Part shown: positions 1 through 64,000 of the stretch, piece after piece
How positions within the stretch are numbered: position 1 is the stretch's first letter
Layout: the number at the start of each line of letters is the position of its first letter
DNA from: a virus
Reading direction: 5' to 3' (one strand)
DNA: 64,000 nucleotides
Virus record (IMG/VR): IMGVR_UViG_3300045988_102744
Notes under the pieces: model-generated
The model's database searches: none
What the model was told of the DNA's origin: nothing
Seen by the model: only the letters and a program-made list of their open reading frames with translations
Program-made: the position numbers and the translations under genes

Positions 1-1752
1 AAAGAATACGTGGATGTTTATGAAGAGGAAATGCCAGAGGAAGGGGCTGTCTGGGAGACTCAGCCGGCGCCATTAGCTCAGCCGGCTCCTGCGGCACAAG
101 CTGCGCAGTCTTTACCTGGCAAGAAGCGTACCTCCAGGAAAAACTTCTCTCTTATGTTAAACGAAATAGAATCTCATATAGAAAAAGAAGGATTGCCGTC
201 TTATGCTAATATTTTTGATTTTATAGCAAGAAAGATTGTAGGAGGTGATTTGAGGTTTCTTCGTGAGAGAGGTAATCCTGAAAGTTTTAAGGAGGAAATG
301 GGATTAGAACCTAAAGGAACAGTAGGTGATAAAATATCCACTCCTTCCAGTAAAGGTGGTAAGACTTTAGAAGAATACGTTTCTTGGCTTCGTTCTCAAA
401 CAGATCAGGTGGTGGTTGATTATGTTGGGCCAAGATCTGACGAACAAATTATATCAGAGTTGAAAAACTTTTTGAAATATATTAATTTTGTTCCAAGCAA
501 GGCTTTGAATTATTCTCTTAGAGTCAATGGCATGGACACCCTAAAGGAATATGGCACAAAAGAGGAAGTAGAAAAAATGGAATATGACATCAATAGTTTG
601 GTTTCTAAAGTTTTGCCTACGGTGGATAATCAAACTGTAGAAGATGTTTCTACTGCAATAAAATCAAACAACTTGCCTGCCATATGGGAGCCCGTGGAAA
701 GCCTTGATATGACAAACGAGGAAAAAATAGAGTTTTTGAATAACGTAGCAGATTTCCTTAGCGGCATACCAGAGTATGATGCTGTCGTGGAGTCTATAGA
801 GTCAGAATCAGATAATATTTTAAATGATGGAAAAGAAGGAAGTGCAGAAGGCGGTGCAGTACGCACTGAGGAAGATGGCGATAAAAAGGGAGATGGAGAA
901 GGCAAAGGACAATCCAGAACAAATGTCGAAGTTGAAAGAAATGTCGAATTACCTGGATCTGAAGAAGGAAGAGTAGATAACTATAGGAAGAACGGAGATA
1001 AGTTCTCTGACATTGCTGAAGTTACTTTATGGCTACTTAGAAGGGCTGCCGGCATAACCTCTATCCCGGAAGGAGAAGAGGTTTATGTAGAGGGAGATGA
1101 GGTTAATAGTATTATGACCGATATGGAATCAAGGTACGGGATAGACACCATCAACTACTCACATACGACTAAGGCTATAAGGAATCTTGACGGCGTGTCA
1201 GGTTATAAAGTAGAATACGGCTTAACCTTTTTGACATACGATCCTTTTATTAGAATATCCAATCCAAGGAAAGAATCTAAGGCTGCGAAAGACGAGCCTC
1301 GTATATCCGAAGAACCGCTTACTCACATATCAAGGGTGACAACCCCTTATTTCCTGTACGGCGGTGATGAAGCATATACATCTGTTCCGGCTAAGGTAGA
1401 ACCTATACCGGAGAAGATAATGGGTCGTAATGGCATTAAATTTGGTATGAGTGTAGTCGAGTTAACCAAATTAGGGTACAAAAAAGCTGGTGGAAACTGG
1501 ATATATAAATTCTATATGAACTCAGGTGTGTATGATTTGTATAATATCAGTACCGGTGAAGCGTTTAGGGCAAAACCGGATCTTGGAGTTAAGATAAGTT
1601 CCAGTGCATTCATCCGCTCTTTATCTCAATCTGGTAGAAAAATACAAAATATGATGAGTAATATGAGCCAGGAAGAGATAGATAGGAATAAGAATCTCGT
1701 AGAAGGTTCTGATAATTCGGATTCGATAAATGAGTTAAATAAGGAGTGTTGA
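1..1752 (+). CDS. hypothetical protein, 5'-partial (frame open to window start); Pro/Ala-rich N-terminus, acidic Gly/Glu/Lys patch
   Basis: ORF track 10..1752 with no upstream in-frame stop to position 1; part of codirectional + strand block; no catalytic motif recognised. Confidence 0.6.
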   Translation, partial: KEYVDVYEEEMPEEGAVWETQPAPLAQPAPAAQAAQSLPGKKRTSRKNFSLMLNEIESHIEKEGLPSYANIFDFIARKIVGGDLRFLRERGNPESFKEEMGLEPKGTVGDKISTPSSKGGKTLEEYVSWLRSQTDQVVVDYVGPRSDEQIISELKNFLKYINFVPSKALNYSLRVNGMDTLKEYGTKEEVEKMEYDINSLVSKVLPTVDNQTVEDVSTAIKSNNLPAIWEPVESLDMTNEEKIEFLNNVADFLSGIPEYDAVVESIESESDNILNDGKEGSAEGGAVRTEEDGDKKGDGEGKGQSRTNVEVERNVELPGSEEGRVDNYRKNGDKFSDIAEVTLWLLRRAAGITSIPEGEEVYVEGDEVNSIMTDMESRYGIDTINYSHTTKAIRNLDGVSGYKVEYGLTFLTYDPFIRISNPRKESKAAKDEPRISEEPLTHISRVTTPYFLYGGDEAYTSVPAKVEPIPEKIMGRNGIKFGMSVVELTKLGYKKAGGNWIYKFYMNSGVYDLYNISTGEAFRAKPDLGVKISSSAFIRSLSQSGRKIQNMMSNMSQEEIDRNKNLVEGSDNSDSINELNKEC

Positions 1753-1754
1753 GT

Positions 1755-2285
1755 ATGAGAAGGAGATTTTTTAATGCTGCGGATAATTTCGTGGGAGGAT
1801 GTTATAATAAGTTATCCAATGAAGATATAAAAAGGCTTGGAGGAAAAAGACCTTATGTATGTCAGTTTAATAAAATTCATATACATATAGGACCTGTATT
1901 AAAAGATCATGATTCTGATGTTAGTTACATAATGTTTAATAGTAATTGGAATTATGGTGGTTATGAATCTATGGTTTATAATCATAGCAATAATGGTATT
2001 TTTATATTAGGTGAAAACAAAATTGGTAACATAGAAGATCATATACAAGATCTAACATATTGGCACGAATATGATCCAAGCATTAATGAAAATTATTGTT
2101 ATTTTTATTATGAGGCTAATAACAGCGGAAATGCTATCAAGTTGAATGGTGAGTTTGGTGATACCAGTACTGTTTTCAACATTCCCAGCTTGGAAGTCAC
2201 CACTCTTCGTGATGGCAGTTTGAGTTTTCCGGAGATTTATATAGAAGGAATTTGGGATCCGTCATTGTATAAGTCGGTTTTATAA
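1755..2285 (+). CDS. hypothetical protein with N-terminal MRRRF motif
   Basis: ATG at 1755 preceded by AAGGAG; track ORF starts at GTG 1746; begins MRRRFFNAAD, like two other genes (18521, 19143). Confidence 0.55.
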   Translation: MRRRFFNAADNFVGGCYNKLSNEDIKRLGGKRPYVCQFNKIHIHIGPVLKDHDSDVSYIMFNSNWNYGGYESMVYNHSNNGIFILGENKIGNIEDHIQDLTYWHEYDPSINENYCYFYYEANNSGNAIKLNGEFGDTSTVFNIPSLEVTTLRDGSLSFPEIYIEGIWDPSLYKSVL

Positions 2286-2311
2286 TTAACTTTGCAAAAA
2301 AGTTAATTACA

Positions 2312-4570
2312 ATGGGTGTCAAATGTCAGATAGAAAAAAAGGAAAATGAAATAAAACGGGTTAAGGCTCCTAACGGGGAGCCTTCCGTTCTTTACGAAAG
2401 TGCTTTAAAAGTATTAGGAAACAGCGAGCGGGCTCTTCAGGTATGGGCTAAGGCTTACACTCCTGGTTTTTTGTCGTATTACGGTCATTGGAATAACCCG
2501 GCTCCAGGAGAGATGTTTAATACCGATCCCAATGGTGAACCTCTTTTAGAAGACGTGCTGTCGTATATGAAGCGTCAGACTTATTTTGCTGATCCTTTAA
2601 CGGCTCAGGATGTTAAGGATGTAAGGGATTTCCTTTTGTCTACTCATTATTTTTTCAATGCGTCTTCATTGTCTAATGCTATTCTCTTCGATTTTTATGT
2701 AGATGGTAGTTTGATACTGAATGAGCAGAATTTAAGGAGATCCGGTTTGTATGATGAAACAGAAATAAGTCGTATTTTATCCGATCCTTCTGTTTTAAAC
2801 GAGGTTTCGACTTCCATGAGAAAGTTAATAGATTCTTCTATTAACGAACATGATAGGGAAAAAGATAATTATTTTATGTCTATTGACTATCAGTATGGTC
2901 CTATTGTTTACAAGGAGGGAGTGTTTAACCAATTTGGTAAAAAGGTACCATATAATCCTTCTGAGCTTTATTATGCTATGCGTAAAACAGTAGGCGGCAT
3001 AAAAAACTTTTCTGAATTTTCATCTGCTTTTGAATCGTTGAGGAACCTGTATCCTGAGCTGGTCGAGAAATTTGTTTCTGATAAAAAATTTGCTGAATCT
3101 ATGTTTGATGAGTTTTCATCTATGGAAAAGATACCGGTAATAAACATAGAAGGTGATGATGTGGTAGAAGGGAAGAAAAGATCTTTATCTAAGCTACAAG
3201 ACCTGTCTTATTATAATCCCGGTAAAATAGAATTTCTAAGAGCTCGTATATCAGCTTATTTAAATAGGGCTAATGCCGACACCGAATCCGATTTAAGAAG
3301 CATGATATGGGATATAGAAGAGGCTTGTACGTGGTTTGGCATAGATATAATAGGGACATCGGAAACTTATGATGGCACAGAAGAATCTTTGAATAAGATA
3401 GATAATTTGATGCTGGATCTTGATATTTATGTGGCCAGGCATAATGATGTAAATTATGCTCCAACGCTGGCATCTTCTATAGATGATGTTCTTGGTGATA
3501 GTACAGACTATTATTTTGGATTATTGCCGGAGTATATGGATAATTTGAATATCGTTTATTCTGAATCCGATATAGACCCAGTAGAGGCATTTGAGAAACA
3601 TTCATTGCTTAAGGTAGGAGATAATCTATATCAAAGGATCAGCAAAGATGATCTTAACGAGATGTATCAAATATCAACAGTGTTAGCCAAGCACGACCTA
3701 ACTCACTTTCCTGCTAAAATATATCCTGAATCTTGTTTTAAGAACGGCGTTTTGGATAAAGAGAAAGTACGGAACGTAGATGATAATACGCTCATGGATT
3801 CCATTAAAAAATACGTCAGATCGTTCATGGATTCTCAGAACACGGAGGACATGGTAATGACCAGGATGGCGTTTGGGCATCCGGCGGTACTTGATGTTTC
3901 TTACGCGGATGTGGATCGGGAATTTAGTCGGTACATGAACAAAAAACAAGATAGCGAAAACCCATTATCCTTATTCGATTTATACCAATCTTACCTTGAC
4001 AACAAACTCCATAAAACAAAATTATATGATAATGCCTATAAGTATCTTGACTTCAAACCTGATCCATCTTTGGGTCTTATTTCTGATGATCCTGATATTT
4101 TGAAATCAATAGAATTATCTTTATCTGGAAAAGACAGATTGATGTTGTTTGATTATAGCATGACCAGCACCGACCCTTCTTTATCAAAATTGTTTTATTT
4201 AGAGAGGTATGACTCTTCGTATGCCGGGAATGATTTTGAACACTATTTTTACACCAGGCACCCGTATTTGTTAAAAGAAAAATCGGGTCCTAATATCGTA
4301 GAGCAAGATGGTGTTATAACAGCCGAAGGTATTTATGATAATTTTATAAGAGTAGGTAACAAGATCTGGACTAAAGTAAGCGAGAGCAGTTCCGGATCTA
4401 TCTACCAAAATCTGACAGGGACCGAATCGGAGGTGAAATACGATTCTACTCAGAAGGCTAAGACAGTAGAAACCGATTACGCTCCATACCAAAACAGATC
4501 CGGTCTGACGCAAGACATGACTGTAAGCAAGTCTGAATTAGGTGATCTTAATAAATTAGAATGTAGGTAA
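2312..4570 (+). CDS. hypothetical 752-aa protein, candidate virion/structural protein
   Basis: long uninterrupted ORF in the + strand late-gene block; followed by hairpin terminator; no motif recognised. Confidence 0.65.
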   Translation: MGVKCQIEKKENEIKRVKAPNGEPSVLYESALKVLGNSERALQVWAKAYTPGFLSYYGHWNNPAPGEMFNTDPNGEPLLEDVLSYMKRQTYFADPLTAQDVKDVRDFLLSTHYFFNASSLSNAILFDFYVDGSLILNEQNLRRSGLYDETEISRILSDPSVLNEVSTSMRKLIDSSINEHDREKDNYFMSIDYQYGPIVYKEGVFNQFGKKVPYNPSELYYAMRKTVGGIKNFSEFSSAFESLRNLYPELVEKFVSDKKFAESMFDEFSSMEKIPVINIEGDDVVEGKKRSLSKLQDLSYYNPGKIEFLRARISAYLNRANADTESDLRSMIWDIEEACTWFGIDIIGTSETYDGTEESLNKIDNLMLDLDIYVARHNDVNYAPTLASSIDDVLGDSTDYYFGLLPEYMDNLNIVYSESDIDPVEAFEKHSLLKVGDNLYQRISKDDLNEMYQISTVLAKHDLTHFPAKIYPESCFKNGVLDKEKVRNVDDNTLMDSIKKYVRSFMDSQNTEDMVMTRMAFGHPAVLDVSYADVDREFSRYMNKKQDSENPLSLFDLYQSYLDNKLHKTKLYDNAYKYLDFKPDPSLGLISDDPDILKSIELSLSGKDRLMLFDYSMTSTDPSLSKLFYLERYDSSYAGNDFEHYFYTRHPYLLKEKSGPNIVEQDGVITAEGIYDNFIRVGNKIWTKVSESSSGSIYQNLTGTESEVKYDSTQKAKTVETDYAPYQNRSGLTQDMTVSKSELGDLNKLECR

Positions 4571-4613
4571 TTTTCATGTAATATAATTAGTTTTTTACAT
4601 TTACACTTCTGGG

Positions 4614-4645
4614 AGTGAGGCTTGTGAAAGTCTCACTTTTCTTAT
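4614..4645 (+). terminator. putative rho-independent terminator (AGTGAG-12 nt loop-CTCACT then TTTCTT)
   Basis: 6-bp perfect inverted repeat 4614-4619/4632-4637 followed by T-rich run, 44 nt after stop of 2312..4570. Confidence 0.45.
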
Positions 4646-5323
4646 ATATGCACGTATATCAGCAACATACAAGAAAAGTCAGACTTTCGTTGTTTTTGGA
4701 TTATTTTCATTAAGTTTGCAATATTAGTTTCAGGAAGGGATTATGGAAAAAGGGAAAAAGTAAGAACGGAACGTAACTAATAACGGTAGGAAATGAGAAT
4801 CAGTACCATCAAACGTAACAACAGCATTCATCTTATGTATAAAGACATTATGAATGATTTAGGTCAATTAAGAACTGTAGTTTCAAAATCCTATATTTAT
4901 AATCTGATACGAAATCAAACCGGATTAAGTATCAGAACTATATCCCATGTCTTGAATCACACAAAAGAACAGGATACAGATTCTTTGTGAAAAGCGTACA
5001 TTTTCATACATTTGTGTATTCTTTAGTTTTTAGATTTAAGTTTTTTCATGGTATTAGTTTAGATTAGTGTAGATCAGGGTTCGCAGTGATGCGGGCCCTG
5101 GTTTGATTTACAGCGCTTTACCCAAAATGGGAAAAGCGTAAGTTATTGATTGTAAAGTTTTCCACTTAAATGGGGAAAATTGCTCATTGTGTATTATTTT
5201 TCTATCTTTTCTGAAAATACTTCTCTTCTATAGGAAATAAACACACCTATATTCCACCTTACAATCATGATCTTTGTTACGTGCTTCATGCACGTATGTT
5301 TAACAATTAAATACTATAAAATT

Positions 5324-6331
5324 ATGGGTGGTGATAAAATCGTCCTTTTAGATGGAGCCGGGGCTAACGGTGGTGGTGCAGCCACTAACGGTCTTCTTTC
5401 AATGATTCCCGGCATGTTTGCTAATTTGATAGGTGGTAATAAAATGGATCCGAATCTGGTGGCGGCTTTGATGAACGGTCGTAACAACCAGGACGGTTTC
5501 GGTGGGGCTAACGGTTGGTGGCTCTGGATAATTGTTTTGTTCTGGCTGTGGGGTGGACGCGGCTTCGGTAACGGTTTTGGAAATGGCGGTGATTGTTGCG
5601 CCAATGGTCTGCCGGCTCAGTTGAATAACGATTACGGTCGTGAACTTTTGATGCAAGCAATTCAAGGTAATCGCAGTGCCATAGATCAGATCGCTTCTGC
5701 TTTGAACTGTTCTACTACTCAACTTCAGAACGCTATCTGCAACGTACAGGGTGCTATTGATAAAGTAGCCGGTCAGGTAGGTATGACTTCTCAGGCTGTT
5801 ATCAACGCAGTTCAACAACAAGGTTGTGAAATAGGAAATCAAATCAGCTCTTGCTGCTGCAATCTGAGTTCGTTGATCAATCAAAGCACTTGCCAGACTC
5901 AGGGAATGATTACTCAGCAAGGTTTTGATAACCAGCTTCGCACGTTGGAACAAACCAATATCTTGCAGAACGGTCTCAACCAAGGTCTGGCTAACAATCG
6001 TGAGCAAGCTACAAGCCAATTCAATATCTTGTCTGCGAAACTTGACGCCCAAACCGTTATGATCAACGACAAATTCTGTCAGTTGGAAATGAGGGAGATG
6101 CAGAACACTATTGCTCAACTTCGTGAAGAAAAAGCGGCTTTGACTGCTTCTGCGTTATCTCAGCAACAGACTCAGAATATAGTTGGTCAATTACGTCCTA
6201 CAGCCGTCCCGGCCTACCCCTCTTGTTCTCCTTACCAGGCTTATACTTGGGGACAGGTATTCGGAGGAGGTTGCTGCAATAACGGATGTGGATGTAACAA
6301 CGGATGTTGCAATAACAACGCTGCTGTCTGA
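5324..6331 (+). CDS. Gly-rich / Cys-rich membrane-anchored coiled-coil protein with vicinal-cysteine C-terminus (GGGCCNNGCGCNNGCCNNN)
   Basis: ORF track 5267..6331; likely start at ATG 5324 (MGGDKIV); one W-rich hydrophobic segment (WWLWIIVLFWLWGG); Q/N-rich helical middle; CC and CCC motifs. Confidence 0.6.
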   Translation: MGGDKIVLLDGAGANGGGAATNGLLSMIPGMFANLIGGNKMDPNLVAALMNGRNNQDGFGGANGWWLWIIVLFWLWGGRGFGNGFGNGGDCCANGLPAQLNNDYGRELLMQAIQGNRSAIDQIASALNCSTTQLQNAICNVQGAIDKVAGQVGMTSQAVINAVQQQGCEIGNQISSCCCNLSSLINQSTCQTQGMITQQGFDNQLRTLEQTNILQNGLNQGLANNREQATSQFNILSAKLDAQTVMINDKFCQLEMREMQNTIAQLREEKAALTASALSQQQTQNIVGQLRPTAVPAYPSCSPYQAYTWGQVFGGGCCNNGCGCNNGCCNNNAAV

Positions 6332-6354
6332 TTTTATTAAGAGAGGAGGCTAAT

Positions 6355-6768
6355 ATGGCTTGTGTTTCTAAAATAGGATCGTTGTATGAGATGGTTACGA
6401 AGAATGTTATTGTCAGTACGACAAATACAGTCTTCGGTATTAACCCACGGGCTTGGATCGCCCTTCCGTGTGAGGGTCTTATCCTTCTTAAGATAAGGCA
6501 AGTAGTCCCCACAGCCGGAAGTGCTCTACCGGTACAGATTGCGGTCCCGGCAAACAGCACAGTTTCAACAGTAGGATCCGACACCTGTTGCCCGGTTACG
6601 GGAGTGAATGTCGTGAACCCTATTAACGTAGCTGTCACGGGTGCTGCTATGGTAAATGGCACAGAACGCCTTCTGTACTTCAATAAAGTTCGTGGCGTGT
6701 TAAGATTAATGGATTGTTGTGTTCCGACAACAACAGCCCAGGCGTCTGAAGTTAAAGCAGGTAAATGA
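6355..6768 (+). CDS. hypothetical 137-aa protein with two CC pairs (DTCCPVTG, MDCCVPTT)
   Basis: ORF track; RBS-like GAGAGGAGG upstream; codirectional with neighbours. Confidence 0.55.
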   Translation: MACVSKIGSLYEMVTKNVIVSTTNTVFGINPRAWIALPCEGLILLKIRQVVPTAGSALPVQIAVPANSTVSTVGSDTCCPVTGVNVVNPINVAVTGAAMVNGTERLLYFNKVRGVLRLMDCCVPTTTAQASEVKAGK

Positions 6769-6818
6769 TTTCAGTAGGGTGATGAAGATCATCACCCTAT
6801 TTTCACCTAACTAATATT

Positions 6819-7313
6819 TTGATCATGTTTTCAGATTTGAAGAAAGGGTTTCAGGTACATACCCTTGATACTAATACAGTACCTAAATACGAATTGGGAA
6901 AGGTAGTAGCCGTATCCGAACCCAGGTATCTTCCTCCTCAGCCAGGTCAGTATCAGGCGATGCAGACCCGCGTGGTGGATCTGACGGTAGAGCTCACTGG
7001 CGAAACCAAGACCTATACGGTCCCGGAATCCCAGAATGTGGCTAAGGCTATGGGCATAACATTATCTACCAGCATAGATCCGATTATGAACGAGCTGAAT
7101 GCCATAAAAAGCACCAGTCAGGAAATAATAGACAGCGTAGATGCCCATCGTGCCAAGATAGAGGCTTGTGAATCTATATTAGAAGATATCAATCCGGCAT
7201 TCAAGCAAACGAGAGAGCAGGATCGTAAAATAGCTGGTATAGAAAATAAGGTGAATGACCTTACTGATTCATTCGAAGATTTAAAGAAGTTAATTGTAGA
7301 ACGTTTGAAATAA
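6819..7313 (+). CDS. hypothetical 164-aa protein, helical C-terminus
   Basis: ORF track; dense packing. Confidence 0.6.
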   Translation: MIMFSDLKKGFQVHTLDTNTVPKYELGKVVAVSEPRYLPPQPGQYQAMQTRVVDLTVELTGETKTYTVPESQNVAKAMGITLSTSIDPIMNELNAIKSTSQEIIDSVDAHRAKIEACESILEDINPAFKQTREQDRKIAGIENKVNDLTDSFEDLKKLIVERLK

Positions 7314-7320
7314 GTATAAT

Positions 7321-7698
7321 ATGATAGTATATGATTTAAATTCAGGACACAGAGAATATCCTGGATATGACGAGATAGAAGACAGACGAGGTGGAGGCAG
7401 AGGCAGAAGCCGGCGTTCTGATGGGACGTACATGGAGTACGGACATGGGTTCCTTCCTCCTTACGATCATTATGGTATGCATGAGAAGATGAAGGAAATG
7501 GAAGAACGCGAAAACGAGCTGGAAGAAAGGGAAAGAAGGCTCGAAGAGCGCGAACGTCGTCATGAAATGGAGGACCGGGAATACCGGAGGATGGGTTACG
7601 AATCCTACCCGACCGATTACTATGGAGACGACAGATACTACGGTGACGGACCTCAGATGCGTAGAGGTCGCGGACGTGGCAGAGGTCGTTCTTATTGA
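7321..7698 (+). CDS. Arg/Gly-rich (RGG/RGRGRGRGR) and ERERRLEERERR-repeat basic protein, candidate nucleic-acid-binding internal protein
   Basis: ORF track; RG repeats at both ends and charged ER heptads in the middle; ends at TGA that is followed in-frame by 31 open codons. Confidence 0.55.
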   Translation: MIVYDLNSGHREYPGYDEIEDRRGGGRGRSRRSDGTYMEYGHGFLPPYDHYGMHEKMKEMEERENELEERERRLEERERRHEMEDREYRRMGYESYPTDYYGDDRYYGDGPQMRRGRGRGRGRSY

Positions 7699-7791
7699 GG
7701 AGCAGACGCAGAGGATCCAGCTTATCAGAAATATGTAGATACTTACGGCTACCATTTTTCTAATGCTCTTGCTGATGAGGCGGTAAAGAAG

Positions 7792-8085
7792 ATGGTCAAC
7801 GTCGATGGATCCAAGAGGATCTGGAAGCAGCCGGAAATAAAAGATATTTTTGAAAAGTGCGGAGCGAAGAAGCCGGATAAAGCGACATGGGGCGATGTCC
7901 AATATGTCTTTGCAATGTACTATTCGGATGGTTTTCCGAAGGTCTTCAAATGTGAGAACGAGTTGGTGAAAGCTACGTTAATGTATTTGGATGATCCGGA
8001 TGCTCCCGAAGGAGTAGCCTTTATAAGATGGCTTGCCGTGCAAGATTACCTCGGCGAAAAAATAAACTGGAAGGATCTGACCTGA
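7792..8085 (+). CDS. hypothetical 97-aa protein (same frame as 7321..7698; possible N-terminal extension to 7699)
   Basis: ORF track; same reading frame as upstream gene, separated by a single TGA. Confidence 0.45.
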   Translation: MVNVDGSKRIWKQPEIKDIFEKCGAKKPDKATWGDVQYVFAMYYSDGFPKVFKCENELVKATLMYLDDPDAPEGVAFIRWLAVQDYLGEKINWKDLT

Positions 8086-8250
8086 GATCCAGATCCAGGT
8101 CCTTCCGGTGGTGCGGGAGCCATAGTAAAAAATATGATTCCCGCATTCCCGTTTTTCCCGTTTGGAAAAAAAAAGAATAAAAATGTTATACCGGTCGGCG
8201 GGCAATAGAATACCCGTGGCCGGTTTGTTTCACATAACTTTTTTTTTGAC

Positions 8251-8427
8251 ATGAATATAGCACACGAATCTAAATCGAATAAAACCCCATTGTATTTAAT
8301 AGGAGAGTTGATTGGCGTACCGAATACGGTTATGGACTCAGCATTGCATGAACTGAAAGATAGAATAGACAAAGACCCCAAATATAAAGATGTTAAAAAT
8401 TGGCTCGAATCTTTACCCAAGATCTGA
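8251..8427 (+). CDS. small hypothetical protein (58 aa, MNIAHESKSNKTPLYLIGELIG...)
   Basis: ATG 8251 to TGA 8425-8427, below ORF-track size cutoff; protein-like composition; followed 23 nt later by a hairpin terminator. Confidence 0.35.
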   Translation: MNIAHESKSNKTPLYLIGELIGVPNTVMDSALHELKDRIDKDPKYKDVKNWLESLPKI

Positions 8428-8449
8428 ACCTATTTTTTTTAATACCAGG

Positions 8450-8484
8450 CCCGATGCGATTTTAACGTATCGGGTTTTTATTTT
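8450..8484 (+). terminator. rho-independent terminator (CCCGAT-loop-ATCGGG then TTTTTATTTT)
   Basis: 6-bp GC-rich perfect stem 8450-8455/8469-8474 followed by T-tract. Confidence 0.5.
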
Positions 8485-8554
8485 AATTCATATTGTTTTA
8501 TTTTAAATCTAATTAATTAATGAATGTCGTACTTTTGTTGAAAAAGTATTTTTT

Positions 8555-8782
8555 ATGGAAAATAAGGAAGATTACGTTGGTTACGAAGATCAAGAACTGT
8601 GTAACCGGTATTACAAAGAGGCCGAAGCCATGAGGCAAAAGCAGGACTGGTCTCGGCTTAGGGCTGTCCCTGCTCCGGCCAAGGGAACGCCATCGCCCGG
8701 CTGGGGTCAGCTTGGACGTGGAAATGATGTCCGTGTTAAGTATGTTAGCATCAATTCAGGATTAGGAGGAGATAGGTTATGA
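8555..8782 (+). CDS. hypothetical 75-aa protein
   Basis: ORF track; ATGA overlap with next gene. Confidence 0.4.
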   Translation: MENKEDYVGYEDQELCNRYYKEAEAMRQKQDWSRLRAVPAPAKGTPSPGWGQLGRGNDVRVKYVSINSGLGGDRL

Positions 8783-8994
8783 CTGTAGAAGAATTGGCTA
8801 ATAAAAGATACGGTGGCGAATTTGTTTTCATGTTTGGTCATCTTGAAGGTAGAACAAGATTCGTTTTTGAATGCTTTGATCCCAGACCTGATCACGAAGG
8901 TAAAAACACTTATATGGTTTCCTATTTTGATAAGGTACTTCGTAGAAGAGATGTGGTAGATGTGCCGTGTTATATGAATATTTTGCCAAAATAA
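8779..8994 (+). CDS. hypothetical 71-aa protein
   Basis: ORF track; TAATG overlap with next gene. Confidence 0.45.
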   Translation: MTVEELANKRYGGEFVFMFGHLEGRTRFVFECFDPRPDHEGKNTYMVSYFDKVLRRRDVVDVPCYMNILPK

Positions 8995-9197
8995 TGGAAA
9001 CATTAATCTTAGATGTACCTGTATTTTCCGGTAAGATTATTTCTCCTATCTGGATTAAAGCCGTAAGAGATTTTCAATCCAAATCGAAGACAGAAAGATA
9101 CTCGTATTGTTTGATTTGTGGATGTACAGGAGGGTGTAACTTGTGCGATGATATAAGTAAATATAGGATTTCAGAACAATTAAAATATTACAAATAA
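8994..9197 (+). CDS. hypothetical 67-aa Cys-rich protein (CLICGCTGGCNLC)
   Basis: track ORF 8967..9197 trimmed to ATG 8994 overlapping upstream stop (TAATG). Confidence 0.35.
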   Translation: METLILDVPVFSGKIISPIWIKAVRDFQSKSKTERYSYCLICGCTGGCNLCDDISKYRISEQLKYYK

Positions 9198-9940
9198 TGG
9201 AATTAAAAGATTCAGTCAGGGTAATGACTAAAGAAGAGTTCGAATCAGCAATCAACGAAGATATTAAATTCGTTGAAGGAATTAAGCATTTTTTTAAACA
9301 TGATGATGCTACGAGGGTAATGGAACACGTAAAGTCCGTGTTAGAGGCATCAGTAGACTACCACTACCCGAATCATCCTGAACCTGAAGCAGAACCTGGA
9401 GACATGGGAGAGGTTTCTGATGGATACCATACTTTCAATGAATTGTATCGGTATCGCATGTTGTATAACGCTGCCTTCTTTAACCTATTAGCCAGAAGCG
9501 GACAGGTTGAAGTTTGCAAATCAAGGAGACACAGCGACGGAGAAAAATGCTTCGGTTCTGATGATTGGTTTATTGTGATGGCGATCCTACCTACCGGTCA
9601 GGTATCTAATCACTATGAAAGCAAATACTGGGATTTGTTTGATGTTCCAGAAAGAGAAACCGCTTTCGAATACGATGGCCATACACCAAATGAAGCTGCC
9701 GACAGACTTGAAAAGTATCTCAAACTGCCTCGTCGTGGCATGACATTCGAACAGGCTTTAGAACAGCTTAAATTAGGTCGTAAGATAAAAAGAATCGATT
9801 GGGGTAAAAAGTATATCTGTATGTTTATTGTAGAATCTGACGTAAATATATTGATGGTAGATACAGGTCAAAAAGTAGCATCAAATTGGAATCCAACCGA
9901 ACATGATATTATGTCTAATGACTGGGAGATTGCGGGATGA
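9197..9940 (+). CDS. two-domain protein: unknown N-terminal domain plus C-terminal DUF2829/Tad2-like domain (W-G-KK-YI ... W-NPT-D-SNDWEI)
   Basis: ORF track; C-terminal ~65 aa (FEQALEQLKLGRKIKRIDWGKKYICMF...SNWNPTEHDIMSNDWEIAG) matches the short DUF2829 signature from memory. Confidence 0.55.
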   Translation: MELKDSVRVMTKEEFESAINEDIKFVEGIKHFFKHDDATRVMEHVKSVLEASVDYHYPNHPEPEAEPGDMGEVSDGYHTFNELYRYRMLYNAAFFNLLARSGQVEVCKSRRHSDGEKCFGSDDWFIVMAILPTGQVSNHYESKYWDLFDVPERETAFEYDGHTPNEAADRLEKYLKLPRRGMTFEQALEQLKLGRKIKRIDWGKKYICMFIVESDVNILMVDTGQKVASNWNPTEHDIMSNDWEIAG

Positions 9941-10212
9941 GTTTGTTTGTTTGTTCAAAGTGTGGCTGTATAGATAATACAGCCACATCATATTACTGGG
10001 CTCTTATAAGACCTTGTAAGAATCGTATTTACGATAAGTCGCTAAAGGGATATGAAGGCAAGCCTCTTTGTTCTGAATGTGCCGCTATTGAATATAGTAA
10101 GGGAGGCGAAGTGGTGGTAGTTCCTGGAACGTGGCACGGTAAGTTCAAGAAAGAATGGCCTACTGAAGAAGAAAAGAAGCATATTGGTAAAAATGGTATT
10201 TTAAATTATTGA
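9937..10212 (+). CDS. hypothetical 91-aa Cys-rich (zinc-ribbon-like) protein
   Basis: ORF track; CSKCGC ... CSEC pairs; ATGA overlap upstream. Confidence 0.5.
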   Translation: MSLFVCSKCGCIDNTATSYYWALIRPCKNRIYDKSLKGYEGKPLCSECAAIEYSKGGEVVVVPGTWHGKFKKEWPTEEEKKHIGKNGILNY

Positions 10213-10215
10213 TTT

Positions 10216-10521
10216 ATGTGTGATAAGGAAATTGTTATATGCGCAGCTATCTGGGTTCAAGATTACAAGAATAAGCCTCACGGTCCAATAAATATACCAT
10301 CCGGAACCGTATTTTGTGGATTGAGACACTGTTCTATAATATCGCAACTTGCTGCATACGGTATAGCTCATAAAAACCGCAGTGTTCAAGGATTTTTGAC
10401 AAGCAAGAACCGGTTTCTGACGAGAGAAGAAGCGTCTGAGCTTGTTAAGAACAATAATCAGGAGATGGTAGTAGATAGGAATGCTATTAGAGAACAATTG
10501 TATTCAGAAGATTTATATTAA
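10216..10521 (+). CDS. hypothetical 101-aa protein
   Basis: ORF track. Confidence 0.5.
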   Translation: MCDKEIVICAAIWVQDYKNKPHGPINIPSGTVFCGLRHCSIISQLAAYGIAHKNRSVQGFLTSKNRFLTREEASELVKNNNQEMVVDRNAIREQLYSEDLY

Positions 10522-10538
10522 CTAAAAAACAAAACAAC

Positions 10539-10895
10539 ATGGGGTTTAAAATCAAAAAGTCAATCATTTATAATATGATGAACGGCAGTCGGGTAGAGTA
10601 CGAATTTGACAATACCAAGGATTTTGATTATATTACATTTAAGGGTGATGGCAAAGAGTCTTTTTCATTTAACGTAATCCTTGTTAAACAATTAATTGCA
10701 ACATTTGAAATCATGTTGCAGGATATATATTCTGATAATTATAAGCTTAAGGTTTATGCTGGTAATTGCATAGTTCAATTGAACGCAAATCCAAAGGACT
10801 CAAGTGAATCCTTTTTTGACGTATATGATAAAGATGAAACGAAACTGATATATGGAATAGAGATCGGTATTCTGAAAGGAATGTTTGGCATATGA
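10539..10895 (+). CDS. hypothetical 118-aa protein
   Basis: ORF track. Confidence 0.5.
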   Translation: MGFKIKKSIIYNMMNGSRVEYEFDNTKDFDYITFKGDGKESFSFNVILVKQLIATFEIMLQDIYSDNYKLKVYAGNCIVQLNANPKDSSESFFDVYDKDETKLIYGIEIGILKGMFGI

Positions 10896-11209
10896 TTACT
10901 AAACAAGATATACAAGCAGCAGCATCGTATATTTTCCGAAGCAGTTTTGTCTCAGAAGACCAGGCAAGGAAAGTAACGATAAGAGCCGGTAATAACGCTA
11001 CCAAGAACCTTGTCAAGACCTTCAGAGGAAAGTTGTTCAAGAAGGCTTTTGGAAGAGCTCGTAGAGGAAAGGATATCAGTTCTTTTGAAAGACAAGAAAA
11101 AGAAAGTGGTTTTAATTTTCTTTATAATCCTAATAATGGTCGTATGCGAAGCGGTCATATTATAATAGATGGAATTGGTCTGTTTAAACAAATAATTCAT
11201 GAAAGGTAA
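10892..11209 (+). CDS. hypothetical 105-aa basic protein
   Basis: ORF track; ATGA overlap upstream. Confidence 0.5.
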   Translation: MITKQDIQAAASYIFRSSFVSEDQARKVTIRAGNNATKNLVKTFRGKLFKKAFGRARRGKDISSFERQEKESGFNFLYNPNNGRMRSGHIIIDGIGLFKQIIHER

Positions 11210-11369
11210 AAAAGTTGATATTCGTTTAGGCAGAGGTCTGGCGAATCAGATTAAGATAAACAAAACCATCCCAGTGTCTCATAAACCAAAAGAAGAACGT
11301 CGAATGATGTTTATTTGTGGTGATGATATTGCTTCTCTTATAAAGCGGTTTGAAAACGAATCAAAGTAA
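11199..11369 (+). CDS. small hypothetical protein (56 aa, MKGKKVDIRLGRGLANQ...)
   Basis: ATG 11199 overlapping stop of upstream gene, TAA 11367-11369; fills an otherwise unexplained 170-nt gap. Confidence 0.3.
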   Translation: MKGKKVDIRLGRGLANQIKINKTIPVSHKPKEERRMMFICGDDIASLIKRFENESK

Positions 11370-11382
11370 TATAAAGTAGGAC

Positions 11383-11742
11383 ATGTATCTTGTCCGATTT
11401 TTTTTATATATTTGTGGCATGGCAAGAGGTTATTATTGGATACCACAAACAGATGAAACGTTAAATGGCAGAAGCTATTACGTGGCTAAGATAGTAGGAG
11501 ATATCACGTTTGATACTAAACGAAAAAGAATCGTATTTCAAGCTGATAGGTATTTCCCTGTAGGATCTGTTTTCCATTTTACGCACAATTGCTTCAACTA
11601 TATCATAACTTGCCGACTTCGTAAGCCGGGGCTTTGGTTTGAAGCCAGGAGAGAAGATTCAGGCTCTATTTGCCCTGAAGATATTGAGCGCTTTGAATCG
11701 GGAAGGTTTATACACCGAGATGGGTACATGCATTACATATAA
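11383..11742 (+). CDS. hypothetical 119-aa protein
   Basis: ORF track; followed by small hairpins and T-runs. Confidence 0.5.
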   Translation: MYLVRFFLYICGMARGYYWIPQTDETLNGRSYYVAKIVGDITFDTKRKRIVFQADRYFPVGSVFHFTHNCFNYIITCRLRKPGLWFEARREDSGSICPEDIERFESGRFIHRDGYMHYI

Positions 11743-11853
11743 GCTGAACTTGACGATTTTTCGTCAGATTATAATTTTTTTTCATATTATTTTTAAGCCA
11801 TCAGACTGAGAAGTTAGGTGGCTTTATTTTTTATGATATGCTTGATTTTTAAC

Positions 11854-11861
11854 TACCTTTG
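11854..11861 (+). promoter_or_regulatory. Bacteroidota-type -7 promoter element TAccTTTG 24 nt upstream of the giant gene
   Basis: matches TAnnTTTG consensus; -33 TTTG partner not convincing. Confidence 0.3.
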
Positions 11862-11884
11862 TCTCATAACAAAAATGTTTTACT

Positions 11885-14800
11885 ATGACATCAACGTGTA
11901 TTATTAAAAGAGATAATAAAAATAAAGTTGTTTCTGTCTCTACCAGATCAGGGGACAGGTCTATGTTGTTTGATAAAATAGCATCTATTCCTCTTATGGA
12001 GAATAGGGAACGGGCTACTACTGTTTTTAAAACTGTATTTTCTAATAAGTTCTTAAAGGCTTTTGGTGACTGGAGAAGGAATGTGCCTATCAACAAACAG
12101 GCTTATAATAAGGTAAAATCCAATATCGACCTTATTCCGGAAGCCTATAGAGAAAGGGTGCTGGATAAGGCTTCTAAGATGAGCAACCCTATTCTTGTGT
12201 CGAAATCAGATGCACCTTATGGGATTCAAGAATCGGGCTTTGGATTCTACAGCCAAGATCTGGGTGATAATATTATGTTGGTGGATGCTATGGTCCCGTC
12301 AAGTATTTCCGTACCGGAAGGACCGGGAATAGACGCCGGGCAGTATCTACAAGATGCTATATCTTCGGACTTCACTCCCGTATCTATGGTACGGGATAAG
12401 GGTGTTAATTATATGGTTATAAAAGACGGTCTTAAGATATTTAGCCCAGAGGAGTTACCAGAAGCAGATTCTAATCCTGTGGGTGTAACGTATCAGACCG
12501 GAGAGCCTCGTTTGTTTTTTATGAACGATCGTAGTCAATTATTTGAAGATTACGGAGAAGCTCTTCGCTCTGGCGGGAATGATATCAGAATAGGGTTCTT
12601 ATCCGGCATCGTTCAAGAATCTACCGTGGATGGAGTGGCAGACATTACTTACAAGGCTGGAAAGTATGTCCTTAACAACCCCAAATCTTTTATACCTGTT
12701 ATGACCGCCTCTACTTCCACTTCTTTATCAACAAAAGGTGGGATAATAAACTACCTTATAAAGAAAGGTCTTTTGTCAGGATCCAAGATATTCGATCCGG
12801 AAACAAGAAGCTATTATCTTACAGGAGAAGGACATGCAGGACAAATTAGACTTTTCAATTCAGCCTTATCCTACACTGAGCTCCGTAATCATTTTGGTTC
12901 CGATGTTTCCATGAACGACCAGGGTATGATAACCATAAATTCATTGGATAATAGTAAGGTAACTATGAGACTCGCCACCGGAGGAACAGAAAGAGTTAGC
13001 AAGGAGCAGATAAAGAGCGATCTTAAGTCTGGAAGATACAATGAATTGGATGCTAAATACGATCACTTTGATGCGCTTGTAGTTTCATTTATATTAGAAG
13101 ACAATGATCTTTATGCTGATACTAAAGCTAAGATAGTATCGGATTATAGCCAAGAGGAACGTAATCAACGAAATTCTATTGTTGAGATACTGAAAACGCT
13201 GGGCGTTAGTGTCGTTGGCATGACCGATTATATAGAGAAGTACCAAACTAAATACGGACACGAACCTTCTGCTAAAGCATTGGCGGATATTGCCAATAAC
13301 GTAATAGCAGTCGGTGAAGATGCTACTTTGTCTGACTTAGTAGAAGAAACAGCACACTTTCTCGTAGAGGCGTACAGAGATCAGAATGCTGTTGAATCTG
13401 TTTTGCAAGATGTAGAAGGCACTGAAGAATGGAATCAGTATGCAGGTCAGTATTATAATACATACGGTAAGGTATATGAAGGCTCTGAACTTGATAATGC
13501 TGTTAGGAGAGAAATTCTTGGAAAGATCCTCGCCAGGGAGATGCAGACCGGCACAGCACAGGCGCCGGTAGAGCCCACCTCCTTCCTGGGGCGCGTCCGG
13601 CAGCTTCTCTCTGGAATTGTAAACTGGCTTAAATCAGCTTTATCAACCCAAAGACAGGATTTGAATAACGTTATTAAAAATATTCGTGATCTTGCTATTA
13701 CCGACATAGATAAAGGATTTGATACTTCTCTTTTGAAGGATAATGACTTTACATTATACTCCCTTTCTTCTATGAACAAGAACAAGTTTCTTGAGTCTAA
13801 AATCAGGGCATTGAGAAAAACGTTAAGAGACTTACGTCAGATAAGCTCTGATAGGGCTGTAACTACGTCTATGACCCTTGCTCAGCTTAAGACCATAGAA
13901 GATAAGATAAATAAGGTAGAGACCGAAATAGACAAGAATGAGATGGCGGCTGCCATGAACAGCATGATCTCTACAGCCGAAGCTCAGGTCAGATACTTAA
14001 GCAATGTGGTGAACACCATCCTTCATGGTGATACCAAAGACGGCAAGCTTCACTTCAATACCAATGATCGAAAGAACGTAGATATTATCAACAATCAGGT
14101 TCTTCCGATCATGAACGATCTTCGAGGATATATCCGTAACAGAAGTACCGAATTTGATGAACGTGAAAAGCAGGATTATACAAATAGGATCAATACCGTC
14201 ATTGCCGACATCAACGGTATTCAGTCTGATATTAAATCAGTACAAGATCTTGATGAAAGTACGTTGCTTGACAAGTTAATGAACGAACTTCATGTGCCGG
14301 CAGATAAGGTAAAGAGAGTAAAAGAGTTCTTTGATAAGGTTCAACACGATGTTTCTTGGATAAGTAGGTGGTTCGGTATATTAGAGCATTCTTCCAGCCC
14401 GTTCAACAACGCTCTTGGAGCTATGATTGCCAAAGACAATTACAATGCGATGGTGAATGCCCAGCCCGCTATATCCGATTTTCTGGCATATGCGAAAAAG
14501 CATGGTTTTAACAAATCTGAATTTGAAAAACTGCTTCAGAAAGTAGACGGCAAAACTTCTAATTACCTTCGTAGTGCCCTTGATATGGCTAAATACGATC
14601 GTAATAAGAAGCTGGCGCAGATGCGAGCGTTTGCGACCGCCATGAACATAGAGATATCAGAAGAAGAAATCAATGATGTGGTTGACAATAACCGTAATTA
14701 CGTATTTAAAAGAGAAGTAGTTGACAAGGACGGAAATACGGTTACTGAGAACGCTAAATTTAAACCGTCGTCCGATAGGGTTAATACCGATATTTTTACT

Positions 14801-17800
14801 ATCGAACAGGAAAAAATCTATACAGAACAGATGGAGAAGTGGGATGCTGAAAATTCAGAACTGGAATTTAGTGAAAGTTATGCCACAAGAATGGAATCCA
14901 TATACAAAAAGGCTGAAGAAGAATTAGGACATCCGGTTTCTCAAACAACCAAAGAATACCTTAATGCTCTTTCTCGGCAGAAGCGGATATTGAGGCAGCC
15001 TTTTATTGATGGCAATGGTAATTTTGATGAGGTTGCTTACTATAAGAGTAGTAACTACGAAGAAGAAGGACTGCTTCGTAAACAACGTAAGGAAGCAGCT
15101 TCAGAATACATATATGTAGGAACCAGGAGAGTGGAAAAAACCGGCGACCAACTTAAGATGGCCAAAGAAATACAAGCTATAAATGAAGTTTGGAGAAAGG
15201 AATCAAATAATGTCACTAATGTCGTATCAGAATCGTTTTTGCAAAAATTGAGAACTATTCAGCGTGAATCTGGAGGAGAAGCTGCGCTGAAGACACTTAT
15301 GTTGGGAGGTCACCTGTCATTTAATGATCGGTTTTGGAATGACGTAGAATCGGAACAGTCGGCGCGCACCGAATCAAACAACAAGGCTTCGTATCTTAAA
15401 ATGGCGCATGATATCATTAGCTCTACGACAAGTGATAGAGATGCGACTGACGTGGATTCGATTGTGAAAGATATAGAAAAAAATAAGGCCATTATCAAGG
15501 AAATAATCGGAAACAATCGCGATGTGGCTGATATCGGAGAAATTAACGAAGCGACATTTACCTCATCTGAAAGAGATGCTTTTAGGGCCGCATCTGAAGC
15601 TATTGAAGCCGATTACGCTATTTTGATAGATTATGCTAAGATGGTGGGTCTTGAAGATATTGATAAGTACCTTACTAAAAGCAGTAAGGCTGAAAACGAA
15701 GTAAATCAGTCTTATTTAAATGCTCTTGCTGACTCCAAGGAAGTGGAATGGAAGTTCGTACAACGTCATACTACGGCGAAGAAAGCAAAAAGGATTCAAG
15801 CCTTAAGGGATAAGTTATTCAAAGCTGCTGATAACCGGTATCTGTTTACCGTATCTGAAACCAACTACTTGTCAGAAAAGCTTGGAATAAGCAAAGAATT
15901 AGACGGTAGAGATTTTAGGAATGCCGTCAATGCTAAAATGGCCAGCTTGTTTTTAAATAACACAAGAGAATCAGGTATAGAAGAGGCTAATGCTATTGTT
16001 AATGAATTTGCCAGGAGCCAGGTCTTTTCATACTATAAACGCATGGCACCTACCGGATATGCGGCTATGATCGACAAAATTGGTCGAGGTGAGATAGATG
16101 TGGCGCAGATGGTTAAGGACGTACAAAACGGTACATCCACCCAAGATTATGGCATGGACATATCGTACCTGTCTTTCGACCCTGCAAGGGCATGGGTGGC
16201 TGAATCTGAAGCCGAAAATAACGGTCGTAATCCTGATTATGTAAAAGACCACGGGTATGGTCATCGCATGCCTAAGAAAAGCCTGTATCGTGATGAATCG
16301 TATTTCAATGACTTTGGTATCAAGTATGATGCTGACGGTAATGAAGTTGCTACTAAAAACGTAGAGCAGTGGAATATGATTCAAAAACTCAAGGAAATAA
16401 AAAGACAATCCCTTGATCTATATAAAGAGCAGAGCCCTAATCTGTATGCTATTCCACAGATATCCAAACAAGATATAGAACGTATAGAAGGATTGGGTAT
16501 TAACTTCAAAAATACGGTTCGTAATTTTGTATCAGATCTGTGCCTGGACAGAGTAGACGATTCTCTATATGGTAAGACCAGGCAAGGGGAAGTATATGAT
16601 CCGGAAGACAGACTTAGGTCTATACCTAAATACTACATATATGAGTTGGAGAACCAAGATGATGTATCTCACGATTTTGGCTACTCTTATTCGATGCTTA
16701 TGATGCAGTCATCGTTATATAACGAAAAGCAGAAGTCTATAGAGCTTGCCCAAGGACTGGAGCAGATGTTACTGAATAAACAATTTGAAGGCGGTAAGAA
16801 GGCTGAAGCAACCCAAGCATATCAGATGTTCAGGGACTTCTTCAACGATCATTATTATGGCATTAGGATGAACACCAAAAAACTTACGGTGAACATCGGA
16901 GGATATACGGTAGACCTTACAAGAATTATGATGGCTGTTGAAAGATTTATGTCGGTTATGAACTTGGCACTGTCTCCGTTTGTGGCAGCTACCGGCGCCC
17001 TGACAGGTCATATCAACCTCATCATGGAATCTGCCGTAGGACAGTATATAAGCAAAGACTCCCTTAAATACGCATCGGCTGAGTTTTCACGTCTTGCGCC
17101 ATCTTGTATAGCAGAAACCGGAGACATAGATAGGAAAAGCAAATTATATGTCATAGGTGAGAGAATGGGGATATTCAATATCCGAAATCGTATGTATGGT
17201 GCCGGATACAATAGAGCGGCCAGGACCTTAATGCGTTCGCCTATGTATGCTTTTATGGAAATCCTGAACTACCCTCTTGATCCGCAGGTTATGATTGCTA
17301 CTATGGACAATGTTCGTTATTACAAAGGCCGGTTCTACACGTTCCAAGATTTCAAGATGGAAAAAGAACGTAATAAAGAACAGAGTACCATAAAAAGAGA
17401 ATGGAATGCATTAAAAGATCGTACTTTATGGAGTATGGTAGACATCGTGGATGGGAAGGTGGTTGTAAAGCCAGGATCGGGTGTTACTGTTGAGGAAGTT
17501 GAAACCCAGATGGCTATAACCAGAAATCAAGTTCGTAGCTTGTCGCAGATATGTAACGGATCTTTGAATGAAGAAAACCGAACTGCCGCATCGCGCAACT
17601 GGATAGCCAGGTTCATGACCGCCCACCGAGGATGGTTGGTGCTGGCGGCTCAACGTCTGTGGAAAAGACGTGGCTTCAATTTCCAGACAATGCAAGAAGA
17701 GGAAGGGTTGTCAATTACGTTAAAGAATATGATAGCCAAAACATTTAGCCTGGCTTCCGAGTCTGGTATGAAAAACATCATAGATGTCTGGAATGAAAAT

Positions 17801-18307
17801 AAAGACAATATGAATGAGGTAGAAAAAACCAATCTCAAACGTCTCAGTGTCTATGCCGGCACGTTCCTTATCATGCAGGCCGTATCTATGCTTCTTGCCG
17901 GATGGCGTGATGATGATGAAAACGAAGAAAGTTGGCTTACTCAATTCGGATCCTATGTCGGATTCAGAACCATAAATGAAATAGCTTCACAGATGCCGTT
18001 TATTATGGAGCTTAATGTGGTAGATATCATTAACGACCCGTTTGTTATGGGACGGAAGCTGAAGGATCTTACCGATCTTAGGAATTATTCACTTGATAAA
18101 GTAACATCCGGTACATACAAAGGAGAGTCTAAGTTATTTAGGCAACTCGCCAAACAGACGTTTATCAAACAATGGTATAACATCAAGACGCCGGAAGACG
18201 TAGCGCGCGCCTATAATTGGTGGCAGCAGACAAACAACAAGTCAATGATGTTCTTCATCGGCGCCACTCCTGATTCGGAAGGGGACGATGATGTTAATTA
18301 CAAATAG
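11885..18307 (+). CDS. giant 2140-aa protein, largely alpha-helical/charged; candidate tail tape-measure / ejection or virion-associated mega-protein
   Basis: 6.4-kb uninterrupted ORF, no in-frame TGA/TAA/TAG; no polymerase or enzyme motif recognised; position at end of late block before receptor-binding-like genes. Confidence 0.9.
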   Translation: MTSTCIIKRDNKNKVVSVSTRSGDRSMLFDKIASIPLMENRERATTVFKTVFSNKFLKAFGDWRRNVPINKQAYNKVKSNIDLIPEAYRERVLDKASKMSNPILVSKSDAPYGIQESGFGFYSQDLGDNIMLVDAMVPSSISVPEGPGIDAGQYLQDAISSDFTPVSMVRDKGVNYMVIKDGLKIFSPEELPEADSNPVGVTYQTGEPRLFFMNDRSQLFEDYGEALRSGGNDIRIGFLSGIVQESTVDGVADITYKAGKYVLNNPKSFIPVMTASTSTSLSTKGGIINYLIKKGLLSGSKIFDPETRSYYLTGEGHAGQIRLFNSALSYTELRNHFGSDVSMNDQGMITINSLDNSKVTMRLATGGTERVSKEQIKSDLKSGRYNELDAKYDHFDALVVSFILEDNDLYADTKAKIVSDYSQEERNQRNSIVEILKTLGVSVVGMTDYIEKYQTKYGHEPSAKALADIANNVIAVGEDATLSDLVEETAHFLVEAYRDQNAVESVLQDVEGTEEWNQYAGQYYNTYGKVYEGSELDNAVRREILGKILAREMQTGTAQAPVEPTSFLGRVRQLLSGIVNWLKSALSTQRQDLNNVIKNIRDLAITDIDKGFDTSLLKDNDFTLYSLSSMNKNKFLESKIRALRKTLRDLRQISSDRAVTTSMTLAQLKTIEDKINKVETEIDKNEMAAAMNSMISTAEAQVRYLSNVVNTILHGDTKDGKLHFNTNDRKNVDIINNQVLPIMNDLRGYIRNRSTEFDEREKQDYTNRINTVIADINGIQSDIKSVQDLDESTLLDKLMNELHVPADKVKRVKEFFDKVQHDVSWISRWFGILEHSSSPFNNALGAMIAKDNYNAMVNAQPAISDFLAYAKKHGFNKSEFEKLLQKVDGKTSNYLRSALDMAKYDRNKKLAQMRAFATAMNIEISEEEINDVVDNNRNYVFKREVVDKDGNTVTENAKFKPSSDRVNTDIFTIEQEKIYTEQMEKWDAENSELEFSESYATRMESIYKKAEEELGHPVSQTTKEYLNALSRQKRILRQPFIDGNGNFDEVAYYKSSNYEEEGLLRKQRKEAASEYIYVGTRRVEKTGDQLKMAKEIQAINEVWRKESNNVTNVVSESFLQKLRTIQRESGGEAALKTLMLGGHLSFNDRFWNDVESEQSARTESNNKASYLKMAHDIISSTTSDRDATDVDSIVKDIEKNKAIIKEIIGNNRDVADIGEINEATFTSSERDAFRAASEAIEADYAILIDYAKMVGLEDIDKYLTKSSKAENEVNQSYLNALADSKEVEWKFVQRHTTAKKAKRIQALRDKLFKAADNRYLFTVSETNYLSEKLGISKELDGRDFRNAVNAKMASLFLNNTRESGIEEANAIVNEFARSQVFSYYKRMAPTGYAAMIDKIGRGEIDVAQMVKDVQNGTSTQDYGMDISYLSFDPARAWVAESEAENNGRNPDYVKDHGYGHRMPKKSLYRDESYFNDFGIKYDADGNEVATKNVEQWNMIQKLKEIKRQSLDLYKEQSPNLYAIPQISKQDIERIEGLGINFKNTVRNFVSDLCLDRVDDSLYGKTRQGEVYDPEDRLRSIPKYYIYELENQDDVSHDFGYSYSMLMMQSSLYNEKQKSIELAQGLEQMLLNKQFEGGKKAEATQAYQMFRDFFNDHYYGIRMNTKKLTVNIGGYTVDLTRIMMAVERFMSVMNLALSPFVAATGALTGHINLIMESAVGQYISKDSLKYASAEFSRLAPSCIAETGDIDRKSKLYVIGERMGIFNIRNRMYGAGYNRAARTLMRSPMYAFMEILNYPLDPQVMIATMDNVRYYKGRFYTFQDFKMEKERNKEQSTIKREWNALKDRTLWSMVDIVDGKVVVKPGSGVTVEEVETQMAITRNQVRSLSQICNGSLNEENRTAASRNWIARFMTAHRGWLVLAAQRLWKRRGFNFQTMQEEEGLSITLKNMIAKTFSLASESGMKNIIDVWNENKDNMNEVEKTNLKRLSVYAGTFLIMQAVSMLLAGWRDDDENEESWLTQFGSYVGFRTINEIASQMPFIMELNVVDIINDPFVMGRKLKDLTDLRNYSLDKVTSGTYKGESKLFRQLAKQTFIKQWYNIKTPEDVARAYNWWQQTNNKSMMFFIGATPDSEGDDDVNYK

Positions 18308-18520
18308 ACGAAGAATATCAGACTTCCATTGTTTTTGTATGATTCCAATATGTTATATTAGCATCGTCAAAGAGTAGACTATGCGTTTTTTGTTCTTACT
18401 TGAAAGGTTATGTAGGTTTATTTTTTCTGAAATTGTTTTCTTACCGGTTCTCAGTCAGAGATGATAGGGAACCGGTTTCTTTTATGTTGTCAATTATTGC
18501 TATCTTGCAAACAAAAAATC

Positions 18521-19138
18521 ATGAGACGAAGATTTCAAATAGGGATGGGGGTAAATCCCTCGCTTATAATCAATAAAGGCATATACATCCAACATGTAGA
18601 TGGAGGATTATATACAAAAGAAAATTGGTCTAATAAAGGATATTCCAATGATCTATGCAATGGAATAGCTCTTGTAGATAAAGTGTGTTTTGTTATAGCC
18701 ACCGAATATATTGGCACATTTCGTTGGGGTAAGGATGGAGAAATAGACAATATATTTGCACAAGATAGTTCTCATATGGAGACCGTTAAAAAGGATTATT
18801 GGGGGCGTGAAAATCAGAATGCGTATCTTAAATATGATACCAGTAATACAGATTACGCTTTTAATAAAGCTAATAGCTATTTATTTAAAAATGGTCAAAA
18901 TGGATATGTAGGTGGCGCCGGAGAGTTTTTTTTGATATCATTGTATGCGAATGAAATAAACGAATGCCTTTTAATGGTAGGAGGTACGATAATGACTAAT
19001 AGAATGTGGACATCCACTCGAAATGAAAAATTTACCTATTCGTGGTATTATGATATAAACATCCAAGGAGATCATTTGGATACAGGTTCAAGGGGTAGTT
19101 CACGTTATGTCCGCCCCTTTACTGAATTAATTTTATGA
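18521..19138 (+). CDS. DUF1566 (Lcl C-terminal, C-type-lectin-like)-domain protein with N-terminal MRRRF motif
   Basis: track ORF 18461..19138 trimmed to ATG 18521 (MRRRFQIGMG); C-terminus MWTSTRNE...YSWYY...GSSRYVRPF resembles the YWSSTE...AW...VRCV DUF1566 signature. Confidence 0.6.
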   Translation: MRRRFQIGMGVNPSLIINKGIYIQHVDGGLYTKENWSNKGYSNDLCNGIALVDKVCFVIATEYIGTFRWGKDGEIDNIFAQDSSHMETVKKDYWGRENQNAYLKYDTSNTDYAFNKANSYLFKNGQNGYVGGAGEFFLISLYANEINECLLMVGGTIMTNRMWTSTRNEKFTYSWYYDINIQGDHLDTGSRGSSRYVRPFTELIL

Positions 19139-19142
19139 AATT

Positions 19143-19880
19143 ATGAGAAGAAGATTTGAAAATAATGCTAAACTATATGAGTATAAGATAGTTAGCGATT
19201 GTATAGGGGGGGGGGTAATCGTAGAAGGAAAGAAAGTAGGCACCATTCCACAGGGCGGGCAATTTATCTTTCTGTCTAAAAAAGAACGGCTGGATTCCAT
19301 AAGTGTCCAAGGCGGTGTTCCAATGGAAGATAGGCAAGAGATCGATAGTCAGGTTGATACGACAGAGGAATTGCTTGAACAGGATTCGGTGGTTCTTGCT
19401 ATTGCTTTAACAACCTCTCCTTATTATGGATTTAGAGTAAGTGTGATAGCACCTGATGAGTTTACGCTAAGAACAACCAATAGGATTAATAGAACCTTTT
19501 TAATAACAAGCTTTACTCCACCTGCTGCTATATACGGTGTAAACTTTAGTGATCCTATTGTCCTTAATTATGATAGTTACCAATATGAGATGTCAGATCT
19601 TGTAATTGATGGACCTCATGATAGAATAGTTAGGGCAGATCCTAATTTTACTTGGGCTATAAGATGTACAGATGCCGACTTTACACCTTTGCCATATCCA
19701 GAATCATGGTCTGGCCAAGGTTTAAATTCTATGTTCTTATCAGAAATGAAACGTCTTACTCCTGGTGATCATCATGTATCATATACAGCTTATATTAATT
19801 TGGACTTGATAGATGATGGCGGAAGTAAAGTTCATACTGAATATCTGATATTAGAAAAAACACTTAATTTTACGATATGA
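19143..19880 (+). CDS. hypothetical 245-aa protein with N-terminal MRRRF motif and an internal G10 homopolymer (Gly-Gly-Gly)
   Basis: ORF track; G10 run at 19206-19215 in frame. Confidence 0.6.
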   Translation: MRRRFENNAKLYEYKIVSDCIGGGVIVEGKKVGTIPQGGQFIFLSKKERLDSISVQGGVPMEDRQEIDSQVDTTEELLEQDSVVLAIALTTSPYYGFRVSVIAPDEFTLRTTNRINRTFLITSFTPPAAIYGVNFSDPIVLNYDSYQYEMSDLVIDGPHDRIVRADPNFTWAIRCTDADFTPLPYPESWSGQGLNSMFLSEMKRLTPGDHHVSYTAYINLDLIDDGGSKVHTEYLILEKTLNFTI

Positions 19881-19925
19881 CAACAATCCCCAACCGTACG
19901 CCTATTGTATGGTTGGGGATTGTTG
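19881..19925. terminator. bidirectional hairpin terminator between convergent + and - gene blocks (CAACAATCCCCAACC / GGTTGGGGATTGTTG, 15-bp perfect stem, 15-nt loop)
   Basis: perfect inverted repeat immediately after TGA of 19143..19880 and 45 nt from stop of 19970..20458. Confidence 0.7.
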
Positions 19926-19969
19926 TAGTTACCATCTTTTCTTGTATAAGCAGAACATGAAATAAGTTT

Positions 19970-20458
19970 CTAAGCATTAACTTCATGACCTCCCCTATCT
20001 GTGAAAACTAAACCAATACCTTCTATGATATGTCCTACTACAGGAGCTTTGTCAAATTCCTCCTTCGTAGCCCAAGTAGCATTATCAGGCATAAGATCCT
20101 TGAATGCGTCCGAAACATCACCTTGACACCAGCAGTTATTTGATGTAACAATGCCTTTCCCTTCGATATTGATATACATTTTTCTTCCACCACATCCAAG
20201 GCTGTTCCATCCGCTCGGTACGTTTTCCACCATAGGCTTAAGCACCCAGCTTACACCGTCTATCCTAACCCATCCAGGATCGTCTTTGTGCTTGTCGTAC
20301 ATATTTTGCCAAAAAGAGCATTCGTAGCACCATCCCCTGTCTTCCATAACAGTTCTTATCTCACACCTTTCAAATCCATCTGCATCCATCGTGTGCGGAG
20401 AATGAGGCTGGTGAGGGGTGCCACATTTTGGACATACGAGTTTTAAATTATTTTCCAT
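19970..20458 (-). CDS. zinc-ribbon protein (CPKCG...CYEC), paralogue of 42989..43399
   Basis: ORF track; shares CPKCG-ME(R)DG-CY-C-FW-IDG-SW-GGR-FKDL-PDNA-W pattern with the 136-aa protein at 42989. Confidence 0.6.
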   Translation of the reverse strand: MENNLKLVCPKCGTPHQPHSPHTMDADGFERCEIRTVMEDRGWCYECSFWQNMYDKHKDDPGWVRIDGVSWVLKPMVENVPSGWNSLGCGGRKMYINIEGKGIVTSNNCWCQGDVSDAFKDLMPDNATWATKEEFDKAPVVGHIIEGIGLVFTDRGGHEVNA

Positions 20459-20459
20459 A

Positions 20460-20696
20460 TTATTTTACTTTCACGATCTTAATAGAATCTCCGATATTGT
20501 ATTCCCCTTGGTATCCAACGAATTTTATAAATCTATTACTGTTAAATATTGAAAATCCTCCGTCTTCACCATAATATATCACACATTCACCATCTAAAGG
20601 ACGTAGATCATATATAACCCATCCGTCATTAACCTGATTATCATCATGCGAACATGATGATAACACAAGTGCTATCAATAAAACAAAATACCTCAT
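20460..20696 (-). CDS. small lipoprotein (signal MRYFVLLIALVLSSC)
   Basis: ORF track; N-terminal hydrophobic segment ending in lipobox-like LSSC followed by SHDD. Confidence 0.55.
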   Translation of the reverse strand: MRYFVLLIALVLSSCSHDDNQVNDGWVIYDLRPLDGECVIYYGEDGGFSIFNSNRFIKFVGYQGEYNIGDSIKIVKVK

Positions 20697-20703
20697 ATTA
20701 TTT

Positions 20704-20895
20704 TTAACATAAAAATTTATAACCTGGTTTTACTGCCTCTGCTTCTTCTCTTGTATCAAACATTAAGATAGTAGTTGATTCTGTACCTTCACAAACGTAA
20801 GACACTTCCACCCACCACCTAAAAATCCCAGAGCCATAATCATCATAGTACGGCTCGGAAAGAACTTCTTCTACATACCCATCCAAATAATTCAT
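20704..20895 (-). CDS. hypothetical 63-aa acidic protein
   Basis: ORF track; ATGA overlap with upstream gene. Confidence 0.4.
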   Translation of the reverse strand: MNYLDGYVEEVLSEPYYDDYGSGIFRWWVEVSYVCEGTESTTILMFDTREEAEAVKPGYKFLC

Positions 20896-21638
20896 GATCG
20901 TTCCTCCTTGTTTTTAGATTCTGCCTCCTCGATTATGCTGATTACCTTATCAACAATATCCGAATCAGACATTTTCTCAATAAAAACATCCATTGCCTTA
21001 GTTATGTCATTGGCTTCTTTTTCTTCAAGAGCTATTTCTCCACCGGTAATAGCATCAGATAATGATGTAGATAAGTGTCTTATCTTATCAATGCTCATAA
21101 ACGTAAATGGATTACCACCTTGACCTCCACCCATTTCTTTCATGATCTGATATCCACCTGAGATAAGTCTGCCTGATGTCGTAGCCAAGGAGGATACGAT
21201 TAGGGACAGTACCGCCGCTTCCGTCCGCTCCTCGGACACGCCCTTCGACCACACGGCTGCCCTTATAGCGCCGGCCAGGTCGTCTATGTATGGCATGAGG
21301 CAATCTTCCATCGCTTGTGTTATATCAGCTATAACCCCACTACGCTCTTTATTTATGTAGTAGATAGAAGCATTGTACCTCTTTATCTCTTTGTCCATGT
21401 CATTTAAAAGACGCTTGATATTGTGCTTATACATAGGACTGGTTTTAATTACTTCCTTTAGCTTAAGAATGTAATTATAAGCCTGGTCGTTTACAAATAA
21501 TGTCATGGTCTCAACCGTTGAATGAAGTGTGTTAAGACTGTTAAGAATCTTATCGAAATTGTTTATCAAATAAGCTCTTCTGGCTTTTGCTGCGTAGTTA
21601 ATGTTATTAAAATTATTCATTTTATTCATTAGATTCAA
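20892..21638 (-). CDS. hypothetical 248-aa protein (true start possibly further downstream at Met44, ~21509)
   Basis: ORF track; first 43 codons are N/K-rich low complexity directly abutting the TnpB stop and may be non-coding. Confidence 0.5.
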   Translation of the reverse strand: MNLMNKMNNFNNINYAAKARRAYLINNFDKILNSLNTLHSTVETMTLFVNDQAYNYILKLKEVIKTSPMYKHNIKRLLNDMDKEIKRYNASIYYINKERSGVIADITQAMEDCLMPYIDDLAGAIRAAVWSKGVSEERTEAAVLSLIVSSLATTSGRLISGGYQIMKEMGGGQGGNPFTFMSIDKIRHLSTSLSDAITGGEIALEEKEANDITKAMDVFIEKMSDSDIVDKVISIIEEAESKNKEERS

Positions 21639-21645
21639 CCTTATA

Positions 21646-22836
21646 TCACAAAATATTTATTCTAACCGGATTAAACACAAATCCACTATCGATTATCTTT
21701 CCAATGAAAGAATCACCGACTACTTTTCTTGCTATTCCTATAGCTCCATTAATATCAGCATTAATTAGCTTTCCAACGGAACTTTGGAATAATCCACGTT
21801 TCTTTCTTTTCCCTAAATAGGATTCTTGTTTCTTTAGAGGTTCAAAAGCAAGATGGTCAATCTTTGATGTGTAAGATTCCTCATGAGTAATTACCTCTAT
21901 CCCTAAAAGATTTGCTTTGTAAACAATCTTATCAATCAATTTAGAATGAGGAATAGAAACAAAATGTTGGTTATTCCTTTTACCGATATTTATCTCGTTT
22001 TTCCATTCTTTGTTTAATCCAATGATGATTGTTCCTATATTGTTAGATTTACAAAAGTCTACAATGTATCTACTGATTTTATGCAATTTGTCTTCTATCC
22101 AACAATTTCTAAACAAAGTAATTTTTCTTATTCTATTTGAAGTTCCCTTATTACCAACAAAAGACATCAACTTAGCTTTCTTCTTATTGTACCACTGATT
22201 TACTGATTTCATAACCCGTCCGTTTATAATGAAAGAATTAGTTTCTACATTACTAATACATGAACATAAATTATTCAATCCTAAATCAATCGAAAGAAAA
22301 TTGTCTTTGTTTAAACCAAGATCAGTTTCCTTTCTTTCATAAACTACCTCTACTACATAACATGTAGCTTGAGGGATTATTCTAACTTGTTTTAGTTCGT
22401 CTTTCTTTACATTTGTTTTGATAGGTTTGATTATATCTTTAACAAAATAAATACAATTATCACCCTTTACCCTACAATTGCAGTTGGTGAAAACAACCAT
22501 GTTTTGTTTCTTACCTTGTTTGTATGATGGAAGGTGAGGTCTATGATTTCCGTATTTAGAAGGATTCTTTTCAAAATCCTTCTTGAGTTTTATCCAGGAT
22601 TTTATGTTTTTAAATACCTGTTTAATCACCTGTTGGGATACATGATTAGGTAAATTCCTGAAATAGAATTGGTTTTCTTTGCAAAGTTTGTTTGATAAAT
22701 CAAATTCCTTTAAATAGTTACCTGAAAAGATTCCTTGACGAATGTTGTAAAGAACATAATTATATAACAAGCCGGATTTGAAGCAAATATCCTCAAACCG
22801 GTTGTCTTTAACTATATGCCTTTCAACTAATCTCAT
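21646..22836 (-). CDS. tnpB: TnpB-family (IS605 OrfB / Cas12-ancestor) RuvC nuclease homologue, stand-alone
   Basis: 396 aa; LYNYVLYN helix; RuvC-I SIDLGLNN (D), RuvC-II ITHEESYTSK (E), RuvC-III INADINGAIGIARK (D); no Cys in the segment where the CxxC..CxxC zinc finger normally sits; no Y1 TnpA ORF nearby. Confidence 0.85.
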   Translation of the reverse strand: MRLVERHIVKDNRFEDICFKSGLLYNYVLYNIRQGIFSGNYLKEFDLSNKLCKENQFYFRNLPNHVSQQVIKQVFKNIKSWIKLKKDFEKNPSKYGNHRPHLPSYKQGKKQNMVVFTNCNCRVKGDNCIYFVKDIIKPIKTNVKKDELKQVRIIPQATCYVVEVVYERKETDLGLNKDNFLSIDLGLNNLCSCISNVETNSFIINGRVMKSVNQWYNKKKAKLMSFVGNKGTSNRIRKITLFRNCWIEDKLHKISRYIVDFCKSNNIGTIIIGLNKEWKNEINIGKRNNQHFVSIPHSKLIDKIVYKANLLGIEVITHEESYTSKIDHLAFEPLKKQESYLGKRKKRGLFQSSVGKLINADINGAIGIARKVVGDSFIGKIIDSGFVFNPVRINIL

Positions 22837-22889
22837 TTGAATGATTTATATCGTAAATGTAATCGTTATTTGTAAAATAATCAAATTAT

Positions 22890-23411
22890 TCAATCATCGC
22901 ATTCAAATTTTAGATTTTCAAGTTCATGTATTTGTAACTTAAGAGACTTAATTAAATCCGTTCTCTGTTCCTCTGCATATTTCAAAGCTTCTTCTTTACT
23001 TTTAAAAGCTTGATACCCTATTGTATAAGGAGTGAACCGGTCAGGGGTGTCGGCTAATAAAGTACCATCATAATCTTCTATTTTAGCTTTTACTTTTCTT
23101 ATCTTACCATCTTGCAGACATGTGTCTGTAATCCACACAAATATATCATACATTTCTTCATATAATTCATACCATCCCGGCTTAGGAAATCTTGATGTGA
23201 ATTTAACCTCAGTATCTTTTTCTAAGACATTAATATCGTATGCTTCCGGCCACAGCTCTTTTATGTTGTCTTCGTCTTCGGCATACGCTACAAGTATGAA
23301 TGAATCATCGGATTCACCACTACACCAATATGGATATTTTATAGACCATTTGACTGGACGGTAGTCGTTACCGCAGTCGGATTTTTTAATATAAAATCTT
23401 GCTCTAATCAT
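22890..23411 (-). CDS. hypothetical 173-aa protein translationally coupled to the C5 methyltransferase
   Basis: ORF track; ATGA overlap (23408-23411) with upstream MTase; no HxH/Y1 transposase motif. Confidence 0.55.
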   Translation of the reverse strand: MIRARFYIKKSDCGNDYRPVKWSIKYPYWCSGESDDSFILVAYAEDEDNIKELWPEAYDINVLEKDTEVKFTSRFPKPGWYELYEEMYDIFVWITDTCLQDGKIRKVKAKIEDYDGTLLADTPDRFTPYTIGYQAFKSKEEALKYAEEQRTDLIKSLKLQIHELENLKFECDD

Positions 23412-24571
23412 GATTCTTTTATTCTTTTAAGTATATGTTCAATCACTTTAATAGTCCACCTGTTTCCCAACATCTTGTACTGTTGGGTTTCGCTGCATTC
23501 CCATTTATACCAATCTGGTACAGTCTGTAACCTGGAGCACTCTGTAGGGGTTAATCTTCTTATTCTGAAATCGCCCTGTAATGCTCTCTGTATGATAAAA
23601 CTGTTTCTATCATATGAATTACAAGATAATGTTGGATCCTTATCTCCATGAAATACTCTTGGTATTTGGAAAATAAGATTATCTTTTTGAACTGTTGTGA
23701 GACAATTGGATTTTCCATCGTTTTTTAATTCAATCATCTGAACTGTTTTAAGACCAGATTCTCTACATGTAGGTTTTTCTGGATTCCTGCCTCTCATTGC
23801 TACACAGATAAGATCGTACATGTATTTACCCTTTACAGTAACATTATTGGATTTCTCATCTTTTGTTTTAATATTAGCTCCATAACAATTTCCCTTGTCG
23901 TGATTTCTTTTCAAGTGAAAAGCTAAATTGTTTAAAACTTTTTCAGATAAGTAATATTTTTCATCTACTTCATATTCAGCTATATCACTTATGGTCAAAC
24001 CTTCGTCTTCAGGTTGAGGAATAATGCCGTCTTGAATATTAGTCCAATAAATACGTTTCCTAACTTGAGCTGAAACAAGTGCTGAATTAATATGATTGCC
24101 CTTACACCCTATAGCATCATCGAATACCGACTCCCATTTCTTTCCCATCTTAACGTTCTCAAGAAGAAACAACACATCAGGATTAGTTTTTCTTACATCA
24201 TTCAAAATACGAATAAACTCCCAGAACAAGTAAGACTGACCGGCAAACTCAAATCCTTGTTTTTTTAATTCAAGATACTCATTAAGTGATTTGATTTCTA
24301 TTCCTTCTACGGTAGACAACCCTTTTCTTTTTCCAGAAAAGGACATATCCGTACATGGGCTGCCGGCTAAAATAAGATCTATGTGTCCAAGATCTTCTAC
24401 ATTCAAATCCCTTACATCTCCTACTTGTATAGTATTAGGGAAATTTAATTGCGTTTGTTTAATAGCAAACTTATCTATTTCTGATGCATAATATACTTCA
24501 GGTGTGATCCCTATTTCTTTTAACGCTATTTGACCACATGACATTCCGTCAAATAAACTTAACACTCTCAT
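23408..24571 (-). CDS. DNA (cytosine-5) methyltransferase, Dnmt-like motifs
   Basis: motif I LSLFDGMSCG, motif IV GSPCTDMS, motif VI FLLENV, motif IX/X RLTPTECSRLQTVPDWY; track ORF extends to 24646 but start at MRVLSLFDG (24571) avoids a 71-nt overlap. Confidence 0.85.
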   Translation of the reverse strand: MRVLSLFDGMSCGQIALKEIGITPEVYYASEIDKFAIKQTQLNFPNTIQVGDVRDLNVEDLGHIDLILAGSPCTDMSFSGKRKGLSTVEGIEIKSLNEYLELKKQGFEFAGQSYLFWEFIRILNDVRKTNPDVLFLLENVKMGKKWESVFDDAIGCKGNHINSALVSAQVRKRIYWTNIQDGIIPQPEDEGLTISDIAEYEVDEKYYLSEKVLNNLAFHLKRNHDKGNCYGANIKTKDEKSNNVTVKGKYMYDLICVAMRGRNPEKPTCRESGLKTVQMIELKNDGKSNCLTTVQKDNLIFQIPRVFHGDKDPTLSCNSYDRNSFIIQRALQGDFRIRRLTPTECSRLQTVPDWYKWECSETQQYKMLGNRWTIKVIEHILKRIKES

Positions 24572-24575
24572 GGCA

Positions 24576-24884
24576 TTATACACATTTTTCAATTTTAATT
24601 GATTTTGATGATAGATACATATTCCATGTTCCTCTGCCTCTGTCACCTTTTTCGTTTTGTTTTTGGATTGTCAAGTACAGATCTCCGTCTTCACATACTT
24701 CAACTTTTTTCAAGAAGCCTATCATTTCATCTCCTGTTTCGTGTAAAATACGGATCTTATCTCCTTCTTTTAACCCATAATTGGAATCAAAATATTCTTT
24801 TTTGATTCTATCAATATTGTCTTTATGGTTTTTTATAGCATAAAGCTCTTCTCTTAATAAATAATTTAGTTGTTCTATTGTCAT
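24576..24884 (-). CDS. hypothetical 102-aa protein
   Basis: ORF track. Confidence 0.45.
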   Translation of the reverse strand: MTIEQLNYLLREELYAIKNHKDNIDRIKKEYFDSNYGLKEGDKIRILHETGDEMIGFLKKVEVCEDGDLYLTIQKQNEKGDRGRGTWNMYLSSKSIKIEKCV

Positions 24885-25447
24885 TTCTTTTCCTCCTTAC
24901 TTAAAGGCATTAACCCTTTTCCGTGCTTGTCATACCACAGCATAGCTATACAGTTCCATGCACATTGTGCAAGATGAAAACATCCTGTATCGGAATCCAC
25001 TCTTTCCCCTTTCATGTATTCCATTAGGTGTCTAAACATTGCAGCTCGATACCGTTCAAATCCGTTGTCAAGATTCTGCCAATTATTAGGCCCATATTTC
25101 TTGGCTCCGGCATGATAGACTCTTACAATATCTTCAATCTCTTCCATCGGAAGCAAATCCCATCGTAGTTTGTCGTCAATGATGTCATTTTTCACTGATT
25201 TTATTGAAGTACTTTTTTCTGGATCTCCTATACGAATAAGTTCCATAATGTCTGTTTCTATAATAATTGCGTCTCCATTGTAATAAACTTCAGCAAACTT
25301 GTCATTTTCTTTTATGTTTGTTGCTGAAGTCACTAAAGATCCTTTGTATATTATAGTGTTTTTATCTATCTTATCATCTTTCAGTGTTTGAAAAATAGAT
25401 CCTTTTGGATAAAGGATGTTTTTAGTATTATTGTCCATTTTTTCCAT
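24881..25447 (-). CDS. putative phage nucleotide pyrophosphohydrolase-like protein (GAKKYGPNNW ... RHLMEY ... DTGCFHLAQCAWN motif block)
   Basis: ORF track; C-terminal block resembles the dATP/dGTP diphosphohydrolase N-terminal-type domain from memory; low confidence on function. Confidence 0.5.
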   Translation of the reverse strand: MEKMDNNTKNILYPKGSIFQTLKDDKIDKNTIIYKGSLVTSATNIKENDKFAEVYYNGDAIIIETDIMELIRIGDPEKSTSIKSVKNDIIDDKLRWDLLPMEEIEDIVRVYHAGAKKYGPNNWQNLDNGFERYRAAMFRHLMEYMKGERVDSDTGCFHLAQCAWNCIAMLWYDKHGKGLMPLSKEEKK

Positions 25448-25491
25448 CGTTTTATCGTTGTTTTAATCAATTAGTATAATGATATAGTCCA

Positions 25492-25863
25492 TTATTTTTC
25501 TTCTTCGCCTATAAAGCGATCAAATTCTTCTCCGCTCATAACAATGCGGTTAATGATAATTATGCCGTTATCGCTATAATCACCACTTTTAACTCCCATA
25601 TCATCAAGCTCCTTCTTTAATTCTTCAAATGTGGGACCTGTCTTGCTTTTAAAAAATAAAGTAGCATGTGCAAGACTTCCGTTGTTTAGTTTTGCTCTCA
25701 CGGTATAGACATATCCTTTTTCCTCTTCATCCTTTTTGTTGACACCATCAAGGATGCTATTTATCATATCCTTGTCCTCACGTGATAGGTTGGATATAGC
25801 TATTCTGCCCTTTAATCTAAATACTTCGTTTTCGTTCATGACTTTCGGTTTTATTGTTTTCAA
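25492..25863 (-). CDS. hypothetical 123-aa protein
   Basis: ORF track. Confidence 0.5.
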   Translation of the reverse strand: MKTIKPKVMNENEVFRLKGRIAISNLSREDKDMINSILDGVNKKDEEEKGYVYTVRAKLNNGSLAHATLFFKSKTGPTFEELKKELDDMGVKSGDYSDNGIIIINRIVMSGEEFDRFIGEEEK

Positions 25864-26122
25864 AATATTGTCTTACGGCTTCTATGGCTTTATCGTCATC
25901 AAAAGCTTCTTCAAACTCCGTGTAGAACCTATCTCGCTCCATGCAGAATGTGTTTTTCCCTTCCGGTATAGGACGGAACACAACCACCCTCTCTTCAGCG
26001 TGATCGGTTCCTATTATGTTATTATCTAAGATAATAGAATATCTTCTTGAACTTTTGTTGATAACAACATCATGTTGAAGACCATACAATTTAAGTATTT
26101 CCCTTAATTCACTTGTTTCCAT
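25817..26122 (-). CDS. hypothetical 101-aa protein
   Basis: ORF track. Confidence 0.45.
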   Translation of the reverse strand: METSELREILKLYGLQHDVVINKSSRRYSIILDNNIIGTDHAEERVVVFRPIPEGKNTFCMERDRFYTEFEEAFDDDKAIEAVRQYFENNKTESHERKRSI

Positions 26123-26864
26123 TATTTGAAGATTTTATATTTTTAGAAGATACTGCTCCCGATCCCCACTTTTTCTTATATATAGTCCCCATCATGTTTA
26201 TTAAATCGGAAAAAGAAGATATGGTTCCCATTTCTATACAAAATGCAAGATTGGATTGAAGCATTTCAAGTTCTTTTAACTGCTCTTGAGTCGCTCTGTT
26301 TCTTATCATGCTCTCATGTTCGTTAAAAACGATCCAATTGAGGCCTTTAGCCATTCTTGTATAATCTGCATCAGGAAATCTTGATATAGCCCTTGATAGG
26401 ACATTATATTTATCTCCCGCCTCTATCCTATTTAAAATAAGTTTGTCCGTCAACCATGTTACTACTTCAGCATACAGCATAGGGTTAAGCTCCATAGCTA
26501 CAAGAACCCATATATAAGGATTGCACATCGTTCTCCTATTCTCTCCTCTTCCCATAGTTTTATAAGCCCCCATCTTTTTCATCACTTTTATAAGTGATTC
26601 TTTTTCAACAGATTGGATAAAACCAGGAAATCCTGCTTCTATCGTATATCCTTGTTTTTCAAGGATATAGTATATTCGTTCAGCACTTTCTTTGTTGGAC
26701 AGAATGTTTTCTATTCTCTTTTCATTCCATCCCATTTCTATCCTTTTTCTCGTATAAGCCTCTTGTAGGTCTGTTAAGGACATAAATGATGTTTTGGTGT
26801 CTTGTTTAATTATAACACCAAACAGTTCCCGATCTTTCGATACCATTGTAACATTTGTTTTCAT
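26109..26864 (-). CDS. KilA-N-like domain protein (putative antirepressor-type DNA-binding protein)
   Basis: track ORF 26109..26918; segment TMCNPYIWVLVAMELNPMLYAEVVTWL resembles KilA-N core; start moved to Met19 (26864) because the upstream 54 nt form a palindrome. Confidence 0.5.
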   Translation of the reverse strand: MKTNVTMVSKDRELFGVIIKQDTKTSFMSLTDLQEAYTRKRIEMGWNEKRIENILSNKESAERIYYILEKQGYTIEAGFPGFIQSVEKESLIKVMKKMGAYKTMGRGENRRTMCNPYIWVLVAMELNPMLYAEVVTWLTDKLILNRIEAGDKYNVLSRAISRFPDADYTRMAKGLNWIVFNEHESMIRNRATQEQLKELEMLQSNLAFCIEMGTISSFSDLINMMGTIYKKKWGSGAVSSKNIKSSNNGNK

Positions 26865-26886
26865 GAAATATAACACTAAAAAAAAT

Positions 26887-26914
26887 ATCATGATGCAAAT
26901 ATATGCATCATGAT
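26887..26914. promoter_or_regulatory. operator-like palindrome ATCATGATGCA-aatata-TGCATCATGAT upstream of the KilA-N-like gene
   Basis: perfect 11-bp inverted repeat with 6-nt spacer. Confidence 0.4.
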
Positions 26915-26966
26915 ACATTAATAAAAGATTATAGTGTTAAATTTTACTTATAGCGTTTTTATGGAC

Positions 26967-27323
26967 TCACATTATTCCTTCCAAATTTACTTTAATAGAA
27001 CCATTTATAGTTTTAATGCTCCCATCTATGGTTGAAATCACATCATCTAAATCATTTATAATACCTTCCATGTCATCAACCACCTCCTCCATATAAGTTA
27101 CAGCCTGATCTGATTCCCAATATCTTTCTGAGTCTTGTAACGATTCAGGTATATTATCTCTCGCCTCAGTCTCTTCGTCTAAAATCATATCAACATCATC
27201 TTTGGCTGAATTTATGTTATACTTCAACTCCGATAACTTTGATTTGATGTATTCAAAATCTGTTTTATACTTATCTACGTTTTTAATAACACCCAATATT
27301 TTTTTTCTTCTCTTGTCGTTCAT
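26967..27323 (-). CDS. hypothetical 118-aa acidic coiled-coil protein
   Basis: ORF track; ATGA overlap with helicase gene. Confidence 0.5.
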   Translation of the reverse strand: MNDKRRKKILGVIKNVDKYKTDFEYIKSKLSELKYNINSAKDDVDMILDEETEARDNIPESLQDSERYWESDQAVTYMEEVVDDMEGIINDLDDVISTIDGSIKTINGSIKVNLEGIM

Positions 27324-36587: not shown

Positions 36588-37154
36588 CTATTTCAACCTA
36601 CCGTAGCTCATGTCGGGATCACACCAGACATACCCGTCTTTCTCATCATGAAGATACTCAGGACATCCTCTGCATGCGCTACTGCCTGACACTATTTGAT
36701 TGTTTTTGTTAGGGCACTTATCTCCAGGCTTATGCCATTCTATTCTCGAACCTGATCGCTCTTTGTTTACATGACAGAACTGAAAGATTTTCCCCATCGT
36801 CTTCTCTCCGAACATACCTATATGTGTGTACTCTTCCGGTATAGAGAGAAATTCAGATAAATCTTTATACATCCTTTCCCGTTCCTCCGGCGTAGACCAT
36901 AGTCTGTCAAGTTCGGCATGGACTCTTATCTTAAGAGACCTCAGTGATGGCCCCGCAAGCCGGCCTTTAGCTTTTCCCTTATTCGGCCCTGATTCATGAA
37001 CACCGACATAAGCATTGCATGGTTTACACATCATAACCATCCCTAATCCTTTTCTGTTATATATTTTATCGGCATTGACCAGCTCGGTTTCTTTTCCGCA
37101 ATAAGGACAAATTTCGCCTCTTAAAACCCGTTGTTGGCGCTCATTAAGTTCCAT
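36588..37154 (-). CDS. zinc-ribbon protein (CPYCG...CKPCNAYVGVH; second Cys cluster CRGCPEY...WCD)
   Basis: ORF track; Cys pairs. Confidence 0.55.
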   Translation of the reverse strand: MELNERQQRVLRGEICPYCGKETELVNADKIYNRKGLGMVMMCKPCNAYVGVHESGPNKGKAKGRLAGPSLRSLKIRVHAELDRLWSTPEERERMYKDLSEFLSIPEEYTHIGMFGEKTMGKIFQFCHVNKERSGSRIEWHKPGDKCPNKNNQIVSGSSACRGCPEYLHDEKDGYVWCDPDMSYGRLK

Positions 37155-37396
37155 ACCCTATTCTTTTGTTTTTCTTTAAACTTTTCATACAAACTGCTTT
37201 CAGTTTCCATTTCCGAAATCTCTACCTCTACGTCCTCTCTTTTGAAAATTACTTTCTTGGCTGTCGGATATGCACATTTAGAGATACGAATAGCATTACG
37301 AATAGCGTAAACAAAATACGTTTCTGGTGACGATTCGATCACCACTACCTCATTTAAAGTGTTTTTGTAATTTTCCATATTATCTGCTTGCTTCAA
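37121..37396 (-). CDS. hypothetical 91-aa protein
   Basis: ORF track. Confidence 0.45.
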   Translation of the reverse strand: MKQADNMENYKNTLNEVVVIESSPETYFVYAIRNAIRISKCAYPTAKKVIFKREDVEVEISEMETESSLYEKFKEKQKNRVWNLMSANNGF

Positions 37397-37733
37397 TTAC
37401 ACACCCTGGATTATCTTCACATGCCTCTTTGTATTCGATAAGAAACTTAAGAAATGAATCATAAGACCCCCATCCGTTTTCTGGTTCGTATCTCAAAAGA
37501 CTCTTTCTCTTGGAGATCATAATATATATACCTTTTGTGAGTATCTTCACCATCTCCTTAGTATCTATTTCCCTGCCCAATTCTTCCGGTCTCCAAACAT
37601 AATCGTATAGTGTTTCTTTGTTTTCTGATACGAATATTTTTTGTGCCATCTTGTTCATGTTGTGGGTGATGTTTGCAACCCATTTACGATCCTCTTCTTT
37701 CTTCTTGCTCTTAATATAAACGTCCAGGCTCAT
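37380..37733 (-). CDS. hypothetical 117-aa protein
   Basis: ORF track. Confidence 0.5.
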   Translation of the reverse strand: MSLDVYIKSKKKEEDRKWVANITHNMNKMAQKIFVSENKETLYDYVWRPEELGREIDTKEMVKILTKGIYIMISKRKSLLRYEPENGWGSYDSFLKFLIEYKEACEDNPGCVIEASR

Positions 37734-38724
37734 AATATTTCTCTTTTACTTTGTTATTAATTATCAAATCTGCCACATCATCTCCGTCCCCTACATTCTC
37801 AACACTCTGAAGATAGTCCGATACTTTTATCCTTGACTTCATCATCATCCCATCTATCTTTTTACTCCATGTGTCAAATGCTTGTCCTTTGTCCGGAAAA
37901 GCTACAGTCTTTCTATCTTTTAAAACATCTATCACTTCCGGTCTTAAGTTCTGCAACCCACCGGTAGCTACAAATAACTCATCCGGTTTATTCACGGCGC
38001 ATATAATAGCCGTCTTCTCTGACTCCACCAAATTAACTACCTTATCCGGATACTGGCTTAAAAGATGCTCTCCGAACAGGCATTGTCTAAACAAGAAGTC
38101 TCTTGCATGCAACGAGTGATAAAACATGACATGAGGTCGCTCATTGTCACCGTCTTTTTCCTTCACTCTTTTTACATCAATCTCATTCCCCTGGCTGTCG
38201 GTCTTTATATAAAAGTCCATGATCTTGCCGGTTCTACATACAAAATCTTTGTCTATCTGCCAGAATATACAACACCCTTTCCATCCCCATAAGTCCATTG
38301 TTCCGACATGATACCTCCTGAATACATCAGATACCCTTTCTTTTCCCCATAGAGACGATAAAAATCTAAATACGGTGTTTCTGTCGTCTGGAACCACAGT
38401 CCTCTCAAACTCGCTAAAAGGTATGTAATTTACAACGTCAGGATTTACAGGAGGACGATAAGCTCTTATACACTTGTTTCCCGAAATCCAAAGATCTTTG
38501 TCACCTACATCCTTACCAGTAGGTCGTTTATCGTAACCGCAAGTCCGTTCATGATCGCATCTTCCGAACTCGTTGCCAACAACCTGACCTGTTGCCACAT
38601 CAATATAAGGAGTGAGGCACCGGCTTTTTCCGCAAGCCGGGCAGGTTAGCTTCAGCCGGCTCCTTCCGGGCCTGCGGTCAAGTTGAAACCGGGGTACGTT
38701 TTCGTATCTTCTGAAATCAAGCAT
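37711..38724 (-). CDS. putative DNA primase (N-terminal zinc finger plus TOPRIM-like core)
   Basis: CPACGKSRC...CDHERTCG zinc-binding cluster; VESEKTAIICA (TOPRIM Glu) and FPDKGQAFD acidic motif; sits beside the DnaB-like helicase. Confidence 0.6.
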   Translation of the reverse strand: MLDFRRYENVPRFQLDRRPGRSRLKLTCPACGKSRCLTPYIDVATGQVVGNEFGRCDHERTCGYDKRPTGKDVGDKDLWISGNKCIRAYRPPVNPDVVNYIPFSEFERTVVPDDRNTVFRFLSSLWGKERVSDVFRRYHVGTMDLWGWKGCCIFWQIDKDFVCRTGKIMDFYIKTDSQGNEIDVKRVKEKDGDNERPHVMFYHSLHARDFLFRQCLFGEHLLSQYPDKVVNLVESEKTAIICAVNKPDELFVATGGLQNLRPEVIDVLKDRKTVAFPDKGQAFDTWSKKIDGMMMKSRIKVSDYLQSVENVGDGDDVADLIINNKVKEKYYEPGRLY

Positions 38725-39067
38725 TTTTAACTCCTCTCATTGCTTCTATGATTCTATCCGCTATAGTTATAGACCATGACACCACATCTGGTATATATAC
38801 TCCGCAATCTATTTCTCCTTTTCTATCTTGCATTTTAATGAACTCAATAGAATAAGCCTTAACAAGATCGAATCTACGTTGTTCCCAGTCTACATCTTTG
38901 TTCTCATCATCCACAGGAAGGGTATCGAGATAATAATTTAAACTCTCATTTATCACACTTCCGTTGCTGTCATAGAATTGTATTTGGTCATAGTCGCTTC
39001 TTATAGTTGAACCACTGAAGGTGATTACGTCTATTATCTCCCCGGTTCTTCTAATTTTTCTTTTCAT
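38717..39067 (-). CDS. hypothetical 116-aa protein
   Basis: ORF track. Confidence 0.5.
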   Translation of the reverse strand: MKRKIRRTGEIIDVITFSGSTIRSDYDQIQFYDSNGSVINESLNYYLDTLPVDDENKDVDWEQRRFDLVKAYSIEFIKMQDRKGEIDCGVYIPDVVSWSITIADRIIEAMRGVKNA

Positions 39068-39297
39068 ACTATTCTTGTGTTTCTAACCAGTATAGGCATT
39101 GTCACATTAACAGTCTTGCCATATTTCTCGTAAGATGTGAGTATGCATATTGCATACTTATCCCCTATTTTCAAATCTTTCGATAATCTTAATCTTGAAC
39201 CCCTTTTGATGTTAATAAAACAATTACCAAAAGGATTGATACATATCGGTTTTACGATTTCCACATAATCTCCTTTAGGAATAACAATATCACTCAT
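39064..39297 (-). CDS. hypothetical 77-aa protein
   Basis: ORF track. Confidence 0.45.
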   Translation of the reverse strand: MSDIVIPKGDYVEIVKPICINPFGNCFINIKRGSRLRLSKDLKIGDKYAICILTSYEKYGKTVNVTMPILVRNTRIV

Positions 39298-40622
39298 ATT
39301 ACGAATCTTTTAGACATTTCCTCAGCAATATCATATACGACAATATGATCCTCTTCATTGTACGGCTTATTGATATTCAGCACTCCTTTTCTCACTTTAA
39401 ACTTCTTATCTTTTCTAAGGTGATTCAACATACCTTGTTGGAACACACAGTCCGCCTTTTCAAGTGCTACACTGTCTTCTGTCCATTCTTTCAGCGTATA
39501 TCCTTTACTGCTCGTGCTTTTTGGAGAAAAGTTCATAATACGTGCATCAATGCCATACCATGCTTTAACCATTCTTCTTTCAGCTTCCAATTGGAATGCA
39601 TATGATTCCCATATTCCTCCCGATTTAAAGTCAAGAATGACCACTTCTTCTTTTTCCACTTCTCTTACTTCCTTCTTCGGATCACCTTTTTTGAACTGTC
39701 CGGTAGCCCTTTGATACACGGCTCCAAAATAACCTTCTTCTTTGTATTTGAATGTCATTTTAACCATCGCATCAATAGGTGTTGCTACAAGGTAATCCTC
39801 TAAAGAAAGGATTCTTTCTATCATCATCGGTTTCACCTTGTAATCAGAACAGAATTTGGCAAACTTCATGACCCTGACAATCATATCGTCAAGATCATCT
39901 ATGCTATTAAAGAACCGATCAAGATTTTTCTTAGATATCTTCAGCTTGCCTTCTTGCACTGTCTTAACCACAAAGCTTCGATTTAAGACCATATCTCTAC
40001 CTGTTAGGTACAATCCGTATAAGTAGTGCATGATCGTTCCCTTATCGGCTTCATACTGCGCTACCTCTTCTGGATTGCGACCAAGCATCTTTATCTCTTG
40101 CTTCCATTCCTGAAGTGCTGTCTTATCATCTACATACCCATCTTTGATTAAAGTTGTTACCGAAGCATATATCTTAGCCGTCCCATCATCCATCTTTCTT
40201 ACATAAAAACGATTATCGTCTAATGTCAATCTTACGAATTTGGGGGTCTCAATCTTCTTTAACTCATCACAGATATAAAACGGCTCTAATGTTTCCTGAT
40301 TTTCTGTAAACGGATTCGAATCTTCTTCTCCAGGGTTAGGAGCGGCTTCCTCCGCCTGAGCTTCCGGTTCCTCCTTCTGGACCGGCTCTGGCTCAGGCGC
40401 CGGCTCTTCAACTACTGGAACCTGTCCGCCTCTTTCTGCTATGTCTCTGTTCTTTATTAAAGACATAACCTCCTTCTTCAACTGCTCTGGTGTTTGGTTA
40501 GGATCTGATACTGACATCACAACGTCGTTCATTCTAAACAACGTATTTCCTTCTCCTTCCACCATAGGTACAAACCCTAAATCTATTAATATTTTAATCT
40601 TTTCTTCTATCATACCTATCAA
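39294..40622 (-). CDS. putative RecB-family PD-(D/E)XK nuclease with Pro/Glu-rich linker
   Basis: IYASVTTLI, GTIMHYLYG, VVILDFKSGG (DYKTG-like), QLEAE blocks; low-complexity PEPEPVQKEEPEAQAEE linker. Confidence 0.55.
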   Translation of the reverse strand: MIGMIEEKIKILIDLGFVPMVEGEGNTLFRMNDVVMSVSDPNQTPEQLKKEVMSLIKNRDIAERGGQVPVVEEPAPEPEPVQKEEPEAQAEEAAPNPGEEDSNPFTENQETLEPFYICDELKKIETPKFVRLTLDDNRFYVRKMDDGTAKIYASVTTLIKDGYVDDKTALQEWKQEIKMLGRNPEEVAQYEADKGTIMHYLYGLYLTGRDMVLNRSFVVKTVQEGKLKISKKNLDRFFNSIDDLDDMIVRVMKFAKFCSDYKVKPMMIERILSLEDYLVATPIDAMVKMTFKYKEEGYFGAVYQRATGQFKKGDPKKEVREVEKEEVVILDFKSGGIWESYAFQLEAERRMVKAWYGIDARIMNFSPKSTSSKGYTLKEWTEDSVALEKADCVFQQGMLNHLRKDKKFKVRKGVLNINKPYNEEDHIVVYDIAEEMSKRFVI

Positions 40623-41112
40623 TTATTTCAATAATCAACCCACCTCTTTCCTTGATCATTCCTCTGCTTTCCATATCCAGTACCTTCTTTACCGCATACT
40701 TCCACACAAAAGGAAATTCTGTTTCAAGTTTATCAAATTCCATCCGGTCAAGATACATGTCGAATACCGTATGCTCCGATTCATGAAGGAAAACTATATT
40801 ATCCCTGCAAGTAGCAACCGACTTATATATCCTTTTCGGAAGTATGTGACAGACGTTACATACTGTAGGAAAATGAATAGCCTTACCGGTCATAGACATC
40901 CGACTATTATTTAACTCTTCCAGCATAAGACGAAAAAACCCGGATAAATCCGGGCTCTCTAACTTTTTCTTCTTGCTGCTGTTTTTAATGGATGTAATTC
41001 TGTCTTTTTTCTTCGGAGTCAACTCTTTACTCCTGCAAGCCTGGCATAAGCCATGACTTCTTATCATCACTTTTCGTCCGCATCTTTCGCAGACGTACAA
41101 TTTCTTTTCCAC
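40594..41112 (-). CDS. zinc-ribbon protein (CERCGRK...CQAC)
   Basis: ORF track. Confidence 0.5.
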   Translation of the reverse strand: MEKKLYVCERCGRKVMIRSHGLCQACRSKELTPKKKDRITSIKNSSKKKKLESPDLSGFFRLMLEELNNSRMSMTGKAIHFPTVCNVCHILPKRIYKSVATCRDNIVFLHESEHTVFDMYLDRMEFDKLETEFPFVWKYAVKKVLDMESRGMIKERGGLIIEIIDRYDRRKD

Positions 41113-41297
41113 TCTCTATATTTCAATACAAGTGATATAATTGAAAAGGATACTGCCGTTAAAGATAACGTATATGGTAAGTTCATTAACCATCTCGGTA
41201 CTTCTTCGGTCTTAATCACTATCAGCAAAGTAGCACCTGCTACTACCAATAATACAATTGCCGTCGCAAGTGCTACACGGGAAACAACATCACTCAT
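41067..41297 (-). CDS. possible small two-TM membrane protein (overlaps both neighbours; doubtful)
   Basis: ORF track; two hydrophobic helices; 45-nt and 8-nt overlaps. Confidence 0.25.
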   Translation of the reverse strand: MSDVVSRVALATAIVLLVVAGATLLIVIKTEEVPRWLMNLPYTLSLTAVSFSIISLVLKYREWKRNCTSAKDADEK

Positions 41298-41760
41298 CAG
41301 TTTTCTTTTCTCCCAATTTTTCTACACCTTTTTGCAGATCGTATTTAAACACTTCAATGATCTTTGTTTCAGCAATAGACTCGCAATTCCAGTCTCCCAA
41401 CGTACCCTGCATACCTTTAGTCAACACAGCTTCGGCGTCTTTAGGATTGCCGGCTTGGACATACATATAGCATGGCGTTTTCTTTTCTTTACCTTTCTTT
41501 TCATTCAGTGTAATGTAATTCACCTTGCACTTATACCAGTACTCAGCTTCTCCGTTGAAAAAGATTTCTGACACTTTAATAGGGTTAATTTTTACAACCT
41601 CGAAAGAATTGTACAAATCCTTAAAGATCTCCGACGATCTTGATTCTGCCTCTGTATAAGACAAGGCATCCACCAAATACTTTTCAGTTATTTTCTTTTT
41701 TTTGCCGTTCTCGATATTATCAATCTCGGCTTTTACCGTAATTTCAAACCAGCGATTCAT
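41290..41760 (-). CDS. hypothetical 156-aa protein
   Basis: ORF track. Confidence 0.5.
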   Translation of the reverse strand: MNRWFEITVKAEIDNIENGKKKKITEKYLVDALSYTEAESRSSEIFKDLYNSFEVVKINPIKVSEIFFNGEAEYWYKCKVNYITLNEKKGKEKKTPCYMYVQAGNPKDAEAVLTKGMQGTLGDWNCESIAETKIIEVFKYDLQKGVEKLGEKKTDE

Positions 41761-41771
41761 TGTATTAATAT

Positions 41772-42080
41772 TTAATTAGTTGATTTCTTTCCTTTCTCTA
41801 TACTATTTTTAAATCTTTCAGAACACCACTGCAAAACGTCCATCATCATCATCTCATTATTAGATAAGATACCTTTTATAACTAACGCCAATTGATGCTG
41901 TGACATTCTTTGGCTCATATCAAATCTTCTTTCCTCTTCATTTACTATCGTAGCCACGAAATACTTACACCCCTCTAAGTGCGTCAGGGCTTCAATCATA
42001 GCTTCTTTTATCTCTTTTTCTTCCATTATGTTTGTTTTTTTTGGGCAAAGATATGTCTTTTGATAATAAAAAAGATTCAA
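41772..42080 (-). CDS. hypothetical 102-aa protein
   Basis: ORF track. Confidence 0.5.
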   Translation of the reverse strand: MNLFYYQKTYLCPKKTNIMEEKEIKEAMIEALTHLEGCKYFVATIVNEEERRFDMSQRMSQHQLALVIKGILSNNEMMMMDVLQWCSERFKNSIEKGKKSTN

Positions 42081-42100
42081 AATGATTTAATTTAGCTTAA

Positions 42101-42769
42101 TTACTGCTCTTTTGATTCGTCCGGTATAGGCATGTCAAACTTTTTTCTGATAAACGACTCTGTTTCTTCATTGAATGGATAGGCTTCCTTAATAAAATTC
42201 ATAGCTACCTCCATATCACCGTCTGCTATATCTTTATACCTTTCAAAGATACCAACCAGGTCATTGTTATATGAACGCTCTTGTTTTATGTTGTACACGC
42301 ATTTCAACACCCTGTCTTTAATTTTATTGGCTTTTTTCACGGTGTCATTGAAGGTATTTATACTTGTCAATTCAGGGTTTTTATTTTTCTCATCTATCTT
42401 ACCAAACTCTTCCTTGCTATATCCTGTTTCTCCTTTAACAGCCGGGCAAACACCCTCCTTCATGATCCAAAACTGTTCATACGATCCTGCCAGATATCTC
42501 GATTCTGTTTTAAATGCATTATACTTGACAAGCAAATTAGCCACCTCAGTTGCACCTTCTATGGTTCTAAAACCGATGCCGATATCTTTTAACATAAATA
42601 CCGGAACTCCAGTTCTTGGATACACGACTTCTTTTTTGTTCTTTATATTCCAGTTTTTAGCTTCAATTGGAATACCTTTATTAGCAAGCTCTTTGTCTAT
42701 ATACAGACTTATGTCTTCGTCTGTCAATGCCACAATCTCATCTCTGCTTAAATCAAAAACTGTTTTCAT
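42101..42769 (-). CDS. hypothetical 222-aa protein
   Basis: ORF track. Confidence 0.55.
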   Translation of the reverse strand: MKTVFDLSRDEIVALTDEDISLYIDKELANKGIPIEAKNWNIKNKKEVVYPRTGVPVFMLKDIGIGFRTIEGATEVANLLVKYNAFKTESRYLAGSYEQFWIMKEGVCPAVKGETGYSKEEFGKIDEKNKNPELTSINTFNDTVKKANKIKDRVLKCVYNIKQERSYNNDLVGIFERYKDIADGDMEVAMNFIKEAYPFNEETESFIRKKFDMPIPDESKEQ

Positions 42770-42969
42770 TTTTCTTTATTTATTAAATTAAACAACTTAC
42801 TTCTTTGTTCAGGCTCCGTATATTCTACCCATATATCGGCCGCCACATTTCTGAGAAATTCCATAAAGTCTTGATGATCCCTGTATTCAGCAGAATCAAC
42901 TTTTCTCACAAAACTTAGAATTTCCTTTAACATCTTATTGTTTTCTTCAAGAAGTTCTCTGTCGGTCAT
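42766..42969 (-). CDS. hypothetical 67-aa protein
   Basis: ORF track; ATGA overlap. Confidence 0.45.
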   Translation of the reverse strand: MTDRELLEENNKMLKEILSFVRKVDSAEYRDHQDFMEFLRNVAADIWVEYTEPEQRSKLFNLINKEK

Positions 42970-42988
42970 AACCTTTCATATTTTCTTC

Positions 42989-43399
42989 TTAACTCATTTT
43001 TACCCATTTGGCATTATCAGGTATTAAATCCTTAAATTCTTCTGGGATTTTCCCTTGATGCCACCAATCATTGGAAATGATTTTTCTCCCATCATTTGAA
43101 ATAGCCTCCATCATTCTTCCTCCCATACCCATGAATCTTCGTGTTTTGTTGTTTGTATTGGGAACAAACGGATTAGCTATCCATGATTCTCCATCTATAA
43201 TCAACCAATTGGGATTATTCTTATTCTCTTCATATAGTCTGATCCAAAACGCACAAGAATAGCAAACTCCATCTCGTTCCATAATAGACCGTATAGGACA
43301 TTTGCAAAAATGTTCGGGATTCATGCTATGTATATTATTTTGCCCCGACCCATCTTCGCAGCCGCATTTGGGACATATTTTCTTCTTTTCGCTTTCCAT
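42989..43399 (-). CDS. zinc-ribbon protein, paralogue of 19970..20458
   Basis: CPKCGC...ERDGVCYSCAFW...IDGESW...GMGGR...FKDLIPDNAKW shared with the 162-aa protein. Confidence 0.6.
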   Translation of the reverse strand: MESEKKKICPKCGCEDGSGQNNIHSMNPEHFCKCPIRSIMERDGVCYSCAFWIRLYEENKNNPNWLIIDGESWIANPFVPNTNNKTRRFMGMGGRMMEAISNDGRKIISNDWWHQGKIPEEFKDLIPDNAKWVKMS

Positions 43400-43415
43400 A
43401 TTGTTTATCTTGTTT

Positions 43416-43745
43416 TTAAGGTATCAAATCTTCAACATATGCCCAGCGCATATAATGATTCTTTTCCGAAAGTTCTTCCCATGGCTTGCTCTTGGTTGAA
43501 TAGACCAAATCATAAGCACCGTCAATATCCTCCACAATGAGCAGCTTCCCTTTGTCTGGCTTTTCTCTTGCATCGTACCACACGCTGTTAATGCGCCATT
43601 CTGCACCCGCCATGAAGTCTTCACAGCAATTATCCTTGCGTAGAACATAATCGTCTGCATCCACTTCTTTAAGAACGTTTCGCCGAAAATGTGTTTTACC
43701 TATGGAATAATCTTTTGCTGCTTTTTCAATATCTTCTCGTTTCAT
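43416..43745 (-). CDS. hypothetical 109-aa protein
   Basis: ORF track. Confidence 0.5.
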   Translation of the reverse strand: MKREDIEKAAKDYSIGKTHFRRNVLKEVDADDYVLRKDNCCEDFMAGAEWRINSVWYDAREKPDKGKLLIVEDIDGAYDLVYSTKSKPWEELSEKNHYMRWAYVEDLIP

Positions 43746-43813
43746 TTCTTTTTTTTAGTTTGGAGCTATCCTGAGAATTAGTTAGGACAGCATCATTATT
43801 ACTTTTTGTGTTA

Positions 43814-44152
43814 TTAATTAATCCGATTCCCTAATTTTAAAATAAAAACTTCATTATCCGGTGCACCCCATTCCGAGTGACCTTTGCCAATAGAAATGCC
43901 ATTCAATTTAAATAACATGGTTCGTTTTGTATATCCGTAACGAAAACGGACAGCATCATAATATTTAAGGGATGGTTTGCAACAATACTTGCACTTTTCT
44001 GGAATATAGATTTTGCAATCCGTGTTTTTATCGTAGCAAGCATAAAATCTTTTGGCCCAATAACTGTTATGTTCCCGATACTCCTCCTTTTTCTTGCCAG
44101 ATTCTATCATATTGTACCAAATGGCTTTTAATGGTAAATCAAGTATATTCAT
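43814..44152 (-). CDS. ASCH/PUA-like domain protein
   Basis: N-terminal LDLPLKAIWYNMIESGKKKEEYRE fits ASCH h-x-SGKK-x-E-x-R pattern. Confidence 0.45.
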   Translation of the reverse strand: MNILDLPLKAIWYNMIESGKKKEEYREHNSYWAKRFYACYDKNTDCKIYIPEKCKYCCKPSLKYYDAVRFRYGYTKRTMLFKLNGISIGKGHSEWGAPDNEVFILKLGNRIN

Positions 44153-44165
44153 ATCTTTTTAAATT

Positions 44166-44585
44166 TTACAGTATAGATTGAACATATTCCAAATATTCTT
44201 GAGCTTGTTCAAGGGATTCGAATTGAGATGTCTCTTCGTTATATAAAGGAGCATAGTTGGCTTGTTTCAATAAATTGTCGTAAAACATATTGATGAATAT
44301 TTTTAATAGATCGGCTGTATTATTCACTGTTCCCATTGTTACTCCATGACATCCATCTCCCATATTTACATATTCGTTACTAAAAGACATCCCACCTTTT
44401 ATACCATATCGAATTTGAGCGATGTATATGCGTTCGAAATGTACTTCAAACCAAAGATTATGTTCTGATTTTTCATATTCTTTGATTGATAAGCAGAATA
44501 TGCCAAAAACAAATTTCAACTCTTCTTTTGTAATTCCTGCCGGATTTTTTGTCAATATTTCTTTAACTTGTTCTTTCGTTATCAT
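44166..44585 (-). CDS. hypothetical 139-aa protein
   Basis: ORF track. Confidence 0.5.
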   Translation of the reverse strand: MITKEQVKEILTKNPAGITKEELKFVFGIFCLSIKEYEKSEHNLWFEVHFERIYIAQIRYGIKGGMSFSNEYVNMGDGCHGVTMGTVNNTADLLKIFINMFYDNLLKQANYAPLYNEETSQFESLEQAQEYLEYVQSIL

Positions 44586-44606
44586 GATTCGATATTTTTT
44601 ATATTA

Positions 44607-44876
44607 TTACCAATCTCCACCATCATTTAATATGCCATCAATAATAGTTACACTATTTTCAATATTGCTGCCTCCATATTGCGTAAATTCCGGTGTAGGA
44701 TTATAGTTTGTATCTCCATGCATCATTACATGTAATGTTCCGCTTGCTAAATATATCCATAATCGTTTTCCATCTTTCTTCCATTTTTTGGCAAGCCTCT
44801 TAAATGAATCAATTAGCTTGCATTCTTCTTCTGTGCATTCTATTCCGGCTCTTGTTTCGTACTTACTTATATCTCT
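44607..44876 (-). CDS. protein-like open frame without start codon, in-frame continuation of 44877..45623 past its TAA (…RDISKYETRAGIECTEEECKLIDSFKRLAKKW…GGDW)
   Basis: 89 sense codons after the TAA at 44877-44879 in the same frame; no ATG/GTG/TTG until the last 39 codons; otherwise a 290-nt gap in a tightly packed block. Confidence 0.3.
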   Translation of the reverse strand, partial: RDISKYETRAGIECTEEECKLIDSFKRLAKKWKKDGKRLWIYLASGTLHVMMHGDTNYNPTPEFTQYGGSNIENSVTIIDGILNDGGDW

Positions 44877-45623
44877 TTAGTTGTTAGATAAAAGCAAAAT
44901 CGGTTCATTTGACTCCGCAATTGCTTTTATTTGTTCTGGATTGATAAAACTCTTGACTTGTTCACTTATATTGCAAATAGACTTGATCATATCAACGAAT
45001 AATTTTGAGGTACATTCGTTACATTCCACTTCCATTACCGGTTTATATCTATTGTATGATATGCTCGTTACACAATTCAGCCAGTGCGCATAAGTTTCTT
45101 TTTCTGTATTTAACCTATCGTATTCTACTTTTGTCTCTCCATTTCCATATTCAATTACTCTTTTTAGAAATGGTTTTGCATAAACACTAAAACCGAAAGG
45201 TTGGGTGTTTAAGGCATCTAAACGGGAAGTTCCATCCCTCCATTTTCCATTCTCATCATTTCCTGTCCATTCCTTAGAGGGGTTAGGGACAATATTTCCG
45301 TTTTTGTCATAGGAAAACATGCAATTCGTTTCCAGTTGATACTTAATAACAGGCACTTCTTCTACTATTTTATAACTTAAACATCTCTTCAGAACTTCCC
45401 TGATTTGACTTTCCAAATCAGAAAGTGCTATACTATTGAAATATCCTTCGTTGCCTAATCTGTTTGTAGGTAATGTGATCCCATAAGAATGAATCTTATC
45501 CACATCTTCTTTTGACAAGGTAGTGGTAAACACTCCTTCTTTGGTGACATTCACTTTAACAGTTACAGACAAACTGTTATTAGCGTTCTTTTCCGTTATA
45601 CTTAGTGTTGTTAATGCTGCCAT
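44877..45623 (-). CDS. hypothetical 248-aa protein
   Basis: ORF track. Confidence 0.55.
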   Translation of the reverse strand: MAALTTLSITEKNANNSLSVTVKVNVTKEGVFTTTLSKEDVDKIHSYGITLPTNRLGNEGYFNSIALSDLESQIREVLKRCLSYKIVEEVPVIKYQLETNCMFSYDKNGNIVPNPSKEWTGNDENGKWRDGTSRLDALNTQPFGFSVYAKPFLKRVIEYGNGETKVEYDRLNTEKETYAHWLNCVTSISYNRYKPVMEVECNECTSKLFVDMIKSICNISEQVKSFINPEQIKAIAESNEPILLLSNN

Positions 45624-45641
45624 AATCAGATCTTTTTTAAA

Positions 45642-45893
45642 TCAATTTGAATAAATATAATGCATTCCTGCTTCATATACCTTATGTACATCAGGGTCAT
45701 TCTTGTCTTCCGGTTCCAATTCACTCTCTTCACAAGTATAATCCCATTCAGTATTATAGTACAAATCCTCGTCTGTTTTCTCCAAGGAACAATCTTTCAT
45801 TAGATTCATATTTTCTCCCCAAACTGCAACTTCTTGCTGTTGCTCTTCTTCTGTCATAAGGGATATTTTGTCTTTTAATTCTTTCCAGGTCAT
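45642..45893 (-). CDS. hypothetical 83-aa acidic protein
   Basis: ORF track. Confidence 0.45.
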   Translation of the reverse strand: MTWKELKDKISLMTEEEQQQEVAVWGENMNLMKDCSLEKTDEDLYYNTEWDYTCEESELEPEDKNDPDVHKVYEAGMHYIYSN

Positions 45894-45917
45894 GATTTTT
45901 AAAATATGATTAATAGT

Positions 45918-46301
45918 TTATTCTACATCAAAAAGTTGATCTAACACCAATAATTCGGCATCCATGTCTTCATCTTTCGGGAAACGAACTTTTATATTTC
46001 CAAACTTAGATGTCTTAAACAAGATGTAGGGGTTCATATCTTCGGCAGTCACCGGCTTATACTCCTTAACTTCCGACATCTTGAGATACCAGTCGCCTAT
46101 TTTTACAAATCCGGAGAAGATAGAACACAGATGCGCTTTTACAGACTGTATCTCCTTTTTATCTTTGAAAGGTATAATTTCGTCCTTTCCCCTTATCCTG
46201 ATTGACAGAAAAGGACGAATGTTATCTGTTTCATTTTGAAATTTGAAGCCTGTTATGGCTTGCTTGGGGATTCTTCTTCCCATTAATATAAAATAGCTCA
46301 T
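45918..46301 (-). CDS. hypothetical 127-aa protein
   Basis: ORF track. Confidence 0.5.
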   Translation of the reverse strand: MSYFILMGRRIPKQAITGFKFQNETDNIRPFLSIRIRGKDEIIPFKDKKEIQSVKAHLCSIFSGFVKIGDWYLKMSEVKEYKPVTAEDMNPYILFKTSKFGNIKVRFPKDEDMDAELLVLDQLFDVE

Positions 46302-46612
46302 TGTGATAAGTGATTTTGTTTTATGTTAGGTAAGTAATTTGTAATAACATCAAGTGATATCCATAACTCTGGCTCTATGCTGTTTTTTATTCTATCACTG
46401 AAAAGAGAATTATCATCACAATCACAATGAGAGATTGTGATATAACAATCTTGATAATCCCACCAATGAGCCGATTTAAAATCGTCTCCTCCATTCCAAA
46501 ACCCTATTCTTATACCTCTTGGGTTGAAATCTTCATCTATCCAACTTGGGTGATAGGCCAACACTTCTTCTCCCTCTGGAGGTTTTTCCTCTTTGAATTT
46601 CTTCCAGTTCAT
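46298..46612 (-). CDS. hypothetical 104-aa protein
   Basis: ORF track; ATGA overlap. Confidence 0.5.
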   Translation of the reverse strand: MNWKKFKEEKPPEGEEVLAYHPSWIDEDFNPRGIRIGFWNGGDDFKSAHWWDYQDCYITISHCDCDDNSLFSDRIKNSIEPELWISLDVITNYLPNIKQNHLSQ

Positions 46613-46623
46613 CTCGCCTTTAA

Positions 46624-47421
46624 TTAGTTAGACACAAATATACAAGTTTTATTAAGATACCCTTCTGTCATCTCTATGAAATTCACACAATCTAATTTAC
46701 TTAATTTGTAAATCAATGCCGGATTGTGTATTATGGCTATAATTTGTGTTTGTGGTTTATGAAATGATAATACATTGTAAATCTGCATTATGTTGTCAAT
46801 ATCAAGATTCCTGTCTGGCTCATCCATGAGAACCGTGTATTCAAAACTGCCTTCTGTTAATGTTATGCGGTTTCTTTTATAATACTTCAACAGGTTATCA
46901 ATTCTTTTGATCCAAAATGCATTTGATTTTTTCTTGTATTCTGCAAGATCTTGCATTGGAAACGCATAATCCTTTTGGTTGAACATTAAATTGAAAAGTG
47001 ATTCCAATGATAACACCACTTTTTCTCCATAAGATTTTTGAATGCTATTCACATACAAATCGAAATTGCTGATGTTTTTTAATACACTATCTCGATTTGT
47101 CTCCGCCGATGGCAATAAACGGAATACTTTCCCTGCATAATCGGATAATATGCCAATCCCATCAAGAACCTTGTCATCATCATCAAATATAGGTGGAAAA
47201 TCCAGCGCCTCGATCGGCATTTCAGAGCACATGGACTTCTCACATAACGCATACATTGATATGATGTTAAGTAAGGTTGATTTTCCACTACCGTTTTTCC
47301 CTATAATCACATTCACTCCTGGCTTGAAAATAAATTCTCTGCCATTTTCAAACGCCTCTATGTCAGAAACATATTCAAAAGGAGTTTTTGTGTTGTCTTT
47401 TATTTTTACTGATGTTATCAT
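46624..47421 (-). CDS. compact ABC-type (SMC/RecF-like) ATPase
   Basis: Walker A GKNGSGKST, signature-like SYGEKVVLSL, Walker B VLMDEPDRNLD, H-loop IIHNP; 265 aa with no fused effector domain. Confidence 0.75.
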   Translation of the reverse strand: MITSVKIKDNTKTPFEYVSDIEAFENGREFIFKPGVNVIIGKNGSGKSTLLNIISMYALCEKSMCSEMPIEALDFPPIFDDDDKVLDGIGILSDYAGKVFRLLPSAETNRDSVLKNISNFDLYVNSIQKSYGEKVVLSLESLFNLMFNQKDYAFPMQDLAEYKKKSNAFWIKRIDNLLKYYKRNRITLTEGSFEYTVLMDEPDRNLDIDNIMQIYNVLSFHKPQTQIIAIIHNPALIYKLSKLDCVNFIEMTEGYLNKTCIFVSN

Positions 47422-47433
47422 ATGTAATCCTTT

Positions 47434-48270
47434 TTAAAAATCAATTACCGCCCGAACCCCGTTACTATTGCACTTGCAGTTGCTGCCCGTGAGGCCATTG
47501 GAGAAGTACACGATCCATGCGGCGCTCTGGCTGTACTCGGTACTGGACCAATACCACGCCGAGCCTAACGGTTTTGCGCCTATGTATTCAAGCGCATCGT
47601 TTATACTGTCTTTGTAATGCGCCATTAGGTTGAGTTGTCTCAACGAAGGGATGTATTCGCCATCTTCCAGCAGATTTTTCAACTTTGGATTTCTGGCTAC
47701 AAAGCGTTCCGTATTGTCGTGTCCGTCAATGTCAAACAGCGCATCACATTCACGTTCGTAATATGTCTCACCTCCGGATTCTTCACGGCTATCATCGTCA
47801 AGCAATTGTACGTTATCATGCTCCGTCAGTGAGATAGCAAACGATACGTCTTTGTGCTTTAATCCAATATAACGCACATTCTTTTTGAAATTCTCTCCAG
47901 TAAACGGCTCAGCGTGTCCGTTTCCGTAGATTAGATACAAACCATCTTTTCTTGATGGTACTCTATTTTCACATACGCATCTTTCATTTTTGGAACTTAC
48001 AATTATATTTAACTCATTTAACACATGATCTTTTATAACCTCCTTACATATTCTTTCTACAAAATCAGAATTTCTTTGTTTAAGTTCGTCATTAACCATA
48101 CATCTGATCCAATGTTCTATTTGATTGTTATTCCCATATGTATTATTCATACACTGTTTTACAAGTTTTTCCAATAATGATTCTATGTTTTTGATTATGT
48201 CTTCTTTGGTAAGGTGAAGTTCATTTAGTATGCAGTTCCTTACCGCCTTGTATTCTTTACTTGTTCTCAT
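47434..48270 (-). CDS. DUF1566 (Lcl C-terminal / C-type-lectin-like)-domain protein with GC-rich 3' end
   Basis: C-terminus LGSAWYWSSTEYSQSAAWIVYFSNGLTGSNCKCNSNGVRAV matches DUF1566 signature; last ~130 nt markedly GC-richer than surroundings. Confidence 0.65.
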   Translation of the reverse strand: MRTSKEYKAVRNCILNELHLTKEDIIKNIESLLEKLVKQCMNNTYGNNNQIEHWIRCMVNDELKQRNSDFVERICKEVIKDHVLNELNIIVSSKNERCVCENRVPSRKDGLYLIYGNGHAEPFTGENFKKNVRYIGLKHKDVSFAISLTEHDNVQLLDDDSREESGGETYYERECDALFDIDGHDNTERFVARNPKLKNLLEDGEYIPSLRQLNLMAHYKDSINDALEYIGAKPLGSAWYWSSTEYSQSAAWIVYFSNGLTGSNCKCNSNGVRAVIDF

Positions 48271-48281
48271 GATGATATTTT

Positions 48282-48519
48282 TTATAATTCAACTCCCTTA
48301 TTTTCCATTTCCTTAATTACCTTTCTTGCTGTCTCAAGTTCAAAAAGTCTCGCTATTGCTTCATCCTTCATTTTTTTAGCATTTCTGAATCTTTCAGGGT
48401 TTTCTCCTCTCTTAAAAAAAGTCATAACCGGCCTCTTCGTATTCTGAAATGGATCTCTTTACTTCCATAACTGCTTTGAATGATTCATTTTCAAGATAAG
48501 CATGTGCTGTTGGTTTCAT
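48282..48519 (-). pseudogene. small gene split by a +1/-1 frame break at a T7/A7 homopolymer (35-aa MKPTAHAYLENE... plus 47-aa MTFFKRGENPERF...; fused 78 aa if run were 6)
   Basis: two overlapping ORFs in adjacent frames joined across A7 at 48414-48420; ATG 48519 overlaps Dam stop (ATGA). Confidence 0.35.
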
Positions 48520-49180
48520 TTTAGTTCTTTGATTAAAGCATCCGCATATATCACAGCTAATTCAGCCGCCTTATCACACGCTTCCAATATTAATTCACCG
48601 TGAGGTCCACGCCCTGATACAGATGTGATCGGAAGCACAGTTTTCGCTATCTCGTATCTACGTTGTTCCCAATCTACATGGGTGTTACACGGTTCTTGAT
48701 TGACCTGTATATATCTTCCTTCAATATTAGAAGATCTTAATGTTTCCGCATTCTCTTCGCCGAATGCAACCAGAATAGACCCACATCCTGGACTTTCACC
48801 TATTGTCCCATCTTCTCTGTGGAATTTTATTCTTCCTTTCATGAACAATATACCTTTCGCTTTCGGGAATACAACATCCTGAAACATCTTATTGTCAAGA
48901 CGATTGAAAAGAAGAGCTATTCCATTATTGTGCTCTACCATACGAGTAATAAAATGCTCTATCGTCGGTCTTGAATAAGGTGGGTTTAACCATACCCTTC
49001 CTTCCCATTCCTGTTTTAATCCATCTTGTTCTTTGTTGTACATCACTCTGGCTGTCCTCCATAAAGGACGCATAGGCGCACATGGATCTAAATCAAATTC
49101 TCCTAAAGCATCTATAATCTCTTTAGGTGTGTACCATTCATCTGTACTATTTTTTTTGATTTTTCAAATGATGTGTTCAT
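48516..49180 (-). CDS. phage-type DNA N6-adenine methyltransferase (Dam family, NPPY), N-terminus out of frame at an A8 tract
   Basis: VWLNPPYSR motif IV; upstream in a second frame STDEWYTPKEIIDALGEFDLDPCAPM (typical family N-terminus) and ATG at 49180 (MNTSFEKSKK); frames join only if the T8 run at 49150-49157 were 9. Confidence 0.7.
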
Positions 49181-49198
49181 ATATTTATGTTTTATAAG

Positions 49199-49861
49199 TT
49201 AATCCCATCCTCCATCAGCATACAAAGATACGTCTTCCTCCTCTACATTCACACCCTTAAGAGCTTGCAGAAGCTTTTTCTTTGTCTCCCTACACATATT
49301 GTAACCATATCCCTTATACTTATATGATCTTTCCCATGTACTCACTGGGAAGGGGATATTTTCATCAATGACCAGCCTCTTCATATGAAGATGTTCGAAG
49401 AATTTATCATGGTATAGAAGTTTATACTCGTATCCTACTATATCAGTAGATGAGAATGGAAAATAATCATCTTCCTTTTCTTCGTATTTAGGCTCCTTAT
49501 AGTAAGCCATTTTTGTCACAGTAAAATCGAAGCTCCTAAGAATCTCTTCTGGCTTTCCAAACTCTGACTCTATGAACTCTATCCATACCTTTTCTCCCTC
49601 TTTCTGGAACGCACATACCTTCTCATTTCTGTACTTAAATTTCCATCCTTCTTTCTGATGTTTTTCATCATTGAACAAATCAACAGCTTCCTGAAAATCG
49701 CTTTCGCTTTCAAAGAAAATATCAATGTCTTTTACTTTTTCTCCGGAAAGAATATTCTTAAAACATCCACCAGCTATGAATCCTTTGTGGCCTTCCATAT
49801 ACTTGTCAAGCCATCTTATTTGCCATAAGTTATCGGGAGTATCTATTACAAAATTATTCAT
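49199..49861 (-). CDS. nucleotidyltransferase-fold protein (pol-beta superfamily GG...D-I-D motif)
   Basis: GFIAGGCFKNILSGEKVKDIDIFF fits hG[GS]x9-13 D-h-D-h NTase signature; 220 aa. Confidence 0.5.
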   Translation of the reverse strand: MNNFVIDTPDNLWQIRWLDKYMEGHKGFIAGGCFKNILSGEKVKDIDIFFESESDFQEAVDLFNDEKHQKEGWKFKYRNEKVCAFQKEGEKVWIEFIESEFGKPEEILRSFDFTVTKMAYYKEPKYEEKEDDYFPFSSTDIVGYEYKLLYHDKFFEHLHMKRLVIDENIPFPVSTWERSYKYKGYGYNMCRETKKKLLQALKGVNVEEEDVSLYADGGWD

Positions 49862-49879
49862 ATCGTTTATATTTTGCTG

Positions 49880-50134
49880 TTACCAAGCGAGATAAAAATT
49901 CCGCTTCACAATAATACAGTGAGTGTAATTACTCAGATCAATTCCATTATTCGTAAATGTATCCAGGACCCGTTTTTCCACGTATTTGAGTTTTACTACT
50001 ATCCTCTTCTTAAACACTTCTATTAACTTCTCATTGCACTCAATAGGTCCAATAAGACAGTATCTATTCGAGGGGCTGTCTGATATACAATATGTCTGAC
50101 ATCCTAACATGTTGCTTAAAATATTCTCATACAT
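49880..50134 (-). CDS. hypothetical 84-aa protein
   Basis: ORF track. Confidence 0.4.
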   Translation of the reverse strand: MYENILSNMLGCQTYCISDSPSNRYCLIGPIECNEKLIEVFKKRIVVKLKYVEKRVLDTFTNNGIDLSNYTHCIIVKRNFYLAW

Positions 50135-50241
50135 ATTTTTATGATTTTAATGTAGTGTCTACAAACGTCAAAACTGATAGTGAATGCGTTTTATCTACAT
50201 TTTTCGTAAATATATCTAACGCTAATATTTTCATTTCTCTT

Positions 50242-50397
50242 TTATTTATGCCTTTCAAAATGTTTACAACCGTTCTTTCTGGACGCTTTGATACGATGCT
50301 GTAATTTCGTACAGTACATAAAGAAATTCACGCACTGGTAAAACTTACATATACTACAATGCTGATCTTGTTCTTTTGATTCGTCTGTTTTATTCAT
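50242..50397 (-). CDS. small Cys-rich protein (51 aa, MNKTDESKEQDQHCSICKFYQCVNFFMYCTKLQHRIKASRKNGCKHF)
   Basis: ATG 50397 overlaps stop of upstream gene (ATGA); fills a 260-nt gap; below track cutoff. Confidence 0.35.
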   Translation of the reverse strand: MNKTDESKEQDQHCSICKFYQCVNFFMYCTKLQHRIKASRKNGCKHFERHK

Positions 50398-50594
50398 GAC
50401 CCCTTCTTTCTAAATGTTATATCAAAAGTCTGTAAATTCTTCAGTTCGGTATAAACTAACTCCCGAAAGAACCAGAACATTTTATATATCTCTTCATCTC
50501 TGGACGTTCCCCACACGTTCGCAGCCGCCTGAACCGCATCTTTCATGGAGAAACAAATCTGAGTCCAGTCGTCATATTCTTTCTCATCGTTCAT
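50394..50594 (-). CDS. hypothetical 66-aa protein
   Basis: ORF track. Confidence 0.4.
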   Translation of the reverse strand: MNDEKEYDDWTQICFSMKDAVQAAANVWGTSRDEEIYKMFWFFRELVYTELKNLQTFDITFRKKGS

Positions 50595-50637
50595 AACCTC
50601 CCGGATTTGTTTCCGGGAATGTTCTATATATTCTTTA

Positions 50638-50850
50638 TTATAGTTCTGTTTTATGTTGTTTGTAATTATTTATAACTTTCACTTCTTCGCTCCACAAACG
50701 TCTCTTATATATCGGAGTGATGCCGATCAGAATGCCACTACCTTTACCCCAATACTGAAGTATTTTGGACTCAATTTTATGATGCAATTCTTGTATTCCT
50801 CCTTTGTTTCTGTCATAAGGAGAAAAATCAGATAACTTTACCGTTTTCAT
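50638..50850 (-). CDS. hypothetical 70-aa protein
   Basis: ORF track; ATGA overlap. Confidence 0.4.
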   Translation of the reverse strand: MKTVKLSDFSPYDRNKGGIQELHHKIESKILQYWGKGSGILIGITPIYKRRLWSEEVKVINNYKQHKTEL

Positions 50851-51584
50851 TTTTCTGGATTTTCAGCAGTTCCTAAAAGACATTCATTACCCTCAAAAGG
50901 AATGCAACAGTCCCATAATGTTCCATTGGAACATTCATACTTATAAGACAATCCATCAGAATCGTCCACAATTTCCCTTGCAAACAAGCTGATATGCCAT
51001 TCTTTATCGCCCTCGTCTCTTACCAGCACTTTGTCAAACGGCTTAAACTCATATTTCGGCTCTTCTTCAATTCCGAAGAAGCGTTTCAGATATTCCTTAG
51101 CCTTTGGATTCTTGCTTGCCTTTAATGCGTTAATCATCCTCTGTTTTTCCGAATCTGTCGCAAGTCTATAGCGTTCTATTTCGTTATTACATGCAGCAAA
51201 ATTACCCGATATATTAAGACCTGCTCCCGCTGCAAGACTCGCATAAAAAGATGTTAAATATTTCCCATGTATATTTAAAATAAAAATAAAACTTCCATCT
51301 TCGTTGCTTAACACCTCTCCATCTTTAAATGTAATATATTCTGGAACTTCAAGAAGGAGGCGATTTTCGCTGCTAAGTGCTTTTCCTGTAGCAGAAAACC
51401 AATCTGCCGATACAGAAATAGAGTGAATTACAACCAATAACGGACAATTCGACAAATTATCTTCATATACGATTTCTGCCCTATCTCGTCCTTTCTCTGT
51501 CACAATCCGACCTGATATTTTCCCTTCTCTTATTCTCTTCGCCGTTTCTAAATCAAACGGTATTATTACCATTTTATGTTCCAT
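50847..51584 (-). CDS. hypothetical 245-aa protein, member of a tandem paralogue pair
   Basis: N-terminus MVIIPFDLETAKRIREGKISG and C-terminus KPFDKVLVRDEGDKEWHISLF...CIPFEGNECLLGT shared with 51589..52387. Confidence 0.55.
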   Translation of the reverse strand: MEHKMVIIPFDLETAKRIREGKISGRIVTEKGRDRAEIVYEDNLSNCPLLVVIHSISVSADWFSATGKALSSENRLLLEVPEYITFKDGEVLSNEDGSFIFILNIHGKYLTSFYASLAAGAGLNISGNFAACNNEIERYRLATDSEKQRMINALKASKNPKAKEYLKRFFGIEEEPKYEFKPFDKVLVRDEGDKEWHISLFAREIVDDSDGLSYKYECSNGTLWDCCIPFEGNECLLGTAENPEK

Positions 51585-51588
51585 AATC

Positions 51589-52387
51589 TTATTTGTTTTT
51601 ATTAGTTCCTAAAAGATGTTCGTGCCCTTCGTATGGGATACACTGACTAAATCCTACACCTCCTAAGCATTCATATTTATTATCTCCTCCTGATTCTCTG
51701 GAAAATAGATGTAATTTCCACCTCTCTTGGTTAGTTCTTCTCACCAGCACTCGTTCAAATGGTTTGAAGTCGTGTTTCGGCATCTCATCTAATAGATACT
51801 CATATTCACTTAAATATCTTTTTATTATATTTATTTTTCTACCGTCTTCGGCTTTTATAATCTTTTCTGCTAAAAATTTCTTCTCTTCTTCTATAGCCTT
51901 TCTTACATTCCTATTTTTATCTTCGCTATACACATCAGTCCATAATATGCAACGATCAAACTCAATATCTCCATATGTTGTCATTCCGCATATACTTCCC
52001 ATTGCCCCTTCGGTAATAAGTCCATCATATATGAATTGACATCCTTTAGTGCTTGTTAATATATCTCCTTCCTTAAAATACGCTCCAGCCTCTACCCTCA
52101 ATTCCAGAGTGGTATCGCCAAGAGCACAACCTTCTGTATCGGCATATATAGCACTTATTCCAGATCCATCTTTTTTTTACAAAAAGTAAATTATAACGAT
52201 CTGCACAGTCTTTCGACTCATATACAAATTCTATTTCAATATTATCAATTAATACCGAACCTTCTATTTCTCCGCTTTTAATTTTTCTCGCCGTATTTAA
52301 ATCAAACGGAACAATAATTAGATTTTTCATATTTTTCTTGTTTTTAATTATGTGATTAATAAAATAAGATGGACTACTTACACCCAT
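51589..52387 (-). pseudogene. tandem paralogue of 50847..51584, interrupted by a frame break at an A8/T8 homopolymer (52171-52178)
   Basis: track ORFs 52073..52387 (MKNLIIVPFDLNTARKIKSGEIEG...) and 51589..52101 (...KPFERVLVRRTNQERWKLHLF...CIPYEGHEHLLGT) join in frame if the run were 7. Confidence 0.5.
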
Positions 52388-53439
52388 CCCAGTTGTTTTG
52401 CTATTCTCTCCATTTCGTTATATGCTATCCGATGACATCCAGCGGTTAACAAATCGTTTTCGTACCGATTTAGACTCCACTGGTGGCCGGTGACGTCCTC
52501 CACCAGACCGTGCCGAAACTCGGCGCCCCGGTGCATTGCCGACACAGCCCTCCACAGTTTTCTGGCTTCTGCTATTCCAATCTTTATCTGTTTACTTGTC
52601 TCAATAATATTTCCTTTTATACGAATCCAGGCGTTAGGTTTTTCACCAGGAATATAGAAAGGTGTATTCAAGAAATTGATTTCTCCTGACTTCCACTCTT
52701 CCAGTTTTTCATCAAAATCCTTGTAACGGGCTTCTTCTTCCTTTCTTAATCTCTCTAATTTTATTCTTTCTCTTTCTTCCTCACCCTTTCTCCATCTTTC
52801 AGATCTTTCTGAATACTTAATCCATGTACCTTCCCCGCAAACTTCATCAACAATCACATTTACGGTCCCTAACACTTTTAATCCTTGATGATCCAATAAA
52901 ATTTGAAAGATGCGTTTTAATTCATGTACGTGCTTACGCTTGATACTATCTCCGCTCTTGGATAATTCATGATTGGTTCCAAGCCAATCATTAGCACTCT
53001 TTTTAAGGATACTCTTAGCAGTCCCCATGTTAAAGAACTGAATGTAATCCATCATATTCCCAAAAGCGCCCCAAATATCTGTATAAGATAATTCTGTTTT
53101 AGCTCTTTTGTATTTTTCAATAGACTTCTTAATTGATTCCAGTTTGCTGGCAACAAACCTCATATTACCAGTATCCGATATATTATCCCCTACACTGAAA
53201 ACCATTGCCCAAGTTGGTATCGCATTACGAACATAGCATTGATGTTTGCTCGTGGTAGCAGAATAATAATCTTCATTTATCAGGTATGCTTTCTTCCCTT
53301 GTTTGTTTTTTACTATTCTCCCGACTTCAAAGTGATGCCCATAAGAATAAATACTTGTACCTACAAAGAAGAAATTGCTCCCTGATGCTGATTCTTCTTG
53401 TTCATGAGCCCACAAGTGAGCGACCATTGAATTGTTCAT
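52378..53439 (-). CDS. hypothetical 353-aa protein with charged coiled-coil middle and GC-rich 3' segment
   Basis: ORF track. Confidence 0.55.
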   Translation of the reverse strand: MNNSMVAHLWAHEQEESASGSNFFFVGTSIYSYGHHFEVGRIVKNKQGKKAYLINEDYYSATTSKHQCYVRNAIPTWAMVFSVGDNISDTGNMRFVASKLESIKKSIEKYKRAKTELSYTDIWGAFGNMMDYIQFFNMGTAKSILKKSANDWLGTNHELSKSGDSIKRKHVHELKRIFQILLDHQGLKVLGTVNVIVDEVCGEGTWIKYSERSERWRKGEEERERIKLERLRKEEEARYKDFDEKLEEWKSGEINFLNTPFYIPGEKPNAWIRIKGNIIETSKQIKIGIAEARKLWRAVSAMHRGAEFRHGLVEDVTGHQWSLNRYENDLLTAGCHRIAYNEMERIAKQLGWV

Positions 53440-53451
53440 ATAAATATCTTT

Positions 53452-53766
53452 TTAATTGTTTAACTTACCTCTACTATATAATCCTCTTTGTTCATATTTT
53501 TCAATACATTCGGTTATCATATCGCAGAACACTTGCCCTTCTTTTTCGGAACCTCTGAAGTAACCAATCATCTTCAGGATATTCCCGTTAAACTCATGGA
53601 CAAACTTGTTGTAATAATGTTCCCCCATAACTTTCCCGTATTTTTCCATGAACAAATTCTTGTCCAGTGATTCATCCTTAAAACAACGGTTGTAATCCCA
53701 TCTTACAACACGAAACAATGTTTCAAAATTCAATCTTTCCATATCCTGTATTTTATTTAAGCTCAA
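53452..53766 (-). CDS. hypothetical 104-aa protein
   Basis: ORF track. Confidence 0.5.
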   Translation of the reverse strand: MSLNKIQDMERLNFETLFRVVRWDYNRCFKDESLDKNLFMEKYGKVMGEHYYNKFVHEFNGNILKMIGYFRGSEKEGQVFCDMITECIEKYEQRGLYSRGKLNN

Positions 53767-54649
53767 ACCTAATATCTTCCGGCAACTGAGAGCGGTCCAC
53801 CTTGTTCACAAAATCATCAAACTCTTCCTGTGTGATTTTTTCTCCATAACTGTTCCAGTTGAAAGATAAAGTATTTAAGTGAGAGTAATATATAGCATTA
53901 TCAGTAGACAACCCATAATCAAACACACAGAGCATTATCTTTTTTTCTGCTTCTGCTTGTCTGATTCTCTTATCGTATCGCTCACAAATTTCAGCACGCT
54001 TTTTCAACATCTCTGCCTTATGATCCTCTTCCCTACGTTTTTCGATATTTTCTGCGGAATAATACCCGGCTTTAATGCGCTCTTCAATAAGCAAACGTTC
54101 CTCGTCCGTTAATGTCAAAGTGAACCTTTCCTTTTCCGGCGTATACGGATTTACCCATTTCTTGCCACACAGGTCTTCAAGTTCAACAAGAAGCTCGTCT
54201 GATTCACGTTTCCATCTATCCACAATCCCCAGATTGAAAAGCAGATACTTGAAATACATCTTATCCTCAGAGGCTTTATATAATTCTACGCATTCTTGTT
54301 CTGATATACGCAAATACTCCATTGCCACAGACATACCACTTCTTCTAACGTAATATATGCCATTTTCCACCGGATACATAGGAGCACCATAATGGTTACA
54401 AAGATGCAATGATATGAATTTCGCCAATTCCGGAAAATGTTTTGCAACTTCATCGTGGCAGCAGCCTCCTAAGTAATCCTCATATTTTCCATGCTTGTTT
54501 TTCCAGTCAACGTCGGCTGTTATGCTCCAGTCGCATATGTTATTTTTGCAGTCATCATCCAAAGAGATTCTAACTGTTATTCTATAATCTTCTTCATTTT
54601 CTGTAAAGAATTTTGTACTTGAATAAATTAGTTTGTTTGCAGTTTCCAT
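53753..54649 (-). CDS. hypothetical 298-aa protein
   Basis: ORF track. Confidence 0.55.
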   Translation of the reverse strand: METANKLIYSSTKFFTENEEDYRITVRISLDDDCKNNICDWSITADVDWKNKHGKYEDYLGGCCHDEVAKHFPELAKFISLHLCNHYGAPMYPVENGIYYVRRSGMSVAMEYLRISEQECVELYKASEDKMYFKYLLFNLGIVDRWKRESDELLVELEDLCGKKWVNPYTPEKERFTLTLTDEERLLIEERIKAGYYSAENIEKRREEDHKAEMLKKRAEICERYDKRIRQAEAEKKIMLCVFDYGLSTDNAIYYSHLNTLSFNWNSYGEKITQEEFDDFVNKVDRSQLPEDIRFELK

Positions 54650-54660
54650 ATTATTTTAGT

Positions 54661-54897
54661 TTAATCATTACGCTTGTAAAAAATAAAATCTGCACATTCT
54701 CCCGGTGTATTATTAGCGTTATTGTACCAATAAAAACCTTCTGTTTTCCAGTCTACATCTACGGGATCTTCTTTTACTCGTTCCAAGAAATTCCTTATTT
54801 CTCGTTCTTCATTATCTGACAAACCTGTATAATCACCATTTATCAGAGCACGAGCCCAATAAACTGGAAGCCTGTATCTTGTTACCTTTATACTCAT
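54661..54897 (-). CDS. hypothetical 78-aa protein
   Basis: ORF track. Confidence 0.45.
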   Translation of the reverse strand: MSIKVTRYRLPVYWARALINGDYTGLSDNEEREIRNFLERVKEDPVDVDWKTEGFYWYNNANNTPGECADFIFYKRND

Positions 54898-55286
54898 AGC
54901 TTCATTAATTTACAATGACAATCATCAAATACTGGAATCATCCCTTGTTCTCTAAAATAAGCGGTAGCTACTTTGAAAGCATACAAAGGATTTACCTTCT
55001 TAATTTCCTGCTGGGATTTATAGAAAGTTACCGGCTGGCATACATAGAAGTTTTCATTACCAAGACGTCCGAAAACCCAATTCATAGTGCTTTCGTTACA
55101 ATTAGTGCCACCAAGTATAATTAGATCACATCCGGTCTTCCGGGTCCCTAAGATGAATGTCTTGTTCTTATTCTCTGGCTGCATAAATATCTCTTTATCA
55201 ATATTAAACCAATCACTTTGGCAACTTTCTACATCCCTTAGAACGATCTCGTCAATCTCACGGGCATATTCTTCTTGTGTTTTCAT
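54894..55286 (-). CDS. hypothetical 130-aa protein
   Basis: ORF track; ATGA overlap. Confidence 0.5.
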   Translation of the reverse strand: MKTQEEYAREIDEIVLRDVESCQSDWFNIDKEIFMQPENKNKTFILGTRKTGCDLIILGGTNCNESTMNWVFGRLGNENFYVCQPVTFYKSQQEIKKVNPLYAFKVATAYFREQGMIPVFDDCHCKLMKL

Positions 55287-55298
55287 AAGGCATGTTAT

Positions 55299-55712
55299 TT
55301 AAAAGAAACTCCAACAATATGTCACAATAAATTCCCTCATTCCGTATTCAGCAAGCTGCTGAAACGATTCTATCCCATTACAATAATAAAAAACAGCATC
55401 ATTATCATCATCGTTGATACTCAGCGATAGTTTGATTGTCACTCTTTTATCGTCTCCTGTTTCTTTCCACACAATCTGACATTCTACGTATTCAGGCTCC
55501 TTACCTGTTCTTTCTACAAATTCAAGGAATCTTAAATCAATTTCATATTTGACTCCTTCAACATTAGATATCACTACCTCGTTTTCACAATCACTGCAAA
55601 TAGCATGCATGAAAGCTCCATCAAAATAATCTATTATTTTTCCGGTATTCGGATTTACTATGGCTTCACAGGCAACATTTGTTCCACCACATTTTGTACA
55701 TATATATCCCAT
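55299..55712 (-). CDS. hypothetical 137-aa Cys-rich protein (CTKCGG...C...CSDC)
   Basis: ORF track. Confidence 0.5.
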   Translation of the reverse strand: MGYICTKCGGTNVACEAIVNPNTGKIIDYFDGAFMHAICSDCENEVVISNVEGVKYEIDLRFLEFVERTGKEPEYVECQIVWKETGDDKRVTIKLSLSINDDDNDAVFYYCNGIESFQQLAEYGMREFIVTYCWSFF

Positions 55713-55856
55713 AATTATCTTCTTTTAAAATGTTCAATAATTTCATCTACCGTAGCCTTACGCCATGTGATACAGCCCGCGTCTCCCCTGAACCGGAGCT
55801 CTTCGCACTTTACCCACCTGTCTCCTGTGGCGTCCGTCACTATCAGCCATTATAAC

Positions 55857-56666
55857 CTATTCTTCTAAGCCATTCTCTATCATGACTTCCTTTATCAATT
55901 CATCTGTCTCCTCGTAACATCCCCAGCAAGAATCAACCTCTTCCCATTCTTCACAATCTTCATCCTCCCTTGATTCGTCTTTGTATTTCTTGGTAAATGC
56001 TACCTTCTTTTCAAGAACGTACCCTTTTACATCTCCCCACATCCACATACCTATGGACTTTACTTCATTATCTATAATTTTGACACAATCTTCTCTCCAA
56101 TCTCCTTCTTTGTCGCAGACTTCATTATCATATTTTTCTTTTGTGGCGTATGCTATCCCTTTTATATAATCACCTTGGCTATAACCCCTTGTTGACCACT
56201 CTATGGCCACCACATCTTTTCCGTATTTGGATATGATATCTAACAAATCTTCGTCATCCAGATCCTCTATTAATTCTCCTCTGTAATCAAAGTCCTTCAA
56301 ATCACTTGGAAAAAACTCTTGACCTATATATGGACTTGTCTTATGCTTCAACTCCCATACATTGCCACCTCTGTTGTATGTGAATGAGATCCCATTCGCT
56401 TCCCCTTTCTTTAAATATTTTACAATGTCTTTCTGTTCTATATGCTTCATTACAATAGCATCAATAACATCTCTAAGATTATGCTTGTTATCGTAGAAGA
56501 AAATTTTCCAATTGCATTCATCATGCAATCGATGCGTATCAGAGTATTCAAAGAAGAATGACCCAAACAAACCCCAATTAGTTATAGGGCATTCTGAATC
56601 ACGGCAATAATACACTTTAATGCGATAATCGCCTACTTCTTTTGTTGTAATAAGGTTGTCTTCCAT
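55857..56666 (-). CDS. hypothetical 269-aa acidic protein
   Basis: ORF track. Confidence 0.55.
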   Translation of the reverse strand: MEDNLITTKEVGDYRIKVYYCRDSECPITNWGLFGSFFFEYSDTHRLHDECNWKIFFYDNKHNLRDVIDAIVMKHIEQKDIVKYLKKGEANGISFTYNRGGNVWELKHKTSPYIGQEFFPSDLKDFDYRGELIEDLDDEDLLDIISKYGKDVVAIEWSTRGYSQGDYIKGIAYATKEKYDNEVCDKEGDWREDCVKIIDNEVKSIGMWMWGDVKGYVLEKKVAFTKKYKDESREDEDCEEWEEVDSCWGCYEETDELIKEVMIENGLEE

Positions 56667-56677
56667 GTCTTTATATT

Positions 56678-57130
56678 TTAAATAGTTCTTAACTTTTTAT
56701 CAATAAATTCATCTATTTCATCATAGTATGATCCATCAAAATCACAATTCCCATATTTCTCTGTAAACTCTTTAGCCCACTCTCGAATGATGTTAAATGC
56801 CTCTTCCCTGCTACATTCTTTTAGTCCTGGTAGATACTCCACGGCTTCCGCCGATAGCTCTTGCAGATTTCGTAAATAATTCAAATCTATGCTATATGGC
56901 AGCTTACCTACTTCTATACATACATAATGACCCTGTTTAAAGGCATCCTGTAAATCTTCCAAACTTTCTATCAATGACTCGGACTCATCATCTACCCTCA
57001 CCTTGTATAACTCAAAATCTTCATTTTCTGCCGACACCCATATCTTGTAGGCTTTTTCGTTGGACAATCTTTTCCAAACAAATCCGTCACTGAATACAAT
57101 TAGGCTACCTGTTACTATCGTTCCTTTCAT
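56678..57130 (-). CDS. hypothetical 150-aa protein
   Basis: ORF track. Confidence 0.5.
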   Translation of the reverse strand: MKGTIVTGSLIVFSDGFVWKRLSNEKAYKIWVSAENEDFELYKVRVDDESESLIESLEDLQDAFKQGHYVCIEVGKLPYSIDLNYLRNLQELSAEAVEYLPGLKECSREEAFNIIREWAKEFTEKYGNCDFDGSYYDEIDEFIDKKLRTI

Positions 57131-57456
57131 TTTTCTTCCTCCTCATTATCCCATCCTAAACAAGAATCTAAATGTGAAATAAAAATTGTAGCTCCCTTAT
57201 TTTCTTCTACAGTAGGATACTCTACCTCATAATAGTCAAATTCAGAGCTCTCTAATCCGACCCTATCTTCACCCCATCCATTTTTGGTTCCATCCTCTGC
57301 CATTTCTTTAAGCTTTTCCAAAGCCTCTTCTGGTGTTTCTGCTTCAATGGATAATCTATCTTTCATCCATCCATAAACCCTTCTTTCTACTTCAAATATA
57401 AATTCTTTCATTTCGCTATTTTTTTTTTGTTTATTATATTTCACATCTTGTATCAA
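57127..57456 (-). CDS. hypothetical 109-aa acidic protein
   Basis: ORF track; ATGA overlap. Confidence 0.5.
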   Translation of the reverse strand: MIQDVKYNKQKKNSEMKEFIFEVERRVYGWMKDRLSIEAETPEEALEKLKEMAEDGTKNGWGEDRVGLESSEFDYYEVEYPTVEENKGATIFISHLDSCLGWDNEEEEK

Positions 57457-57773
57457 ACAACCTCCTTGGAAGCATTATTTAATGGTGATTCCTTCAATCT
57501 CTTTAGATTAAATCCTATCATATTCCCACACTGTGGACACCTAAAACCATAAGGTTCACTAACCATCCTGTCACTTCTGTTGCACATCATACAGTATGGG
57601 CGCCATCCGTCATACCATGTCCCTCCCTTGGCTTCCTTCAATCTTCTCAACTTTTCTTTTTCTGGAAGATCTATATTCTGTTTTAGTGTTTCCATTAATC
57701 TGTTGTTTACCGTGATAATATCAATATCTGAGACATCAAAACATAATACGGCTATTTTGATTTTCGCTTCCAT
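57453..57773 (-). CDS. hypothetical 106-aa protein with C-terminal zinc ribbon (CMMC...CPQC)
   Basis: ORF track. Confidence 0.5.
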   Translation of the reverse strand: MEAKIKIAVLCFDVSDIDIITVNNRLMETLKQNIDLPEKEKLRRLKEAKGGTWYDGWRPYCMMCNRSDRMVSEPYGFRCPQCGNMIGFNLKRLKESPLNNASKEVV

Positions 57774-57778
57774 GATTG

Positions 57779-57958
57779 TTTATTGTTCTACATCAATAAT
57801 CCCATACTCTGCTACTTCCAACACATCCTGCACTATTTCCGGATAGTCAGTCGTATCTAACGAAGCATCTTGAACGTATGCTTCCGCTAATTTCTTGGCT
57901 TCTTCAAACGATTCGGCTTGTATATATAAATCAAGCGTCAATGAAAACGGATATAACA
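57779..57958 (-). CDS. small acidic protein (59 aa, MLYPFSLTLDLYIQAESFEEAKKLAEAYV...)
   Basis: ATG 57958 to TAA 57779-57781; exactly fills the 188-nt gap between neighbours; below track cutoff. Confidence 0.45.
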
Positions 57959-57961
57959 TAG

Positions 57962-58276
57962 CTAATCTGTTATTCTGTAATAATAATCAAGTTCTTCTCC
58001 CTTAAAGTTGTTCATGGCATACTCGTCAGCTTCCCGCCACAACCGGTCATACAATGCAGCCAGTTCACGATTGCTTTTATAATGTTGCCAGATTTTATGA
58101 TTCAATACCAGCGTCAATTCTGTAAAGAACTTATAATCGTCTTTCCATTCACTAAACGCACGTCTGTAAGTATCTTTGACACCTGCTATACCATACTTGT
58201 CGGCTATACTAAAATCCTCCCAAAAGGTAGTTATCGGGTCATAGCCGTACTCTTGCATAAATTCTTTAAATGTCAT
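57962..58276 (-). CDS. hypothetical 104-aa protein
   Basis: ORF track. Confidence 0.5.
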   Translation of the reverse strand: MTFKEFMQEYGYDPITTFWEDFSIADKYGIAGVKDTYRRAFSEWKDDYKFFTELTLVLNHKIWQHYKSNRELAALYDRLWREADEYAMNNFKGEELDYYYRITD

Positions 58277-58283
58277 ATACTAA

Positions 58284-58979
58284 CTATTTAAAGGCAATTC
58301 CATAATTACTCCAAAACTTTACTTGTTGAGACAGATTCCACGGCATAGTTTTATATGCTTGGAAATATTCCCACTCGATTTTATCCTCAAAGCCGGGACA
58401 ATGATGCTTGATGTAAGCATAAAATTCATCACGCTTCTGTTTTGCAAAATCATCATCTTCTTTATCCAGCATGACAATTTTTGGTTTGTTTGCCTCCCGA
58501 CATTGTTCTGCGGTCTGATAGAATCGCCGAAAGTGTTCGGCATAATACTCGTTTCCGCTATAATCAACGAAGGTAACTTTACCTCCATAAATTTTGCAAA
58601 CCCTTAAAGGTTCCCGTGTTGCTCTCTTTACCGGTCTTGAACCATCCCATAGCCAACCACAGAACTGTATGCCATCCCAGACAAGATACGGTAAGTATTT
58701 TAAAGAAAAAGACTCTATATTCAACACCTCATATTGTACAGGATTAGTTTCTTGTGCTGCATCTTCAGCGGTTTTGTATATGGGCATACTTACCTTAAAT
58801 TTTTCCTCTCCCAATTTGCTGCCAAACCAAAAGATATGTTCGGTATCCACGTTGTTTCCACAAATACCGGTATCTTTTATTCTCATGCCGCGATATTCTG
58901 CTTCACGAATCACTCCGTTTCTGTGCATAAATACCCTTGTTCCAAAGGGGAACGGGTAAACTGATACTTTTCTTTCCAT
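58284..58979 (-). CDS. hypothetical 231-aa protein
   Basis: ORF track. Confidence 0.55.
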   Translation of the reverse strand: MERKVSVYPFPFGTRVFMHRNGVIREAEYRGMRIKDTGICGNNVDTEHIFWFGSKLGEEKFKVSMPIYKTAEDAAQETNPVQYEVLNIESFSLKYLPYLVWDGIQFCGWLWDGSRPVKRATREPLRVCKIYGGKVTFVDYSGNEYYAEHFRRFYQTAEQCREANKPKIVMLDKEDDDFAKQKRDEFYAYIKHHCPGFEDKIEWEYFQAYKTMPWNLSQQVKFWSNYGIAFK

Positions 58980-59029
58980 ATTGTTTTATTTATAAATTAA
59001 AATTCAGCAATATAACTATATACATAATT

Positions 59030-59785
59030 TTATTTTCCCCAGCACCAAAAATTTACAGCGTATTTCCCGGTAGTTATAAATATCTTACCTCCTCCTATCT
59101 CCGCAAGTATGTTCTTTCCAAATATCCTTGTAAGAAGCGGTATGTACTTTGCATCTATAGGTAAATCCTGGATTTCTTTTATAGGTCTATATGGCACAAA
59201 CGCTTTGTTCTCATATACCATCTCAATATACAATCCATCCGGTGATTCAAACACGTCTTTCTTTTTCTGTCTCATCCCAGATCGTATTATCCGTTCTTTC
59301 CAAGATTGAATATATGATTTTCTATGGGTCTCATTTATCTTATTAATGACCTCTTCCTTAAATTCGTAATACTCATATATACGACCTTTGTAATCAGCTA
59401 TCATTTCTTCAATCTTGCTTTCGGATGCCCATAGCCCGCAATACACATAGCAATCCAATAATCTATCTACTGAAGAAACACCGATCAACATCATCTTAGA
59501 AAATGGATTCCCTTCTTTTTCCAATTCTTCCTTGGATCTGTCTGTCACCTCATCCCACCATTGTCCTTCACACTTCTCTACCTTTCCGTTGTCAAGTACG
59601 ATATCGAACTTTCTACCTCCGAAAGCTTCTCTTCTCTCATTCCTCTTTGCAAGGAAATCATAGAATATGCCTCCTATTCTTCCAATAATGGTATCATCTC
59701 CGTACTTTGTGCTAATTTTATCAGGCATTTCGTCGAAGACAAGAAACTTCGATTTTCCTGACTCTACTAAGTATAATAGCTTCAT
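59030..59785 (-). CDS. hypothetical 251-aa protein
   Basis: ORF track. Confidence 0.55.
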   Translation of the reverse strand: MKLLYLVESGKSKFLVFDEMPDKISTKYGDDTIIGRIGGIFYDFLAKRNERREAFGGRKFDIVLDNGKVEKCEGQWWDEVTDRSKEELEKEGNPFSKMMLIGVSSVDRLLDCYVYCGLWASESKIEEMIADYKGRIYEYYEFKEEVINKINETHRKSYIQSWKERIIRSGMRQKKKDVFESPDGLYIEMVYENKAFVPYRPIKEIQDLPIDAKYIPLLTRIFGKNILAEIGGGKIFITTGKYAVNFWCWGK

Positions 59786-59796
59786 GATTTATCTCT

Positions 59797-60276
59797 TTAG
59801 ATGTAAGTTATGCTGCCAACATTAATCTGCATTATATCATTTTCCAGCGTAATGAAATTATTTTGTTTTATGGGTCCAAACATCAATCCATATACACTTA
59901 CTGTATTAAACAGCCTAACAGTGTGAAAATCTTCATTTAGCTCTACCCTGTTTTTATCCCAATATCCCAAATCGTTGATAGTTGCCGGGAATCCTCCTAC
60001 GTCGTTATTCTTATAGTAATCGTTTTTATTGAAAATGATCCCCTTTATTAACAGGTTCCCGATGCTTTTCATGTTGAATCCGGACAACGCGATCTGCTCT
60101 GAGATATAACTAATCAAACAGTTATGATACGTGTTTGGCTTATCTCCTCTCTCGTTAATAATTTTCTTCCATTTCTTCGTTAATGGAACCCTAATATCCA
60201 TATATGTACCAAATACGACTATGTTAGGGCATTCTCCTTCAAACTTCGTTAAATCTTCTACTCTCATAATTAACAA
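59797..60276 (-). CDS. hypothetical 159-aa protein
   Basis: ORF track. Confidence 0.5.
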   Translation of the reverse strand: MLIMRVEDLTKFEGECPNIVVFGTYMDIRVPLTKKWKKIINERGDKPNTYHNCLISYISEQIALSGFNMKSIGNLLIKGIIFNKNDYYKNNDVGGFPATINDLGYWDKNRVELNEDFHTVRLFNTVSVYGLMFGPIKQNNFITLENDIMQINVGSITYI

Positions 60277-60369
60277 ACATTTGTATTGTTTTCGTCGTTC
60301 ACTATCTGACTAATATACGGTCCTGGCCACAGACAGCCAGGCCGACCTCATGGCAGGGCAGGCGCCACC

Positions 60370-60558
60370 TTACTCTGGCTGTTCTGCCCACTCTCTGTAC
60401 CCTACATTAAAACCAATAGGATCATACCTTTTGATCATAGTGCCATAATTCTCTCTACCGCAATACCTGTTCTTTCCTCCAATGATCCATGCCTCATCGT
60501 CTCTATCTGGAGATATTGAGTTAAGAAACTTCTCATAATCTTTTCTACTCTTTCCCAT
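60370..60558 (-). CDS. hypothetical 62-aa protein whose 3' end runs into a GC-rich structured element
   Basis: ORF track. Confidence 0.4.
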   Translation of the reverse strand: MGKSRKDYEKFLNSISPDRDDEAWIIGGKNRYCGRENYGTMIKRYDPIGFNVGYREWAEQPE

Positions 60559-60904
60559 CTTTGTCTTGATTTAAACAATAGTTAATAAAATAAGCAACCT
60601 GTTCATTTTCCCCTGTATTATCATAATCACCTAAAGTCATATCATCATAATCCAGCAGAACTATACGAAAATCGTTTTTTTTGACATACACCTCCGTTAA
60701 AAACATAGGAATCCCATTAATTTCTATTATCACCGGAAACTGATCATCAAAGTCAAACGTATTATTAGCTTCTCGCCATTCTTTAAATTTTAGCTTTATA
60801 CTTCCACCGTTCTCCGCTAATGCCTCTTTGATGTACTTTAATCTTTTTGCATTCAGATCAACCTCTGCTTTTTCTATTTCTTTGTACAATTCATTCAGAT
60901 CCAT
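60545..60904 (-). CDS. hypothetical 119-aa acidic protein
   Basis: ORF track. Confidence 0.5.
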   Translation of the reverse strand: MDLNELYKEIEKAEVDLNAKRLKYIKEALAENGGSIKLKFKEWREANNTFDFDDQFPVIIEINGIPMFLTEVYVKKNDFRIVLLDYDDMTLGDYDNTGENEQVAYFINYCLNQDKDGKE

Positions 60905-60991
60905 ATTCCACTATATTTATGTTGTCAAATTTTTCTTTTATAACATCCAAGGCGCCACGCTCGTTTGTTACCATAACATACTTTCCTGGCT

Positions 60992-61315
60992 TCATTCCTT
61001 TATTCTACTTATTTTTAAATTGTTGTTCTTACAGTATTCCTTTATCCAACTATCCGTTAGATAACGATTAACTCTATCGTATTTCTTTTTCGGACCCTTG
61101 CTCCAGAATTTCCATTCGTTTGTAATATCGTTCCCATATTTATCAAACCAGTAGATATAATACACTACGTTACCGTATAAATCCACTCTTTTTCTTTCCT
61201 GTATGACTACCTCGTAAGGCATCTCCCTGTCTCTTTTCTCCATCTTTATTCTCCTTTCTTGAATAAAAAAAACGACACCTATCTTCACAGACCAGTGCCG
61301 GCAACTAACTCGCAT
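60992..61315 (-). CDS. hypothetical 107-aa protein
   Basis: ORF track. Confidence 0.45.
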   Translation of the reverse strand: MRVSCRHWSVKIGVVFFIQERRIKMEKRDREMPYEVVIQERKRVDLYGNVVYYIYWFDKYGNDITNEWKFWSKGPKKKYDRVNRYLTDSWIKEYCKNNNLKISRIKE

Positions 61316-61320
61316 GGAAA

Positions 61321-61731
61321 CTACTTAACCTCAACTAATTCTACAGAGCTGTAGAATTTAGTGAAGCTACCAACAAATTCTCTTATATTTTTATATTCTT
61401 CTGGTCGTTTTCTGTTACCGTCTTTTATGTAATTTACCCACAGTCTATCCTCTATGCTCTTAATCGCATTCTCTATAGTAAATTCGTCGCTGACACACAT
61501 TAAGCACGAAGACCCGGTTTTCTTATGCGGTTTATACACCCTTGAAAAAGACCATATTTTTATCCTGTCGTATATATATCCGTTGTTTGGATAAACGAAC
61601 CCTATTCGACTGTCGCCTTCTTTAGCATAAAACACACCTGGCTCTTTCCCGCCTTTCTTATACACAATAAATCCTTTTTCTTTTAGGATCTTAACCACTT
61701 TATCTAATTTATTTTCTACGTTCATTTTCAT
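61321..61731 (-). CDS. hypothetical 136-aa protein
   Basis: ORF track. Confidence 0.5.
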   Translation of the reverse strand: MKMNVENKLDKVVKILKEKGFIVYKKGGKEPGVFYAKEGDSRIGFVYPNNGYIYDRIKIWSFSRVYKPHKKTGSSCLMCVSDEFTIENAIKSIEDRLWVNYIKDGNRKRPEEYKNIREFVGSFTKFYSSVELVEVK

Positions 61732-62182
61732 GCAAGTATTTAAAAACGACCCTCATTATAGTTGCGAAGTTCTCTACCTTAACCCACTCATGAGCTACTG
61801 CTCTAAGTACAGACGTTTCATATGTTGGGACATTGTCTTCTTCAATCACCTTACAAGAAGCCAGAACTCCTTCGGTCGGCTTTAGTCCACGGTCATGCAG
61901 CTCGCAGAGACCGTCCGGCTGGCGGAATGCGCACCACCCGCCCTCTTCTGCTGGCTGGATCATATCTATTGGTTTTTCTCTCACTGCAAGATACCCTACC
62001 ATCCACCTTGTTTCTTTTAACCTGTCAGCGTATCCGGCATCTATGATAGCCTCTATGTCTTTTGGCGTACCAATACAAGGAACCTCACACATGTTCTTGC
62101 ATTTATCACATGTACAAGGTTGCTCCCATCTGTTATGATCTATGCCTACCAACTTCTTTATCCGTTCTACTTCTTCTTTCAT
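61709..62182 (-). CDS. hypothetical 157-aa Cys-rich protein (CTCDKCKNMCEVPC ... C ... C)
   Basis: ORF track; Cys cluster suggests metal binding. Confidence 0.5.
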   Translation of the reverse strand: MKEEVERIKKLVGIDHNRWEQPCTCDKCKNMCEVPCIGTPKDIEAIIDAGYADRLKETRWMVGYLAVREKPIDMIQPAEEGGWCAFRQPDGLCELHDRGLKPTEGVLASCKVIEEDNVPTYETSVLRAVAHEWVKVENFATIMRVVFKYLHENERRK

Positions 62183-62183
62183 A

Positions 62184-62468
62184 TTATACTATCTCTGTTA
62201 GTTTTTCATAATACAACTTCATTTCCGGTGAAGCATATTCCATGAATGCTTCGAATAAGTGGGGTACCTCTATTATCATATTCACATTACAACCTTCTGC
62301 CTGTGAAAGCGATTCAAGATCATTGCTGTACGAACACGTTACATAAGCTCCTATATTAAACACATGTAAATCTAATCTTACATATTCCATACATAAATCT
62401 AACGCTTTAAACAAGTTCTCTACCTCAATCTCCTGAAATAGGTCTATAAACATCCTTAAATCTATCAT
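62184..62468 (-). CDS. hypothetical 94-aa protein
   Basis: ORF track. Confidence 0.45.
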   Translation of the reverse strand: MIDLRMFIDLFQEIEVENLFKALDLCMEYVRLDLHVFNIGAYVTCSYSNDLESLSQAEGCNVNMIIEVPHLFEAFMEYASPEMKLYYEKLTEIV

Positions 62469-62848
62469 TTTACCACCCTTTCCACGTGCTTAATTGATAC
62501 TACTGCCATCCCTTTACCGGTTTTTATCGCACATTCCGATCCTTTTATCCATTCTACACACCCTACATACTTTTCTGTAGAATGAAAACCTGGATTGTAT
62601 TTCCCAGATGTACTGAACTCTACCGTATCCCCTACCTTCAGATCCTCAAAAGCAATAGCCCATGTGGTCCAAATTCTATCATGCCTCCCAGGCTGAATGG
62701 CTCCTATTACGCCCTTCTTGCGACCGTTTTTTATTGCCTTTAGTATTATACTCCTATCACCTTCAACAAGGCTGCAAAAGCGCCCGTAAAAGGTCAAATC
62801 AACCTGTTTTCCTCCTATTTCTTCTCTTATTTTTGTTATTCTGTTCAT
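62465..62848 (-). CDS. hypothetical 127-aa protein, possible PUA/ASCH-like fold (ILKAIKNGRKK ... LKVGDTVEF)
   Basis: ORF track; weak ASCH-like pattern. Confidence 0.45.
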   Translation of the reverse strand: MNRITKIREEIGGKQVDLTFYGRFCSLVEGDRSIILKAIKNGRKKGVIGAIQPGRHDRIWTTWAIAFEDLKVGDTVEFSTSGKYNPGFHSTEKYVGCVEWIKGSECAIKTGKGMAVVSIKHVERVVK

Positions 62849-63092
62849 TTTCTGATTTTGTTTTATTTTTTTCTTTGTTTTTTCTATCTTCTATAGAAGA
62901 TGATAATAACATTATCTTTTCTATGTTACTTTTTGACTGTAAAAAAGAATCGCATTTCATTACTACTACCACCTTCTTAAGTTCCCCATTATCATACAGC
63001 GATACACGCATCATGTTTTGCACCTCGTCCACTATCAGACCTGGAGTAGTCTTAGCCATTTTGCGTAGCTTATTATACTCCGGTCTTTCCAT
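62799..63092 (-). CDS. hypothetical 97-aa protein with basic Lys/Asn-rich C-terminus
   Basis: ORF track. Confidence 0.4.
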   Translation of the reverse strand: MERPEYNKLRKMAKTTPGLIVDEVQNMMRVSLYDNGELKKVVVVMKCDSFLQSKSNIEKIMLLSSSIEDRKNKEKNKTKSENEQNNKNKRRNRRKTG

Positions 63093-63357
63093 TTCCTCTG
63101 TTTATTACTCTATAGTATTTATCCTTATCCCCTTCTTTCAACTTCTCCAGATAGAAAATTCCATCATGCAAATGAGACAAACAAAACCTGTATCCGTATT
63201 TCTGTACTCTTCTTACATGATCCCGCAGTCTTATCTCTTCACTTTTGTCTTGTACTTTGATTTTAATACTGTCTCCTTCTTTGATTGTGTATAAAATAGT
63301 TTGAATCTCTTCTTTTTTCATCTTATAAAATATTTTAACGGCAGCACCTATACTCAC
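63073..63357 (-). CDS. hypothetical 94-aa protein
   Basis: ORF track. Confidence 0.45.
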   Translation of the reverse strand: MSIGAAVKIFYKMKKEEIQTILYTIKEGDSIKIKVQDKSEEIRLRDHVRRVQKYGYRFCLSHLHDGIFYLEKLKEGDKDKYYRVINRGNGKTGV

Positions 63358-63384
63358 GCACCACTACTGCCTTATGTTTAACAA

Positions 63385-63978
63385 TTAAATACTTAACTCT
63401 TCAATGGTCAAGCCTTTTTCTTTTGCCCATTTTAACATCGAACATAATTCTGTTTCTGATTTATATTTCGGATCACGCCACGCCCATCCGAATTTATCCA
63501 GGACATGATGATATAATTCGTCGGCCTTTGCCGTGTAAATGTCTTTGAATAAATGCTCTGAACCTTCCGGTATAAGCATCTCTGTTGTTGCAAAATCAGA
63601 ATATGATAAACATTCGTAAGCATGTACTGTTATTTCACTCCACGCTTCTCCGGCTTTAAATCCAAATTCTTTTACAAAAGCCAAAGTTAGATACATATTT
63701 AATAATACTGTTACATCATATCCAGAATCCGACTTTCTTTCTATTATTTCCTTTTCAAATTCCTTTAAATCTTCAGGCCCTAAAAAGATGTATCCTGATA
63801 CCGACCGGTAATTAGTCTCCGCATACTTCTTGCATTTATCATCATTGACAATCTTACTAATGTTAGATAACATCTTTTGCCTCCATTCATCACAAAACTC
63901 TACCTCTACGTTCATCCAATCAGTACCATAATTATATTCTTTCGGATATCCGACCGATGTTACCTTTATACTATTCAC
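63385..63978 (-). CDS. hypothetical 197-aa protein
   Basis: ORF track. Confidence 0.5.
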   Translation of the reverse strand: MNSIKVTSVGYPKEYNYGTDWMNVEVEFCDEWRQKMLSNISKIVNDDKCKKYAETNYRSVSGYIFLGPEDLKEFEKEIIERKSDSGYDVTVLLNMYLTLAFVKEFGFKAGEAWSEITVHAYECLSYSDFATTEMLIPEGSEHLFKDIYTAKADELYHHVLDKFGWAWRDPKYKSETELCSMLKWAKEKGLTIEELSI

Positions 63979-64000
63979 GCCATATCCGTAAAGGCGTTCA

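Follow-up and report, generated by a model that had tools for sequence, protein, structure and literature searches.

The window, a 64,000-nucleotide stretch of DNA from a crAss-like gut phage whose host is a probable member of the Bacteroidota, carries a gene for a 247-aa protein that runs from a helical hairpin through a WDGH domain to a Tad2-like domain of minimal form, and we give about an even chance to the reading that this is a modular counter-defence protein built from three autonomous beads. Tad2 sponges and fused sponges are already known, while the minimal Tad2 form and WDGH, which has a name in Pfam, are uncharacterised. The relevant features and their coordinates are collected in Table 1.

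Table 1. Features of the gene, its product, and the surrounding cassette (positions in the window)
Feature	Position	Strand	Remark
Terminator-like hairpin	8447..8477	+	stem of 12 bp, then a run of T; directly 5' of the cassette
TACTTTTG motif, Bacteroidota -7 type	8530-8537	+	18 nt upstream of the first ATG
Cassette: ten small ORFs that overlap or abut	8555..11742	+	includes the gene
Translational coupling to both neighbours	9195-9199; 9937-9940	+	TAATG overlap; ATGA overlap
Whole gene, 247-aa three-module protein	9197..9940	+	ATG start; stop codon 9938-9940
N-terminal helical hairpin, aa 12-56	9230..9364	+	AF2 model
Acidic linker of ~17 aa, aa 57-73	3' of hairpin	+	predicted disordered
WDGH domain (PF25311), aa 71-176	9407..9724	+	alpha+beta fold
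Minimal Tad2-like domain (PF11195), aa 182-247	9740..9937	+	profile and predicted structure
beta1-beta2 loop W202-G203-K204	9800..9808	+	replaces canonical W-N-G
Motif W231-N-P-T234-E-H236-D237	9887..9907	+	corresponds to SPO1 Tad2 W73-V-P-S76-Q-T78-D79
Weaker terminator-like hairpin	11750..11767	+	cassette end
TACCTTTG	11854-11861	+	precedes the 2140-aa structural gene

An earlier note on this DNA had described the protein as a Tad2-like C-terminus fused to a single N-terminal domain of about 180 aa of unknown function. Both peptides that it quoted were found in the translation of the ORF, and the fusion stands, while the N-terminal part resolved into the hairpin (aa 12-56) and WDGH. In a Pfam scan of the protein, the hairpin had no match and neither a Sequestin nor an Acb4 domain was detected; PADLOC and NCBIfam returned zero defence or family matches. 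The idea that the hairpin is a cryptic Sequestin (PF21825) was rejected, as the hairpin alignment, compared with Sequestin segments by hhalign, scored a probability of 0.3%. Compared with the ortholog in the csAssE-Sib phage, which is the only ortholog at the DNA level, dN/dS is 0.157 for the whole gene and 0.05 over WDGH; the Tad2 segment has zero synonymous and three non-synonymous differences and gives no usable ratio. All modules are acidic, with a pI of about 5, and net charge is therefore uninformative as an indicator of a sponge.

The three beads recombine freely in close relatives. Of the 120 best homologs, 98 have both WDGH and the Tad2-like module. Three different Tad2 versions are joined to WDGH in relatives, and some relatives combine it with the proven sponge Sequestin plus Tad2, as in the WDGH-Sequestin-Tad2 fusions P0110, P0115, and P0117. 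Tad2 versions joined to a near-identical WDGH have only 28-42% identity to the version in the window, which suggests that the two were paired anew, or kept together, on repeated occasions. At the locus, the Tad2-like bead stays constant and the hairpin varies: relatives swap it, lengthen it by 44 aa, or substitute Bro-N or other sequences for it. The Tad2-like module was also found alone (66 aa in L016; as a stand-alone ORF in P0269 and P0271, with a range of 62-66 aa), with other upstream partners (L014 and L017), and split from WDGH in L015. Because close relatives carry the module in these different ways, the modules are autonomous. The split in L015 results from a 1-nt deletion (window position 9688) with an ATGA restart; it is not an ancestral gene boundary, and we rejected L015 as a clean two-gene ancestor.

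The Tad2-like nature of the C-terminus, as proposed in the earlier note, was borne out. Residues 182-245 match PF11195 (formerly DUF2829) with an E-value of 8.5e-13; the score is 49.1 bits, where the gathering score is 25, and the alignment spans positions 1-72 of the 73 in the profile. The isolated 68-aa segment matches SPO1 Tad2 (8sme) with an E-value of 1.2e-6 and ModTad2 and HgmTad2/AcrIIA7 with E-values of about 1e-4; judged by these comparisons, the match to the Tad2 family is far beyond chance. In the AF2 model, helix alpha1 of the module leads into an antiparallel sheet of five strands that is followed by a short C-terminal helix, and this arrangement is the Tad2 core fold. The kinship claimed with Tad2 thus extends to a significant profile match and a compatible core fold and stops at the nucleotide pocket, which is not intact. 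The second motif of the DUF2829 signature that had been read in the sequence is literally present (W231-N-P-T-E-H-D-I-M-S-N-D-W-E-I), whereas the first, W-x-G-K, is not, and W202-G-K-K stands in its place.

Two types of changes affect the pocket. First, residues that contact the ligand are replaced. All four solved Tad2 proteins have W-N-G-K in the beta1-beta2 loop; the window protein retains the Trp and has Gly for the Asn that contacts phosphate. In the second motif, the W, P, and D of SPO1 Tad2 are kept, S is replaced by T, and T by H, so that His236 occupies the adenine-contacting Thr position (SPO1 T78 and HgmTad2 T92), at which the collected modules have S, H, E, A, N, or G. N26 of SPO1 Tad2 and N22 of HgmTad2 contact the diphosphate, T78 of SPO1 Tad2 contacts adenine, and HgmTad2 W21A/N22A loses gcADPR binding (10.1101/2023.05.01.538930, 10.1101/2023.11.15.567273). 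SPO1 Tad2 contacts gcADPR directly through seven residues, of which the window module keeps four (W25, W73, D79, and T65) and has a conservative replacement at a fifth (I63 to V). Second, the beta2-beta3 insertion is absent, with only four residues (E-S-D-V) connecting the two strands, and the spacing from Trp to Trp is 29 residues compared with 48 in SPO1 Tad2 and 66 in HgmTad2. In SPO1 Tad2, this insertion includes helix alpha2, which builds a V-shaped dimer; the Tad2 homotetramer consists of such alpha2/beta2 dimers interlocked along alpha1, with the pockets between protomers. In HgmTad2 and SptTad2, 35-41 residues inserted between beta2 and beta5 form the pocket for cGG/cGAMP.

Because the alpha2 segment is absent, the V-dimer interface would be at least reduced and the tetramer that forms the pockets may not form. 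Li et al. predicted only about 1% of short Tad2 proteins to be non-functional for gcADPR binding, and the window module may belong to this class. The proposal that the protein sequesters gcADPR, cGAMP, or cGG is consequently doubtful: with the Asn and the beta2-beta3 insertion missing, binding of these ligands is not to be assumed. A sponge role for the module is plausible, but given that it has neither the Asn nor the Thr nor the insertion, its ligand would probably be neither canonical 3'cADPR bound in the canonical manner nor a cyclic dinucleotide.

The replaced Asn and Thr and the missing alpha2 insertion also agree with a different reading, which we consider rather unlikely, namely, that the Tad2-like module has lost ligand binding and acts solely in oligomerisation, as a scaffold, or in protein binding, on behalf of WDGH or of any other partner upstream, with WDGH as the active part. 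In line with this reading, no other part of the protein comes close to WDGH in conservation, and the residue pair after the conserved Trp varies freely in minimal versions (GK, KN, ND, KD, and GG), whereas W-N-G is fixed in the four solved sponges. Among the 206 modules collected, every W-N-G module is of the long form, and the window module falls in the short class without N-G. On the other hand, the pocket residues W202, W231, P233, and D237, which are found family-wide, are still invariant; in all WDGH-fused versions, W202, W231 (at least 90%), P233, D237, D242, and W243 are conserved. Moreover, the persistence of ORFs that encode the module without a partner is unexpected for a pure scaffold, and WDGH does without a Tad2-like module in hundreds of phages. 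The first reports on DUF2829 proteins of human-gut metagenomes described them as inhibiting type II-A Cas9, and we regard an AcrIIA7-like anti-CRISPR function for the window protein as very improbable.

Residues 71-173 match PF25311 with an E-value of 2e-36 and 124.7 bits against a gathering score of 27, and the eponymous W-D-G-H reads Y-D-G-H in the window protein. Seventeen residues are invariant among nine distant phages (S74, D75, H78, T79, L83, Y84, R87, S109, H112, D114, G134, H139, E152, D160, G161, R170, and L171), and all 17 are present in the window protein. These residues are mostly polar and are kept in phages of Firmicutes, Actinobacteria, and Proteobacteria; the cluster of invariant His, Asp, Ser, Glu, and Arg residues fits a nucleotide-binding or hydrolytic site. 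Two conserved Cys residues, C107 and C118, are specific to the gut-phage branch of WDGH. The domain is widespread, with more than 3,700 protein clusters (50% identity) and 197 cultured-phage records, and it occurs in well-studied P22-like, A511/P100, Bacillus, pneumococcal, and lactococcal phages; among the 50%-identity cluster representatives listed, WDGH is 60-80% identical. Many unrelated phages, among them A511, Deep Blue, Qui, phiAsp2, and phiARI0468-4, have it as a stand-alone protein of 107-131 aa. Searches against BFVD matched only other WDGH or uncharacterised phage proteins, and the best match of the WDGH profile among PDB sequences had an E-value of 0.85. WDGH showed no structural similarity to a solved protein, solved sponges included, and we rejected the possibility that WDGH is a known fold. 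A literature search for WDGH, PF25311, or csAssE returned nothing relevant.

Fusion partners were surveyed in 148 sequences (147 cluster representatives and the window protein) using Pfam and PHROG scans. Nearly all flanks were unannotated, and we discarded domain partners as a clue to WDGH function. Only 4 of the 148 combine WDGH with a Tad2-like module, and the other partners were sporadic (GNAT, sigma-70 region 4, Myb, YccV, toxin, or pyrophosphohydrolase) or unannotated repeat modules. Because WDGH is promiscuous in its partners, the case from guilt by fusion is weakened; joined here to a Tad2-like module, widespread, and highly conserved, WDGH is a good candidate for a new counter-defence module.

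The genomic neighbourhood favours the counter-defence reading of the whole protein. The earlier note had placed the gene in a run of small genes among structural genes, and this description holds: the ten ORFs of the cassette are tightly packed on the plus strand, and in the csAssE-Sib phage, which is 95% identical, annotated structural genes flank the locus on both sides. In the window, the cassette is followed downstream by a 2140-aa ORF with a match to PHROG 37651 ('virion structural protein'; E-value of 2e-74). The cassette is hypervariable and bracketed by terminator-like hairpins, and its order is the same in csAssE-Sib and metagenomic relatives. TAnnTTTG motifs are not enriched across the window (61 found versus 71 expected), and for this reason the promoter assignments in Table 1 are suggestive only. 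A sigma-70 promoter scan was dropped as not meaningful for a probable Bacteroidota host.

WDGH genes lie within morphogenesis operons in four unrelated phage groups, this window included: between coat and gp4 in P22-like phages, between portal and a MuF-like gene in pneumococcal phage phiARI0468-4, and between adaptor and tail in phiAsp2. This placement would suit a virion-associated cargo or assembly accessory protein, while Bro-N in some relatives, sigma-70 region 4, Myb, and YccV in rare ones, and the match of the C-terminus to PHROG 643 (E-value of 3e-6), which is labelled 'transcriptional regulator', would suit a Bro-like DNA-binding regulator; we judge it improbable that the protein is either of these rather than an antagonist of immune signals. 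The PHROG 643 label covers the DUF2829 fold, which is represented by solved sponge structures and is not known to bind DNA. A511, Deep Blue, Qui, and LASTA carry the gene among small accessory genes and not among structural ones. Also, WDGH is about 40% identical with invariant polar residues despite unrelated capsid and tail proteins, which argues for a target that is universal and against a structural partner peculiar to each phage.

If the protein is a modular counter-defence protein, the Tad2-like bead would oligomerise via helix alpha1, and a TIR-derived signalling nucleotide of the ADP-ribose type would be held between protomers by W202, W231, T234, and D237 and in this way withheld from the host effector. 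WDGH would have its own, independent target, a second small molecule or host factor that is conserved universally, and a single polypeptide could blunt more than one immune pathway, as has been found experimentally for Acb4-Tad2 fusions. A more far-reaching and less probable version, which we put forward tentatively, is that WDGH is a new widespread counter-defence family that neutralises a nucleotide-type signal, either as a sponge or, given the invariant His/Asp/Ser/Glu cluster, as a small hydrolase, and that the Asn-less Tad2 bead represents a new specificity class for an orphan TIR product such as N7-cADPR. In crAss-like gut phages, the gene would then encode an antagonist of signalling immunity with two warheads. 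We know of no sponge for N7-cADPR.

Research on phage proteins that sequester the nucleotides of immune signalling or destroy them is moving fast, and the discovery rule that has lately been most productive there leads, when applied here, to WDGH. Should WDGH prove to be a counter-defence module, a function would be assigned at once to many "hypothetical" genes of model phages. The minimal Tad2 form bears on how little of the Tad2 fold a pocket requires and on whether the ligands of the family go beyond 3'cADPR, His-ADPR, and cyclic dinucleotides. Should both ideas fail, the gene still offers a clear example of how modules are rapidly shuffled at an accessory locus in an abundant phage lineage of the human gut.

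Among known systems, the C-terminal module is closest to the phage-encoded and very small Tad2 sponges SPO1 Tad2/Gp34.65 (8sme), ModTad2 (9eib), and HgmTad2/AcrIIA7 (8kbi), with which it shares PF11195, the core fold, the Trp of the beta1-beta2 loop, the W-x-P-[ST]-x-x-D motif, and the terminal DW. It differs from them in its length (66 aa versus 89-104 aa), in lacking the alpha2 dimer helix and the cyclic-dinucleotide pocket, in having W-G-K instead of W-N-G and His instead of the adenine-contacting Thr, and in its location at the C-terminus of a multi-domain protein rather than as a free-standing sponge. Tad2 is often joined to other sponges, i.e., Acb4 and Sequestin (PF21825), an Acb4-Tad2 fusion stops both Thoeris and CBASS, and Sequestin was found through its fusion to Tad2 (10.1101/2025.07.12.664507). 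As in Acb4-Tad2 of Pasteurella phage Pm86, Sequestin-Tad2, and Sequestin-Acb4, small autonomous phage domains are combined here in one polypeptide, and the second domain also exists as a stand-alone small phage protein; unlike in those fusions, this partner is uncharacterised and does not figure in that work (10.1101/2025.07.12.664507). The WDGH part resembles Orf-186 of Salmonella phage ST64T/L, gp6 of epsilon34, A511 gp21/P100 gp128 of Listeria phages, and gp185 of Arthrobacter phage Qui (33-51% identity, with the 17 invariant residues all present), which are products of small accessory or moron-type genes annotated as hypothetical; unlike the window protein, they have no Tad2-like domain, and they have W-D-G-H where the window protein has Y-D-G-H together with C107 and C118. 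Finally, Iyer, Burroughs, Aravind, and co-workers reportedly described in 2017 polyvalent proteins of phages and conjugative elements, beads-on-a-string proteins whose linker-strung modules are reshuffled among relatives and presumably serve conflicts between genomes. With its three beads, the window protein is short by comparison, and the wider set of WDGH proteins strings modules in the same manner with recurring 'WLEKQGEQKP' linkers.

The gene at 9197-9940 encodes a protein whose translation contains exactly the peptides quoted in the earlier note. The stop codon of the preceding ORF shares bases with its start codon (TAATG), as its own stop codon does with the start of the following ORF (ATGA); therefore, the gene is part of a series of ten small plus-strand ORFs coupled in translation (the cassette). 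An AlphaFold2 model (51 homologs as input; mean pLDDT 80.9) shows three modules, two of which have Pfam matches. Domain databases thus already reveal this two-domain architecture; the N-terminal part, previously described as an unknown domain, contains WDGH, which databases list as a domain of unknown function.

Features of the protein, the window and related loci (L, DNA loci of relatives or WDGH-carrying phages)
Feature	Position	Remarks
Gene	9197-9940 (+)	ATG start; 247 aa
Helical hairpin	aa 12-56	AlphaFold2
Acidic linker, disordered	aa 57-73	AlphaFold2; low confidence to about aa 78
WDGH, Pfam	aa 71-173	PF25311, E 2e-36, 124.7 bits, cut-off 27
WDGH, fold model	aa 78-176	AlphaFold2; alpha+beta; short linker after
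Tad2-like	aa 182-245	PF11195 (former DUF2829), E 8.5e-13, 49.1 bits, cut-off 25; same span in AlphaFold2
Cassette	8555-11742 (+)	
Strong terminator-like hairpin	8447-8477	precedes cassette
TACTTTTG motif	18 nt before first cassette ATG	candidate promoter motif, not enriched in window
Weaker hairpin	11750-11767	after cassette
125-aa ORF	7321-7698 (+)	'ERENELEERERRLEERERRHEMEDRE...', 'RRGRGRGRGRSY'
97-aa ORF	7792-8085 (+)	Pfam DUF7841, E 3.8e-9
Upstream neighbor	8967-9197 (+)	
Downstream neighbor	9937-10212 (+)	PHROG 11861, function not known
101-aa ORF, two genes downstream	10216-10521 (+)	PHROG 839, E 6e-17
1-nt deletion	9688	vs L015:2449/2450
TnpB insertion	L014:3394-4533	downstream of Tad2 gene; OrfB_IS605 + Cas12f1-like TNB
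~212-aa ORF	L014:1866-2504; L017:1758-2399	'VVRIAYFGTDGCPGH...'
WDGH gene, ST64T	L002:3821-4381	morphogenesis operon
WDGH gene, epsilon34	L012:2321-2881	morphogenesis operon
WDGH gene, pneumococcal phage phiARI0468-4	L011:2899-3294	between portal and MuF-like minor capsid gene
WDGH gene, phiAsp2	L007:2432-2821	between head-tail adaptor and major tail
Locus of WDGH gene gp134, Bacillus phage Nate	L004:2848-4048	gp134 overlaps start of NADAR-family gene gp135

The C-terminal DUF2829/Tad2 assignment is correct far beyond chance, based on the Pfam match and on a search of the PDB sequence set with the C-terminal 68 aa alone, which matched SPO1 Tad2 (E 1.2e-6), ModTad2, and two AcrIIA7 entries, one of them HgmTad2/AcrIIA7. 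An anti-CRISPR role of the AcrIIA7 type is very improbable, the underlying annotation being disputed. In SPO1 Tad2, W25, N26, I63, T65, W73, T78, and D79 contact the ligand directly, with water-mediated contributions from D67, H71, and S76 (10.1101/2023.05.01.538930). HgmTad2 uses W21, N22, G23, W87, S90, T92, and D93, and neither its W21A/N22A nor its S90A/T92A/D93A mutant still binds (10.1101/2023.11.15.567273). When SPO1 Tad2 was mapped onto the window protein via HMMER alignments, W25, T65, W73, and D79 were kept (W202, T223, W231, and D237), I63 and S76 were conservatively replaced (V221 and T234), T78 was changed (H236), and N26 was lost (G203); the last two substitutions, together with the shortened beta2-beta3 segment described below, make canonical binding of gcADPR, a ligand suggested earlier, doubtful.

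All four solved Tad2 proteins have G-W-N-G-K, whereas the window protein has D-W-G-K-K. Its beta2-beta3 segment comprises four residues (E-S-D-V), whereas in SPO1 Tad2 this segment bears the helix (alpha2) that builds the V-shaped dimer, and in HgmTad2 and SptTad2 a 35-41-residue insertion there constitutes the whole cyclic-dinucleotide pocket. HgmTad2-type binding of cGAMP or cGG, also entertained in the earlier note, is thereby excluded. The Trp-to-Trp spacing is 29 residues, compared with 48 in SPO1 Tad2 and 66 in HgmTad2. Among 206 collected Tad2-like modules, a sample biased toward the relatives considered here, all 112 W-N-G modules are of the long form and 91 of 94 non-NG modules are short. 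Based on its W-G-K loop and short form, the window module therefore falls into a minimal, Asn-less class, for which ligand binding is putative. The elements lining the gcADPR pocket are all present (beta1-beta2 loop, beta3-beta4, W-x-P-S loop, and last helix), and a pocket between alpha1-interlocked protomers is conceivable. ModTad2 binds His-ADPR, and thus the family has shifted ligand at least once; at least one TIR signal, N7-cADPR, lacks a known sponge. The main rival explanation, that the minimal module has lost its pocket and only scaffolds its partner, is somewhat unlikely; against it speaks that the module persists as a free 62-66-aa ORF.

Among the 120 top-ranking homologs of the full-length protein, 98 have both a WDGH and a Tad2-like domain. 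Across fusions, the WDGH part is nearly constant, and the Tad2 part has at least three versions, 28-42% identical to that of the window; WDGH is fused to minimal W-G-K-K (window type), minimal W-K-N-E and W-N-D-K, and canonical long W-N-G-K-G modules. In three homologs (P0110, P0115, and P0117), Sequestin (PF21825) lies between WDGH and canonical Tad2. The Tad2 module stands alone in the L016 cassette (66 aa), is separated from WDGH by the deletion in L015 (ATGA restart), directly follows the hairpin in P0270, and is joined to 25-30 aa from the beginning of the upstream ORF in P0268 and P0273. What stays constant at the locus is the Tad2-like module; its partners are interchangeable.

In some metagenomic relatives, the deletion polymorphism, located immediately downstream of the D-G-H-T-P codons, breaks the gene in two, with loss of the final WDGH helix; it may be genuine or stem from an assembly error. 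Mobile elements invade the cassette in relatives, as in L014, and the homologs P0108 and P0069 are chimeras of truncated WDGH with a TnpB TNB or an RRXRR domain. The unrelated ~212-aa ORF upstream of the Tad2 module, for which there was no Pfam match, directly replaces hairpin and WDGH in L014, precedes the hairpin-Tad2 remnant (P0270) in L017, and is fused in frame with the C-terminal half of WDGH plus Tad2 in P0094 and P0107.

Using WDGH alone as query against 1.84 billion cluster representatives, we found 3,745 proteins with an E of at most 1e-3, of which 441 also pass a threshold of 1e-30; among the matches listed, the proteins span 140-638 aa and the domain itself is 60-80% identical. WDGH proteins without a fusion partner have 107-131 aa. 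The 197 cultured-phage records containing WDGH, all annotated as hypothetical, include Listeria phages A511 (gp21) and P100 (gp128), many Bacillus phages, P22-like Salmonella phages (ST64T and L, Orf-186; epsilon34, gp6), and pneumococcal, lactococcal, Klebsiella, Arthrobacter, and Actinoplanes phages. In nine distant members, 17 mostly polar residues do not vary (S74, D75, H78, T79, L83, Y84, R87, S109, H112, D114, G134, H139, E152, D160, G161, R170, and L171), a pattern suggestive of ligand binding or catalysis more than of scaffolding. WDGH/PF25311 is not mentioned in the literature searched, including a 2025 Tad2-fusion mining study (10.1101/2025.07.12.664507). The guilt-by-fusion case for WDGH is real but tempered: only 4 of 148 scanned sequences carry Tad2-like, and in the wider family 'WLEKQGEQKP' linkers string WDGH together with many unannotated beads. 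Many gut-metagenome members among the family representatives P0124-P0234 are beads-on-a-string proteins with recurring '...W[IL]xWLEKQGEQKP' linkers on both sides of WDGH and flanking units (repeated helical 'SEEDEKILN...WLKSLK', 'PKFKVGDW', and 'ATKEQRDxLFxKMKEAGYEWD'); every recurring unit lacks a Pfam model.

In P22-like phages, a lone WDGH gene is inserted between coat and gp4. Because WDGH is a repeated single insertion in head/tail operons of unrelated phages, its products are possibly expressed late or packaged. A structural or regulatory role, for which gene position and rare DNA-binding partners speak, is quite improbable and poorly fits the conservation of WDGH across phages with unrelated virions. 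NADAR, an ADP-ribose-related neighbor, was seen next to WDGH in one phage lineage only.

The gene region is 94.9% identical to that of the phage csAssE-Sib (OR575929, human gut, 151 kb), whose ortholog is annotated 'DUF2829' only. Relative to this phage, dN/dS is 0.157 for the whole gene and 0.05 for WDGH, with too few differences in the Tad2 segment to judge. The proposed small-gene cluster between structural genes is borne out: upstream, the csAssE-Sib record has genes for a muzzle protein, for a tail lysozyme, and for several giant structural proteins, a crAss-like layout, and just downstream of the cassette in the window a 2140-aa ORF matches PHROG 37651 'virion structural protein' (E 2e-74). 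Because hairpins bracket the cassette and the candidate motif precedes its first ATG, it fits a self-contained, moron-like unit. Both immediate neighbors of the gene encode small proteins rich in Cys, whose CxxC pairs resemble those of zinc ribbons ('CSKCGC...CSEC' and 'CLICGCTGGCNLC'). Our Pfam search gave no match for the 101-aa ORF; its close relatives have a precomputed match to PF26092 'T4_Y16D', whose name derives from a functionally uncharacterized T4 ORF, and the similarly named T4 ORF Y16O was recently shown to be the Sequestin sponge. Just upstream of the cassette, the DUF7841 ORF holds a position conserved in relatives, and the 125-aa ORF is of very low complexity, Arg/Glu-rich with RG repeats, an unusual composition for a phage protein.

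The earlier observation thus stands, and its interpretation is supported only in part. The best-supported reading, with about an even chance of being right, is a modular counter-defense protein. The analysis demonstrates which domains the protein contains, how they fold, how its residues map onto those of known Tad2 proteins, and that its modules behave as exchangeable units. We infer that its Tad2-like bead would probably still capture an ADP-ribose-type signal between protomers of an oligomer, with likely non-canonical specificity and no cyclic-dinucleotide site; WDGH would add an independent second activity against a universally conserved target, and the hairpin may aid oligomerization. The minimal Tad2 class and WDGH are both unstudied groups, and it is moderately likely that a new family will emerge from this protein. 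Sequestin, an experimentally proven 3'cADPR sponge, owes its discovery to its fusions with Tad2 and Acb4, and Acb4 joined to Tad2 blocks Thoeris as well as CBASS (10.1101/2025.07.12.664507). Judged by its domain architecture, the window protein would belong, as a variant, with these Tad2-containing multi-module anti-defense proteins.

Follow-up and report, generated by a model that had tools for sequence, protein, structure and literature searches.

The TnpB proteins of IS607 elements are RNA-guided nucleases (PMC11061315), and the published ends of these elements are direct repeats without terminal hairpins, with GG reported as the exchange dinucleotide (PMC6188088). TnpB-driven homing and retention have been demonstrated experimentally for IS605-family elements (PMC10055086) and, according to a 2026 review, are reported for IS607 too (PMC13565253). 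Since loss of the zinc finger is already on record for some large TnpB branches, the C4 zinc finger is not a defining feature of the family (PMC10691335).

We analyzed a 64,000-nt stretch of viral DNA (hereinafter the window), in which a 396-aa ORF, listed earlier at 21646..22836 on the minus strand, codes for such a protein. The original prediction weighed two readings of this gene: a TnpB-only, IS1341-like insertion, or a TnpB domesticated by the phage and lodged in an accessory or defence island with a methyltransferase. Our analysis bears out the insertion of the first reading but places it in another family: with a probability of roughly 0.8, an epsilon crAss-like phage has here taken up an IS607-family element of ~1.29 kb that is non-autonomous and has retained its OMEGA parts.

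The TnpB protein and its branch

The motifs LYNYVLYN, SIDLGL, HEESYTSK and NADINGAIGIA are all found in the 396-aa translation, which scores 158.6 bits against the NCBIfam model guided_TnpB (NF040570; cutoff 100), and 64.5 and 32.7 bits against the Pfam models OrfB_IS605 and Cas12f1-like_TNB; PF01385 and PF07282 both exceed their gathering scores. In an alignment of 40 sequences, comprising the window TnpB and 39 relatives of 35-49% identity, D184, E320 and D361 form an invariant RuvC triad, and upon alignment with Cas12f the YTS and NADxN motifs fall at the correct places. The AlphaFold model of the protein (pLDDT 90.8) matches the folds of AsCas12f, the ISFba1 TnpB (8iaz) and the ISDra2 TnpB (8h1j, 8exa) with a Foldseek probability of 1.0. 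A search of the PDB with the single sequence recovered weak Cas12f matches only, and the family profile and the fold search were needed. Thus, the full TnpB architecture with a D/E/D RuvC site, as first read from the motifs, is upheld by profile scores, triad and fold alike. The window tnpB displays a dN/dS of 0.05-0.15 against 17 other elements, and the compared ORFs are all intact (394-396 aa), revealing purifying selection on the coding sequence. By these measures the gene is a real, intact tnpB, and its product a predicted RNA-guided nuclease. A repeat search of 18000..27000 found no CRISPR array beside it.

The segment between RuvC-II and RuvC-III of the window protein (HEESYTSKIDHLAFEPLKKQESYLGKRKKRGLFQSSVGKLINADINGA) has no cysteine, just as originally noted, and in the family profile it lies opposite the CxxC...CxxC stretch of AsCas12f; the profile-HMM comparison proposed as a check thus finds the triad aligned and the zinc ligands absent. 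Of 150 representative relatives surveyed, 112 distant ones were scorable by motif search, and every one of these has zero to two cysteines, never four, in the segment. The loss of the zinc finger, a phenomenon previously reported for large TnpB branches (PMC10691335), is accordingly clade-wide, a trait of the whole branch rather than of the phage.

Empty sites and the boundaries of the insertion

The epsilon crAss-like phage crAssE-Sib is 93% identical to the window and has the same gene order without tnpB; it remains 89-95% identical on both sides and is missing exactly 1292 bp at this point. The GC content of the window falls to 0.287 across tnpB versus 0.34-0.38 in neighboring windows. Because tnpB is lacking both there and in at least 120 other viral contigs that carry the empty junction with the same gene order, it lies in an insertion of ~1292 bp, which comprises 22892..21603 plus a duplicated AT. 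The empty site X-AT-Y becomes X-AT-[element]-AT-Y upon occupation, a pattern seen at the window site and at a second (L019), the two sites with known empty alleles, and which holds for the AT-core clade, with GT-ending clades set apart. Six junctions of autonomous copies also fit it, and in a third empty allele the AT lies within a native ATG, with a left flank that differs from that of the occupied copy. The L027/L025 site was considered as a third clean comparison and rejected on account of its rearranged junction, truncated left end and 35-bp deletion variant; it was left out of the junction model. Copies at the window site itself occur in 22 other contigs and are 98-100% identical.

The element is oriented on the minus strand. 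Its left flank (22893..22900), GCGATG followed by the AT exchange dinucleotide (22894-22893), represents the end of the upstream 173-aa ORF together with the candidate TAM region (…TGAT), and is kept unchanged in the empty-site genomes as GATGATT|AAYTAYGC. The left end (LE) is the adjoining 56 nt, TGAATAATTTGATTATTTTACAAATAACGATTACATTTACGATATAAATCATTCAA (22837..22892), which are absent from crAssE-Sib and the at least 120 empty sites; its bases TGA (22892..22890) provide the present stop codon of the 173-aa ORF. It aligns with the LE preceding tnpA in an autonomous copy (L065), and is 3 nt (RGT) shorter than other LEs, directly after the AT. The non-coding right end (RE) of 43 nt (21603..21645) ends in ...TTTTAATAAC, a terminus conserved in all clades, and divergence among copies begins directly past AAC(A/G)T at this terminus. 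Within it lie a pair of tandem 9-nt units (AATGAATAA) and two ATGs in frame, at 21629 and 21620; the right copy of the AT dinucleotide follows (21601..21602), as delineated by comparing empty and occupied sites. Both LE and RE contain the 10-mer TGAATAATTT, as a direct repeat.

Eight independent left junctions have NGAT directly 5′ of the element (TGAT in six, AGAT in two), suggesting NGAT or (T)GAT as a candidate TAM, weakly defined as it derives from eight junctions of the AT-core clade. A conserved (G/T)AT(G/A)GT next to the LE was also considered as a flank TAM and rejected: the six autonomous-copy junctions and two empty alleles show that the bulk of it (RGT…) is element sequence and that only NGAT belongs to the target.

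The proposed island does not survive the same comparison. A C5 methyltransferase gene (23408..24646) is indeed coupled to the 173-aa ORF, overlapping it by 4 nt. Nevertheless, the methyltransferase-173aa-248aa order is present without tnpB in crAssE-Sib, and because of this the link of tnpB to the methyltransferase or to a defence island is judged coincidental. Hence, where the original prediction had suggested comparing related phages for insertion of the whole block, an insertion is found, but of tnpB alone, the order of the other three genes being already in place in the empty genomes. The gene is part of an ordinary selfish IS607 OMEGA insertion and not a component of a defence island.

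The downstream gene and its start codon

The downstream phage gene (20892..21629, minus strand), listed as a 248-aa ORF, is defined by its reading frame and its crAssE-Sib homologue. The latter begins ATGATTAATTACGCG, overlapping the upstream stop; in the window the insertion has split off this native start (ATG ATT...). Translation would now have to begin within the RE, at the ATG at 21629 (adding MNKMNNFNNI) or at 21620 (adding MNNFNNI), with the first ~7-10 codons of the gene derived from the element. The idea that the right end and omega-RNA overlap the annotated downstream ORF is thus confirmed by the empty-site genomes and these codons, with two amendments: the gap from the tnpB stop to the listed TTG start is 7 nt, not 8, and the element-derived codons of the listed ORF number 13 (21638..21600) rather than ~43.

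At another site (L070) the empty allele has a native ATG at the same position; we therefore interpret the start codon as built anew out of the exchange dinucleotide with a G of the flank. Donation of the start codon by the RE itself was considered and rejected in light of the same allele. In the L070 clade the re-formed start codon carries an A-to-G change. The insertion is probably tolerated because the upstream stop is re-created and in-frame starts are supplied to the downstream gene. Start codons that arise again at the right junction show how elements of this kind can fit among the closely spaced genes of phage operons without much harm.

IS607 ancestry and mobility of the lineage

As originally stated, the window is without tnpA. 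This holds for both types of the gene: tblastn with a sibling element's serine-recombinase TnpA recovered no match there, and BLAST and nhmmer searches of the window recovered no second tnpB copies or solo right ends. Relatives of 69-100% identity are present at 22 distinct downstream flanks among the 80 viral loci kept, giving at least 22 different sites in related phage contigs, and two contigs hold two copies each. In L065, a tnpA gene scoring 167.7 bits on NF033518 (cutoff 110) lies directly upstream of a 77%-identical tnpB. This autonomous form, with TnpA proteins 99-100% identical, occurs at six different sites in seven contigs, and from this we assign the family to IS607 rather than IS605/IS1341; near-identical copies at six sites indicate that the autonomous elements are visibly transposing. 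With tnpA absent here, present in siblings (L065 and L326-L332) and persisting as a remnant in L002, the window copy is best seen as a tnpA-deleted derivative. The serine recombinase is the only transposase found with this lineage, no Y1 HUH TnpA lying beside the relatives among the loci fetched, and in Helicobacter phage records TnpB copies that are ~42% identical stand beside resolvase genes.

The IS605-style subterminal hairpins expected under the original prediction were looked for at the ends of the element, and neither these nor a terminal inverted pair was found; the ends are direct repeats, matching those published for IS607 (PMC6188088). Thus, the insertion part of the earlier IS1341-like reading stands, as attested by the empty sites, and its family assignment does not. 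A search of 185,579 species genomes returned one close relative, of 79% identity, on a 20-kb ‘Vibrio olivae’ contig that we take to be phage contamination; close relatives thus appear almost only on contigs of crAss-like phages.

A predicted omega-RNA and its guide

RNAalifold applied to 19 distinct elements predicts an omega-RNA scaffold at 21603..21719 on the minus strand, which covers the last 74 nt of tnpB, including its stop, and the entire non-coding RE. Its helices are 21719-21715/21693-21689, 21711-21706/21701-21696, 21685-21680/21672-21667, 21666-21661/21633-21628 and 21652-21648/21644-21640. Across the alignment 96.6% of the cells in these helices are paired, versus 32-48% when the partners are slid, and double-sided changes number 27 versus 11.3±3.1 in shuffles, with none of 500 shuffles reaching the observed value. 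Compensatory changes occur inside the tnpB coding sequence, and some alter the encoded amino acids. The covariation across the 19 elements thus supports a conserved scaffold at 21719..21603, of which an nhmmer profile finds a single copy in the window. Since a scan of 20500..23500 with Rfam, including RAGATH-18, gave no match at E<=1, the predicted RNA is not recognizable as RAGATH-18 or any other curated family.

The putative guide flank, TAACTACGCAGCAAAAGCCA (21581..21600, minus strand), is positioned by the RE boundary and consists of native coding sequence from the 5′ part of the downstream gene. Its first 19 bases are matched exactly by 21 of the 120 empty sites, 20 of which match through base 21; the remaining sites differ from it at codon third positions. 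We infer the 5′ end of the omega-RNA, the length of the guide and the TAM from these sequences.

A non-autonomous element that may home

We propose that the serine-recombinase tnpA was lost by a deletion that joined the leader in the LE straight to the start codon of tnpB, and that two OMEGA parts were retained: the intact TnpB and an omega-RNA made up of the tnpB 3′ terminus and the RE. This RNA would read on into the adjacent phage gene, whose first ~16-20 nt would be taken as guide, and the TnpB-omega-RNA complex would cut element-free copies of the locus at which …TGAT is followed by a guide match (TGAT-TAACTACGCAGCAAAAGCC). The targets could be co-replicating or co-infecting phage genomes, and recombinational repair from an occupied genome would copy the element in, resulting in homing, or in retention after excision; new sites would be reached only where an autonomous copy provides TnpA in trans. 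Because just 21 of 120 empty sites match the guide exactly, it is uncertain whether homing would be efficient into most of the empty genomes of today, and the ties of occupied sites to one flank haplotype could reflect common descent instead of homing.

More tentatively, and with chances that we hold to be somewhat below even, tnpA-less IS607 TnpB elements of lytic epsilon crAss-like phages might be maintained and passed on chiefly as RNA-guided homing endonucleases that move between co-infecting genomes. The AT core and (T)GAT target would direct them to A-T|G start codons, where insertion re-forms the start and is nearly cost-free, and the wobble variation of the empty alleles could represent escape from guide matching.

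Domestication is improbable. It would have the phage use the nuclease and its RNA against competing phages or host DNA, or as a TldR-like regulator, in an island with the methyltransferase. Strong purifying selection without a linked transposase, and the near-confinement to phage contigs with a lone 79% match among the species genomes, would fit such a role, and cleavage of element-free competitors would incidentally help the carrier phage. Nonetheless, presence is polymorphic at the window site, with at least 120 genomes empty, relatives occupy at least 22 sites with autonomous copies still jumping, and the guide position falls simply on the neighboring gene, as it does for every copy of a transposon. 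Moreover, the catalytic triad is intact, unlike that of TldR, and the methyltransferase block is unchanged without tnpB.

No better placed is the possibility of a dead relic, an immobile and decaying IS607 remnant without activity. Although tnpA is missing, sibling elements have an LE that is 3 nt longer, and the nearly identical same-site copies in 22 other contigs could be purely vertical, the ORF is intact with a low dN/dS (0.05-0.15) across elements at different sites, its catalytic residues are invariant, and compensatory substitutions maintain the RNA helices even where they alter amino acids.

The TAM of ISDra2 is TTGAT, which the candidate TGAT resembles, a point in favor of an IS200/IS605 affinity. 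A TnpB-only architecture is also that of ISfinder’s IS1341-type, but an element mobilized as single-stranded DNA by a Y1 HUH TnpA acting on subterminal hairpins is scarcely credible here, given a lineage whose only transposase among the loci fetched is an IS607 serine recombinase, ends with direct repeats instead of hairpins, and junctions with a duplicated 2-bp exchange dinucleotide of the kind that serine recombinases typically leave (PMC6188088).

The preferred reading, a live non-autonomous IS607 element, thus does away with the tempting but mistaken view of a zinc-finger-less TnpB domesticated as an RNA-guided factor within a defence island of the phage. Its interest lies in the presence of active IS607 in crAss-like phages, in an AT rather than GG core, and in the re-formed starts at the right junction. 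The crAss-like phages, which are among the most abundant viruses of the human gut, carry an almost phage-restricted IS607 lineage with actively moving autonomous copies, many of whose tnpA-less descendants stay under strong purifying selection. They could serve as a natural system for testing TnpB homing between co-infecting phages, and the lineage also provides a TnpB that is small (396 aa) and independent of zinc and whose candidate TAM is short and AT-rich.

Comparison with known systems

The nearest described relatives are the elements of the IS607 family, such as H. pylori IS607 and IS1535. Shared with these are the IS607-type TnpA of the sibling element, above the NCBIfam equivalog cutoff, the short direct subterminal repeats in place of terminal inverted repeats, and, for the AT-core clade, exchange over a dinucleotide of which the empty site has one copy and the occupied site one at either junction. 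In contrast, tnpA is lacking from the window copy, its exchange core is AT (some clades have GT at their right end) as opposed to GG (PMC6188088), and its close relatives occur almost only on crAss-like phage contigs.

Among characterized nucleases, the ISFba1-type IS607 TnpBs (PMC11061315; 8iaz) resemble the window protein in their compact size (~390 aa), D/E/D RuvC site and guide RNA at the 3′ end of the element. The 8iaz fold is matched with a Foldseek E-value of 2e-14 and a TM score of ~0.6, whereas the sequences resemble each other little (E-value 5e-4 with the profile, 15% identical residues when aligned by structure). Their RNAs are RAGATH-18-derived, unlike that of the window, and their TAMs are AGGAG or GAGGG as against the candidate (T)GAT. 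The ISDra2 TnpB (IS200/IS605; 8exa, 8h1j) shares the domain order, catalytic triad and omega-RNA logic, but has a C4 zinc finger in its TNB and a Y1 TnpA partner; the window branch is without zinc ligands and its partner is a serine recombinase. TldR, the nuclease-dead TnpB-like repressor of prophages, is likewise a phage-borne TnpB relative without a transposase; however, it has lost the RuvC catalytic residues and directs its guides against host promoters (PMC10705468), whereas D184, E320 and D361 show no variation between the window TnpB and its aligned relatives, and the position of the guide falls on the element’s own flank.

Finally, T-even phages offer a functional parallel in Seg and Mob, their free-standing homing endonucleases. 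The genes for these are also small selfish nuclease genes of patchy presence between conserved phage genes, and are likewise expected to act by cleavage of alleles that lack the element when phages co-infect. Unlike in these, recognition in the homing that we infer would be RNA-guided, and TnpA would open an additional route of transposition to new sites.

The tnpB insertion and its empty site

The DNA around tnpB (21646..22836, minus strand) is 89-95% identical to crAssE-Sib (OR575929), an epsilon crAss-like phage (PMC11054128) in which tnpB is missing and the homologues of the adjoining 173-aa and 248-aa ORFs directly overlap (…GATGATTAATTACGCG…); a pattern search recovered this empty junction in at least 120 further viral contigs. 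The extra DNA in the window comprises 22892..21603 (1290 bp) together with an AT dinucleotide that now occurs twice (left AT 22894-22893, right AT 21602-21601); the boundary can shift by up to 3 nt (ATT). GC over tnpB is 0.287, against 0.34-0.38 in adjacent windows. The tnpB-free phage retains the same order of methyltransferase, 173-aa gene and downstream genes. Thus, the association of tnpB with the C5 methyltransferase (23408..24646) is coincidental, and the proposed defence-island reading is not supported. Separately, an ORF directly upstream of the methyltransferase (24881..25447, minus strand) has a PF18909 match (dATP/dGTP diphosphohydrolase N-terminal domain, E 9.5e-27), a hint that this block may have functions in nucleotide pools or DNA modification.

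Element ends, junctions and start codons

The IS605-type hairpins sought at the element ends were not found; instead, a direct repeat, TGAATAATTT, lies at both ends, and the right end (RE, 21603..21645) has a 9-nt tandem repeat. The element shares such ends, with direct repeats and no IS605-type hairpins, with IS607 (PMC6188088). Clean empty alleles were available for two sites: that of the window tnpB, and one where two loci (L019, L062) carry a 92%-identical sister element exactly at the equivalent of window 5030-5039 (plus strand). The latter is an empty allele in the window (TTAG-AT-TTAA); hence, the window phage carries an element at one site and lacks one at a second. At both, the empty allele reads X-AT-Y and the occupied one X-AT-[LE…RE AATAAC]-AT-Y, and six junctions of autonomous copies fit the scheme X-AT-[element]-AT-Y. 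The exchange dinucleotide of this lineage appears to be AT, whereas IS607 proper exchanges over GG (PMC6188088); some clades of the lineage have an RE that ends in GT. As G precedes AT at 8/8 junctions (TGAT six, AGAT two), we infer from this small sample 5′-(T)GAT as a candidate target/TAM. At one further site, where L027 and L025 share a left flank, the left end (LE) is truncated to ~18-26 nt and one variant is without 35 bp of flank beside RE; thus, this junction was rearranged after insertion.

Among the best 80 of 114 relatives, the downstream flanks form 22 groups, and the right junction is ATG or GTG at 13 of these 22 sites. Two groups represent one site, leaving 21 independent sites, at 12 of which an in-frame ORF of at least 64 codons begins with the junction triplet; 16% of random AT positions in the window open such ORFs (binomial p about 2e-5). 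One site (L070) is the start of the homologue of the window's 2140-aa gene: 117 of the 119 matches listed are empty alleles, with the native ATG exactly at the junction, where occupied copies have GTG. On the AT-exchange reading, two sites of autonomous copies (L328, L329) are likewise ordinary native ATG starts. The exchange dinucleotide lies within A-T|G, so that the start codon is re-formed. At the start of the giant structural gene (L071), the upstream flank of occupied copies is unrelated to that of the empty alleles (L206 onward), and additional DNA or rearrangement thus accompanies insertion there. The start-codon pattern is likely in part survivorship, since not all insertions are benign: one autonomous copy (L326) apparently interrupts an ORF.

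At the window site the AT used lies in codon 2 (ATG ATT), and the native start of the downstream gene remains upstream of the element. This gene must initiate within RE at ATG 21629 or 21620, which would add MNKMNNFNNI or MNNFNNI, respectively, to its protein. The suspicion that the 248-aa ORF opens with non-coding RNA sequence was right in kind: its initial codons are element-derived, but they number 13 and not 43. Upstream, the stop codon of the 173-aa ORF becomes TGA instead of TAA, which leaves the protein unaltered.

The LE (22837..22892) also carries, at 22854-22885 (minus strand), TTTG followed 20 nt later by TACATTTA, with TATATTTG or TATGTTTG at the equivalent place in sibling LEs. 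The Bacteroidota promoter consensus at -33/-7 is TTTG/TAnnTTTG; we take the pair to resemble it, and a Bacteroidota host would presumably fit.

IS607 ancestry and probable phage residence

Relatives of 69-100% identity are encoded in 114 viral stretches, mostly on contigs of 80-160 kb; among the best 80, two contigs hold two copies each. In a 77%-identical relative (L065), a 194-aa ORF with a stop overlapping the start of tnpB encodes an IS607-family serine transposase (167.7 bits on NF033518 against a cutoff of 110), and the leader upstream of this tnpA aligns with the window's 56-nt LE. The window element thus derives from a tnpA-bearing form by deletion of tnpA, which left tnpB in its place behind LE. 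MT835500 (L002) has kept a C-terminal tnpA remnant, and Helicobacter phage records have TnpB copies adjoining resolvase genes (~42% identical).

A TnpA search recovered the autonomous form (tnpA plus tnpB), 99-100% identical, from seven contigs (L326-L332; IMG/VR, 92-154 kb, epsilon crAss-like phage), where it occupies six different sites; these copies are direct evidence of recent transposition inside these phage genomes. Across 185,579 species-representative genomes there is a single close relative (79% identity), on a 20-kb contig of 'Vibrio olivae' (L203, NZ_JBHMEP010000019.1), which may be crAss-like phage contamination of the assembly. The TnpB lineage looks phage-resident. crAssE-Sib itself encodes a different TnpB (OR575929.1 64190-65410, 44.5% identity) away from the empty site; hence, several TnpB lineages coexist in these phages.

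The TnpB protein and its putative omega-RNA

The predicted nuclease architecture holds: the 396-aa product scores 158.6 bits against the NCBIfam TnpB model (cutoff 100), matches both Pfam TnpB domains, and has D184 (SIDLGL), E320 (HEESYTSK) and D361 (NADINGA), which are invariant when it is aligned to 39 relatives (35-49% identity). Foldseek matches its AlphaFold model (pLDDT 90.8) to AsCas12f, ISFba1 TnpB and ISDra2 TnpB at probability 1.0. The window has no serine-type tnpA, nor was a second tnpB found in it or a CRISPR array near tnpB. The noted lack of a zinc finger also stands: the 47-residue RuvC-II to RuvC-III stretch, which the family profile places over the Cas12f CxxC...CxxC, contains no cysteine. 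Of 150 cluster representatives (35-50% identity), a motif search could score 112; in these the segment measures 45-61 aa (45-55 in nearly all) and contains 0-2 cysteines, in no case four. The loss is therefore old and clade-wide, in line with the published account that some large branches of TnpB have lost the C4 finger (PMC10691335). The loss provides no evidence for phage-specific remodelling, and domestication by the phage is not supported.

All 18 tnpB ORFs compared are intact (394-396 aa), with dN/dS of 0.05-0.15 between the window copy and the 17 others. When the final 200 nt of 19 distinct elements are aligned, five helices are predicted between 21719 and 21628: 96.6% of helix cells are paired, against 32-48% with partners slid 1-3 columns, and 27 cells have double-sided changes, against 11.3±3.1 in shuffles (0/500 reach 27). 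Several compensatory changes recode amino acids (TCTTTC/GAAAGA, TCTTAC/GTAAGA, TCATGT/ATATGA), which speaks for selection acting on the structure of the RNA. The elements are conserved as far as AAC(A/G)T, where the boundary between scaffold and guide is expected; the predicted guide is TAACTACGCAGCAAAAGCCA… (from 21600 downward). No Rfam family, RAGATH-18 included, was recognised at this region. Judged by these patterns, the element appears to be alive.

Possible homing between phages

Epsilon crAss-like phages were already known to carry TnpB genes, noted as 'transposases' (PMC11054128). Of modest interest here are an IS607 lineage that is active and largely confined to phages, its exchange core of apparently AT in place of GG, the start codon re-formed at the right junction and the chance to test RNA-guided homing between phages. 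The insertion, ancestry, selection, RNA structure and sibling mobility are documented here; for the mechanism we draw on established TnpB biology (PMC8612924, PMC10055086, PMC11061315, PMC13565253), by which TnpB with its omega-RNA would cut the element-free allele beside (T)GAT and recombination with an occupied genome would restore or spread the element. Four left-flank haplotypes carry the window site in occupied form, and each of them also occurs as an empty allele. For 21/120 empty alleles among the matches listed, the first 19 flank bases agree exactly with the guide; the rest vary at wobble positions 3, 6 and 9 (AAC-numbered flank), and these differences may be neutral or may represent an escape from targeting by TnpB. 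Over the 24 nt after GATGATT in these 120 listed loci (L083 onward), variation is almost only AAC/AAT, TAC/TAT and GCA/GCG. These population data are consistent with homing, but not decisive. In a phage, cutting and repair would take place between genomes that co-replicate or co-infect, a mode of action like that of the free-standing homing endonucleases in T-even phages.

What the first reader, a model, noticed from the sequence alone, without database searches (positions are those of the whole stretch)
48516..49180. Phage Dam-type N6-adenine methyltransferase whose N-terminus is out of frame at an A8 homopolymer: phase variation or sequencing error
The NPPY methyltransferase ORF (48516..49073) lacks its family-typical N-terminus, but that N-terminus (STDEWYTPKEIIDALGEFDLDPCAPM) is encoded immediately upstream in another frame. 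A proper ATG (MNTSFEKSKK, 49180) sits in a third register. The three pieces join into one 221-aa Dam protein only if the T8 run at 49150-49157 (A8 on the coding strand) were 9 long. A homopolymer-switched methyltransferase would be a phasevarion-like on/off switch. The same pattern recurs at an A8 run in the 51589..52387 paralogue and an A7 run in the small gene at 48282..48519, each needing a different correction. Systematic homopolymer miscalls are therefore the more economical explanation.
Basis: seen in the sequence. Interest (0 to 1): 0.55.

Follow-up and report, generated by a model that had tools for sequence, protein, structure and literature searches.

The report
Slippery poly-A switch in phage methyltransferase
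A human-gut crAss-like phage carries a DNA-methylating gene whose reading frame is set by a run of A's that differs between 8 (broken, as here) and 9 (intact) in near-identical phages from many people, so this is a real natural on/off variant and not a sequencing error.

Summary
The frameshift is real. On the minus strand, ATG 49180 opens MNTSFEKSKK. An A8 run (49150-49157) puts it one base out of register with the Dam-family domain (open frame 49163..48516). Only two registers are involved, not three.

A9 restores a 221-aa protein. That protein, identical to the window's pieces in every other residue, is on 72 public contigs. The window's truncated 185-aa ORF is on 58, and all 10 fetched copies are A8. 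A8 and A9 occur on 2.2-kb haplotypes with zero SNPs between them, and on all four protein haplotypes of this lineage (114 OFF : 137 ON). One A10 was seen. A sister lineage with only A5 at this spot is 8% OFF (Fisher p 2e-39), through varied nonsense and indel lesions. dN/dS between intact alleles is 0.03.

No other long run in the window clearly breaks a frame (one A7 candidate was left unresolved), which argues against systematic miscalling.

Best reading: a slippage-prone tract that behaves as a phage contingency locus in an orphan methyltransferase, with this copy OFF. Within-population switching, adaptive value and the methylated motif are untested. The closest precedent is the A9 tract in phage T2 agt. 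Verdict: a new member of a known kind.

The parts
49150..49157 (-). Poly(A) tract, A8 on the coding strand (T8 on +), codons 8-11 of the methyltransferase gene. This is the frame-setting element: A9 or A6 is ON, A8 or A10 is OFF.
   Evidence: Tract census in related contigs: A8 x11, A9 x19, A10 x1.
49112..49180 (-). 5' end of the gene in the start-codon register: ATG 49180, 22 codons (MNTSFEKSKKIVQMNGTHLKRL), TAG stop 49114-49112.
48516..49163 (-). Open frame (-1 relative to the ATG) that holds the whole Dam-family domain plus a C-terminal ~57-aa extension. It runs KIKKNSTDEWYTPKE...FDLDPCAPMRPLW...NPPY...IKELK.
   Evidence: Pfam PF05869 at 56.8 bits for the joined protein, profile positions 4-127. 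The 185-aa ORF alone covers only positions 45-127. phrog_111 DNA methyltransferase, E 1e-42.
48516..49073 (-). The 185-aa ORF callable from the first ATG (M37 of the full protein). It lacks invariant residues D14 E15 W16 Y17 T18 P19 L26 G27 F29 D32 P33 C34.
   Evidence: The exact protein (P0165) is on 58 public contigs and in 96 index blocks.
48975..48986 (-). NPPY catalytic motif (motif IV) of the N6-adenine methyltransferase.
   Evidence: N66, P68 and Y69 are invariant in 25 homologues.
48282..48519 (-). Small gene split into 35-aa and 47-aa ORFs by a coding-strand T7 at 48414-48420. T6 gives the intact 78-aa protein.
   Evidence: Intact 78-aa protein on 237 contigs, the split pieces on 9 contigs. 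The T7 allele occurs in several different gene neighbourhoods and with the methyltransferase ON or OFF.
51589..52387 (-). Paralogue of the gene at 50847..51584, split into 104-aa and 170-aa ORFs by an A8 run at 52171-52178. A7 gives the intact 265-aa protein.
   Evidence: The intact exact protein is on 32 contigs, with other intact 265-aa variants on 79 and 54 contigs. N-terminal pieces are on 17 contigs (104 aa) and 34 contigs (85 aa). A8 occurs on at least two haplotype backgrounds.
49199..49861 (-). Upstream neighbour: a nucleotidyltransferase-like gene (Pfam Gad2 hit on record, annotated 'polyA polymerase' in csAssE-Sib). It gives context as a variable accessory, possibly anti-defence, region.

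Best explanation
The window is from an epsilon crAss-like phage of the human gut. The gene at 48516..49180 (minus strand) is an orphan Dam-family N6-adenine DNA methyltransferase.

Its reading frame is set by a poly(A) run in codons 8-11. These codons fall in the low-confidence (probably disordered) N-terminal leader of the predicted structure, ahead of the conserved domain. With A9 the gene encodes a 221-aa enzyme (ON). With A8, as in this window, translation from ATG 49180 stops after 22 codons. The only remaining ORF starts at M37 and lacks twelve invariant N-terminal residues (OFF, or at most leaky).

The run changes length repeatedly in nature, most simply by slipped-strand mispairing during replication. 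ON and OFF copies therefore coexist on otherwise identical phage haplotypes across many people. In behaviour this is a phage contingency locus, a phase-variation-like switch in a DNA-modification gene.

Shown: the anatomy; that the A8 allele is real; recurrent A8/A9/A10 changes; a five-fold higher OFF share than in the sister lineage without the long run; long-term purifying selection on the protein.

Inferred: slippage as the mutational mechanism; that OFF abolishes methylation; that switching is fast and reversible within a population; that the polymorphism is kept by alternating selection (protection from methylation-sensitive restriction when ON, escape from methylation-dependent defence or a cost when OFF); that the target is GATC, as in the characterised T1/HP1/VT2 Dam group (from memory).
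For: Anatomy. Family: PF05869 at 56.8 bits against a cut-off of 28.1, phrog_111 at E 1e-42, and NPPY plus N-terminal invariant residues.

Real allele. The exact A9 version of the window protein (P0121) is on 72 contigs and in 130 index blocks. The window's 185-aa ORF (P0165) is on 58 contigs and in 96 blocks, and 10 of 10 fetched copies are A8. The window equals L014 (ENA) and L015 (JGI) over 8.4 kb.

Recurrence. Pairs with 0 SNPs in about 2.2 kb differ in run length: L012 and L018 are A8 against L025, L027 and L034 at A9; the window and L016 are A8 against L030 and L033 at A9. L013 (A8) and L032 (A9) differ by 1 SNP, and L007 is A10. At least 5 changes are needed on a 23-taxon tree. Both states occur in two distinct ±700-bp haplotype groups, and one A9 is nested among A8 copies, which suggests a reversion.

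OFF:ON contig counts per protein haplotype are 58:72, 41:45, 1:12 and 14:8, giving 114:137. The A5 sister lineage gives 90:980. Odds ratio 9.1, p 2e-39.

The gene is worth keeping: dN/dS is 0.03 at dS 0.22 between the two lineages. Three of the four main OFF haplotypes have an exact ON counterpart, so they show no extra decay.

No systematic error: no other long run clearly breaks a frame.

The tract sits in a low-confidence leader, pLDDT below 50 for residues 1-15.

Precedent: the A9 tract in T2 agt switches a DNA-modification enzyme and reverts about 1000-fold faster than a point mutant.
Against: No reads were available, so heterogeneity and switching rate inside one phage population are unknown.

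Contig counts come from overlapping public assemblies (Logan, ENA, JGI). They are not independent samples of equal weight.

Two unbiased DNA-pattern scans found A9 nine times, A10 once and A8 not at all. The A8 share may therefore be lower than the protein index suggests, or those collections may lack the relevant contigs.

Recombination could spread one A8 allele among backgrounds. It would need breakpoints within about 140 nt of the tract on several haplotypes.

In the sister lineage the gene is also knocked out by nonsense mutations. Neighbouring accessory genes are broken in 5-21% of loci, and csAssE-Sib lacks the gene altogether. All of this fits plain dispensability as well as it fits adaptive switching.

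No methylation data exist.
Confidence: 0.68

Rival explanations
1. One-way decay. The methyltransferase is a dispensable accessory gene being lost. The poly(A) run is only the most likely place for an inactivating mutation, and OFF copies are pseudogenes with no switching function.
For: The sister lineage shows at least 12 different lesions. They include W16 to TAG and TGA, W59 to TAG and TGA, W64 to TGA, Q to TAA, A5 to A4 or A6, and other 1-nt deletions.

The gene is replaced by another in csAssE-Sib. Neighbouring accessory genes are broken in 5-21% of loci. The window strain has three broken genes within 4 kb.
Against: dN/dS is 0.03 between intact alleles. Three of the four main OFF haplotypes have an exact ON counterpart and carry only the single lesion, so OFF copies are young.

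All 11 OFF copies of this haplotype are exactly one step (A8) from ON. One A9 is nested among A8 copies, which suggests reversion.
Confidence: 0.2
2. Recoding. The A8 allele is still expressed as full-length enzyme, either by -1 ribosomal frameshifting on the heptamer A_AAA_AAA or by RNA polymerase adding an A while transcribing the run. On this view the frameshift tunes dosage rather than knocking the gene out.
For: The Dam register is exactly -1 from the ATG register. The 0-frame reads TC-A-AAA-AAA, a classical slippery heptamer. The slipped product would be identical to the A9 protein P0121.

Runs of 8-10 A are known sites of transcriptional slippage in bacteria (from memory).
Against: No stimulatory structure lies downstream: MFE -12.5 kcal/mol, z -0.39, with 62 of 200 shuffles folding as well.

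The configuration is not conserved. Close relatives are in frame at A9 and the sister lineage has no slippery site. Nonsense alleles elsewhere show that true nulls are tolerated.
Confidence: 0.07
3. Sequencing or assembly artefact. The true run is A9 and the window's A8, along with the other two odd run lengths, are homopolymer miscalls.
For: There are three homopolymer frame breaks within 4 kb of one contig. In pattern scans of two collections the window's three alleles were all in the minority: 0 of 10, 0 of 8 and 0 of 3.
Against: The longest runs in the window (T10, G10, T9 x2, A9) are in frame. The required corrections go in both directions.

Identical sequence comes from two pipelines. 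The same A8 is in 10 other samples, and the same T7 is in nine contigs from at least seven samples with varied neighbourhoods.
Confidence: 0.05

Closest known systems
Phage contingency loci: the A9 tract in coliphage T2 agt (Gomez, Barrick & Waters, bioRxiv 10.1101/2025.10.21.683753)
   Same: Both are coding poly(A) runs of 9 in a phage gene that modifies the phage's own DNA. A change of ±1 gives a null allele. In T2 the nulls are selected by a modification-dependent restriction system and revert at high rate, and point-mutation nulls occur alongside. The logic proposed here is the same.
   Different: T2 agt is a glucosyltransferase acting on hmC in a lab coliphage, and its switching was measured directly. 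Here the enzyme is a Dam-family adenine methyltransferase in an uncultured crAss-like gut phage. The tract is at the extreme 5' end, and the evidence is allele distribution across metagenomes, not measured rates.
Hypermutable polyG tracts of Campylobacter phages (Sorensen et al. 2021, Cell Rep 35:109214; reference seen)
   Same: Homopolymer length variation in phage genes creates ON/OFF subpopulations.
   Different: Those tracts are poly-G in receptor-binding or host-range genes, not poly-A in a DNA-modification gene. This window does also carry a polymorphic G8-G10 tract in a different gene.
Bacterial phase-variable methyltransferases (phasevarions: Type III mod genes, Helicobacter homopolymer-containing methyltransferases; from memory)
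   Same: A simple-sequence repeat inside a methyltransferase ORF switches methylation on and off.
   Different: Those are chromosomal, usually part of restriction-modification systems, and defined by a regulon that changes with the switch. This gene is phage-borne and orphan, with no restriction gene beside it. No regulatory role is known.
T1/HP1/VT2-type small phage Dam methyltransferases (Pfam PF05869)
   Same: Above-threshold Pfam match, NPPY motif and small size. Homologues of 160 aa are common in Bacteroides and Phocaeicola phages and prophages at 66-81% identity.
   Different: This protein carries an extra C-terminal ~57-aa segment (phrog_28300, unknown function) and a Lys insertion that creates the long A run. 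Specificity is untested.

Membership tests
Dam-family N6-adenine DNA methyltransferase (Pfam PF05869 / phrog_111) | Sequence match above the curated threshold | tested here: met
   Joined 221-aa protein: 56.8 bits against a cut-off of 28.1, profile positions 4-127 of 169. phrog_111 at E 1.2e-42.
Dam-family N6-adenine DNA methyltransferase (Pfam PF05869 / phrog_111) | Catalytic (D/N)PPY motif and the conserved N-terminal block (DEWYTP...FDLDPCA), joined to a start codon | tested here: not met
   Both motifs are encoded. In this window, however, the start codon is out of register, so the only startable ORF (M37) lacks the N-terminal block. The A9 alleles meet the feature.
Dam-family N6-adenine DNA methyltransferase (Pfam PF05869 / phrog_111) | Class I SAM-methyltransferase fold | tested here: inconclusive
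   AlphaFold model: mean pLDDT 70.7, core residues 20-160 mostly 73-94. The best Foldseek PDB hits are all SAM methyltransferases (KsgA/Dim1, CcrM), but E is 0.01 or worse and TM about 0.26-0.31. No sequence match to any solved structure.
Dam-family N6-adenine DNA methyltransferase (Pfam PF05869 / phrog_111) | m6A activity at a defined motif | not testable with these tools
   No methylation data. GATC is frequent in the window (234 sites, O/E 0.78), which is compatible with protection but says nothing about it.
Contingency locus / SSR-mediated phase variation | Simple-sequence repeat inside the ORF whose length sets the frame | tested here: met
   A8 is out of frame and A9 in frame; A10 also occurs.
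Contingency locus / SSR-mediated phase variation | Repeat length varies among otherwise identical genomes, by recurrent events | tested here: met
   0-SNP pairs with different lengths; at least 5 changes on the tree; ON and OFF on all four protein haplotypes.
Contingency locus / SSR-mediated phase variation | High-frequency, reversible switching within a clonal population | not testable with these tools
   This needs reads or culture. The only indirect hint of reversion is an A9 nested among A8 copies.
Contingency locus / SSR-mediated phase variation | Phenotypic consequence under alternating selection | not testable with these tools
   Inferred by analogy with T2 agt.
Phasevarion (phase-variable methyltransferase controlling a regulon) | Methyltransferase belongs to a restriction-modification system and its switch changes expression of a gene set | tested here: not met
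   No restriction or specificity gene is adjacent. The neighbours are a nucleotidyltransferase-like gene and small ORFs of unknown function. The regulon is not testable.
Programmed -1 ribosomal frameshift (dnaX type) | Slippery heptamer X_XXY_YYZ in the 0 frame, with the downstream ORF in the -1 frame | tested here: met
   TC-A-AAA-AAA, with the Dam frame at -1.
Programmed -1 ribosomal frameshift (dnaX type) | Stimulatory element, and conservation of the frameshift arrangement in relatives | tested here: not met
   No significant downstream structure, z -0.39. Relatives are in frame, at A9 or at A5.

The most novel reading that the evidence does not exclude
An abundant crAss-like gut phage keeps a set of hypermutable homopolymers as bet-hedging switches. 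One is a poly-A that toggles its own orphan Dam methyltransferase. Its progeny would then be a mix of methylated and unmethylated genomes, able to survive hosts with either methylation-sensitive or methylation-dependent defences. Another is a poly-G that toggles a second gene near the giant structural protein. If the phage persists in a carrier or plasmid-like state, the methyltransferase switch could also flip the host's epigenome, making a phage-borne phasevarion.
Probability: 0.25. Interest if true: 0.75.

Novelty: new member of a known kind. Interest (0 to 1): 0.55.

Why it matters
Contingency loci in phages have so far been shown directly in laboratory coliphages (2025 preprint) and Campylobacter phages. 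Here hundreds of public human-gut assemblies show the same behaviour in an uncultured crAss-like phage, at a gene that decides whether the phage genome is methylated.

This makes a concrete idea testable with existing data: that gut phages hedge between modified and unmodified DNA to cope with the varied restriction systems of Bacteroidales. The tests are read-level tract spectra and 6mA calls from long-read metagenomes.

There is also a practical point. Frame breaks at homopolymers in metagenomic phage genomes should not be 'corrected' automatically as errors.

Tried and rejected
(1) Systematic homopolymer error. I lengthened and shortened every run of 7 nt or more (6 or more for G/C) in the window and compared spanning ORFs. 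The scan's other flags were a plus-strand hit at 27299-27306, not followed up, and a doubtful A7 at 62866-62872 that looks like ordinary overlapping small ORFs.

(2) -1 frameshift stimulator. The 80 nt after the tract fold no better than shuffles.

(3) Solved-structure relatives. There are none by sequence, and Foldseek gives only weak generic SAM-methyltransferase hits.

(4) GenBank phages. The only close relative, csAssE-Sib at 92% identity, has a different 438-bp gene in place of the methyltransferase and the small gene, so it cannot settle the tract length.

(5) Unbiased DNA-pattern scans gave few hits, 4 in IMG/VR and 6 in metagenome contigs, and none was A8. The A8 evidence comes from the exact-protein index instead.

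It was repeated without them.

(7) Literature searches for 'csAssE-Sib' and for CTAG avoidance in crAss phages found nothing. The spelling 'crAssE-Sib' found the genome paper, which mentions neither the methyltransferase nor frameshifts.

(8) Stop-codon reassignment as an explanation for the in-frame stops in sister alleles. I rejected it because TAG, TGA and TAA all occur as lesions, and the window's long ORFs read normally in code 11.

Full report
WHAT IS IN THE SEQUENCE

The gene lies on the minus strand. ATG at 49180 opens MNTSFEKSKK. The codons then run through eight A's (49150-49157) and read on as IVQMNGTHLKRL, to a TAG at 49114-49112. One base back, in the -1 register, there is a single uninterrupted frame from 49163 to 48516. 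It reads KIKKNSTDEWYTPKEIIDALGEFDLDPCAPMRPLW...WLNPPY...IKELK.

The 'family-typical N-terminus' is therefore in the same frame as the 185-aa ORF (48516..49073). It is simply upstream of that ORF's first ATG.

A9 (or A6) joins the ATG to the domain. The joined 221-aa protein matches Pfam PF05869 (Dam) at 56.8 bits against a cut-off of 28.1, over profile positions 4-127. The 185-aa ORF covers only positions 45-127. The joined protein also matches phrog_111, DNA methyltransferase, at E 1e-42.

In an alignment of 25 homologues, D14 E15 W16 Y17 T18 P19 L26 G27 F29 D32 P33 C34 are invariant, and all of them lie upstream of M37. A product started at M37 is therefore very unlikely to be active.

An AlphaFold model has a confident core (residues 20-160) and a low-confidence, probably disordered leader (residues 1-15, pLDDT below 50). 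The tract falls in that leader. Foldseek gives only weak hits, all to SAM-dependent methyltransferases. No solved relative is found by sequence.

WHERE IT COMES FROM

The closest GenBank record is phage csAssE-Sib (OR575929, 151 kb, human gut, 92% identity), an epsilon crAss-like phage. In that genome the methyltransferase and the small gene after it are replaced by an unrelated 438-bp gene, so this is a variable accessory region.

The upstream neighbour is a nucleotidyltransferase-like gene with a Pfam Gad2 hit on record. Downstream lie a DUF3988-like gene and an AAA ATPase. No restriction gene is adjacent. Homologous 160-aa methyltransferases are common in Bacteroides and Phocaeicola phages and prophages.

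IS THE A8 AN ERROR?

Four lines of evidence say no.

First, I altered every run of 7 nt or more (6 or more for G/C) in the window by ±1 and ±2 and compared the spanning ORFs. The unaltered length already gives the longest frame at T10 (57419), G10 (19206), T9 (35147, 36544) and A9 (8166). The other flags were a plus-strand hit at 27299-27306, not followed up, and one doubtful A7 site.

Second, the window is identical over 8.4 kb, including all three odd run lengths, to an ENA MEGAHIT contig and a JGI contig. These may share the same reads.

Third, the window's 185-aa ORF is present as an exact sequence on 58 contigs and in 96 index blocks. All ten contigs fetched come from different runs and assemblers, and all carry A8.

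Fourth, the three corrections go in different directions: +1, -1 and -1.

POPULATION PATTERN AT THE METHYLTRANSFERASE TRACT

The exact A9 version of the window protein (P0121, 221 aa, no other difference) is on 72 contigs and in 130 index blocks. The A6 and A12 versions of this haplotype are absent. Pattern scans found A9 x3 and A10 x1 in IMG/VR, and A9 x6 in metagenome contigs.

In a 2.2-kb alignment around the tract, contigs with zero SNPs between them differ in tract length:
- L012 and L018 are A8; L025, L027 and L034 are A9.
- The window and L016 are A8; L030 and L033 are A9.
- L013 (A8) and L032 (A9) differ by one SNP.
- L007 is A10.

A neighbour-joining tree needs at least five tract changes among 23 taxa. 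Within ±700 bp there are three haplotype groups. Two of them hold both states, and in one of these a single A9 sits among three A8 copies, which suggests a reversion.

Pairing each truncated protein with its full-length counterpart gives OFF:ON contig counts of 58:72, 41:45, 1:12 and 14:8. That totals 114:137, or 45% OFF, for the lineage with the long tract.

THE SISTER LINEAGE

A closely related lineage encodes the same residues as TCT AAA AAC AGT, an A5 run without the extra Lys. There the OFF:ON total is 90:980, or 8%. The difference from the long-tract lineage has odds ratio 9.1 and p 2e-39.

Its OFF alleles arise from many different lesions: W16 to TAG and to TGA, A5 to A4, A5 to A6, and three other 1-nt deletions. 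Among copies truncated further in, the lesions are W59 to TAG and to TGA, W64 to TGA, Q to TAA, and another A5 to A6.

Yet dN/dS between intact alleles of the two lineages is 0.03 at dS 0.22. Three of the four main OFF haplotypes of the long-tract lineage also exist as an ON protein, so their OFF copies carry no further damage. The gene is thus strongly conserved over the long term and frequently, but recently, knocked out. The long A run multiplies the knock-out share about five-fold.

As a control, I scored genes in the same 45 loci that were not selected for their state. They were broken in 0 of 27, 0 of 31, 1 of 23, 1 of 26, 1 of 20 and 2 of 43 loci. The Gad2-like gene was broken in 4 of 42. 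The two other tract-bearing genes were broken in 5 of 24 and 4 of 20.

THE OTHER TWO FRAME BREAKS

The intact 78-aa small protein (T6) is on 237 contigs and the split pieces (T7) on 9. The T7 allele appears in several different gene neighbourhoods, with the methyltransferase ON, OFF or otherwise broken.

The intact 265-aa paralogue (A7) is on 32 contigs for this exact sequence, with other intact variants on 79 and 54 contigs. N-terminal pieces from A8 alleles are on 17 and 34 contigs. A8 occurs on at least two backgrounds.

These two are therefore also real, recurrent, rarer alleles. A close relative, L033, differs from the window by seven SNPs in 6 kb and has all three genes intact.

MECHANISM AND RIVALS

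The simplest account is slipped-strand mispairing at a run that a synonymous TCT-to-TCA change and a Lys-codon insertion lengthened from A5 to A9. This gives frequent A9-to-A8 changes, fewer A9-to-A10 changes, and probably the reverse steps.

This matches the recently described contingency loci of phages. In T2 an A9 run in agt, also a DNA-modification gene, yields nulls that escape a modification-dependent restriction system. Those nulls revert about 1000-fold faster than a point mutant, and point-mutation nulls are selected alongside them. PolyG tracts of Campylobacter phages are another precedent (reference seen).

By analogy, I infer that ON protects the phage from methylation-sensitive restriction, and OFF avoids methylation-dependent defence or a cost. 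This step is inference.

The main rival is plain one-way decay of a dispensable gene at a mutational hot spot. It fits the nonsense alleles, the broken neighbours and the gene's absence from csAssE-Sib. It fits poorly with dN/dS of 0.03 and with the lack of secondary damage in OFF copies.

Recoding is geometrically possible, by -1 frameshifting on A_AAA_AAA or by transcriptional slippage, and would give exactly the A9 protein. But there is no downstream structure (z -0.39) and the arrangement is not conserved. At most it makes OFF leaky.

Sequencing error is the least likely reading.

NOVELTY

The mechanism and the concept are known: bacterial phase-variable methyltransferases, and phage contingency loci. 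What is new is the case. This is an orphan Dam-type methyltransferase of an uncultured crAss-like gut phage, with ON and OFF alleles at comparable frequency across many human samples. I file it as a new member of a known kind.

I do not file it as a phasevarion. It has no restriction-modification context and no known regulon. Fast reversible switching within a population also remains to be shown.

Noticed in passing
window 19206-19215 (gene 19143..19880, + strand): A G10 run in codons 22-25 of a 245-aa gene just downstream of the 2140-aa giant protein gene. In 26 IMG/VR contigs with identical flanks the run is G8 x5, G9 x11 and G10 x10. G10 is in frame, and G9 gives an immediate TAA stop. It is a strong candidate poly-G contingency locus. 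The protein has no Pfam or PHROG match. Poly-G runs are also error-prone, so reads are needed.
   Followed up: partly
whole window 1-64000; also 672 kb of related loci (L001, L006-L103): The tetranucleotide CTAG is absent from the 64-kb window, against a Markov expectation of about 105. It occurs only 8 times in 672 kb of related contigs. GGCC (O/E 0.43) and CGCG (0.51) are also depleted, while GATC is not (234 sites, O/E 0.78). This looks like restriction-site avoidance. CTAG-cutting enzymes such as BfaI come from Bacteroides (from memory).
   Followed up: partly
window, all homopolymers: Runs of 8 are more frequent than runs of 7 (T8 x11 against T7 x5; A8 x3 against A7 x3), contrary to a geometric decline. 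Several lie just upstream of start codons on the coding strand. One example is the A10 at 57419-57428 before an ATG near 57410, which may be an A-rich translation-initiation leader.
   Followed up: no
window 62799-63357, minus strand (A7 on coding strand at 62866-62872): Three short overlapping ORFs of 94, 97 and 127 aa. Removing one A from the run would fuse two of them into a frame of about 211 codons. This could be a fourth homopolymer frame break, or just overlapping small genes.
   Followed up: partly
window 34537-36579, minus strand (A9 runs at 35147-35155 and 36544-36552): The 377-aa ORF 35154..36287 ends in a TAA whose last two bases are the first two A's of an A9 run. It overlaps the 251-aa ORF 34537..35292 by 139 nt. 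I did not check whether this is a true overlap or another tract-dependent junction.
   Followed up: no
L035-L044 and L085-L094 (sister-lineage methyltransferase alleles): The same Trp codons are hit repeatedly by G-to-A nonsense changes (W16 to TAG and TGA, W59 to TAG and TGA, W64 to TGA) in independent samples. This is an unusually rich loss-of-function spectrum for one 220-codon gene.
   Followed up: partly
L002 (Bacteroides phage LoVEphage MW660583, 38316-38805): The homologous Dam gene is annotated as two overlapping CDSs (192 and 336 bp) in this isolate genome, so it is also split there. The cause was not examined.
   Followed up: no
loci L017, L028, L029, L039, L088, L090, L101, L102 (gene homologous to window 49199..49861): The upstream Gad2-like nucleotidyltransferase gene is split or shortened in a sizeable minority of public contigs: 4 of 42 in the scored set, with more in later fetches. 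This suggests frequent inactivation of this accessory gene too.
   Followed up: partly
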